A stretch of DNA of 64,000 bases. It comes from Candidatus Thorarchaeota archaeon (GTDB lineage: Archaea > Asgardarchaeota > Thorarchaeia > Thorarchaeales > Thorarchaeaceae). Where the stretch lies: NCBI GenBank assembly GCA_963726195.1, contig CAVSBO010000005.1, positions 160,001-224,000 of the forward strand. The letters are read 5' to 3'. The notes under the pieces are model-generated. The model did no database searches. It saw only the letters and a program-made list of their open reading frames with translations, and was not told the origin of the DNA. Shown here one piece after another: positions 1 through 64,000 of this stretch. The position numbers and the translations under genes are program-made. The first letter of the stretch is position 1; each line of letters starts with the position of its first letter.

Positions 1-1118
1 TCTATATCTCGAGGATTCATCGTTATGCTTGAATCCATCATCGCGTATTGCACTAACTTGTCCAGTCCGTTTTTGAACTCCTTTTCAGAGATGCCTGCCT
101 TCTTCAGACTCGCTGGAAAACCAACACTGACCTGTAGTTGTCTGATTCTCTTGGCGAAGGTCCTCGCGGCAAGCTCCGGATCTGTTTTCCTGATTCCGAC
201 GAGTGCTCCGAGCTCCGCGTACTGGCGTGCGGCGTTGGCATTGCCCTTGCAGTTGTATTCGATAGTAAGTGGGAGCGCCAGACCGACCGCAAGTCCGTGC
301 TGAACTCTGAGTACGGAGCCAAGACTATGTCCAAGAGAATGCCCGAGCGCAACTTGAGAGTTGCTGAACGACATCCCCGCGAGGTCTGCGGCAATCAGCA
401 TCTTTTCTCTCGCTTGTAGATCAGCGAGGTTTTCAACCGATTTCGGTAGCCATTCGAACACCATTTGTACCGTCTTGAGCGTGCATGCGTCCGAGAAATC
501 ATTCTTCCATACTGAAACGTATGCTTCGACAGCATGTGTCAGAGCATCCAGTCCCGTGTAGGCTGTGAGTTCTTTTGGAAGTCCCTTCACGAATCCGGGT
601 TCAAGGATTGCTATGTCAGGGCAGAGCTCCGGATTGTTCGTCGCGAATTTCCGTCCGGTTTCGTCTTCTCTGATCACCACCGCCTTCGTGGCTTCGGAAC
701 CGGTCCCTGCAGTTGTCGGTATGCATACAAGCTTCGCCTTATGCCGCAAGTCAAGAGGCTGCAGTGGAGTGACGGCGTCAAGATGGATCTCTGGATGCTC
801 ATACAGGACCCAGGCAGCCTTTGCAGTATCCATGACGCTGCCTCCGCCGACTGCAATGATTGTATCGGCCGCGAATCTTCTCATCGCTTCGGCTGCATTC
901 TTCACGCTGGAGACCCTTGGATCAGGTTCTGCGTTGTCCCAGATGGCAACAGACCATTGTTTGTCATGAAGTATATCAGAGATTCTCTCAGGGAAACCAA
1001 AGCCCGCGACAACTTTGTCTGTCACAATGAGTGCATTCTTTCCTGGCATTTGCTCTAATTCAGTTGTAAGTGCATCTTCGCCAAAGACAACTCTCGGCAC
1101 GCTGAACCACCAAACCAT
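1..1118 (-). CDS. Iron-containing alcohol dehydrogenase; 3' end runs off the window and is absent from the ORF track
   Basis: Manual translation from ATG 1118 (upstream GAGGTGG): MVWWFSVPRVVFGEDAL...EPDP...IAVGGGSVMDTAK...IPTTAGTGSEAT...GLDALTHAVEAY...GHSLGH...HG, the Fe-ADH motifs. Confidence 0.92.
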   Translation of the reverse strand, partial: MVWWFSVPRVVFGEDALTTELEQMPGKNALIVTDKVVAGFGFPERISDILHDKQWSVAIWDNAEPDPRVSSVKNAAEAMRRFAADTIIAVGGGSVMDTAKAAWVLYEHPEIHLDAVTPLQPLDLRHKAKLVCIPTTAGTGSEATKAVVIREDETGRKFATNNPELCPDIAILEPGFVKGLPKELTAYTGLDALTHAVEAYVSVWKNDFSDACTLKTVQMVFEWLPKSVENLADLQAREKMLIAADLAGMSFSNSQVALGHSLGHSLGSVLRVQHGLAVGLALPLTIEYNCKGNANAARQYAELGALVGIRKTDPELAARTFAKRIRQLQVSVGFPASLKKAGISEKEFKNGLDKLVQYAMMDSSITMNPRDI

Positions 1119-1226
1119 TGGAACTGACCACCTCTCTTCGCTGATAGATTCAGACTGTTCTGGTATTGTGAGCTTGACAGTCTGCGAACAGGTCCTTATA
1201 TGTAGTGTACCAGAGAGCTATGGCAC

Positions 1227-2327
1227 TCAACGGCTCGCCTTTGTCTGAATTCTCTTGGGGGCGAGTTCGAGTGTTCTCACTGCCTCTTCCACGATACTAG
1301 CAATCAGTTCCTTTACAGTCGGAATATCCTTCACTCTGCCTGTGACCTCTCCACCCAGCATCAGTGCAGTATCGGGTTTTGCACTCATCAGGTCACCAAA
1401 TCCCGCTTTCTCAATTCCGAGTATGTCTTCGTTGGATTCAACCGGCTGTCCGAGATAGAATCCGGGGAGATCTTGCAGAGTCTGCTGGACTATTTGTTCC
1501 GACCGACTATTCCGAAGGAACCTCATAGGACCGAAAACTCCTCTGCCGACGAGTGTCTGACGTTCTTCTCTATCAATGATTGCTTGTTTCCAGACCGGCT
1601 CGAAGTCGCTCTCTTGAGTGGCGATGAACCTCGTACCCATCTGAACTCCTTCCGCACCCAGACACAGAGCTGCCGCGAGTGTCCTGCCATCACAGAAACC
1701 TCCCGCTGCTACAACTGGTGTCTTGACCGCCTTCGCCACGGCTGGTACAAGTACGGTGGAATGAACAGGCTCCCACGAAACGTGGGCTCCTCCCTCGTGA
1801 CCCGATGCTATTATGACGTCAGCACCTGCGGCTTCTGCCTTGCGTGCATGGTACACCGACGGCACCACGTGAAACCAAAGCAGACCGTGCTCCTTGATTC
1901 TCGCCCATGGTTTCGGATTGCCTGCAGATGTGATGATGACACGAAGCCGCCTTTCGATGTCAGAGTCATTCTCGCGTGCTTCAATCGTCTGCTTAACGAA
2001 CATCTCAGAGGCAATTGTGAATTCGGATGCGACCGGCACATTGACGCCGAAGACACCACCCGATCCCCTTGTCCCCTTGGCAACAGCCTCTATGGATTTC
2101 TGGAGGATGACCGTAGGCGGGTCCGTTCCAAAGAGCCGAACTGCATCAATCGGAGCGGCTTCAGGCAGCATGCTCGCGGCCATACCGATGCTGCTTATGA
2201 CACCCAGAGCTCCTGCATTCGACACTGCGGTTGCCAAGGTTTGCGTCTTGTATGGGCCCATTCCACCTTGGAGTATTGGGTGTTGAATGCCCAGAAGATC
2301 GCAGAGAACCGTGTGAATACGTTTCAT
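1227..2327 (-). CDS. Nitronate monooxygenase / FabK-like FMN-dependent oxidoreductase
   Basis: HPILQGGM, GHEGGAH, VVAAGGFCDG, GVQMGTRFIATQES. Confidence 0.9.
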   Translation of the reverse strand: MKRIHTVLCDLLGIQHPILQGGMGPYKTQTLATAVSNAGALGVISSIGMAASMLPEAAPIDAVRLFGTDPPTVILQKSIEAVAKGTRGSGGVFGVNVPVASEFTIASEMFVKQTIEARENDSDIERRLRVIITSAGNPKPWARIKEHGLLWFHVVPSVYHARKAEAAGADVIIASGHEGGAHVSWEPVHSTVLVPAVAKAVKTPVVAAGGFCDGRTLAAALCLGAEGVQMGTRFIATQESDFEPVWKQAIIDREERQTLVGRGVFGPMRFLRNSRSEQIVQQTLQDLPGFYLGQPVESNEDILGIEKAGFGDLMSAKPDTALMLGGEVTGRVKDIPTVKELIASIVEEAVRTLELAPKRIQTKASR

Positions 2328-2485
2328 GATTACTGTCGGTTGTCAGCCGCGATTTAAGTCTGACATTCGCAATAACGAGTGCCAAGAAAGCAGCAGCAGA
2401 ACAGATGGAGAGTCGGACCATGGCTTGCTGAAAAGAAGATTAGACAAGGAAAAGAAACAAGGAGCCGGGAGAGATAGTCTCCGGC

Positions 2486-2908
2486 TCATTTTTCATCTGG
2501 GAACTTGGTAGGTACCTTAGTTGCGGTCGTGACGAGCTCGGCTGCAGCCTTGGTGTAGCGCATGACCTTACCCATGTCTCCCTTCAACGCGAACTTGCGA
2601 GCCATCAGGCCCTTGATGGGATCTATCTGGCCTGCAAGCAGGAGCTTCCAGTTCTTCAGCGGTCCTGCGTACTCGAACGCGGCCGTTTGACCAGGTGCTG
2701 CAAGAGCAACCTTCCTACAATTGCCATGCCAAAGATCGATGTATGCGCGGGCGGGCTGCTTTACTGTTGTTCCGTCTGCGTCAATCTGAAAAATAAAATC
2801 ACCTTCCCAATCTTTGGCAGCATCTTTGTATGCCGCGTTCTTGTTCAGTATCTCTTGGTATTTCTTCAGCCATTGTTCAGAGAAGAAGTCAAACTTCTTT
2901 TCGCTCAT
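2486..2908 (-). CDS. SCP2 sterol-carrier-domain protein
   Basis: FFSEQW...WEGDF...WKLLLAGQIDPIKGLMARKFALKGDM, a typical SCP2 C-terminus. Confidence 0.85.
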   Translation of the reverse strand: MSEKKFDFFSEQWLKKYQEILNKNAAYKDAAKDWEGDFIFQIDADGTTVKQPARAYIDLWHGNCRKVALAAPGQTAAFEYAGPLKNWKLLLAGQIDPIKGLMARKFALKGDMGKVMRYTKAAAELVTTATKVPTKFPDEK

Positions 2909-3077
2909 GAGGCGTCATCCTCGTTTTTCGTTACTTCGAACAGGAGTAGCCGTGAGAGAAAAGCGTTCTGGCCAACCAGTGTGGTCTAGTTGGCCTGACA
3001 AAGCAACCTTCTCGCATAGCTTTTTATCATGAACGGGTGCAGACGCGCCAAACTCGCTTCTGAGGAGCCTGACAGCA

Positions 3078-6000
3078 TTGTTGCACGAGACCAAGAGCGA
3101 CAAGGTCCGGGATTTTGAGTTGACCTTGGAGGATGCAGCTCGACTGGCAGAGTGCTTCAACTCGTTCGATGATTCGGACAGTTGGCCGGGAGGTTTTACG
3201 AGAGGCATTCCGTTCAAGGCTGAGAGAGTCCTGGAAGACAAGTCGAAAAGAACCGATATCAGAACTCTTGTGGCATATGTTGGAAACTGGATAGTGGGCC
3301 ACTGCAATATTGCTCACGGAGAAATGGATCCCGAAGCAGCGTACGTTGGCACTCTTGGTGTCAACCCGAAGTATCAGGGTCAAGGATTCGGCAAGGCAAT
3401 GTTGATTGAAGCAGCTGAGACGGCGGCCCGCCTAGGAAAGCGAAGGATTGACCTCAACACATGGCCCGGCAACATCAAGGCCATGCCACTCTACAAACGT
3501 GTGGGATACAATTGGGTGCCCAGAACCAGAGTCCTAATGGAGTCATACATACCGGGAATCCTGAACTTCCCAGTGTTCGCAGAATTCTTCAGACGTTACG
3601 ACTGGTACGATGTTTTCACGCGCGAGATAAGTCAGGTTATGGATGATTCAGAAGAAGACGGGCTTGGCGTGTACAAGTACTCCTTCAAGGGGCAGAACGG
3701 TGATGAACTCGATGTCACCGTGGATAGGGAAGCCAAAGGCATCTGCGGCTTCAAACTTGTTCTGGATGGTCGTGAGCTAGGCGTCAGTCTAAGACCAGCG
3801 ACACATGTAGGATACATCGCTTTCGGGCAGGTACCAATGCGGCTCGTAGTATCGAGCGAGGCTGAGCATGATATGCCCATTGCAGTAAGCGCCGCTCCCA
3901 CTCAGGACTTGCTGGTAGAGCTACTGGGCGATACGAACGGACTCGTCTCAGCCGATCATCAGTTCATCTTGGAAGGATTCTACAGAATCCCAGAGACAGT
4001 CGAGCATGTTGATCGCGTGAGAGACCCGGTTGCCAAGGTGAAGACGCAAGCATGTTGGGAAATCACCTTGGGAGACGATACTTTCAATCTGTACAGCGGC
4101 ATCATACCGCATCTGGCCATCACGATTTCCTCCAACCCTATCTATCCCTGTGTGTCCCCCGGAGGGCAGGCCGAGATGGAGGTTGTTCTTCAGAGCAATC
4201 TCGACACAGGAGCCAAGGGAGAGGTTGTAATAGGTCCAGCCTCGGGGACGATTATGTGGTCCCGAGTCAATGGCTTCGAACTGGAGCCGGATGAGACTAA
4301 GGGAATCAGCATAGAGGCCACGACAGCGGCCGAAGATGACAACAGCGTTCTCTCGTTATTTGTCTCCGTCTTTGTGTACGAAGGCTCTGAGAAGAGCCTG
4401 GTCAACAGGAAAACGCTGAACATTCCGGTGTTAGGAGTCTCAGGAGCGGTCGCATACGAATCACTCGACGATTACCTTGTCATCGAGTCTGAGAGTTTCA
4501 GGTACACGATATCGAAGACGCCCCCGATGAGCTTCAGGTCGGTTGAGGACAAAACACAGCACAAGGCCATCAGAGGCTTTTTCCTCCTTCCCTCTGTCGG
4601 GTATCCGTTCCCATCGGGCGGCAGTGAATGGTCGCGGAAAGCATTCGATATCACTTTGACTAACAAGAAGGAATATGCCGAAATCCGATTGGAAGCAGAC
4701 TCAATCGAGAGGACTGGTGTCAGACTGACTGCACTATACAGAGCTTATCCCGGTCGACAGTATCTTGAGATTGTTAATAGGATAACCAACGTGGGCACTT
4801 CGAATCTCACCAACTTGGGAGTACAGGCTGAAGGTTGGTGGTTCGACATGACTGGGACAAGGATGTACGTTCCCATCAGAGGCAGCATATATGAGCTCGG
4901 CTCGATAGACTGGACAGGTGATAGGCAGCTGCCGGATGAGCCAAGTGCTTACCACGAGCCCTGGGCTGCGGTGTGTAGTTCGGACGGCGAATTGCTTGTT
5001 GGCTATGTCTGGGATGCCGATGGTCTGGTCAAGGTCGAACCTCGTCGGAGAGGAAGACTCAACAGAGTCGAATACAGATTGCCTGATCTCGAAGCGGGAG
5101 AGTCAACAGACAAGACCATGCTTAGGATAGTGACAGGCCGGGGCGGATGGAAGAACGTGCGCTCACTCTGGGCGCGGCTCGAATGGCCGGCTTGGTTACG
5201 AAATCGATATACAGGAGCCGAGGTCTGACTTGGAGTTTGGTATTGTTCCCAAGTCTTCGAGCTACTCTCGTGGGTCCGACAATTTGCTGATGATTGACAG
5301 GTCGCATCCGAACGACATGGAGGTTCGAGTCAGCGTGCTCCATGCGGATTTCATCTCAGGTCAACTGAGCATCACGATGCCTTCTGGCCTTACGGCCAAC
5401 AACAAAAGAAATCTCAGCTTTGACATCAACCGGCTCAACATAGATACTCCCTTCATCGCACCATTGACAATCACTGCGATGAAAGGAGGGAATTGGATTA
5501 GGAAGGAGGGTGAGGCCGTATTCCGCTTCGAGAACAGGATTGCGAGGTTTCCATTGGCCGCTGTCCTGTATGACTCGTCTGCTCCCGAACAAGCATCACT
5601 TCAGGTTCTGGAAGGAAACACACTCCACGAGCTCGAAACGGCTGACTCAAGCATATCGGTATCACCTGAGTACGCTGCCAGTTTAGTGAGGCTCTGCTTG
5701 TCGAAGAACGCAAATGTCTTCCAAGACACATTCCCCCATGCCGACCCCTTCTTGTGGGCTGATCGACACTACGCGGGTTTCAATCCGACCATAGGAGCGT
5801 GGGGAACTTGGGATTGGCAGTCTGGATTGCTCTTGGAGAAGTGGTCCATATCTGAAACAAGAGAAGGCCCTTGGGTTGGCTATGAGATGAAGACAATTCT
5901 GGAACACTGTCCCGGACTGAAAGGCATGGAGTTCAGCATAAGGCACATGCTGTTGAAAGGAACTCCCATTGTGCGCTCAGAAATCAGCGCCTACAATGCA

Positions 6001-6387
6001 ACAAGTCAGTCGAAGCGGGTTATGATGGGACTTCAGGGGATAGTGAGACTCAACAACCATCCACAGAGTGCCGTTTACGCAGAGGTAAATAACAGGCGAG
6101 TTGTCTACGAGCCAACAGTGTTTGGGGCTGATGTTATTCCCGCACCGGAAGAAGGCTGGGTGGCTCTTCGAGAGCCAGAAAGTGGCCTTGTTCTGGGTTT
6201 GATATCCGATCGCAAGACCGACGAAGTACTCAGCTTCGAGAATGTCAATGAGAATGCTCAATGGGTCAGGGTCGGTGGCCTCAGGTACTTCGGGCCTAGT
6301 GATCGTGTCTCGATAGCGTGTTACTTTGTGATGACTACTAATGTGGACGACGTTGTGTTGATAAGAAACCTAACAGCAAAAGCATAG
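3078..6387 (+). CDS. Large (about 1100 aa) GNAT acetyltransferase with beta-rich C-terminal domains; frameshift near 5180
   Basis: GNAT motif A (LGVNPKYQGQGFGKAML) and NIKAMPLYKRVGY. ORFs 3078..5228 and 5230..6387 join as WARLNGRLGYEIDIQEPRSDLEFG if one base near 5180 is removed. Confidence 0.75.
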
Positions 6388-6393
6388 GCAGGG

Positions 6394-7848
6394 ATGAAAA
6401 CGAAGGGCTCAGTATCAAAACCAACCATCACGTTGCGTAGAGGCTTCTCCTTTCAACCTATGAAACGCTTGATGAGAACGGAGGACCTTATCCCAATCAA
6501 GTCGAAGCTCTTGGGTAACGGCATGTCCGTGAACTTCAGAGGTACCGATTATGGTATCGTCTACCCCGAGGAAGTCTGGAAGGCTACGCCTACTGAAACG
6601 CGGCGCGCCCTCAAAGACAACCTTGCTATGGCAACGACAATGCATCTGCCAATGATATTTCCCGGCTCTGGTGTGGATTATGATTCGGGCCGCCCTCTGC
6701 TTGAGCCGTATTTCATGTTGAACTTCTGGAAGGATATACCATCGGTCACAGAGGCGGACATGACTGACACAGCAGAAGCAATTCGTAAGTGGTATGATGT
6801 GGAATACCGGTTTGAAGATCAGACGGTTGTATATCCGTCCCCTGATTCCATCAAGTCACCGAGCAGAGCAGTTGTCGGACTGAGCTTTGGCAAGGATAGT
6901 CTTCTCACATTCGCAGTGGCAAATGAGATAGGACTTGATCCTGAGGGAGTGTACGCTGTTGAGCAGGGTCTCACGTACGAGGAGAAGCACAAGACCAACC
7001 TTGCAATCGGTTTCAAGAAGGAGTTCGGCAAGCAGCTGCACATTCTCAAACATGATACAGGCAAGCTGAGAGACTATAAGTACTTGGGTCTTCGTGAATC
7101 TGATTTTGGCTGGGGCCTTCAGTCGACAGAGTATGCTTTGGACTTGATACCCTTTGCATACTTCTACAATGCCAAGTACATACTCTTTGGGAACGAGCAA
7201 AGCTGTGCGGCAACATACATGGATCCTCCAGGCAATTGGCTCGTGAACCCGTGCTACGACCAATCACACCTGTGGACGGTTCATATTGATCAGATAACGC
7301 AGACGTTCTCTGGCCGGGTTGTGCGGACGGCAAGCCTGATTGAACCTCTGATGGACATGATGATACAGCGTACGCTTGCTCATCGCTACCCTGAGATGGC
7401 GAAGTATCAAATGAGTTGCTTCACGAGGAACGAAGAAGGTCGCGATTATCATTGGTGCCACAACTGCGCCGTGTGCGCTAAAATGTACCTTCTCTGTGTT
7501 GGGTCGGGCATTAATCCAGAAGCCATAGGGCTCAAGCAGAATATGCTGCGCGCAGAGAGCAAACCGTACTTCACCATGTTTGGCGGCAGATCCAACTTGC
7601 CCTATGCAAACACTGACATCTCAATCGACGAGCAGATATTCGCTTTCTACTGCGCAGCGAAGAAGGGTGCTCAGGGTGCATTGATTGACGAATTCAAACA
7701 AAGCAAGTTCTACCAAGAGGCGAATGACCGGGAAGACGAGCTCTTCGAGAAGTTCTGTTCTCTATACGACCCTATCTCCTTACCAAGAGAACTGCGAGAC
7801 AAGGTTCTGTCAATCTATAAGGAGGAGCTGTCGACATTCGAAATCTGA
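6394..7848 (+). CDS. PP-loop-like ATP-dependent enzyme resembling the MurL peptide epimerase / QueC superfamily
   Basis: VVGLSFGKDSLL (SGGKDS-type loop), FGNEQS, and a C-terminal SC...WCHNCAVCAK cysteine cluster. Confidence 0.6.
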   Translation: MKTKGSVSKPTITLRRGFSFQPMKRLMRTEDLIPIKSKLLGNGMSVNFRGTDYGIVYPEEVWKATPTETRRALKDNLAMATTMHLPMIFPGSGVDYDSGRPLLEPYFMLNFWKDIPSVTEADMTDTAEAIRKWYDVEYRFEDQTVVYPSPDSIKSPSRAVVGLSFGKDSLLTFAVANEIGLDPEGVYAVEQGLTYEEKHKTNLAIGFKKEFGKQLHILKHDTGKLRDYKYLGLRESDFGWGLQSTEYALDLIPFAYFYNAKYILFGNEQSCAATYMDPPGNWLVNPCYDQSHLWTVHIDQITQTFSGRVVRTASLIEPLMDMMIQRTLAHRYPEMAKYQMSCFTRNEEGRDYHWCHNCAVCAKMYLLCVGSGINPEAIGLKQNMLRAESKPYFTMFGGRSNLPYANTDISIDEQIFAFYCAAKKGAQGALIDEFKQSKFYQEANDREDELFEKFCSLYDPISLPRELRDKVLSIYKEELSTFEI

Positions 7849-7909
7849 GCCTGAGGTCTAGTATCAAGACAGGCTGGCATAGTTATAAGTTCGGGAAAAG
7901 AACCGCGAG

Positions 7910-8917
7910 TTGGTGGAATTCGTGCGAATAGGATTGATTCTGAACACACGACATGAGAATTCCGAGTTTGAGGTGGAGTATGATCCCCCTCACACCATAG
8001 AGCTGCTCAAGCATGGCATTGAGGCCACTGGACATGAGTATGTTTTCATCGAAGCCGATGAGAATGTTGTGGAGAACGTCAAGCTTGAGAAGCCTGACTT
8101 AGTGTTCAACAGAGCCGAAGGAATACATGGCGATAGCCGCGAGTCTCATGTTCCCGCTATTCTCGAAATGCTTGGCATCCCCTACGTCGGAGCGAAGGTG
8201 CTGTCCACAGCTGTGTGCCTCAACAAGGCTTGGACCAAGAAGTGTCTGGAGCACCACGACATCCGAACTGCCGAATTTCATGTCTGTCCGAGTGTTGAAG
8301 AGGCCAACAAGATTTCTTTCCATTACCCTGTAATTCTGAAGCCCAACGAAGAGGGCTCTTCCATGGGAATAAACGAGGATAACGTTGTACACGACATCAC
8401 TCATCTTCGTACCAAACTGAAGCAGATGCTCAAAGACTATCAACAAGGCATCTTGATTGAGCAATTCATCCAAGGTCGAGAATTCAGTGTCGGCGTGCTT
8501 GGTCGTGCAGGAAAGGAGTTCGAGGTGCTGCCCATTATTGAAATAGACTTCTCCAAGCTCCCGCCACAAGTCGGCAACGTATTTGGCCAACGAGCCAAGA
8601 CCATATATGACGGTCTCGACCATTATGTCTGTCCAGCTAAGGTAACAGCAGAGCTGAAAAAGACACTCGAACGTACTTCGATTGATGCTTGCCACTACTT
8701 GGATGTGCCCGATTTCGCAAGGATGGACTACCGCATGAATGATAAGGCCGAGGTGTACTTCTTGGAGATTAACCCCTTGCCGGGAATGGATTTCGACATG
8801 GACCACAACGACTTTTCGTTCTTTCCATATATGGGTATGAAGGCGGGATACTCCTACGACGAGCTCGTCCGTCGGCTCCTCGAATCTGCTTGCTACAGAT
8901 ACGGGCTGAAACTCTGA
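7910..8917 (+). CDS. D-alanine--D-alanine ligase family ATP-grasp protein
   Basis: VFNRAEG, LEMLGIPYVG, LKPNEEGSSMGI, EQFIQGREFSVG, RMDYR, FLEINPLPG. Confidence 0.88.
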   Translation: MVEFVRIGLILNTRHENSEFEVEYDPPHTIELLKHGIEATGHEYVFIEADENVVENVKLEKPDLVFNRAEGIHGDSRESHVPAILEMLGIPYVGAKVLSTAVCLNKAWTKKCLEHHDIRTAEFHVCPSVEEANKISFHYPVILKPNEEGSSMGINEDNVVHDITHLRTKLKQMLKDYQQGILIEQFIQGREFSVGVLGRAGKEFEVLPIIEIDFSKLPPQVGNVFGQRAKTIYDGLDHYVCPAKVTAELKKTLERTSIDACHYLDVPDFARMDYRMNDKAEVYFLEINPLPGMDFDMDHNDFSFFPYMGMKAGYSYDELVRRLLESACYRYGLKL

Positions 8918-8990
8918 ATGTCATGACATTCGACTTGGAAACGAAGACGTGCTCCGAGGCCTCCCAATGGCTGACAGGGCAGGTGATTAG

Positions 8991-9554
8991 ATGAAAAAGG
9001 CCGACGAATCACAGCTGATATGGAGAGGGCTCGAAGCAAATCTCTCGAAGCTCCTTCAGAAGCAGGTGAAGCTCGTTTTTCCTTCGAAGTGGGACAAGAC
9101 TTGCCATTCGTGGTACGAAGCGCTGGAGCAAGAGGCATTCAGGGAAGAGCTGAGATATACTCCAGAGGAGGTCTTCGAAAGAATAGACAAGCCCGACCTT
9201 CTTCTCTTCTTTGCGATGAGCGGACAGCAGCCGTATGCAGTCTTGCTCAGCTATACGATGGAGGGAGAATGGGAGAAGACTCTCTATGTTGATACGATTG
9301 CGGTGAGGGAGCAGGGAAAGGGCATTGGTCGAGCAATCATGAACGCTATCATCGAATACGGTCATCTCAAGAACTACAGGGCGATAGTACTCGATACAGA
9401 GGAACAGAACGAAAAAGGTCTGCCTCTAAGAAGATTCTACGAGAAACTCGGATTCGTCTTAGATGATCTTGATGAACGCGGCAATCTGACCATGAGAACT
9501 TCGACTACATCCAGAACCACAATCCTAAGACGAACCAAAGCAGGGCTGGTATAA
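8991..9554 (+). CDS. GNAT family N-acetyltransferase
   Basis: YVDTIAVREQGKGIGRAIM and LRRFYEKLGF; the C-terminal end may be altered by an indel. Confidence 0.85.
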   Translation: MKKADESQLIWRGLEANLSKLLQKQVKLVFPSKWDKTCHSWYEALEQEAFREELRYTPEEVFERIDKPDLLLFFAMSGQQPYAVLLSYTMEGEWEKTLYVDTIAVREQGKGIGRAIMNAIIEYGHLKNYRAIVLDTEEQNEKGLPLRRFYEKLGFVLDDLDERGNLTMRTSTTSRTTILRRTKAGLV

Positions 9555-9558
9555 TCAG

Positions 9559-10634
9559 CTACGTGAAGTCTCTTCCGGTCAGTATTGCAACGAACGTGCC
9601 CTTAATGGTCACTCTGGTGTCGGCCAAGTCGTGGAGCACAGCGAGAGTGCTTGCTGATGCAGGCAGTACGTTCAGACCTTCTTCTTCACGAAGCAGTCTG
9701 GAGAACTCTTGCATTCTTGTATCTGATGCATAATCGGCGAAGCCATTCGTCTCATATATCGCATCAAGAGCTTCCTGCCCATCGAACGAGTGCCAGTTAG
9801 TTAACGGTTCGTTGAAGCGCGTCTCCTTGACCTCATTCCGCTCTAGGTCGAGTACTGTCCTGCTCTTCATAAGGAATGATTTGACTATCGGATTCCCACG
9901 TCTGGTACTTGTCGCGACCATTCTTGGAAGTTCATCGATTTTGTGGCCCTCATAGAGCTTTTGAACCCATGATAGACGCCTGCAAGTGTTGTGCCGTTCC
10001 CAACTGGACAGAAGACGTAATCCGGTTCTCGCCTCATGTCTCTGTATATCTCGTATGCGATCTCCGCGTACGCTTCCAGAGAAACCTCTCTAACCCCATC
10101 AAGACCCGGGTTCGCATCGAACCATGAGCCTTTCTCCTTGCATACTTTTGACGATAGAGCAACAACGTCTTCGTACTGGCCTTCCTCGAAATGAATCTCA
10201 GCGCCAGCGTCTGTCATTCGCTTTAGTCTGTCCTCAGGAAGATGGTAACCCGCAGGAATGTAGATGTGTGCAGGAATCTCGCAGAGTTTCGCGGCCCATC
10301 CAAGTGCGGTGCCAAAATTACCGCAGCTCCGGCGGCTATCTGCAGCTGCGCCTTGAGACTTGGCGAGAGATGCAAGTGCTAATGCAATCCGATCCTTCTG
10401 TGTACCAGTGGGATTGTTACCCTCAAACTTCAGAAAGAGGCGCTCGACTCCCGAGAAACGAGCGAGGTTGCGTGACTCGACAAAGGTTGTGGAGCCGACA
10501 AAATCCTTCCATTTTATCTTGACGCCATTCCTCTTGGGAACGGCCGCCTCAGGTGCCCCTTCATCACGGGGCGCATGTTTCCCTTCCTCGCCTGACTCCT
10601 TCGCCATCTTCTTTCCTGAGCCCAGCTTTTCCAT
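9559..10634 (-). CDS. PLP-dependent enzyme, threonine synthase-like (fold type II); frameshift near 9960
   Basis: LKFEGNNPTGTQKDR (PLP Lys), SCGNFG, PVGNGTTLAG, LPASAS. One more A in the A-run at about 9960 gives GFKKLYEGHKIDELPRMVATS and joins the two ORFs. Confidence 0.85.
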
Positions 10635-10872
10635 TCGGTACTTGCTTAGCGAGCTCGCGTCACCGCGAGCATCATCATAATTTACTATGTCTCAGTATGA
10701 CAATCTGGCGGCATCACTATATATCTTATTCTATAACAACTCACATCATTCGAACTCAGCTTTCTCTCTGTGAAGGCATCACAGAATGCAGCAGCAACGC
10801 AAAGCCGCCTCGTCATCTCGAAACGATATCGAACCGCTTCCACTCGAAAGGTATGCACAAAGCAATCAATCT

Positions 10873-31898: not shown

Positions 31899-33491
31899 AT
31901 GGTATTGGATAATGACCTGCATTCCTCGGATTTCCTTGTCATTGGCAGTGGAATCTCGGGCTTGCTCTTCTCATTGAAGGTGTCAAAGCGCGGCAGTGTG
32001 AACCTCATTACGAAGCGTTCATTGACGGACTCTGCAACATACCTAGCTCAAGGCGGGATTGCATCTGTTGTATCGCCCACAGATTCCTTCGAGAAGCATA
32101 TCGAGGACACGATACGCGCTGGAGCGGGCCTATGCCACCCAGATGTCGTAGATAGCTTCGTCAGAGCGGCTCCACAAGAATCGCTGAGCTGGTGAAGCTA
32201 GGGGTCAAGTTCAACAAAGTAACCGACAGAGACGACTATGACCTAGGTCTAGAAGGTGGACACAGCGCCCGCAGAGTGCTGCACGTGAAGGACCACACGG
32301 GACAAGACATTGAAACCATCTTGGCTCAGAGAGTTCGTGAGGAGCCGAGAATCAAGAAGTGGGAGCACCACATGGCCGTCAACCTCTTTGTCCGGGACGC
32401 CCGAGTCCTCGGCGCTTATGTCTTGAACGTTGAGACGAGCGAGGTGAAGAGGTTTGCCGCGAAAGTGACGATTCTGGCGACTGGCGGAGCGGGGAAGGTA
32501 TTCCTGTACACGAGCAACCCCGAGCATTCGACAGGCGATGGACTAGCCATGGCGTACCGCGCCGGCGCGACGATAACCAACATGGAATTCATTCAGTTTC
32601 ATCCCACTCTCTTGTACCACCCGAAGATTCGTTCATTTCTGATATCAGAAGCATTGAGAGGAGAGGGGGCCGTGTTGCTTGGCCCTGACGGCAAGAGATT
32701 CATGCAGAACTATCATCCGGACGCAGAGCTGGCTCCACGAGACGTGGTCGCACGTGCTATTGACGCTGAGCTGAAACGGACCGGTGCGGAGTTTGTGTAC
32801 CTTGATATCTCATTCAAGGAAGCCGACTTCATCAAGGAGCGATTCCCGGTGATTTACGAAACCTGTCTGAAAGCTGACATAGACATGACGAAGGAACCCA
32901 TCCCGGTGGTTCCCGCCGCCCACTTTGTCTGTGGAGGTATTCGTGCTGACAAGAACGGCCGGTCCGATGTCGATGGTCTCTATGCGATTGGGGAAAATGC
33001 TGGTACAGGGTTCCACGGTGCAAATCGTCTGGCTTCTAACTCGTTGCTTGAGGGTGCCGTTCTGAGCTCATAATGCGTCCAGCGCGGCTTCAGAGGAGGC
33101 TGCAAGGCTTCAGTTGAACACGGACATTCCACCTTGGGATCCTGGACGCGCGACTGATAGTGACGAGCTTGTTGTGATATCGCATATGTGGGATGAGGTC
33201 AGGCGTCTAATGCAGAATTACGTCGGTGTCGTTCGCTCCAACAAAAGGTTGCTTCGAGCCAGGAACAGAATCGAGTTTCTATCAAAGGAAATCAACGAGT
33301 TCTACTGGGACTTTCGTATCACGCCTGACTTGGTTGAGCTCAGAAACATCGCGACAGTGGCAGAGCTCATAATAAGAAGTGCCCGGATGCGAAGAGAAAG
33401 TCGCGGGGCACACTTCAACAAGGACTTTCCCAATCAATCGAATGAGGCAGTAGATACCATAATCAAGAAGGGCTACGCCAGAATAGGATAG
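31899..33491 (+). CDS. nadB: L-aspartate oxidase; frameshifts near 32175 and 33065
   Basis: [56 protein letters not shown]. Confidence 0.93.
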
Positions 33492-33510
33492 TTGGCTCCA
33501 TCAGGCAGAG

Positions 33511-34189
33511 ATGAAGCATTCAATGAGGACGTTCATAACTCTGAGAAGAACAAACCGGCGAGAACTTCCTCCCAAGTTCCAGTCGGATGACAACCGGTAC
33601 GCCGATGAGCTGAGTTGAATACTTTCTCGACAAATACACTCAACCGGGAGAAAAGGTACTCGACATCTTTGCCGGCTATGGCACGACACTTGTCGTTGCT
33701 GAGGACATGGGGCGAGTCCCATTCGGAATAGAGTATGACGAAAGCCGATTCGAGTACATGAAATCCCAAGTTCGCCACAAGGCGAATGTGATTCATGGAG
33801 ATTCATCGAGGCTGTCCTCGTACAAGCTGCCAGTCGTCGACTTCGTCATGACTTCGCCGTACTACATGGCTCAGGACTACGAACTCAACCCTCTTGATTG
33901 TTGCAGAACGGCGGGAGACTATAAGAGTTATCTGAAGGACTTACGTGAAATTTTCGCGCAGCTGATGCAGATTCTAAAGGTGGATGGTCATCTCGTAATA
34001 GAGGCCTCAAATCTGAAGACAAGCGGAGTTACAACATTCGCGTGGGATCTCGCCAAAGAGGTCTCCAGCGTTTTCTACTTCGAGGGAGAGGTTGTCATCG
34101 GATGGGAAGGCGAAGATACGGGCTGCGGAACCTACGGATACGGCTACGATCACAGTTACTGCTTGGTCTTCAGGAACCTAGCTGAATAA
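33511..34189 (+). CDS. Small N4/N6 amino-methyltransferase (DNA methylase / Trm11-like); frameshift near 33612
   Basis: Rejoined reading gives ...VEYFLDKYTQPGEKVLDIFAGYGTTLVVAEDMGR (motif I) followed by FVMTSPYY (motif IV variant). Confidence 0.75.
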
Positions 34190-34220
34190 CGCATGCGGAG
34201 GCGGGGCTCCATTTGAGCAC

Positions 34221-37152
34221 CTACCGACAATCCAAAAGAACAGTCACAATCCTCTTCGGCTGGATGTCAACCTCTAGTGTCTGCGGGTCAATCATCGACA
34301 CCTTCAGCTCTCTGCTTGGAGTCTCGTCTGCTCGTGCCGCAGTTGCCGACTTGACCGGGAATCCCAACCGCATGCGGCATCTTTCTGTCTTGTCGGATAT
34401 GTTCCATAGACGCAGTGCCAGGAATCTGCCGTCCTGTGATTCCTTGAATGCTGAAAGCTTAATCGTGCTCGGTTGAACTGTCAGGTAGCCCTGACTGTAG
34501 ATACCAGCCTTGTCTTCGGATGCAGGCAGGAACTTGGTGATCATTGGCATGAGGTACGACTCAGATTCGCCATAAGCCCCGCCTACAAGCCAGTTCCCCT
34601 TGTGGGGTGTGATTGCATAATCGAACCGATGTTCCCCGGGACACTGTCCTCCCGGAGTTTCAAGGACTGGCCCTGCGGCCTCCGGCCTCGTCAACATCCC
34701 AACTGTCGAGAGCCAACCAACACATCTGAGCAGTGTGACTGCGATATTTCCTCCTCGCTCCTCGAGTATCTCGAACTCCAAGTTCCCTGTTGTGGTGACC
34801 GTCATTCCCCTCTTGTCTGACGCCATCGTGACAAAGTTTCGCATAGGATATGTGGGCGCAACCGGTTGCACCCAGCCCTCAGAGGCTTTCGGCCTGATTG
34901 GTCGTTCGATGACATCGAATGAGCCGTCCGCTTGACATGTTCTCGATCCCGTGTCTGTTGGGAATAGCACACGAAGGCGATGGTCCTCAGCCAGGTTGTT
35001 GAATTCCGTCACCACACGTACAGTGGGGCTACCAGCGTGGAGAGTGACTTCGGTTGTGAAGTCACAGCTGACGCTCTCTTCTGAGCGCTGCACTGTGTCC
35101 GGGGCCATTGATGAGGGCAGCTCCAACTCGCCAGTTATACGGATGGAACCAACGAGAGGACCAGAGGTGACAGGCTCTATTGTACAATCAACGTCTGCAG
35201 ACCCGATGCTACGGTGTACATGTGCTGGACAGTAGTCGTATTCGTCCCCTACGTCCTCGCTGTCCTCGAACTCAAGTAGTCCTTTGTACTCCTCTCCTGT
35301 TCTCTTGTCTAAGAGATTCATTGTTCCATTCTTCAGTATCGTAACTTTGATTTGGTCGTTTTCGATTACGTTACCCGTGCAGCGAACCGCGCCGGGCACT
35401 TTGACTGGAACGTCTTTCTCGGATGCAAAGAGGTCGTACCGCTTCACTCCCAGCCCTTCAACGTTGTCTGCCCAAACTGCAATCTTGACGAACTCCTCAT
35501 CGTCCGCCAATAGCTGCGCCTTGTCGTCTCTGTGCACTTGTGAGCCTACTTCTTGTACCGAGACCGCCTTACCGTGTTCGTCCTTCACCGCCAAGGTGCC
35601 CTTCATCAGATCCTGGGCGTCAAACTTCTTTGCCCAAACCTCTACGACCTCATTCTTCGAATTGACACGAACCCTGTACGCCGTTGACAGATGGCGGAGC
35701 ATGCCTTTGACCTGAGGAAACAACGATAGCAGTCCGCCGAAGTCATACTCGAACTCTGTCAGAGTTCCTGTGCTCGTTTTTATTTCACGGGAGTTGACAG
35801 GCGTTGGATCGAAGCCGTGGTTTTTTACGAATGAAATATGGAGTTCATTCTTGGAAGCGTCAAGTGCGCTCTGAGGTTTGAAAGATGGGTCAAAGAGGCG
35901 GACCTCTGCAAGTCTAGAGTAGCGGAAGTCAGAGATTGGCATTTCCAACACTGCGACGCCTGACCTGCTATAGGGCAGGGAATTGTAGACGACAAGCCCC
36001 GGCGTGGATGTCTGGCATTTTGATGCAATTGTGTCAAGGGCTCTGTCGAGCACCGTTTCACCGATTTCTGTTATCCAACGGAATCTCTGCATCATGTCCT
36101 CGTGGACCTGATCAATGCTGCAGCCGCATATGTCGTCATGAGGATGATTCTTGAGCAGGTACTTCCACGCTAGTGTAATCTCCTCGAGTGGGTAATCCGC
36201 ACGTAGCACAGAGGCCGCGCTGCTCCATGGCTCCACCCATCTCTCAAGCAATCGCTGGCACCGATCATTTGCTTGTTTGAGGTAGACTCTTGATGAATAC
36301 ACACCCGATAGAAGATTCTGATGCTTGGAGCGTCGGAACTCCCCGCGGAAACTCTTGAGTTCATTCTTGTGCTTACGCATCTGTTCTACAAACTGCGGGA
36401 AGAGTTCCTAACACTATCTTGCGCTCGTGTGCAGCATTGTACGCTGCAATAACCTTTGGAAGATGCGGCTGGGCTTCGAGGTGGTCAGAACCGTTCATCA
36501 ACAGACATAGCCCGATTCTGGACCATGGACGCAGTTTTTCCATCACCTGTTCGATGGTTGATACTGCATCTTCTATTTCGTCGGGCAGTCCGGCTATGTT
36601 GCCATAAGAGAGCGGTAGCCAGTGAGCCAGCACGCGGCTTCCATCGGAGCTTTCCCAAACGAATTCGGAACCGAGATTATCTGTTTCATCCCCGGTGCCC
36701 CGAGCGAAAATCACAGAATCATAACCAAACTGGGATAGAATCTGCGGCAGTTGGCTAATCTGCCCGAAGGGGTCTGGAATGTAACCTACATCAGTGACTT
36801 TTCCAAACTGTCGTGCTATCTGACCGCCAACCATGAGGTTTCTTATCAATGCCTCCCCCGAGACAAGGAACACGTCTGGGAGAACGTACCATGGTCCGAC
36901 CCCAATTCTGTCCTCTCGAACTAGCTTCTCAAGCTCGGTTCTTTTGTCCGGCTTGACTTCGAGATAGTCCTCCAGTACTACTGTTTGGCCGTCAAATGTG
37001 AAATGGGTGAAGTCAGGGTCTGTTTCCAGTAGTTGTAACAGATTGTCGACGAGCTTCACCAGTTTCAGTCGGAACTGCTGGAATGTTAGATACCATGCGC
37101 GGTCCCAGTGTGTTTCGCTAATGACGATTGCTTCGAGTTCGTCGGGTGCCAA
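34221..37152 (-). CDS. GH38 alpha-mannosidase-like protein; frameshift near 36398
   Basis: ETHWDRAWY, VGPWYVLPD, YIPDPFG, NGSDH, HPHDDICGCSID, TLLRCVG. Confidence 0.9.
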
Positions 37153-37217
37153 TACTCTGCAGCTCCACTCAGCTAGGTAAGCACTTCTGCTAAGAAGGGA
37201 GATATGAATAGCTACCT

Positions 37218-38390
37218 TCATCGAGTTCCGTACTCAGACTCTGTTATGACTCCTCCGGGTATACGACAGGGAAGGACTCTGGGAATCACGCCAGTCTCCT
37301 TCTCATAGGCAGATGCTATCGAACGAGTGAACGAGTCAACGTGCTTCGTCGCGACGACGCTGATGACTGCGCCTCCGAATCCAGCACCGGTCATCCTGCT
37401 GCCTAGGACTCCTTTCAGTTTGCGTGCGGTCTCTACAAGGAAATCCAGCCGGGGATGCGATACTTCGTACAGATCACGTGAGCTCTTGTGTGACTGGTAC
37501 ATTATCTGGCCAAAATCCTTGATTCTCCCGTCTCTGAGGGCCTGTATTCCTAAAAACACGCGTTGGTTTTCCAACACTACATGATGCACCCGTTTTGCCA
37601 ACCTATCTTCCAGCAGACTATCCGAGTCCGCGAGTTGCTCCGGGCGTATCTCGCTCAGATTTGAGATGCTCCACCCTGCATCTCTGAGCATCTTGAGGGC
37701 GGTCTGGCATTCAGACATTCTCTGGTTCAAGGCCTCACCTGCGGCTCTCGAGACCATAGAGTCCGTAATCACGAGACTAGCATCAGCGTTGAATGGCATA
37801 TCCTCCGTCACATACGTGGAGCAGTATATGGCGAGGAGCGAATCAGGTTTTCCAAGCTGAGCTGTGAACTGGTCCATTATTCCGCAAGATACTCCGCAAT
37901 AGAGTCGTTCTGCATCGAAGGCAACGAGGGCTATTTCCTTTGGGAGTAGACTGAGATGGCTGAGATTCACAAGGGCATTTGCTACTGATACCTCAAGTGC
38001 CGCAGAAGAGCTCAGCCCCGCACCCTGTGGAACGTCTCCGTGGATTGCAGCATCGATTCCAATCACCTCAAGTCCCCGCCTTTCAAGTGCCCAATACACT
38101 CCCTTCACGTAGTCATACCATCTTCTCGACCCCGATGGAAGCAGACCCTTTGAAGAGAAAGATGTCGACTGGTCATAGTCGATAGAATGAATTCTCACGT
38201 CATTTGATGTACCTGCGACAGTCCAAACGTGCCTGTCTATCGTTGCAGAGAGTACCATTCCGCCGTTGTAGTCAGTATGGTTTCCGAGTACTTCCACTCT
38301 CCCCGGGGCACAGGAAATCACTACTCGGGCCTTTCCACCGTTGCTGATTCTTTCGAGGTGTGCTTTCATGCAGTCGGGTGTGGATATCAT
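37218..38390 (-). CDS. galK: Galactokinase
   Basis: APGRVEVLGNHTDYNGG, GAGLSSSAA, CGIMDQ, RMTGAGFGG. Confidence 0.92.
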   Translation of the reverse strand: MISTPDCMKAHLERISNGGKARVVISCAPGRVEVLGNHTDYNGGMVLSATIDRHVWTVAGTSNDVRIHSIDYDQSTSFSSKGLLPSGSRRWYDYVKGVYWALERRGLEVIGIDAAIHGDVPQGAGLSSSAALEVSVANALVNLSHLSLLPKEIALVAFDAERLYCGVSCGIMDQFTAQLGKPDSLLAIYCSTYVTEDMPFNADASLVITDSMVSRAAGEALNQRMSECQTALKMLRDAGWSISNLSEIRPEQLADSDSLLEDRLAKRVHHVVLENQRVFLGIQALRDGRIKDFGQIMYQSHKSSRDLYEVSHPRLDFLVETARKLKGVLGSRMTGAGFGGAVISVVATKHVDSFTRSIASAYEKETGVIPRVLPCRIPGGVITESEYGTR

Positions 38391-39328
38391 TTGAGGGCAT
38401 CCCTCAGTTCAGATGCTTTCTCCTCCGGCGTAGAATCGTTGGTGTAGGTCCAGGAACCGGTCTCTATGCCGGCAAGGTACTTGATCTGTGCCCTGCTGCG
38501 CCAAGGTGGATACATCTCGATGTGGAAATGCCAATAGGGGTGTTCTCCCCGAGAGGGACGTGTATGAAATGCCATCACGTAAGCAACCTCATCGAACACC
38601 ACTGAGTACCGTTTGACAACATCCTTCACGACCTGCCCCAGTTCGGTCAAGTTTGCCTCGAGTTCAGCTAAACTCGCAACATGCGCCCTTGGACAGATAT
38701 GGACTTCGTATGGTAGTCTGGCCGCATATGGCACGAAAGATACGAAGTTCTCGGTCTCGTTGAGTATTCTCTTCCCGTACTTGATTTCCCCATGGAGGGT
38801 CTCGCACACAAGGCACGAATCGTCGTTCTCCCACACGCTTCTGAATTGTTCAATCTCCTTCTCAATGCGTGGCGGCACAAACGGCAGTGCATAAACCTGA
38901 GCGTGAGGATGGTCCAAGCTCACGCCAATTGCTCTGCCTCTGTTCTCGAATTCCATTACGTATTCGATGCCCTTTTGTCGATCCAACTCGTTGAACACCC
39001 TGAGGTACTCTCTGAACACGATGCCTAGCTGCTTGTCGTCCATGCTTTCGATCTGTTTGTCATGATCACGGGATAGCAGAATTACCTTGCAGAAGCCGTA
39101 CGCAGGCGCTCCAATAACCACGCCCGGATGAAGGCTCACTGGGCCGCCGTCAGGGCTCAATGCAGGGAATTTGTTGTCAATAGTGAGTACATCCCATTGA
39201 CGGGTTGTGTCATGCTTGCCAGGACAAAAAGGACACTCTCCACCCTTCTCCTGAAAAGGTCTCGCCGCCCTCTTGGGCGTGACAATGATCCATTCGCCAA
39301 GCATGGAGTTCCAGCGGAGTTCGCTCAT
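38387..39328 (-). CDS. galT: Galactose-1-phosphate uridylyltransferase
   Basis: CPFCPG, NKFPAL, FENRG, SLDHPHAQ (HPHxQ), HFHIE. Confidence 0.93.
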   Translation of the reverse strand: MSELRWNSMLGEWIIVTPKRAARPFQEKGGECPFCPGKHDTTRQWDVLTIDNKFPALSPDGGPVSLHPGVVIGAPAYGFCKVILLSRDHDKQIESMDDKQLGIVFREYLRVFNELDRQKGIEYVMEFENRGRAIGVSLDHPHAQVYALPFVPPRIEKEIEQFRSVWENDDSCLVCETLHGEIKYGKRILNETENFVSFVPYAARLPYEVHICPRAHVASLAELEANLTELGQVVKDVVKRYSVVFDEVAYVMAFHTRPSRGEHPYWHFHIEMYPPWRSRAQIKYLAGIETGSWTYTNDSTPEEKASELRDALK

Positions 39329-39444
39329 TAGTGATTCATCATTGGCAGAATGGAAGTGACTAGTTGATTAACGTGACGCACAGGCGCTCAGATATCGGCT
39401 GCTATATATGGAGAACCACATGCGGCGCAAGTGAGTGTTGCCCC

Positions 39445-40209
39445 ATGAACGCGCACAGGAGAATCTCCGAATTGGAAGAGGTGTCTTCCAACGGATGGCC
39501 TGCTCGCGAAATTGACCACATTGGGGGCTGGAAACTCAGAGCAAACGATGGGATTACGCGCAGAGCAAATAGTGTTCTCCCGTTGGGTAATCCAAAGATG
39601 CGCCTCGACGATGCGATAGATGCTGTTGAACGATTCTATAGCGAACGAGGAATTGAACCAAGATTCCAAATGACCGAGGCCAGTGTTCCTAAGAACCTAG
39701 ACGCAAGACTGGTCGAGCGATTTTACTTCACAGATATCACCGTAAGAGTTCAGACAACCCCGATTCAGAACCTAGCTACAATCAAGGCTTCCCACAGCAT
39801 CGAGATAAGCGGAGAATTGACCTCCGACTGGCTGATGACCTATGCCGCGGCAGGACAGTATGACGAAAAGGCAATCGAGAGCCGAAGAGGCATACTTGAG
39901 CGGATCAGCGCACAGCGGGCTTTCGCACTGTGTAGAGAGTCCGACAGAGTTGTGGGAGTGGGCTTGGGGGTAGTGGAGCATGGATGGGTGGGTCTCTTTG
40001 CAATTGAAACTCTGTCCACTCATCGACGCCTCGGTGTTGCCACATCAGTCATTCATTCTCTAGCAGTATGGGGAAAAGAGCAAGACGCGCGCGACGCGTA
40101 CTTGCAGGTAGAAGCGAAGAACGAGCCGGCCCTTGCGCTCTATGAGAGAATCGGATTCAAAGATGTGTACCAATACTGGAGCCGAACGGGAACCACGAAA
40201 GGCCCTTAG
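39445..40209 (+). CDS. GNAT family N-acetyltransferase
   Basis: GITRRANSV, HRRLGVA, AYLQVEAKNEPALALYERIGF. Confidence 0.9.
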   Translation: MNAHRRISELEEVSSNGWPAREIDHIGGWKLRANDGITRRANSVLPLGNPKMRLDDAIDAVERFYSERGIEPRFQMTEASVPKNLDARLVERFYFTDITVRVQTTPIQNLATIKASHSIEISGELTSDWLMTYAAAGQYDEKAIESRRGILERISAQRAFALCRESDRVVGVGLGVVEHGWVGLFAIETLSTHRRLGVATSVIHSLAVWGKEQDARDAYLQVEAKNEPALALYERIGFKDVYQYWSRTGTTKGP

Positions 40210-40327
40210 GGATGTCTCATGTCTTCGGTCCTTTCTCTGTGAGTTCGAGAATGACAAAAGACTTCTGGGCCGGGATTATTCATCTCGGCCCTAGATTTGA
40301 TTACAAGTACTGTGAGAAGAACTGAAT

Positions 40328-41101
40328 CTACCTGCTGGTCAAAGACTCGTATTCAGCCCTTATTCGTGCAGCGGCTTCCGATCCTCCGAAGTCTGGTGGC
40401 GTGACTCTGACCGTACTACCATCGACCACTGCCTCGAACACAACAACACCTGGTGCTTCAATCTTGATACCGAGTTTGCCGTCTCGAATGAATCTCTCAG
40501 TGTAAACAACGTCTGCATGCTTCACTGCAGAAAGAAGCAGGAAGGCCAGCTTCTGTTCGACGTTTCTGTCGAGTTTCTGCGATGCTGACTGAGACTTGGA
40601 AACTGCAGGAGCTGCCGCGGGTCTCATTGGAGGCGGAGCCGGCTTCGTTGGCTGGGGTCTTGGTGATGGAGCTACGGTCTCGGCGGTCAACGTCGGCGGC
40701 CCTTCGGTCCTGCGAGTCAAAGGCGCTCCTCCAGTCGGCATCCGACTTTCATCGAATGCTAGGATTTCATCCTCGAAACTCCACCTTGATCTCATGGCAT
40801 TTCTGAAATTGGACATGGAGGCTGCAACTTCGGGGTCTGAGTCGTTCTTTTCATTCATCTCCACAACGCGCGACATCGCCATCCCAACAGTGGTGTTTCC
40901 CACCTTGTGTCCCGATTTCTGGACGCTCTTCCCCATTCGTATCGCGTGCATCCTGGTCGGCATGGCCACATTACGGCCGATCCAAACCCAGCATGTGTCA
41001 TTATACTCATCGAGCACTATGACTGCGTCGTCGCTAGTTACAAGATTGGGATCAAACTTGACTGCCTTGATTTCCCCCGAATTGTCTAGTAGCATAAGCA
41101 T
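40328..41101 (-). CDS. Gelsolin/villin-like domain protein with Pro-rich linker
   Basis: LVTSDDAVIVLDEYNDTCWVWIGRN matches the gelsolin-repeat core L.s.D.fiLD....iyvW.G; the start may be at 41134. Confidence 0.65.
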   Translation of the reverse strand: MLMLLDNSGEIKAVKFDPNLVTSDDAVIVLDEYNDTCWVWIGRNVAMPTRMHAIRMGKSVQKSGHKVGNTTVGMAMSRVVEMNEKNDSDPEVAASMSNFRNAMRSRWSFEDEILAFDESRMPTGGAPLTRRTEGPPTLTAETVAPSPRPQPTKPAPPPMRPAAAPAVSKSQSASQKLDRNVEQKLAFLLLSAVKHADVVYTERFIRDGKLGIKIEAPGVVVFEAVVDGSTVRVTPPDFGGSEAAARIRAEYESLTSR

Positions 41102-41248
41102 GAAGGGTTTTCGCGATAGAGTTTTCCCGGGAATCCCTGTTACCTCCTTGGGGTTGGTCCCTTTATGTCGTCTGCCTCTCGGTTTCTTTTAACCGATTCT
41201 CGGACATACTCTTGCGAAACTCATGCGCATGCAGACATCGAACAATAC

Positions 41249-41515
41249 TCAAGATGCAAGGCTAGAAGATGTGAGGTCGAGTTCAGGGTCGATGACCAGA
41301 AGTGATTGCGTTTCAGAAAGACCTTTGATTCTCCTGATGCGCCCGGTTATTATTTCCACAAGTGCCTCTATGTCTCTGCCGCGGACTTCAGCCACGATAT
41401 CATACGGGCCGAACACTTTGTGCGCCTCTTCAACAATCGAGAGGCTGAGGATATTCCTTAGGACTTCGTCCTCTGCTCCGCTTGCAGTCTTGATCAGAAT
41501 GTAGGCCTTGACCAT
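41249..41515 (-). CDS. Lrp/AsnC ligand-binding (RAM) domain protein
   Basis: KAYILIKT..G.E, VFGPYDIVAEV, IRRIKGLSETQSL. Confidence 0.9.
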   Translation of the reverse strand: MVKAYILIKTASGAEDEVLRNILSLSIVEEAHKVFGPYDIVAEVRGRDIEALVEIITGRIRRIKGLSETQSLLVIDPELDLTSSSLAS

Positions 41516-41807
41516 CTTGGCGCACCACCAACAGGTTGATGCGGTCCGAGGCCGTAGATAACTCTTGCTGCTTTTTGAACGAAGAGATGCTTCTCATCGA
41601 TTCTCTTGCTGCTTCTCTCGGCCGTGAAGGAATCTTGCCTCAGAAGGTTTGGCATGTCTTTCGATTCGCTCTGCGAACACCAAAACCTGAGGCTTTTGCT
41701 CTTAGCACATGCTCTGATGTCTTCGTGTTGCCCACTCAGAGCTGGGGACTACGTTCAGTCCCAGCAGCTCTAGGCCCAGGCTCCAAAAGGAAACCTACAC
41801 AAGCGCT

Positions 41808-41939
41808 TTACTTCATCACAAGTCTGGGACACTTCTCGCGCTTGGGCACATAGTCACAGGGCTTGTTCATCCCCTGATAGAACTTGAAGCCATCCACCTT
41901 GCACTTGTTGTCTGCTTTGACATACTCAGGACATGTCAT
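41808..41939 (-). CDS. Small 43-aa four-cysteine protein
   Basis: MTCPEY...C...C...CP with an upstream GGAG and an AT-rich promoter-like stretch near 42030. Confidence 0.5.
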   Translation of the reverse strand: MTCPEYVKADNKCKVDGFKFYQGMNKPCDYVPKREKCPRLVMK

Positions 41940-42165
41940 CGGTCCATTCTCCGGCTCTTGTATCGACCAAGCCCCACTGCCTATTTCAGGAGCAGGGCTC
42001 GGACTTAGAGGATTTTCCCAGACAGTACATATTAACATATTCTGTTGGTTGCCGCTACTCCCTCGAGCTAGAGAAACTGTGCACCTGTGACACCAACTCC
42101 CTGATGGAGTCGCCGTTTGGAGTCAGGGCGGTAAAATCACAATGCCGTTGTCATCGAGTCCGAAC

Positions 42166-43107
42166 TCACGCGATGCCGCACTTCTTCTTCAGCCGTTCCC
42201 AGTCAGCAGTAACCTGCTCCTGGACTTGCTTTCTGAAACCCTCCCATTGAGGACTGAAGAGATGCTTGAATTGTCCTTGCAGCTTCATATACTCGTCCAC
42301 AGGCTTGAGCTCGGTGAGATTCTTGCTGGGCGCTGACATAATGTATTCTTCGCCGTTTATTATCTCATACAATGGGTGTATGCCCGTCTCTACAGCGAGC
42401 TTTGCGAGTTCCATGGTCTTGGATGACTCTGATCTCCATCCTCTTGGGCATGGCGAGAATGCATGAATGAATGCTGGTCCCTCGACTTCCAACGCCTTTC
42501 GGAACTTGGTAATGAAGTCACGGTAGTGGAACGGATCGACGGTGGCAACATACGGTATCTTGTGGGCTGCTACGATTTCGGCTATCGGTTTCTTGCGCTC
42601 CCTCTTTCCGGGTTCGGCCTTTCCCGCCCATGACGTTGTCGTCTCCTGTCCAGTAATTGTGGCACCCGACCTCTGAATGCCGGTGTTCTGGTATGCACCG
42701 TTGTCATAGCACATATAGACGAAGTCGTGTCCGCGTTCGAGTGCGCCGCTGAGTGAGCCAAAGCCTATGTCGAAGGTGCTACCATCTCCCCCGATGGCGA
42801 TAACATCAACATGCTCATGCTTGTAGCGTCCCTTTTCCTTCATTGCGTTGATGCCCTCAACAATGCCTGCTGCAACCGCTGCAACGTTCTCGAATGCCAC
42901 ATGTATCCATGGGACTTTCCAAGCCGTATACGGATAGATAGTGGTCGCTACCTCAAGACAGCCAGTTGCGTTGCAAATGATGGTTGGGCCTCTCAGGGCG
43001 AACCCCATCAGCTTGATTACGGGCGGAGCTCCACACCCCGCACACATTCGGTGGCCAGAGCTAAGAATCTCTGGTGCCTGAAGCATGTCCTTGAGTTTCA
43101 CTGACAT
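42166..43107 (-). CDS. porB: Pyruvate/2-oxoacid:ferredoxin oxidoreductase beta subunit
   Basis: GHRMCAGCG, ATGCLEV, GGDG, YDNGAYQNTGIQRS, SPCPRGW. Confidence 0.93.
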   Translation of the reverse strand: MSVKLKDMLQAPEILSSGHRMCAGCGAPPVIKLMGFALRGPTIICNATGCLEVATTIYPYTAWKVPWIHVAFENVAAVAAGIVEGINAMKEKGRYKHEHVDVIAIGGDGSTFDIGFGSLSGALERGHDFVYMCYDNGAYQNTGIQRSGATITGQETTTSWAGKAEPGKRERKKPIAEIVAAHKIPYVATVDPFHYRDFITKFRKALEVEGPAFIHAFSPCPRGWRSESSKTMELAKLAVETGIHPLYEIINGEEYIMSAPSKNLTELKPVDEYMKLQGQFKHLFSPQWEGFRKQVQEQVTADWERLKKKCGIA

Positions 43108-44321
43108 TACTTGCGCACCCCCAGGGTTTCATAGAGAGGCGCCTTGCCTTTCTCTAGATACTGCTTTGTCTTGTTGTAACCATCAACAAGAGTGGAAGGC
43201 GGAACATCGCGTCCTCCAAGGCCAATGACGAAGTCTGTGACCAATGGTCTCTTTGGCTGGTCGTACAATGCCGCCCTTACTTCCAGAGCCAGAGGATTTG
43301 TGGCCGCTCCGAATGAAAGGCACTTCTCGAAAACAGCTACGGCTTTTGCAGATGCAAGTTCCTTACCGACCTCTGCCGCCGGGAAGGGCCTGAATAGCTT
43401 CAGTCTGAGCAGGCCAACTTTCTCACCTTGACCACGAAGCGCATCAACGACCGCCTTAGCAGTTCCTGCTGGACTGCTGTGCGTTAGTATGATTGTATCA
43501 GCGTCCTTTGTCTTGTAGGTTTCGTACATACCGTAGGAGCGACCGGAAATCTTCTGAAACTCCGACTCGACTTCCTTGTAGACCTTGAAGACCTCTTTCA
43601 TCGCTCTATCTTCCTGTTCCTTCATTTCAAAGTAATAATCTGTAAGGCACAGGGGTCCTATTGTGGTAGGCTTGTCCGGATCTAGAGGCATGACTGGGTC
43701 CCTGACTCCGACGAAATCACGGACTACATCATCTGAAAGGAGCTCCACTCGCTCAACATTATGACTAAGAATGAAACCATCGATACAGACCATTGCAGGG
43801 AGCAGCACATTGTGGTTTTCAGCAATCCTGAATGACATTATGGTTGTATCATACGCTTCCTGAGAACTTTGGCAGTACATCTGAATGAAACCACTGTCGC
43901 GGGCACCATAGGAATCGCTCCAGTCGTTGTGGATGTTAATTGGGGCTGAGAGCGCACGATTGGCCACGGCCAAGATTATCGGCAGTCGCAAGCCGCTTGC
44001 ACAATAGAGTACTTCCCACATCAAAGCGAGCCCTGCTGATGCAGAGGCCGTGGCGACCCTAGCTCCGGCCGCGGATGCTCCGATACATGCAGACATTGCA
44101 CTGTGTTCTGACTCCACGGGTATGACCTTTGTTTTCACTTCGCCGTCCGCGAAGAAGTGCTGGTAATCTTCAACAATAATCGTCTGAGGTGTTATCGGAT
44201 AGGCCGAAAGAACGTCGATATCACACTGCTTCAACGCACGTGCTATCGCGGCGTCACCAGTAAGTCCCTCAACATTGCTGCTAATATGTGCAGTCTTTGA
44301 GCTTTTCGCTACTGCTGTCAT
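43107..44321 (-). CDS. porA: Pyruvate/2-oxoacid:ferredoxin oxidoreductase alpha subunit
   Basis: AYPITPQT, ESEHSAMS, NRALSAPINIH, GLGGRD; start at ATG 44321. Confidence 0.93.
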   Translation of the reverse strand: MTAVAKSSKTAHISSNVEGLTGDAAIARALKQCDIDVLSAYPITPQTIIVEDYQHFFADGEVKTKVIPVESEHSAMSACIGASAAGARVATASASAGLALMWEVLYCASGLRLPIILAVANRALSAPINIHNDWSDSYGARDSGFIQMYCQSSQEAYDTTIMSFRIAENHNVLLPAMVCIDGFILSHNVERVELLSDDVVRDFVGVRDPVMPLDPDKPTTIGPLCLTDYYFEMKEQEDRAMKEVFKVYKEVESEFQKISGRSYGMYETYKTKDADTIILTHSSPAGTAKAVVDALRGQGEKVGLLRLKLFRPFPAAEVGKELASAKAVAVFEKCLSFGAATNPLALEVRAALYDQPKRPLVTDFVIGLGGRDVPPSTLVDGYNKTKQYLEKGKAPLYETLGVRK

Positions 44322-44325
44322 TCCA

Positions 44326-44622
44326 TCATTCACTCTCCATTTCGATGCAGGAATTGGGACATACATTTGAGCAGATTCCACAACCCTTGCAGTAGTCATA
44401 GTCAAAGTCATAGAGGTACTTGCCGTCCTTCTCGGTGAGCTTGACGGCGTTGTCTGGGCAGTATATCCAGCACAGCCCACAAGTCCCATTCTTCAACCAT
44501 AGACAGTTGTCAGGAGTGTGCTTCGGGCGCTCGGCTCTCCACCCACCGGTTTTGTACTCCATTGCATTGCCGGGCTCAATTATGTTGCCGCCCATTGGTA
44601 TCTCGCTGAACTTCTTACTCAA
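44326..44622 (-). CDS. porD: Oxidoreductase delta subunit (2x[4Fe-4S])
   Basis: KTGGWR, CGLCWIYCPD, YCKGCGICSNVCP. Confidence 0.93.
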   Translation of the reverse strand: MSKKFSEIPMGGNIIEPGNAMEYKTGGWRAERPKHTPDNCLWLKNGTCGLCWIYCPDNAVKLTEKDGKYLYDFDYDYCKGCGICSNVCPNSCIEMESE

Positions 44623-45194
44623 CCGACTTTCGCCTCCGAAGCTGCTCTTTCCATTGCTGTCTTATTCAGGTCTCCAACTTTGCCGGGATATCGATTCAGC
44701 ACTTCGCCAATTACCGTCTCAAGCTTGACTGCACCTGTCATCTTTACCGCTGCGGCAAGCATTGGCATATTATAGAAAGGCCGACCGAGAATCTGCATAG
44801 CGATTGTACTCGCATCGACTGTTACGACCTTTCCTGTCTTCAGACCAAGCTTCTTCCTCGTCTGGTCTGGCGTCATCGAGGTGTTCAGCACTAGTATACC
44901 ATCCTTCTTTAGTCCCTCACCTGGATTAACCACATCGACAAGTGTTGGATCAATACATACGACGATGTCAGGTTGGTACACCTGTGCATAAATCGTGATG
45001 GGCTTCTTGCTAATCCTGAGAAAAGCCCTGACCGGAGCTCCAGTGCGCTCGGGTCCGAACTCGGGAAAGGCCTGAATGTAGTTTCCTTCTGACAGAGCTG
45101 CCTTACCGAGCATCTGATTGCTCGTGACGACACCTTGGCCGCCACGACCATGCCACCGTACCTCAGTGATTCCTTTAGTAAAATCAAGGGCCAT
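44619..45194 (-). CDS. porG: Oxidoreductase gamma subunit
   Basis: EVRWHGRGGQG, FGPERTGAP. Confidence 0.93.
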   Translation of the reverse strand: MALDFTKGITEVRWHGRGGQGVVTSNQMLGKAALSEGNYIQAFPEFGPERTGAPVRAFLRISKKPITIYAQVYQPDIVVCIDPTLVDVVNPGEGLKKDGILVLNTSMTPDQTRKKLGLKTGKVVTVDASTIAMQILGRPFYNMPMLAAAVKMTGAVKLETVIGEVLNRYPGKVGDLNKTAMERAASEAKVG

Positions 45195-45346
45195 AGCCTA
45201 CATCACTACCTACGGGAGAGAAGCGACTGGCCCGGCTCCCTTGGTATGCTTATGTATCTTATTATTAGCCCACATCTCTAGGCTATCATTCTTGGCCAAT
45301 CTGGGAATCAGGCCTTGAGGACTGCTTCAGTCAGTTTTCTCAGGCA

Positions 45347-45721
45347 CTAGGATGACGGGGGCATGACAACAATCTGGACGCTCGTTATCGTCTTGCCCTC
45401 CTTGTCGCTCGCGTCAAAAGTATCGAACGCCATCTCATACCTGAAGCGTTGTTCGCGCACCTTGAGCTCGTGTGCGACTCGAACGGCGAGACCGATACCC
45501 TTGAATCCGTATCCCCTAATCGCGACGATTCTCTTGTCATTCCTCACAAGACCATGTACTGTCAAAGCTACCTTCGGTACGTTGACCTTCTCAGCTGTAG
45601 GTGAAATCTCCAAAAGGACGTACTCGCTTGTGGGAAAGACGCTAATATCCTCGTTCAGAGTGATGCCGATTATCCTGTCTCCAAGTCTCAGCTGTTCAGG
45701 TATTCTCTCTTGGAGGGACAT
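45347..45721 (-). CDS. Alba-like nucleic-acid-binding protein (divergent)
   Basis: VAIRGYGFKGIGLAVRVAHEL...ITSVQIVV parallels Alba VIKARGRAISRAVDVAE...VSTIEIVL. Confidence 0.55.
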   Translation of the reverse strand: MSLQERIPEQLRLGDRIIGITLNEDISVFPTSEYVLLEISPTAEKVNVPKVALTVHGLVRNDKRIVAIRGYGFKGIGLAVRVAHELKVREQRFRYEMAFDTFDASDKEGKTITSVQIVVMPPSS

Positions 45722-45862
45722 GATTGGGAGCGTTCCAGCAGGGGTCTAAAGTACTTGCCGTTTGTTGCCACTCGAATGCCATGCTTAATAGCCTGTCTCG
45801 CAATCATTAAATCTCGGGAGCCACGAATTGCGGCAGAAGCTCTGAAAGGAAGAAGTTCCACA

Positions 45863-46855
45863 ATGGAGTCCAAGAAACCCCTTGCAGTCATTCTTGCGAT
45901 TTTTGCGGTGACATCTCTGGCAGCCGTTGCGATTTGGTACCCTAGACCTGCGGCAGGAGTTAACATTAGGATAGGTTACCTCAGTCAGGATTTGCATCAG
46001 CTGGCTCTAAGAGTCGCCATCGAGAAGGGATGGTTTGCAGAAGAGGGTATCAACGTTACACTCTTTCAGTACCAGAATGGTGCCTATGAGATGGATGGTT
46101 TTCTTGGCGGGCAAATCGACGTTGGGTACTTGGGCATAGCACCTGCACTTACCAAGAGCATTAACCAAGGAATCAATATCACCGTTTTAGCGACCGCCAA
46201 TCTTGAGGGTTCGTCAATCATGGCGCTTAAGTCCGAGTATGATGCCGGACGAATAACTAACATGACCGGTCTTGTCAATAAGACAATCCTCGAGCCGGGG
46301 CCATCAAGTGTTCAGACCTTCCTCCTCAGACTAGCATTGAACCAGTCTGGGCTCTCGGTTTCGCAGGTAACTCTTGAGCAAGCTACTCCTCAAAACATGG
46401 GCATGTCACTTACAGCGGACAAGCCTGCGTTCATCGCTTGGGAACCATACTGTGCGCTGGCGCAGTACAACGGTCAGGCTGTTCCAATCTTGTCCTCACA
46501 TGACATATGGGCGAGGCATCCGTGCTGCGTACTCGCAGTGTCGAACGCATTTCTCAAGGCAAGTCCCGACATCGTACAGAAGATCGTTGATATTCACAAA
46601 CGGGCTGAACAGTGGATTGTGGCAAATCCAGTTGACGCAGTAAACGTTGCCGTGCAGTGGCTGCAGATTGCGACCACACCGGTACAGAACGCTTTCAATG
46701 GTATCATATACGAGTACGCCCTGAACCGCACCGCTTTCGAGAAGTACCTGAGCTTCCTCATTAGTCAGCACTATGCTACCATGGATCCCTCTGGAATCAG
46801 CGCTTTCTTGAATCGTTTCATTAATAGCACCTTCATTGAACATACTACTACTTAG
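45863..46855 (+). CDS. ABC substrate-binding protein, NitT/TauT/SsuA family
   Basis: N-terminal anchor, IRIGYL, AWEP, HPCCVL. Confidence 0.88.
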   Translation: MESKKPLAVILAIFAVTSLAAVAIWYPRPAAGVNIRIGYLSQDLHQLALRVAIEKGWFAEEGINVTLFQYQNGAYEMDGFLGGQIDVGYLGIAPALTKSINQGINITVLATANLEGSSIMALKSEYDAGRITNMTGLVNKTILEPGPSSVQTFLLRLALNQSGLSVSQVTLEQATPQNMGMSLTADKPAFIAWEPYCALAQYNGQAVPILSSHDIWARHPCCVLAVSNAFLKASPDIVQKIVDIHKRAEQWIVANPVDAVNVAVQWLQIATTPVQNAFNGIIYEYALNRTAFEKYLSFLISQHYATMDPSGISAFLNRFINSTFIEHTTT

Positions 46856-46950
46856 TGTCACGTCCAAAAAGGAGAACACAATCAGTGGAGCGGCTTTGTG
46901 AAGCTATCAAGTGCTCCAATTCCGAAACATGATTGAGCGGGTGAAGAGAC

Positions 46951-47748
46951 GTGGATGGCTCGCACAGAAAGGGACACAAAGTGAGATTTTCTGACATTCT
47001 GCTCAAGGCGGTGCTTCCCCTCCTAATCCTTCTGGCCATCTGGCAGTTCATCGCATATGTTTCTCAAGGCATAAATCTCTTCGACATTACATCTTCCTTC
47101 ATTAAGCTGGTTGTCCAAGGCGATGCGGATGGAACCACGCTTGCCCAGCATACCGCAATCAGTATGCTCCGGGTCACGTTGGGGTTTGGCGCTGCCGCCG
47201 TCACGGCAATTCCACTCGGCGTCATCGTCGGCCGCTACCGTGCTCTGAACATGGTTCTGGGTCCCGTCGTTGATGCCATGCGCCCTATTCCTCCTATTGC
47301 GTGGATTCCTCTCTCGATTCTGATGTTCAGGACGAATATCCTTGGTGCTCAGGTTTTCATAATCTGGGTGGGTGCATTCTTTCCCATATTGCTCAACACT
47401 ATTGCTGGAGTGAAGAGAACTAGCATCGTTCATCTTGAAGTAGCTCAGACATTCGGAGCGAAGGAAGGGCAGGTGCTTTCGAAAGTCATCCTGCCATCCG
47501 CTGCGCCAGAGATAATGGCTGGTCTTCGAATCGGCTTCGGTATTGGCTGGATGTGTCTCGTTGCAGCTGAAATGATAGGAGGAGGTCTTGGTCTCGGTTA
47601 TCTCGTAATCCTCGCAGAGCAACTTGGTAGGACCGGCGAAACGATTTCCGCCATGCTCATGATTGGTTTCATTGGTTTCGCAATCAGCTACGTACTACTT
47701 CGACTTGAGAAATCGCTGCTCAGATGGAGAGTGGAGGTTGCCATCTAG
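46951..47748 (+). CDS. ABC permease, NitT/TauT family
   Basis: RPIPPIAWIPL, EAA-like loop (EVAQTFGA), LVAAEM. Confidence 0.92.
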   Translation: MDGSHRKGHKVRFSDILLKAVLPLLILLAIWQFIAYVSQGINLFDITSSFIKLVVQGDADGTTLAQHTAISMLRVTLGFGAAAVTAIPLGVIVGRYRALNMVLGPVVDAMRPIPPIAWIPLSILMFRTNILGAQVFIIWVGAFFPILLNTIAGVKRTSIVHLEVAQTFGAKEGQVLSKVILPSAAPEIMAGLRIGFGIGWMCLVAAEMIGGGLGLGYLVILAEQLGRTGETISAMLMIGFIGFAISYVLLRLEKSLLRWRVEVAI

Positions 47749-48545
47749 GGTCTTCTTATGTGCATTGCTTTTTCTTGCTCTACTCTAAGTAGCTCTAGTA
47801 TTCTCGCCCGGTAGGAGAGACACTCTGTTGAGGTTCTGTCCCGTGGCCTAGGCAGATCGATAACGAACTCTTCGATTATGTGAGCAGGTATGTTGCTCAA
47901 AAGTATAACCCGGTCCGACATGAATACGGCTTCGTCAACGTTGTGGGACACGAATATGATTGTGGAACCTGTCTCTTGCCATATTCTGAGGAACTCCTCC
48001 TGCAAGTAGTTCCTCGTCTGAGCGTCAAGATTTGAAAAGCACTCGTCAGAGACTAGAATGTCGGGAGACGTAACGAGGCTGCGTGCCATTTCGGTTTTTC
48101 GAGCTTGCCCTCCTGAGATTTCGTGAGGCAGATTCTTTTCGAATTCTTTCATTCCGACTAGGCTCAGCATTTGGTCAACTAGGCGCTTCCTCTCCTCAGG
48201 ATTATGATGTTCGACTTCAAGGCCAAATTCAATGTTCTTTCGGACGGTTCTCCAAGGAAAGAGGCTTTCTTGCTGAAAGATGAAGCCAACGCGATGATGT
48301 CCAGTCGCGGCTGGGACGCCATCAAACAAGACTTCGCCACTATCAGCTTGGAGGAGTCCCGCTATGATCTTCAAAAGAGTAGTCTTACCGCACCCCGACG
48401 GGCCCAGTATACTCAGGAATTCCCCCTTCTGAACGTCAAACGAAATCTCGTCTAGAACCTTGGTCTCTTCCAGGTTGTCGCTGAAGTATGACTTCTTGAG
48501 ATTTCGGACCGAGAGTTTCGGCAATTCCACACCAGCCACAATCAT
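47745..48545 (-). CDS. ABC ATP-binding protein, NitT/TauT family, convergent with its permease
   Basis: GPSGCGKT, LFPWRTV, ISGGQ, HNVDEAVFMSDR. Confidence 0.92.
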   Translation of the reverse strand: MIVAGVELPKLSVRNLKKSYFSDNLEETKVLDEISFDVQKGEFLSILGPSGCGKTTLLKIIAGLLQADSGEVLFDGVPAATGHHRVGFIFQQESLFPWRTVRKNIEFGLEVEHHNPEERKRLVDQMLSLVGMKEFEKNLPHEISGGQARKTEMARSLVTSPDILVSDECFSNLDAQTRNYLQEEFLRIWQETGSTIIFVSHNVDEAVFMSDRVILLSNIPAHIIEEFVIDLPRPRDRTSTECLSYRARILELLRVEQEKAMHIRRP

Positions 48546-48677
48546 GTTGGTCCCGTTAAATAGTGTATTGCAGCATGCGCAAATCCTGCTTCAACCGCGC
48601 AAAGTAGAAAAGGACACCAGACGCCCATGATACAATAATCATTCAGTTCGCTTTGATGTTCAGCCGCTCTAAGCGAA

Positions 48678-51044
48678 GTGCCAGCCGCGAATGGAAGGCG
48701 AAATCAGTTGGATTCACCAAGAGTTCTGTTTGAGATCAAGGATGACGTGAGCACAAGTGCTATCGCTGTGGGGGACCTTGCAGGCTCGCCACTGCCTGAG
48801 TTATGCACTGGTGGTCGTGATGGAGTGCTCCGCGTCTATAGCGCAGACAAGACTGGGGTTGAGTTCCTAGCCCAGCACAACGTCGAGGGAAGCATCCTAT
48901 CAATTGAAATCGCCGACGCAAACAACGACAACCAAAACGAACTAGTAGTTGGCAGAAGTCTGGGTCCTCACGACGTTGCTGGCGAAGCCGGGACACTCCA
49001 GATTTATCGAATTACGTCCGCGAATGCATTCGAGCTTCTGGCTGAATACCCTGTCGACCGCTTTGTGACAACTGTTCACGTTACGGATGTCACGGGTGAC
49101 GAGAAGAACAAGATACTCGCGGGCGGGAGCGACTCCACTTTGAGAGTCTTTGAAATGGACGGCGAGAATAACCTGCGTGAGTTTGCTCGTTACCAACTTG
49201 AAGACATGCCAATCACGATTGGCACCTGTGACGTCGATGGTGACGAAATCGACGAGATAGTCACAGGTAACCGCGACAAGACGCTACGCGTGTTCAGGGT
49301 TAAGGACAACTCCATCGAGCAGATGGACGTCATGAATTTGCCCAGCCCTGTCGTGTCCATTGCTTCCGGTGACTTGCTTGGAGATCGCAAGATGGAGCTT
49401 GCAGTTGTGACCTACGATGGATCAATCAGGGTCTATCGCAACGAAGAGAACAAGCTTGAGCTCTTTTCTATGCTTGAAAAGGTCAAGGCTCTCTCTGTGA
49501 GGATTGAGGAGCTGAATGCTGACCACTTGGATGAATTGGTTGTTGCTACTTCAGACGCAAGAATCGTCTTCTATAATGTCCAAGCGGCGGAGCTGCAAGA
49601 ATTGGCAGTAGTCAACATTGGAACTAAGATTCTTGCAATCAGCGTGGGTGATGCTAACGGGAATGGCCGCAAGGAGGTCTTGGTCGGCGTATCCAACGCC
49701 CCATTGAAGGTGGTCGATGGTCTGTACACCATCATACCGAAGTTTGAGGTCAGTACTGAGGCAATGGCTGGCAGCCAACTCACCGGCATGTTCACGATAA
49801 CAAACGTTTCAGACAAGCAGGTGAGTGGAATCTCAGGGAAGGTTTACTGGTTCCCGAAGAGCGACATGGAAATCACTCCTCAGCAACTTCGGTTTGACTT
49901 GGAACCGCATGAGACAAAAGCGACTGAGTTGCAGCTCACGCCCAATGTTGAAGGAACTATCATCGTGAGACCCATAGTTATGATGTGGACTGATATCACT
50001 GGCCAAGTTAGACAGGCCACCACGCCTGAGACACCGATACTGGTACAGGGCGGTAGTGCAATTGCAGTACCTGTTGCTAGCACTCGGATTGTCGCCGCTT
50101 CTGAGCCTGAGCCTGTGGCACCTGAAATTGAGGATGAGTTATCGTATGAACCGATGGTTGGCACCGGTTTTGGTGCGGTACACGCAGCCGAAGCTGAGAT
50201 GCCATCAGATGAGGCGGCTGTTTCAGCTAGCACCGAAGAGACGCTCAAAGCTGCAGAAGAGCTTCTGGAGAGGATCTTCGACGAGTCTCCAAGACAGGTG
50301 GAACTGAGCAGAATAACGACCGAGTCTATTAGTGAAGAAGAGACAGAAGAACTGACGGTGGCGCCCTCCGTTGCAGGCCTGAATGAGAGTGCGATTGTTG
50401 CAGAGATACGTGGGCGCAAAGCGAAGCCGCCGAAACCAGGTATGACATCGGATGGCTATAGCTATCTCTTCAAGACAATGGTGATTGGCGAGGGTGCTGT
50501 CGGCAAGACCGCCCTTGTAAGCCGATTTACCACTGGGCAATTTGAGAAGGATTACAAGACTACCATAGGTTCGCAGTTTGCAGTGAAGCTGACATACATC
50601 TCGCCGACTGATTCTGAGTATGCCGTAGGAATCAAGATTCAGGCGTGGGATGTTGCTGGGCAGGCGCGCTTCAAGGCCGTTCGCAAGATGTACTACAGCG
50701 GGGCAGCTGGGGTTATTCTCGTCTTCGATGTCACCCGACGGAGATCATTCACTGAGCTCGTCAAATGGGTCGAGGAATCTGATGATTCAGTTGGCGGACG
50801 TGTTCCGATGGTCTGTGTTGGCAACAAGATTGACTTGCCAGACAGGGCGGTTCCCGGTGATGAGGCCAAGCAATGGGCCGAGTCGCAAGGGTTCATCTAC
50901 ATGGAGAGCAGCGCCAAGACCGGAGAAGGAGTGGCCGATATGTTCTCAGTGCTGGCAGAGCTTATGTGGACAGAGACCCGCAAAATGACTGATTCAAAGA
51001 AGTCTGGCGATAGCAAGAAGAGTGGAGAAGGCAAGAAGCGCTAG
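48678..51044 (+). CDS. FG-GAP beta-propeller + Ig-like domain + acidic linker + Rab-like small GTPase fusion
   Basis: About seven DxxGD-type loops; G1 GEGAVGKT, G2 TIG, G3 WDVAGQ, G4 NKID, G5 ESSAK. Confidence 0.9.
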   Translation: MPAANGRRNQLDSPRVLFEIKDDVSTSAIAVGDLAGSPLPELCTGGRDGVLRVYSADKTGVEFLAQHNVEGSILSIEIADANNDNQNELVVGRSLGPHDVAGEAGTLQIYRITSANAFELLAEYPVDRFVTTVHVTDVTGDEKNKILAGGSDSTLRVFEMDGENNLREFARYQLEDMPITIGTCDVDGDEIDEIVTGNRDKTLRVFRVKDNSIEQMDVMNLPSPVVSIASGDLLGDRKMELAVVTYDGSIRVYRNEENKLELFSMLEKVKALSVRIEELNADHLDELVVATSDARIVFYNVQAAELQELAVVNIGTKILAISVGDANGNGRKEVLVGVSNAPLKVVDGLYTIIPKFEVSTEAMAGSQLTGMFTITNVSDKQVSGISGKVYWFPKSDMEITPQQLRFDLEPHETKATELQLTPNVEGTIIVRPIVMMWTDITGQVRQATTPETPILVQGGSAIAVPVASTRIVAASEPEPVAPEIEDELSYEPMVGTGFGAVHAAEAEMPSDEAAVSASTEETLKAAEELLERIFDESPRQVELSRITTESISEEETEELTVAPSVAGLNESAIVAEIRGRKAKPPKPGMTSDGYSYLFKTMVIGEGAVGKTALVSRFTTGQFEKDYKTTIGSQFAVKLTYISPTDSEYAVGIKIQAWDVAGQARFKAVRKMYYSGAAGVILVFDVTRRRSFTELVKWVEESDDSVGGRVPMVCVGNKIDLPDRAVPGDEAKQWAESQGFIYMESSAKTGEGVADMFSVLAELMWTETRKMTDSKKSGDSKKSGEGKKR

Positions 51045-51067
51045 TCGCTTGCTCTGCACGAAAGTCC

Positions 51068-51667
51068 TCAGTGTTTCACGGCTTCGAACCCGGCGTCGAA
51101 CGCGGTCAGGTTGGCTTCCTTAGGCGTCATGAGCTTGCCCACGGACTCCCTGATTTGAGCATCTTTGATTGGCAGCTTCTCGACTGCAGCTCCTGCACCC
51201 AGCACGAAGGAGTTCAGGGCGCGTGAACCGCTTGATTCCTGAAAAGCCCTCGACAACTCAACAGGATGAATTGCGGAACATATGGAGGATAGAGCTTCGA
51301 TAATGTCATCTACGGACGGATACTTGCTCTGACCCGATAGAGACTGCAAGGTCTGTACGGGACTGAGACTCACAATAATAGCTGTGGTTCTTCCAGCGTA
51401 TGATACCGCAGCTCGCAGAGATTCCATGGGTTCGAGCCCTAGTATTAAGTCTGCCATGCCTGCCGGTATCAGGGGTCCGACATCATCAGTTGCTATTCGA
51501 ACGTGAGTGAAGACCGTGCCGCCCCTACGAGATGCGCCAAAGGTTTCTCCTATGACCGGCCTGTACCCTGCTGAGAATGCAGCGTCTGCTAGTACTCGGC
51601 CGGAGAGAAGGTTACCCTGTCCCCCTACTCCAGCTATGATCACATTACAGGGTCTTTGCAGATTCAT
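51068..51667 (-). CDS. iorB: Indolepyruvate:ferredoxin oxidoreductase beta subunit
   Basis: AGVGGQG, GASRRGG, LEPMESLR, NLTAFDAG. Confidence 0.88.
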   Translation of the reverse strand: MNLQRPCNVIIAGVGGQGNLLSGRVLADAAFSAGYRPVIGETFGASRRGGTVFTHVRIATDDVGPLIPAGMADLILGLEPMESLRAAVSYAGRTTAIIVSLSPVQTLQSLSGQSKYPSVDDIIEALSSICSAIHPVELSRAFQESSGSRALNSFVLGAGAAVEKLPIKDAQIRESVGKLMTPKEANLTAFDAGFEAVKH

Positions 51668-53542
51668 TCACCCCCGGATATGGCACCATGAGGACAGACG
51701 TCGATGCAGGCACCGCAGCGCACACACAGCTCATCAGAGATAATGGGTAGACCCCGTTCGAGATCCCAGCCGATTGCAGGGCAGCCGTACTGCGAGGCGC
51801 AGATTTTGCAGCTCTCACCATGACATAGTTGGTCGTTGATTACAACAGGCCCCTCGCTTTTCTTGGTCGCACCGTGACGCTCCTCCTCGAGCCTGCAAAC
51901 GCTGTTCAGGATGAGGACATTAAGTCCGCGTTTCTCTACAGTTGACCCGATGAGATTCATCACAGACTCGATATCTATGGCGTCACCTGTCGCCATGAAG
52001 TCGGGCTCGACTGCCTCGACCAGCTTGGCGATACTGACCCTTCGGTGGCCCTTCTCCTGCAACGCTGATCCCGGATGTGTCTGAAAACCGGTCATTGCAG
52101 TGGTTCCGTTGTCGAGTACTAGGAATGTGATGTCAGCATTCTTGTGCCTAGCGTTGACGAGAGCGGGCATACAAGCGTGAAAGAAAGTAGAGTCTCCAGC
52201 AACAGCGACAACTCGCGAGTCAAAGCCGAAACGACCCAGTTGTCCCAGCCCGCACGCTGTTCCGATACCTGAGCCCATAGCCTGCATCGTCTGCATTGCC
52301 TCATCGTAGAACACGCCCATCGAATAGCAGCCTATGTCTCCAGCCACCACAAGCCGGTCGCCGAGTCTTTTCCTTATTTTGCGGAGTACCCAGTATACGT
52401 TCCTGTGTGTACATCCTGCGCAGAACGTAAGAGGTCGAGGGATGAGCAACCTTCTCTGCCTTCTCGATTGCACTTAGTTCTGGCCGATGGCCTTTGCTGC
52501 TTCTTACCAGTCGCGTGTCCTTGAGCGCATGAAGGACGGTGTCAACGTTCATCTCGCCCCAACTTGGAATGGCGCCTGTCCGCTTGCCTAGGAACTGTGG
52601 GAGTGTCCCTCGTGCGAGGCTAGTAGCCAGTGCACGCGTTTCGTCTTCGATGAATGGGTCGGTCTCCTCAACAAATAGGACCTTCTTGGCTTTGAAGAGG
52701 GCCTTAGTAACCATGTGCATTGGGAGGGGATTAGTAGTAGTCAGTCCTAGGAATCCTATGTCAGAGGCTTCAGCAAGAGCAAGTGCTTCCTTAGCATAAA
52801 GACCGCAGATTCCTGAAGCGATCACGAGACCCTCCATATTCTTTGGTAGACTGTGCACATTCAGAGGCGATTTCTCAAACTCCGCCGCGATGAATGTGAG
52901 CTTGTCGAGAAGTTCTTTGTGCTTTACGGATGGTTGGGGCACGTTGTAGAGACCTTTTGGCAGAGGCCTCACAACGACTGGCGGTCGTTGAGATATGTCT
53001 CCAATCGTTACCACTCCTCGAGAGTGGCTTAGGCGTGTCGTGCTTCTAACAAGAACGGGTATCTCGTACTTCCTAGAGATATCGAGAGCGCTAAGCATGA
53101 CGTCCCTTGCCTGCTGACAGCTACTTGGTTCCAGCATCGGGAGCATTGCGGCCTTGGAGTAGAACCTTGAATCCTGTTCATTGCTCGAACTGTGCCCTTG
53201 GGGGTCATCACAGACAACAATGACTAAACCACCTTTTCCCGTGCCCGACAGGTTTACATTCAGCAGAAAGTCAGCCGCCACATTCAGGCCCAGCGACTTC
53301 ATGGGGCAGATTGCCGGCACCCCTGCCCAGCTTGCCCCGGCCGCCGCCTCGAGAGCAACCTTCTCATTGGCGCTCCACTCCACATAGAGGTTCAGCTTCT
53401 CGGCGCTGTCCATTATGCTCTCGGTTATCTCCGTAGAAGGAGTCCCCGGATAGGAAGCGCAGAAAGTTACTCCTGCCTCCATAGCCCCTCGAGCCATGGC
53501 CTCATTGCCGCTCATGACGATGGAAGAACCGGAATTCGCCAT
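51664..53542 (-). CDS. iorA: Indolepyruvate:ferredoxin oxidoreductase alpha subunit; frameshift near 52450
   Basis: GNEAMARG, YPGTPSTE, NEKVALE, NEQDSR, FCAGCTHR, GDIGCY, GDSTFFH, C-terminal ferredoxin. Confidence 0.92.
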
Positions 53543-53663
53543 CTGCTCAAGCTCTGTCCAGTGAGGTTGAGTACCAAAGAAAACGATTTCGGAATGTCTC
53601 GGATTGGCAGACACACGACGGAAACAATGAAAAGCCGAAGTCCGCGTCCACACTTGAGTCAAG

Positions 53664-54747
53664 ATGACAGAACCGGGCGAGCTCGGGGCCTCGAGGATCA
53701 GCTCAGTATTCTCAATTTCCCACGAGAAGGATGTCGATGGTTTGCTCTCTGCAGTAATCGTCTCGCGATACGCCAATTCCAAGAACCTCAAGTATGGCTT
53801 TACTCTCACTGACTACGGTCAGTTCGAGGCAGTGTTCCCGAGAGCCGCGAGCATGAGGAATAGTCTAATCGTTGTCACTGATCTAGGCCTCGATGACCAT
53901 TCGATTGACATCGTCACAGCTTCTCTGAGCAAGGCCGTAGCCCAAGGTTGTCGCGTAGTCTGGCTCGATCATCATGACTGGACAGACAGGGCGGTGAAAT
54001 CCATTCTAACGCTCGGAGGCGGCCCTCGACTAACAGTTAATCATGAGTTCTGTGCCTCCGAGATAGCGTTCAAGGTTCTCATGCCTAGAGACGATATGTC
54101 GAGAGAACTAGCAAGGATAGCTCATGACACTGACTTCAACATCAGAGAAATCGAGTCAGCGAATTCGTTGACTGATGCGATGTCTCTCATCAGGTTTGGA
54201 GTAGTCGACAAGGGTCAGGATTTCACAGAAGCAATAACCCCGATTCTGAAGAGCTTGGCTGAAGATGGAATAGCAGGCGTATGGGATGAGAGTGCAAAGA
54301 GGTTCCGGGACAATCTGCTAAACCAGCGAGTCGACAGCTGATAGGAAAGAAAAGATCAAGAAAATGAGGAAAGCGCTTGCTGGACGTTCCGACCTAGAGG
54401 TGCGTGGCTGTCTTGTCAGGATTGTCGAGATACCAAACGGTGTGACTACCACAGACATGGGCACATGGGCCGCAGACGAGCGAAACCTCAAGGTGGGCGA
54501 CGAGCAGTTACGGGTCGCCGACATGCTTGTCACGTTAAGCCCAAACGGATTACTTGGCTTTAGGCGTGGCCAAGACAGGATTCTGTGCAATGTTGCAGCA
54601 AGGTTGTTCAAGGGAGGCGGTCATCCCTATGCGGCCGGAGGTGAATACGGTATGTATCACGACTTCCAGGCCGCGTGCGATGACATCTTTACGACGCTTT
54701 CGACAACTAAGGACTGGATTTCGGCAGAAGAAAACGGTCTGTCGTAG
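53664..54747 (+). CDS. DHH/DHHA1 phosphoesterase (RecJ/NrnA-like); frameshift near 54340
   Basis: HEKDVDG, TDL, DHH, GGGHPYAAG. Confidence 0.88.
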
Positions 54748-54759
54748 GGACTTGCCTAT

Positions 54760-55728
54760 CTAGTCCTGCGCTTTCCGTCATCCCAGTTTCTCCAGTGCAG
54801 TCACGAGCAGTCTGTCCTGCGTCAATTGATTCATTGTACAATCGGTCGAAGGTCTGAATGGCATTGTCAACGAGTACCGGATACTCGTCTCTGTTGAACA
54901 TTACGACCGTATCGGGCCTATATGCGTGCGTGAGTATCATCATCATTTTGTCGTTGTTCAGCGCAAGCAATCTATATGTCTGTATGTCAAAAGGATACAA
55001 TTTGAACATGACATGCTTGCCCTTCACGGCTTCTAGCATCATATCCTGATGGCCGAACATGTTTTCAGACATGGGTGACATGTCGGACGCCATCGCAGAA
55101 GGTATGAGAAGTACGCGCATGTCAACGCCCTTCAATATGACAGAAACGAGTTTCCAGGTCGATTAGGCTCATCTTTTCGTTGACTCCGACGAGATTGTCA
55201 AGTCGCTGTGTTAGTCTCAACGTGTCCCCGGCCGATGACTTCTCCAAGAATTCCCTTCTAATGAGTTGGCGAACGTTGTCAACTCCTCTTACAACGCTCG
55301 TTGTGCGTTGCTTCTCCCCCGCCAGTTGCGATTTCATATACATAGGCCGACATGGCTTGGGCACTGGTATCTTCAAGCACCCGTATCGCCTCTGTAAACA
55401 CGCGAACGTCCTCTTGAAGAGCTGCGACGCGACTCCTGCAAGCACGCCCGAGACCGGCCAGAATCGTCATGCGCGTGGCGGAGTACGCACTCGGTCTCCG
55501 CAACTTGTCAACGGCTATGAAACCCTCTTCTTCTAGTTCGTCAAGACATCTGTAAACCCATGCTCTTTTCGGCCTGAATCCTTTGGGTTCTCTGATTTCC
55601 CGACATATCTTGTCGAACGTAGGGCGCTCCGAACCCAGTCCTATTCTCAAGACACTCTGAAGAACGCGCATCTTCGTGGCACTCATGCGAACGCCGATTG
55701 ATTCCAGAGTATCCAGTGTTTCCTTCAT
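54760..55728 (-). CDS. TrmB-like regulator (wHTH, coiled coil, PLD-like effector domain), copy 4; frameshifted, end approximate
   Basis: RAWVYRCLDELEEEGFI; C-terminal LVDNAIQTFDRLY; spread over three frames. Confidence 0.6.
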
Positions 55729-56660
55729 TTTCGAGCACGCTCCGAAGGCAGTGGAAGCAGACTCTCGGCTTTGTCGAATTCCGCGTCGAAGCTCGCTATG
55801 GCATCATCCACTAGTGGCTCATTGACAGACCTTGGAATGTAGATGGCCTCCGGAGGCTCCTCGGAGACTATGAGCATAATGCCTTCATTGTTTCTTGCTG
55901 CAAATTGGTAAGTCGAGTCCTTTGTCCTACGAATCCTGACTGAGATATCCCGTTTCTCCTGAAGAAGCGACTTGTAGGTATTGGTCAGCAGTCGAACGGT
56001 CGAGCCATTTTCTACCCACTGTTCACTAAGTAGCACCTTGGTCTTGGCGCCTCGCTTGATGACTTCGGCCAAGGCATCTATTCGCGTTCGTGTAACGCTC
56101 GGGGTTAAGCGCGACCATCCCATTGAAACTCTGAGAGTATCTCCCTCACACACAGCGGAATAGACTTCGCTGGTAGTGAGTTCCTGCATCTGATCGTATC
56201 CATCGGCGAAACTGGTCGAGGCACTGGACGGAACTCCGGTCACCGTCTCGATGGTGTCTGTTGTAAGTCGGGTAAGATTCAGGCCAGTCAATCTTACAAT
56301 CTCTGAGTTAAGTTCAGAACGTTTCTGTTCAAGTCCCCTGAGGGCTTCGCTTTGTGCGTCGCCAAATGCAGCTTGCAGCGTTTCTGGAGTCGCAGTATAG
56401 TAAAACGGGTGCGAAGTCCTGTCACATTGGATGTAACCATCGGTTTCCAGAGACGATCAGACAACGATAGACTTCAGGTCGACGGATGCCTTTCCTGCTG
56501 CTTTCCGTTCTCAGTTGCTCATAGATGTCGGCGAAGTTGATGGGTATCCCTTGGTTGTGGTGTTTCTGGAGAGCGATTCGGAGAACAGAAAATCGCTGTT
56601 CGTTTTGGCTGAAACCGATTAATCCGAGAGCCTTTGTCAACTGCCGGTCTTCGGTTTGTC
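55725..56660 (-). CDS. TrmB-like regulator, copy 3; frameshift near 56458, start approximate
   Basis: RPEVYRCL then SSLETDGYI after the shift; C-terminal LVDDAIASFDAEF. Confidence 0.6.
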
Positions 56661-56689
56661 CTTCGTTGTCCTCTCTGGTTGCCGCAGTA

Positions 56690-57701
56690 GTTCGGCCCGT
56701 GGCCTCATCCCGCTCTCGTGGTTCAGCAAATGTCAAGTCTACTCTCAATTCACCTTTGACCCCGGGCTTCGCCAAGCTTCTGGCATCTTGCCACAAATCG
56801 TCAAAGACCGAAATTGACTGATCAATAATATCGGGGTTGAAATCTCGCGTAATCCAAGTGACGGTCACTGGATCTTCTGATACGACGAGCGCCATGCATT
56901 GGTTCCCATAAGTAACAGCGTGGTATGGGTTCGGTCCGTCGTACGCCCTAACCTCGATGCCCAGTTCTTGTTCTTCTGTGGATTTCAGACCTCCCGTGCG
57001 TTTGCCCTTGTGTCTCAGAGCGGCAGCATTGAATAGGGCTCTTTCAAGACGGGCCACTATAAGGCAACGCACTTCTGCCCCGTTGTGCGCCGCGCGAGCG
57101 ATTTCATCAATGACCTCATCCTGTTCATCAAGAAATGGGCTTGAGGATACTATGGTCACACGAACAAGATCGCCTTTGTGTGCAACGTCCCCCATATTAT
57201 AGCCGATTGCTCTGGTGATGTCATCGGCACCAGTGATAAGCCTAGAGCTGAATTCTGTGTCTATGTCCCGTCAGCTCCTCGACGAGGTCCTGTGCAAGAA
57301 CTCCGCAGTCGATGTTTGAGACAGCCTTCCTCTCGGATTCAACTAGGCTAATCTCCCGTGTGATTTGGCTGTTTGCCTGTTCTGCAAGTTTCTTCAGGCC
57401 GTTTTCCACTGTTAATGCGGTTGTGAAATAGCCCGGTCCTTCGAGTGCCACCTGCTTTCGCCTCGACTAACCCGGCCTCGACAAGCATCCTGAGAGTCTT
57501 CTTCGCTGCAGCCTCCGAGACCCTATCGCTAGGTCCGAATCGGGCCAGCAATCTCCGGACTTCGGAAGAGTCTAAGGGGGTCTCATAGTCTCTCTTGGTT
57601 TTCAGAATAGCGTTCAGCAGTGATATCATCACCGGAGCTTGGACCGAGTCCAAGCGCAATCCAAGAGATTTCAGAGTGGAGGCTAGCAAGTTCTCTCCCA
57701 A
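56690..57701 (-). CDS. TrmB-like regulator, copy 2; frameshifted, end approximate
   Basis: AAAKKTLRMLVEAGLV; C-terminal FNPDIIDQSISVFDDLW. Confidence 0.6.
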
Positions 57702-57704
57702 AGA

Positions 57705-58772
57705 TTAGGTTCCTCCACTCGCCACTTTTGTCGCGGCTGCCCTCAATGCTGTAAGGAATAGCGAAGGCTCGGTTGTTGGGACACCAAGCTCTGGATGTTT
57801 CGGATCCTCAAGGAGAGGTGTTAATCCTCGCCAAGTCTGGTCGAATGATGAAATCGCTGTTTCGGTCAGGTCGGGGTTGAAGTTTCTGCTGACCCACATG
57901 GCCGCCATTGGATCCGCAGAAACCAGAATCACCATGCTGTCCGTATTGAGACTGGAGAAGTTATACGTGGGGACATGCCCTCTGCATATTCTAAGGTCCA
58001 GCTTCAGTCCTCTCTGCCGAGCATCATAGGCCCTAAGGAAGAACTCAGCCAGCGTGGCTTTGGGGAAGCTATCGGCAAGAAAGCCGTCTGCACTTAGAAG
58101 ATCCGAAGTGATAAGGCCCCGCACATCTGCTCCATTCTCAGCCGCCCTGAGGACTTGATTGGTCCTCTCGCCAACTACTCCTCTGAACGGCCTGAGCTGC
58201 ATATGGGCAATTCTCATGACGTCTCCCTGCCCTGCCCTTGAGTATATCTCGGCGTTTGCGAACTCGCGATATGATTCGAGCCCCTTCAGGAGCCTTGACG
58301 TTGGCTGCGGGGTTTCACTGGCAGTCTCTCCCATAACAGCCTTAGCTACGTCACCGAGGTCGATAACTGGTAATCGATTCAACTGCGCTTGAAGTATTCC
58401 TGTGCGTTCTTCCAAAACCGAGAGAGTCCGACCCTTCAGCTGCTCCAATCCCGCGACAATCGTGTTGATATCTGAAACATACTTCCTGCGTGGTTCGCTC
58501 TCGTTTTCGATCCTAATCATCTGCATATCTGAAAGCTGATTCAGCACCTTGCGGACCCATGCCTTGCTGAGTGACGTGCCAGGCTCAACCCGCATGAGCG
58601 AGTCGTGTATATCGGAGACTCCAAGAGATAGTGATGGTGTTGACTGTATCCTCATCATGGCACGAAGCACACTAAGGGCGCGCGTATCATGACCGAACCC
58701 AAGTTGCGTCAATGACCTCTCAAGCTTCTGGTGCGAAGAAAGCGCCGGAGATTCCTGCATTTTGGATTCCAT
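57705..58772 (-). CDS. TrmB-like regulator, copy 1 (intact)
   Basis: SKAWVRKVLNQLSDMQMI; GADVRGLI; FNPDLTETAISSFDQTW. Confidence 0.65.
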   Translation of the reverse strand: MESKMQESPALSSHQKLERSLTQLGFGHDTRALSVLRAMMRIQSTPSLSLGVSDIHDSLMRVEPGTSLSKAWVRKVLNQLSDMQMIRIENESEPRRKYVSDINTIVAGLEQLKGRTLSVLEERTGILQAQLNRLPVIDLGDVAKAVMGETASETPQPTSRLLKGLESYREFANAEIYSRAGQGDVMRIAHMQLRPFRGVVGERTNQVLRAAENGADVRGLITSDLLSADGFLADSFPKATLAEFFLRAYDARQRGLKLDLRICRGHVPTYNFSSLNTDSMVILVSADPMAAMWVSRNFNPDLTETAISSFDQTWRGLTPLLEDPKHPELGVPTTEPSLFLTALRAAATKVASGGT

Positions 58773-59003
58773 AAAACCGCCGTCTAATAGATTAGATGTT
58801 TAAGCATGCCTTTGTCAGCTAGTAGCTTTGGTGTTATAGACAAAACTCCAACCTTTAAGCAGCATTGTTCTTGTGAAACGTGCGTGGTGAGCAAAGAACA
58901 AAGTTGCTTTTGCGACTAGGCCGGTATTGCGCCACCATTGGGTAGGAGCAGGGGAGACCTGTCCCTCAGTGATCAGCGCCTCTTGTTCGGGCAGACTTTT
59001 CAC

Positions 59004-60230
59004 CTAAGGCCCGACTACAGTTATGCTTCTGATGTATCCAACGCCCAACCGAGCTACGAGGGGAAGGAAATCTGTCAACAGAGACATTGCGGTCGCAGGA
59101 CTGACATGCCCCTGAATGACATCATTTAGAGTCTCCGCGTTAAGCTGACCAAGAACCTTCTCAGCAGCGGCTATCGGATCGTTCAACATAGCATACTTCG
59201 AGACCCCCCACATAGCTCTGGCCGTTGTCTGTATGCTATGGGCGAGCTTCGTCTTTCGGTATTCTTTCTCGTATAGTGAAGTGCTGCGCGCAGAAAAGTC
59301 GTTTTCATCAACCATGCGCTTCCCGTGACGGGCAACAAGCGAGCCTGCGTGGAGGCATGTGCTCACGCCGCCGCCCACAATGGACGAGACCTGTCCGGCT
59401 GAATTCCCGCAGAGTACCACGCCGGGACCAGTGAACCTTGGAATCAATCCGGCACATGGTACCACTCCGCCATTGACATTCGCAATTCTAGCGCTGGGCC
59501 CCAAGTGTTCTTTCATGTATTTCTGGAGCACATCCTTCATGGGCGGCAAGGCGTTCCACTTCTCCCTAGAAGATGGCACTCTCCCGATTCCCAAGTTCGT
59601 CTCTGTCCTGCTCCTGGGATAGAGCCACAGATAGCCGAGGCCAACATCGCGCCCGACACAATAATGTGCGGTGCCGGGATCGTCTATTTTGCAGTTTTCG
59701 ACTTTGTACCGATACCCGTACGAAAGCAACCACTTCGGATGAGTGAATCCGGCGGTCGCAGAGATGCGACTGAAGGACCCATCGGCTCCGACAATGAGGT
59801 TTGCCCGGACATCTTGATCTTGGTTGTAGCGCAAACCGACAATCTGATCGTGGTCCTTGACCACTGAGTCTACTCTTGCTTTGAACTTGAATTGTGCTCC
59901 ATTTGCCATGGCACGATTAGATAGAAGAAGTTGCACTCTGTCTTCGTCGAGAAGATATGAGTTGCCGAGAAGAGTGCGGTCAACCGTGATGCGTGCGCCA
60001 GTGTCTAGGCTCTCGCCGACAATGGCAGTGAATTTGTTGCTTACGCATTCAGAATCTGGTTTGATATGCAGCATTCTCAGAGCCTTGTCAGTGACCAGTT
60101 CGCCCATCAGCGAATCCGTAACAGATTCGTGTTTCTCAAGCAGCACTACTTTCAGACCGTGCTGCGATGCCTGTTCTGCAGTAATCAATCCTGCTGGCCC
60201 TGCACCTGCAATCGCAATATCAAAACTCAT
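59004..60230 (-). CDS. Geranylgeranyl reductase family FAD oxidoreductase
   Basis: GAGPAG, GADG, GYLWLYP, GNSAGQVSSIVGGG. Confidence 0.85.
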   Translation of the reverse strand: MSFDIAIAGAGPAGLITAEQASQHGLKVVLLEKHESVTDSLMGELVTDKALRMLHIKPDSECVSNKFTAIVGESLDTGARITVDRTLLGNSYLLDEDRVQLLLSNRAMANGAQFKFKARVDSVVKDHDQIVGLRYNQDQDVRANLIVGADGSFSRISATAGFTHPKWLLSYGYRYKVENCKIDDPGTAHYCVGRDVGLGYLWLYPRSRTETNLGIGRVPSSREKWNALPPMKDVLQKYMKEHLGPSARIANVNGGVVPCAGLIPRFTGPGVVLCGNSAGQVSSIVGGGVSTCLHAGSLVARHGKRMVDENDFSARSTSLYEKEYRKTKLAHSIQTTARAMWGVSKYAMLNDPIAAAEKVLGQLNAETLNDVIQGHVSPATAMSLLTDFLPLVARLGVGYIRSITVVGP

Positions 60231-60387
60231 GTTTAGACACCAGAGACTCGAAGGGATGCTTCAGGCGACGCGAGTGGCAAGTCTATATGATTTTCTCAGT
60301 GACCGATATATGGCGCAAGCCCGTGGATACGTTAAAAGGCGTGTCTATCGTGGAACGTCCAGAGAGCCAACAAGGGCGCGTTCGTCG

Positions 60388-61272
60388 ATGAAGGCAAAAT
60401 CGGTTGCATGGTCAATCTACATGGCGCTGTCAGTTCTGATTAGCGTCACGGTGGCGTCCGTTCCTGCTATTGGCCTCTTTCTATTCTTCTTTCAGAAAAC
60501 GGAGAGAGTGTTTGCCCTGATTGGTTTTCCTTTCAACCTGTTCAAGGAATTCGTCCAAGGACTTCTTGGTTCTATTCTACCATCGTTTTTCTTCCAGCAT
60601 TTCTGGTTCATACTGCTAATAGTCCCGATTGGGCTCTTCTGTTACATCATTTTCCTAGGATTCCTGTTCGTGATGTTTAGGGTGTCACGACGCGGAATTC
60701 CCCGATTGAAGGACGGTTATTATCCAATAGAAACTGGGCGATGGCTTCTGCACGAGTACTATGAGATCTACTACGTGCTAACCCCTTATTTTGCGTGGTT
60801 CTTCTCAGTCTTCCTAAACACAAAGCCTCGACACACATGGTTCGGAGCAAAGATTGGAAAGAACTCAATCGTCGGTAATGGTCTTCTGTTTAACCCTGAG
60901 CGAATCATAATCGGTGACAACTGTTGGTTCGGATACAATGCCATTGTGAGTGGGCATGTCTACGAGGGCAGCAAACTGTACATGAAGACCGTACGAATCG
61001 GCAACAATGTGACTGTGGGCGCCAACTCCTGTTTGATGCCTGGCGTAGATGTAGGAGACAATGTCATCATTGGAGCGAATTCAACGGTTCCCAAAGACAG
61101 GGCCATACCTCCAGATTCCGTTTGGGTCAATGGAAAGGTGACTACCAGAAAGCCACGGACTGCCGAAGCCAATGAATCAGGCGTACGTGTGGGTCGGCTC
61201 AAAGTCCAAAGCGCGGCAGATACAAATCCGCAAGACGACCCGGATACTGAGAGAGCCGATGAAAACAGCTGA
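60388..61272 (+). CDS. Membrane-bound hexapeptide-repeat (LbH) acyltransferase-like protein
   Basis: N-terminal TMs followed by GAKIGKNS, IGDNC, IGNNVTVGANS, VGDNVIIGANS. Confidence 0.85.
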   Translation: MKAKSVAWSIYMALSVLISVTVASVPAIGLFLFFFQKTERVFALIGFPFNLFKEFVQGLLGSILPSFFFQHFWFILLIVPIGLFCYIIFLGFLFVMFRVSRRGIPRLKDGYYPIETGRWLLHEYYEIYYVLTPYFAWFFSVFLNTKPRHTWFGAKIGKNSIVGNGLLFNPERIIIGDNCWFGYNAIVSGHVYEGSKLYMKTVRIGNNVTVGANSCLMPGVDVGDNVIIGANSTVPKDRAIPPDSVWVNGKVTTRKPRTAEANESGVRVGRLKVQSAADTNPQDDPDTERADENS

Positions 61273-61306
61273 GATCCTATTGTCTCCATGCAACCAAGGA
61301 ATCTAT

Positions 61307-62737
61307 ATGTCCGCACCAAAGCCCAAGTACTCGCCTAGGGGCTACCAAACCTACATCCTAGACAGAATATCCGAACTCCGAGGCACCAATGTGCTCCTCG
61401 AACTCGATTGCGGTCTGGGCAAGAGATACATAACGCACCAGATTGTGGCGAACCGATTCCCTGAATCAAAAGCATTGATTGTTGTGCATTCCTCTTCGTC
61501 CTTGGCAGAGACAGTGGACTACCTCAGAGGCGAGTACGGCGGTCTTGAGGAGGAGCTGGGAGAGCTTTCTTCGAGGATTCCCTCGGGTCAGAGACGGCGC
61601 GAGCTGAAAGAGAAGCGTGTGATAGTTGCAACTCCGCAGGTTCTTGCCTCGCTGGCAAGTTCTGATATTGATTTGTTTCAGTCCTTCGAGATTCTCCTCA
61701 TCAACGAAGTGGATACGCTTGTGAGAAGAACGGGCGAGGCCTCAACATTGGTATATCCTTGGTCGACATTGCTGACCCTCTTCAAAGACAAGTGGCTGAT
61801 AGGCATGAGTGGCACCCTCCGGGATGATCACGCTGTCTTCACTGAGGACCAGCTGGAAATCAGGAACGAGCTTATGACACTCAAGGAGCACATGCCTGGC
61901 GCTGTCGTAATCACTATGGAGGAGCTTTACGGGACTGACGTGGAGGACTTTCTGGAGGAGACCTTTCTAGGCGTCAGTCTGGTGAACGACACGAGAATCA
62001 AGTCGCTATCTGCAGTACTTGACGAACTGATTCGAAGCACTCGAGCCGAAATCATGAAGGATCTCTCAGAGTCCGACAACGTTCGGCTCGTAGAGGGCGA
62101 CTCCAGAAGAGTGCATCTCCTTCTTGACCGGTTGCCCATCACGGATGAGCTCAAGGGACGTTATTCGTCTCTCCTGCTGCTGCGTAAGTATGTCTATGCT
62201 ATGCCACCCAAGCAGTTCCTGAAGTCTTTCCGCGGGGATTACGTCAAACACTACTTCAACGCCAGCGAAATCAGCCGGATTCTTCCAACTGTGTCTGCTA
62301 AGGCGCTTCGTGCCCTCGAACTCGCCGCAAGACGCAGCAAGACAGTTGTGCTGACCTCCTATCTTGAAATGGTGGAACAGGTCAGGGATGTCCTTGAGAA
62401 TTCTGGCATCTCTGTCTTGACTGTGACTGGCGCGACCAGAGACAAGGGCGAGATACTCAAGCAGTTCAGAGAAGACGGAGAGAAGCAGGTTCTCGTGATG
62501 TCACCGGTTGGCGAACGAGATCTTGACATTCCTCAAGCCGAATTAATGGTCGTCTGCGACACGATCAACACAACCAAGACGATGTATCAGAAGTTCAAGC
62601 GAACAAGAGGCGGGCTGGTTTTGCTTCTTGCTTACGCCGATACCTCGGAAGAGCGCAAGGTGCGAAGACTGATGAAATCAGTCCTCGAGAGATACCCTTG
62701 GTCCACTGCGGTCGTTGAGCCCAACAGTGCTGGATGA
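61307..62737 (+). CDS. SF2 helicase-like protein (Hef/FANCM type) with degenerate motifs
   Basis: PRGYQ, LDCGLGKR, VATPQV, INEVD, MSGT, GERDLDIP, QKFKRTRG. Confidence 0.75.
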   Translation: MSAPKPKYSPRGYQTYILDRISELRGTNVLLELDCGLGKRYITHQIVANRFPESKALIVVHSSSSLAETVDYLRGEYGGLEEELGELSSRIPSGQRRRELKEKRVIVATPQVLASLASSDIDLFQSFEILLINEVDTLVRRTGEASTLVYPWSTLLTLFKDKWLIGMSGTLRDDHAVFTEDQLEIRNELMTLKEHMPGAVVITMEELYGTDVEDFLEETFLGVSLVNDTRIKSLSAVLDELIRSTRAEIMKDLSESDNVRLVEGDSRRVHLLLDRLPITDELKGRYSSLLLLRKYVYAMPPKQFLKSFRGDYVKHYFNASEISRILPTVSAKALRALELAARRSKTVVLTSYLEMVEQVRDVLENSGISVLTVTGATRDKGEILKQFREDGEKQVLVMSPVGERDLDIPQAELMVVCDTINTTKTMYQKFKRTRGGLVLLLAYADTSEERKVRRLMKSVLERYPWSTAVVEPNSAG

Positions 62738-62858
62738 ATCGCCGAATCTGTAGCAGCCGCGAGTCCCATGCATGTTGAGTCGAGATATGCCGAATCCTTG
62801 TCAAGAAAAGAAGAAAGCCGCAGGCCATCATTGTATTGCGACCTGCGCTATCTACTCT

Positions 62859-63779
62859 CTATTCCGGCCCGCCTGTGAACACATAGGTCTGAGTGATCAG
62901 GTTGAACAGAGGCTCGTAGAACTTGGGCTCGACAGTCGAGTACACGTATTTGCACATCTCGATGAATTCCTTAGTGCGCGCGTCAGCATCCGAGCCAGAT
63001 CCAAGAATCTTCTCAGCCGACCTCGTTAGTGATCTGATAATGCCTTTGGCCCTCTTTTCCTGTTCGAGGATCTTCGTCGCGTCCTGCTCCAATCTCTGCA
63101 CCACGCTCTTTACTCTGATGTCTGCAATCTTGTCAGAGCCCATCGACTTGACCAAGTCCATGAGAACATCGAGCGTGGAATTGTGAAGTCCGTTGACCAG
63201 AGCCTCTATCTCATACGCGGTGTACTTCAGCTTATCATCATCGACAGACAATTCCCATTTTAGATCGCTTGTTCTCTGCAATGCGATTCTGCGGTCTCCA
63301 ATCACAATGTCTTCTTGATAGAACCTGCTGTCAAGACTTGTGACTACCGCGGTCTTGAGCAGAGCAGCCTCGTAAAGCTTGAGCCTTAATGGCTTGCCAC
63401 CGCTCTTCACAGTTAGGCAATACCCGTCATCTGGCTCAATCTTCTGAGCATAATCACTAGATGGAACCGCCTGTACTGGTGGAAGATGCCTCAGTACTTC
63501 CGCAACCTCATTCACCTCCTCCTCAGTACAGCTGTAGGAGTGACCGTCACCTGAAACCATTATGGCACCGTCAGGTGTTCTTTCAAAATCGATCTTATTG
63601 CCGCTTCCAACATCCGTGGTTTTGATGTAGCTCTGCTTATAGCTGCGTGCGGTCTGCGCCAGCTTCTCGAGCGCCGCAGCCACCATGTGAGCTTCTCCGT
63701 ACCCCAGAGTAATCTCAGCAGTACCTTCAGAGCCGCGTCCTAGACCTACTGCACCATCCTTTCTCATCTTGACGTACAA
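62859..63779 (-). CDS. Hypothetical protein with repeated beta-strand/alpha-helix modules
   Basis: Long ORF with normal protein composition; likely TTG start at 63779 or ATG at 63767. Confidence 0.75.
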   Translation of the reverse strand: MYVKMRKDGAVGLGRGSEGTAEITLGYGEAHMVAAALEKLAQTARSYKQSYIKTTDVGSGNKIDFERTPDGAIMVSGDGHSYSCTEEEVNEVAEVLRHLPPVQAVPSSDYAQKIEPDDGYCLTVKSGGKPLRLKLYEAALLKTAVVTSLDSRFYQEDIVIGDRRIALQRTSDLKWELSVDDDKLKYTAYEIEALVNGLHNSTLDVLMDLVKSMGSDKIADIRVKSVVQRLEQDATKILEQEKRAKGIIRSLTRSAEKILGSGSDADARTKEFIEMCKYVYSTVEPKFYEPLFNLITQTYVFTGGPE

Positions 63780-64000
63780 ACAAAAGCACCCATGTTTTAG
63801 CATGAGTGGATGCAGAAAACTATTGCGGGGAGGGATAGTTCGAGGTGATTACATCCAATCTGCTGCCCCGAAAATGGCGTTTTCACGGAACAGGCTTCGC
63901 AGCCTCCAAGGGTTGGCTCCAGTAACCTTCCCTGATTTCATGTATCTTCTGAACATCACCTAGCGGATGTATCATCGATGCCAATGAGCCAGCACGAAAG

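What the first reader, a model, noticed from the sequence alone, without database searches (positions are those of the whole stretch)
48678..51044. Beta-propeller/Ig/Rab fusion resembling a coat- or BBSome-type subunit joined to its GTPase
Seen: no signal peptide; a ~7-blade FG-GAP-like propeller, a ~105-aa Ig-like domain, a ~130-aa acidic linker, and a GTPase with intact G1-G5. All five RabF-like motifs are recognisable (IGSQF, KIQAW, RFKAV, YYSGA, LVFDVT), and the tail is polybasic (KKSGDSKKSGEGKKR) with no prenylation Cys. Known: BBS2/7/9 are propeller + GAE proteins in a complex recruited by a small GTPase, and ITFG2 is a cytosolic FG-GAP protein. Inference: a Rosetta-stone fusion for a proto-coat or tether that binds membranes electrostatically.
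Basis: partly seen in the sequence, partly recalled or inferred. Interest (0 to 1): 0.8.

Follow-up and report, generated by a model that had tools for sequence, protein, structure and literature searches.

The report
Thorarchaeal propeller-tethered Rab-like GTPase
This is a real gene, conserved in every searched genome of one order of Asgard archaea, that ties a Rab-type GTP switch by a long acidic leash to a cytoplasmic seven-bladed propeller and an Ig-like domain. I found no paper on the combination, and its likeness to eukaryotic BBSome and KICSTOR parts is a likeness of propeller class that does not show ancestry.

Summary
ORF 48678-51044 (+) is intact (788 aa; homologues suggest a TTG start at 48711, 777 aa). 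It encodes a 7-bladed FG-GAP-class propeller, a ~105-aa beta-sandwich, a ~130-aa acidic, mostly disordered linker with three conserved motifs, and a Rab-like GTPase with intact G1-G5 and RabF-like motifs.

The fusion is no assembly artefact. It is single-copy and full-length (apart from contig breaks) in 85/85 genomes of the window's family and in the only other family of the order. It was not found in other Asgard lineages.

The closest solved structures are BBS2, BBS7, BBS9, BBS1 and ITFG2. The margin over ordinary WD40 propellers is small. Ordinary prokaryotic FG-GAP/VCBS proteins hit the same Pfam BBS/ITFG2 models. The BBS-specific helix, platform and coiled-coil domains are missing. The Ig domain leans weakly to ASH and gave no match to any GAE family.

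The polybasic tail belongs to this genus only. The rest of the family has 12-14-aa tails of net charge +1 to +3.

My reading is a self-contained switch-plus-scaffold protein. A proto-coat role is possible but not shown.

The scan has already reported this gene in at least 10 other Thorarchaeal genomes, with the same verdict.

The parts
48678..51044 (+). Whole ORF (788 aa from GTG, stop codon included). It stands alone on the + strand between genes on the - strand.
48711..48713 (+). TTG, the likelier true start codon (gives 777 aa)
   Evidence: Orthologue N-termini align from here. DNA read.
48723..49715 (+). Seven-bladed FG-GAP-class beta-propeller (aa ~16-346). Blade loops are of the form D-x-[DN]-x-[DNG]-...-E-[LIV]-[LIV]-x-G.
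49731..50048 (+). Ig-like beta-sandwich (aa ~352-457). It follows the propeller directly, with no helix in between.
   Evidence: AF2 model. Weak sub-threshold Pfam ASH hits in 17 of 23 orthologues, plus fn3_6 and Transglut_C.
50049..50447 (+). Acidic, mostly disordered linker (aa 458-590, net charge about -17)
   Evidence: Composition. pLDDT below 50 in the full-length model. No Pfam hit.
50160..50171 (+). Conserved linker motif 1: GTGF (aa 495-498)
   Evidence: Nearly invariant in 24 orthologues
50238..50288 (+). Conserved linker motif 2: an amphipathic helix, ETLKAAEELLERIFDES (aa 521-537). The family consensus is ESLKAAEELLDQLFG.
   Evidence: Invariant A526, E527, L529 and F534. Predicted as a helix, at low confidence.
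50385..50441 (+). Conserved linker motif 3: a basic, Pro-rich pre-GTPase segment, ESAIVAEIRGRKAKPPKPG (aa 570-588). The family consensus is ESxLVxEIRxRxPKPPRPG.
   Evidence: Invariant S571, I577, R580, K583 and P587. pLDDT ~70-77 with a short helix.
50448..50975 (+). Rab-like small GTPase domain (aa ~591-766) with intact G1-G5, the catalytic Gln662 and RabF1-5-like motifs
   Evidence: Pfam Ras 155 bits. Best PDB hits are Thor-Rab 7EZB, then Rab14, Rab11, Rab25 and Rab2. Motif coordinates.
50976..51041 (+). Lys-rich C-terminal tail (aa 767-788, net about +5, no Cys). This long form is specific to the genus.

Best explanation
This is a cytoplasmic multidomain Rab-like GTPase, present as a single copy in every searched genome of one Asgard order (Thorarchaeia type).

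**Shown.** A Rab-like domain with every residue needed for GTP binding and hydrolysis is joined covalently to a protein-binding platform. The join is a ~130-aa acidic, mostly disordered leash that carries three conserved motifs. The platform is a 7-bladed FG-GAP-class propeller followed directly by an Ig-like beta-sandwich.

**Inferred.** The protein is a self-contained switch plus scaffold. The nucleotide state of the Rab-like domain decides whether that domain, or the conserved linker motifs, engage the propeller-Ig platform. The engagement could be within one chain or between copies. That in turn decides which partners, or which surface, the platform holds. The leash keeps the local concentration of switch and platform high, so no separate recruitment step is needed.

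The propeller belongs to the same broad class as those of eukaryotic BBS1/2/7/9, ITFG2 and integrin alpha. That is likeness of class and does not demonstrate descent.
For: - **Intact and under strong constraint.** More than 120 full-length orthologues share 60-83% identity. More than 200 columns are invariant across propeller, Ig and GTPase.
- **Always fused.** The only shorter database entries are labelled partial. The fusion is in 85/85 genomes of the family and in the sister family. There is no propeller paralogue in the window's own genome.
- **Confident fold of the N-terminal module.** pLDDT 90.7, pTM 0.85.
- **GTPase motifs are all invariant**. The fused GTPase domains form their own clade with 99/98 support.
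- **A relative is an active enzyme.** The related free-standing Thor-Rab hydrolyses GTP about as well as human Rab11B (PMC10933270).
- **The linker is more than a spacer.** It is disordered but holds three conserved motifs.
- **The protein is cytoplasmic.** There is no signal peptide or TM segment.
- **The gene is monocistronic,** and its neighbours are unrelated in function. They are oxidoreductase and ABC-transporter genes on the other strand, in conserved synteny.
Against: - There is no experimental datum on this protein.
- The full-length AF2 model gives no confident position of the GTPase relative to the platform (pTM 0.58).
- No partner gene is linked to it in the genome.
- Whether any membrane is involved is unknown. 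Thor-Rab showed no membrane targeting when expressed in human cells, and Asgard genomes lack the Rab prenylation machinery (PMC10933270).
Confidence: 0.6

Rival explanations
1. First reader's reading. The protein is a single-chain proto-coat or tether that shares descent with BBSome (BBS1/2/7/9) or KICSTOR (ITFG2) subunits. It is fused to the GTPase that recruits it, and it binds membranes electrostatically through a polybasic tail.
For: - BBS2, BBS9, BBS7 and BBS1 are the top Foldseek hits (E 2e-18 to 8e-14), followed by ITFG2.
- The family profile finds ITFG2 (9e-9), BBS7 (5e-4) and BBS2 (8e-3) in the PDB. It finds no integrin at E <= 0.01.
- BBS1 is a propeller plus an Ig-like domain, and its propeller binds ARL6-GTP (PMC7018513). 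The parts list is therefore parallel.
Against: - Prokaryotic FG-GAP/VCBS proteins are the nearest sequence relatives (E 1e-32 to 1e-14). They hit the same BBS and ITFG2 Pfam models above cut-off.
- The model shows no helix between propeller and Ig, and no platform or coiled-coil domain. PMC7018513 gives those domains as the BBS2/7/9 architecture.
- The GTPase is Rab-like, whereas the BBSome recruiter ARL6 is Arf-like.
- The long basic tail is confined to one genus.
- The protein is confined to one order and was not found in the other Asgard families searched.
Confidence: 0.12
2. The protein is a soluble signalling or regulatory scaffold with no membrane role. The propeller-Ig platform holds a cytoplasmic client such as a cytoskeletal, proteostasis or nucleic-acid factor. 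The tethered Rab-like GTPase acts as a timer or gate, as in other prokaryotic multidomain Ras-like GTPases.
For: - No membrane-targeting feature is conserved across the family.
- Related cytoplasmic FG-GAP propellers in other Asgard archaea are fused to modules that have nothing to do with trafficking. P0154 carries four winged-helix repeats, and P0137 carries TPR and CHAT domains.
- Liu et al. note that most multidomain Asgard ESP architectures are lineage-specific shuffles not seen in eukaryotes (10.1101/2020.10.19.343400).
- Thor-Rab was diffuse in human cells (PMC10933270).
Against: - Nothing identifies a client.
- Rab-like sequence features and the conserved basic segment before the GTPase would also suit a membrane role.
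Confidence: 0.25
3. The protein is an extracellular or surface FG-GAP adhesin, like most prokaryotic FG-GAP/VCBS proteins.
For: The nearest non-orthologous sequence relatives are large FG-GAP/VCBS repeat proteins.
Against: - There is no signal peptide or TM segment.
- An invariant, complete GTPase domain needs cytoplasmic GTP.
Confidence: 0.01

Closest known systems
Thor-Rab (PDB 7EZB/7EZD/7EZE; Tran et al. 2024, PMC10933270) and the free-standing Rab-like GTPases of Asgard archaea
   Same: - It is the best PDB match of the GTPase domain (155 bits).
- Both have RabF1-5-like motifs.
- Neither has a C-terminal Cys.
- Both come from the same archaeal lineage.
   Different: - Thor-Rab is a 182-aa stand-alone protein. 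It is nearer to the free paralogue in this genome (183 bits), which is only 52% identical to the fused domain.
- The fused domains form a separate clade.
- The fused form carries about 590 extra N-terminal residues.
BBSome subunits BBS1/2/7/9 with their recruiter ARL6 (PMC7018513)
   Same: - Both have a cytoplasmic 7-bladed FG-GAP-class propeller followed by an Ig-like sandwich.
- Both work with a small GTPase.
- They are the top structural hits.
   Different: - The Thorarchaeal protein has no dimerisation helix, platform or coiled-coil domain.
- Its Ig domain is not shown to be GAE.
- Its GTPase is Rab-like and covalently attached. ARL6 is Arf-like and a separate protein.
- Sequence identity is 12-18%.
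ITFG2 of the KICSTOR complex (PDB 9o5a, 9v6e and others)
   Same: - It is the best profile-to-PDB sequence match (E 9e-9, colinear from the N-terminus).
- It shares the blade motif that ends in E-[LIV]-[LIV]-x-G.
   Different: - ITFG2 is a propeller alone, with no Ig domain and no GTPase.
- Identity is 15%.
- I did not look for KICSTOR partners in this genome.
Prokaryotic FG-GAP/VCBS repeat proteins and integrin alpha chains
   Same: - They share the repeat class. They are the nearest non-orthologous sequence relatives (26-30% identity, E down to 1e-32).
- Integrin alpha also has an Ig-like 'thigh' domain directly after the propeller (structural matches).
   Different: - Most are large, multi-propeller and mostly extracellular.
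- None in the lists seen carries a GTPase.
Other multidomain small GTPases: Asgard longin- or roadblock-GTPase fusions (PMC10933270; 10.1101/2020.10.19.343400) and ROCO proteins
   Same: A Ras-superfamily switch is built into a larger chain together with protein-interaction domains.
   Different: - The partner domains are different.
- Pfam found no COR domain, so this is not a ROCO protein.

Membership tests
Ras superfamily, Rab-like small GTPase | G1-G5 nucleotide-binding motifs and the catalytic Gln | tested here: met
   GEGAVGKT, T628/T629, DVAGQ, NKID and SAK are present and invariant in the family. Pfam Ras scores 155 bits against a cut-off of 21.6.
Ras superfamily, Rab-like small GTPase | RabF1-F5 family motifs, and Rab proteins as nearest relatives | tested here: met
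   IGSQF, KIQAW, RFKAVR, YYSGA and LVFDVT are present. After Thor-Rab, all of the top 60 PDB hits are Rab, Ypt or Sec4 proteins.
Eukaryotic Rab proper | A hypervariable C-terminal extension ending in prenylatable Cys | tested here: not met
   The tail has no Cys. Only 1 of 112 orthologue tails holds a Cys. Asgard genomes lack REP and RabGGTase according to PMC10933270.
FG-GAP-class beta-propeller | Seven FG-GAP-type blades with acidic loop motifs | tested here: met
   Pfam FG-GAP_3 scores 70 bits against 26.9. The AF2 model has 28 strands. Blade motifs.
BBS2/BBS7/BBS9 (BBSome core) | Five-domain architecture of propeller, dimerisation helix, GAE, platform and coiled coil (PMC7018513) | tested here: not met
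   The model shows the beta-sandwich directly after the propeller with no helix in between. After it come a disordered linker and a GTPase, with no platform or coiled-coil domain. Pfam gives no hit for aa 465-600.
BBS2/BBS7/BBS9 (BBSome core) | Specific sequence membership (Pfam Beta-prop_BBS7, BBS2_Mid, PHTB1_N) | tested here: inconclusive
   Scores are above cut-off: 59.5, 56.9 and 29.7 bits. Ordinary prokaryotic FG-GAP proteins reach the same or higher scores on these models, so the hits do not discriminate.
BBS1-like (propeller + GAE) | The Ig-like domain is of the GAE type | tested here: inconclusive
   Only sub-threshold Pfam hits were found: ASH in 17/23 orthologues (best E 3.5e-5), fn3_6 and Transglut_C. 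The profile against PDB gave nothing meaningful.
ITFG2 (KICSTOR) | Sequence and fold match to ITFG2 | tested here: inconclusive
ITFG2 (KICSTOR) | Partner subunits (KPTN, SZT2, KICS2) present in the genome | not tested
   No search was made for them.
Protocoatomer (coat, NPC, HOPS-type) | A beta-propeller followed by an alpha-solenoid | tested here: not met
   After the propeller come a beta-sandwich and a disordered linker. There is one short predicted helix and no solenoid.
ROCO | A Roc GTPase followed by a COR domain | tested here: not met
   The Pfam Roc hit overlaps the Ras hit. No COR family was reported, and the protein ends about 22 aa after the GTPase.

The most novel reading that the evidence does not exclude
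The protein is a living single-chain version of the 'small GTPase recruits a propeller adaptor' logic of eukaryotic trafficking. The Rab-like domain in its GTP form engages a membrane or an organising partner. The ASH-like Ig domain or the propeller top face binds the switch regions or the conserved linker helix of a neighbouring copy. The molecules then assemble into a lattice or tether. If so, a BBSome/KICSTOR-class propeller already worked with a Ras-superfamily switch in an Asgard lineage.
Probability: 0.12. Interest if true: 0.85.

Novelty: new variant of a known kind. Interest (0 to 1): 0.5.

Why it matters
**Why it is worth attention**
- Asgard small GTPases are a main line of evidence for early membrane or organisational complexity in the archaeal ancestors of eukaryotes. 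What they act on is almost unknown.
- Here the switch is physically tied to its likely working partner, a propeller-Ig platform of the class used by the BBSome and KICSTOR.
- The protein is kept in every searched genome of the order. That makes the pair directly testable in vitro without having to guess the effector.

**Limits**
- It is confined to Thorarchaeia-type genomes.
- The likeness to eukaryotic complexes is one of class.
- I found no paper on the architecture. One 2026 preprint lists a 'BBS7/ITFG2' Asgard-eukaryote structural cluster in passing (10.64898/2026.10.28.762692).

Tried and rejected
- **Complex prediction.** I sent propeller-Ig (A2) with the GTPase and its N-terminal extension (A5), plus GTP and Mg. 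The result was no verdict (score 0.00, controls not run). It counts neither for nor against binding.
- **Full-length AF2 model**. The linker is disordered and pTM is 0.58, so no interdomain arrangement can be read.
- **Ig-domain profile against PDB sequences**. It returned only chance-level hits.
- **Profile search for a free-standing propeller-Ig protein**. It returned only fused orthologues and partial entries.
- **Propeller-Ig query on 121 Asgard genomes**. Outside the order it found only weak generic propeller hits (best E 4.5e-15, 22-33% identity).
- **Neighbouring genes**. Synteny with oxidoreductase, ABC-transporter and DHH genes is conserved. They lie on the other strand and are functionally unrelated, so I dropped them as partners.
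- **GTPase tree**. The fused clade is solid, but its sister group among Thorarchaeal and other Asgard Rab-like clades is unresolved. No eukaryotic sequences were available through the tools, so no Rab-subfamily placement was attempted.
- **The blade motif ending in Glu as a marker of kinship with BBS/ITFG2.** Rejected. BBS7 blades are mixed D and E, and 28% of generic motifs also end in E.
- **Literature searches.** 'FG-GAP + Asgard' and 'Thorarchaeota + FG-GAP + GTPase' found no papers. 'Bardet-Biedl + Asgard archaea' found 4 papers, judged from their titles and abstracts not to bear on this protein.
Full report
**What is there**

The window carries one uninterrupted ORF at 48678-51044 on the + strand (788 aa from GTG). 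It sits alone on that strand, between an ABC-transporter ATPase gene and a 2-oxoacid:ferredoxin oxidoreductase operon on the other strand. Orthologues start at the position of residue 12, so TTG at 48711 is the likelier start, giving 777 aa. There is no signal peptide or membrane segment. The first 25 residues average -0.64 in hydropathy, and the highest 19-residue window in the protein is 1.41.

**Anatomy**

- An AF2 model of residues 12-472, built on 25 orthologues, is confident (pLDDT 90.7, pTM 0.85).
- It shows 28 strands forming seven blades (aa ~16-346). A beta-sandwich follows directly at aa ~352-457.
- Pfam gives FG-GAP_3 (70 bits), Beta-prop_BBS7 (59.5), BBS2_Mid (56.9), Itfg2 (30.7) and PHTB1_N (29.7), all above their cut-offs. 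It also gives Ras at 155 bits for aa 599-762.
- Residues 459-590 are acidic (27 D/E, 10 K/R, net -17). They are mostly disordered in the full-length model, with pLDDT below 50.
- This linker is more than a spacer. GTGF (495-498), an amphipathic helix (521-537, consensus ESLKAAEELLDQLFG) and a basic, Pro-rich segment just before the GTPase (570-588, consensus ESxLVxEIRxRxPKPPRPG) are conserved across the family.
- The GTPase has G1 to G5, the catalytic Gln and five RabF-like motifs. All are invariant or nearly so.

**Is the fusion real, and how widely is it kept?**

- More than 120 full-length orthologues (757-826 aa, 60-83% identity) come from independent assemblies. One lies on a 3.16-Mb contig.
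- I searched 400 Asgard species genomes. The full-length protein, or pieces cut by contig ends, is in 85 of 85 genomes of the window's family.
- It is also in the single genome of the only other family of the order, at 43-45% identity. That copy corresponds to cluster P0124 (781 aa, Ras domain present).
- Every other Asgard family matches only the GTPase part.
- A search with the propeller-Ig part alone finds nothing outside the order better than E 4.5e-15 at 22-33% identity.
- The window's own genome has no paralogue of the propeller.
- All shorter database entries are labelled partial.
- The gene is therefore a single-copy, order-wide invention, or a survivor found only there.

**The GTPase**

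- Its best solved relative is Thor-Rab (7EZB, 155 bits). Next come Rab14, Rab11, Rab25, Rab2, Rab1 and Sec4/Ypt proteins.
- Thor-Rab is a 182-aa free-standing protein with RabF-like motifs and GTPase activity similar to Rab11B. It has no prenylatable Cys, and Asgard genomes lack REP and RabGGTase (PMC10933270).
- This genome has 13 Ras-superfamily loci at E <= 1e-10. The closest to the fused domain is 52% identical, lies about 70 kb upstream and is nearer to Thor-Rab (183 bits).
- In a maximum-likelihood tree of 43 domains, the fused domains form one clade (99/98). Its sister among Thorarchaeal and other Asgard Rab-like clades is unresolved.

**How specific is the BBSome/KICSTOR likeness?**

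Points in favour:
- The top Foldseek hits in the PDB are BBS2 (2e-18), BBS9, BBS7, integrin alpha-6 and BBS1, then ITFG2 (TM 0.68 on the target, rmsd 4.2 A).
- The family profile finds ITFG2 (9e-9), BBS7 (5e-4) and BBS2 (8e-3) among PDB sequences, and no integrin at E <= 0.01.

Points against specificity:
- In a search of 1.84 billion representatives, only three clusters are orthologues. The next hits are giant FG-GAP/VCBS proteins (26-30% identity, E 1e-32 to 1e-14), some named as bacterial VCBS or S8-peptidase proteins.
- Those ordinary proteins also pass the Pfam BBS2_Mid, Beta-prop_BBS7, BBS1 and Itfg2 models.
- The domains that define BBS2/7/9 beyond the propeller are not present. These are the dimerisation helix, the platform and the coiled coil (PMC7018513).

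On the Ig domain, 17 of 23 orthologues give sub-threshold hits to the ASH family (best E 3.5e-5). Fewer hit fn3_6 or Transglut_C, and none hits a GAE family. A propeller followed directly by an Ig domain is also the integrin-alpha arrangement.

The likeness is therefore real at the level of the FG-GAP propeller class. It does not show that this protein is a BBSome or KICSTOR ancestor.

**The tail**

It is shared only with the two closest relatives. Of 112 orthologue tails, 75 are 14 residues long, and 94 carry a net charge of +1 to +3. One contains a Cys. A conserved electrostatic membrane anchor at the C-terminus is not a family feature. The basic segment before the GTPase is conserved and could be tested in its place.

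**Mechanism**

- What is shown: a complete switch, a confident interaction platform, a flexible leash with conserved motifs, a cytoplasmic location and strong purifying selection on all parts.
- What I infer: the protein is a self-contained switch plus scaffold. The nucleotide state of the Rab-like domain controls what the propeller-Ig platform holds, through contacts within one chain or between copies.
- I could get no computational support for a docked arrangement (the complex job is listed under things tried).
- Related cytoplasmic propellers in other Asgard archaea are fused to unrelated modules, such as four winged-helix repeats in P0154. This fits the lineage-specific domain shuffling described for Asgard signature proteins (10.1101/2020.10.19.343400).

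**Novelty**

- Full-text searches for FG-GAP with Asgard or Thorarchaeota found no papers. 'Bardet-Biedl' with 'Asgard archaea' found four papers, judged from their titles and abstracts to be unrelated.
- Tran et al. 2024 and the Asgard structural-modelling paper do not mention a propeller-GTPase fusion.
- One October 2026 preprint lists a 'BBS7/ITFG2' cilium-associated Asgard-eukaryote structural cluster in one line.
- The same scan has already reported this gene in at least ten other Thorarchaeal genomes, with the same conclusions. I read those notes after forming my own view, and they agree with it.
- I class it as a new variant of a known kind: a multidomain Asgard small GTPase with an undescribed architecture.

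Noticed in passing
window 51664-53809 (- strand): The oxidoreductase gene with POR_N and TPP_C domains appears as two overlapping ORFs of 269 and 502 aa. In the syntenic loci L011 and L012 it is one gene of 609-618 aa. This is probably a frameshift or indel in this assembly, or a real split.
   Followed up: partly
window 53664-54747 (+ strand): The DHH-family gene is in two pieces of 225 and 127 aa in different frames. The syntenic gene is 357 aa in L011 and L012. Together with the item above, this suggests indel errors or decay around the finding. The finding's own ORF is intact.
   Followed up: no
L055:331-2043(-), L056:1952-3871(+), L058:2017-3999(+): In other Asgard families (f22, f21), the closest GTPase relatives (46-51% identity) sit at the N-terminus of 570-660-aa proteins. 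A long middle part has no Pfam match, and the C-terminus is a zinc ribbon. This is a different and recurrent multidomain Rab-like architecture.
   Followed up: partly
P0154 (796 aa, Promethearchaeota MAG) and P0145: This is a cytoplasmic FG-GAP propeller of the same 'BBS-like' flavour. It is followed by a Pro-rich linker and four repeats of a winged-helix-like unit (DUF5817_CT hit). P0157 (393 aa, Helarchaeales) is such a propeller on its own.
   Followed up: partly
L015:1501-2019 (+), own genome contig C5 139438-139956, about 70 kb upstream of the finding and outside the window: This is a free-standing Rab-like paralogue, 52% identical to the fused GTPase domain. It is the nearer relative of the crystallised Thor-Rab (7EZB, 183 bits).
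   Followed up: partly
window 48723-49715 and orthologues: The acidic residue that closes each blade loop motif is Glu in 314 of 314 motif matches in the family. It is Glu in 27 of 28 matches in small Asgard propellers, and in only 28% of matches in generic FG-GAP hits. The ITFG2 blades seen in the alignments also end in Glu, while BBS7 is mixed. The meaning is unknown. It may be a calcium-site variant of cytoplasmic propellers.
   Followed up: partly
L013:9794-13486 (- strand): In the divergent sister-family locus, a 319-aa Arf-family protein and an 886-aa protein with no Pfam hit lie just downstream of the DHH gene that neighbours the fusion gene. These two were not seen beside the fusion gene in the window or in L011.
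   Followed up: no
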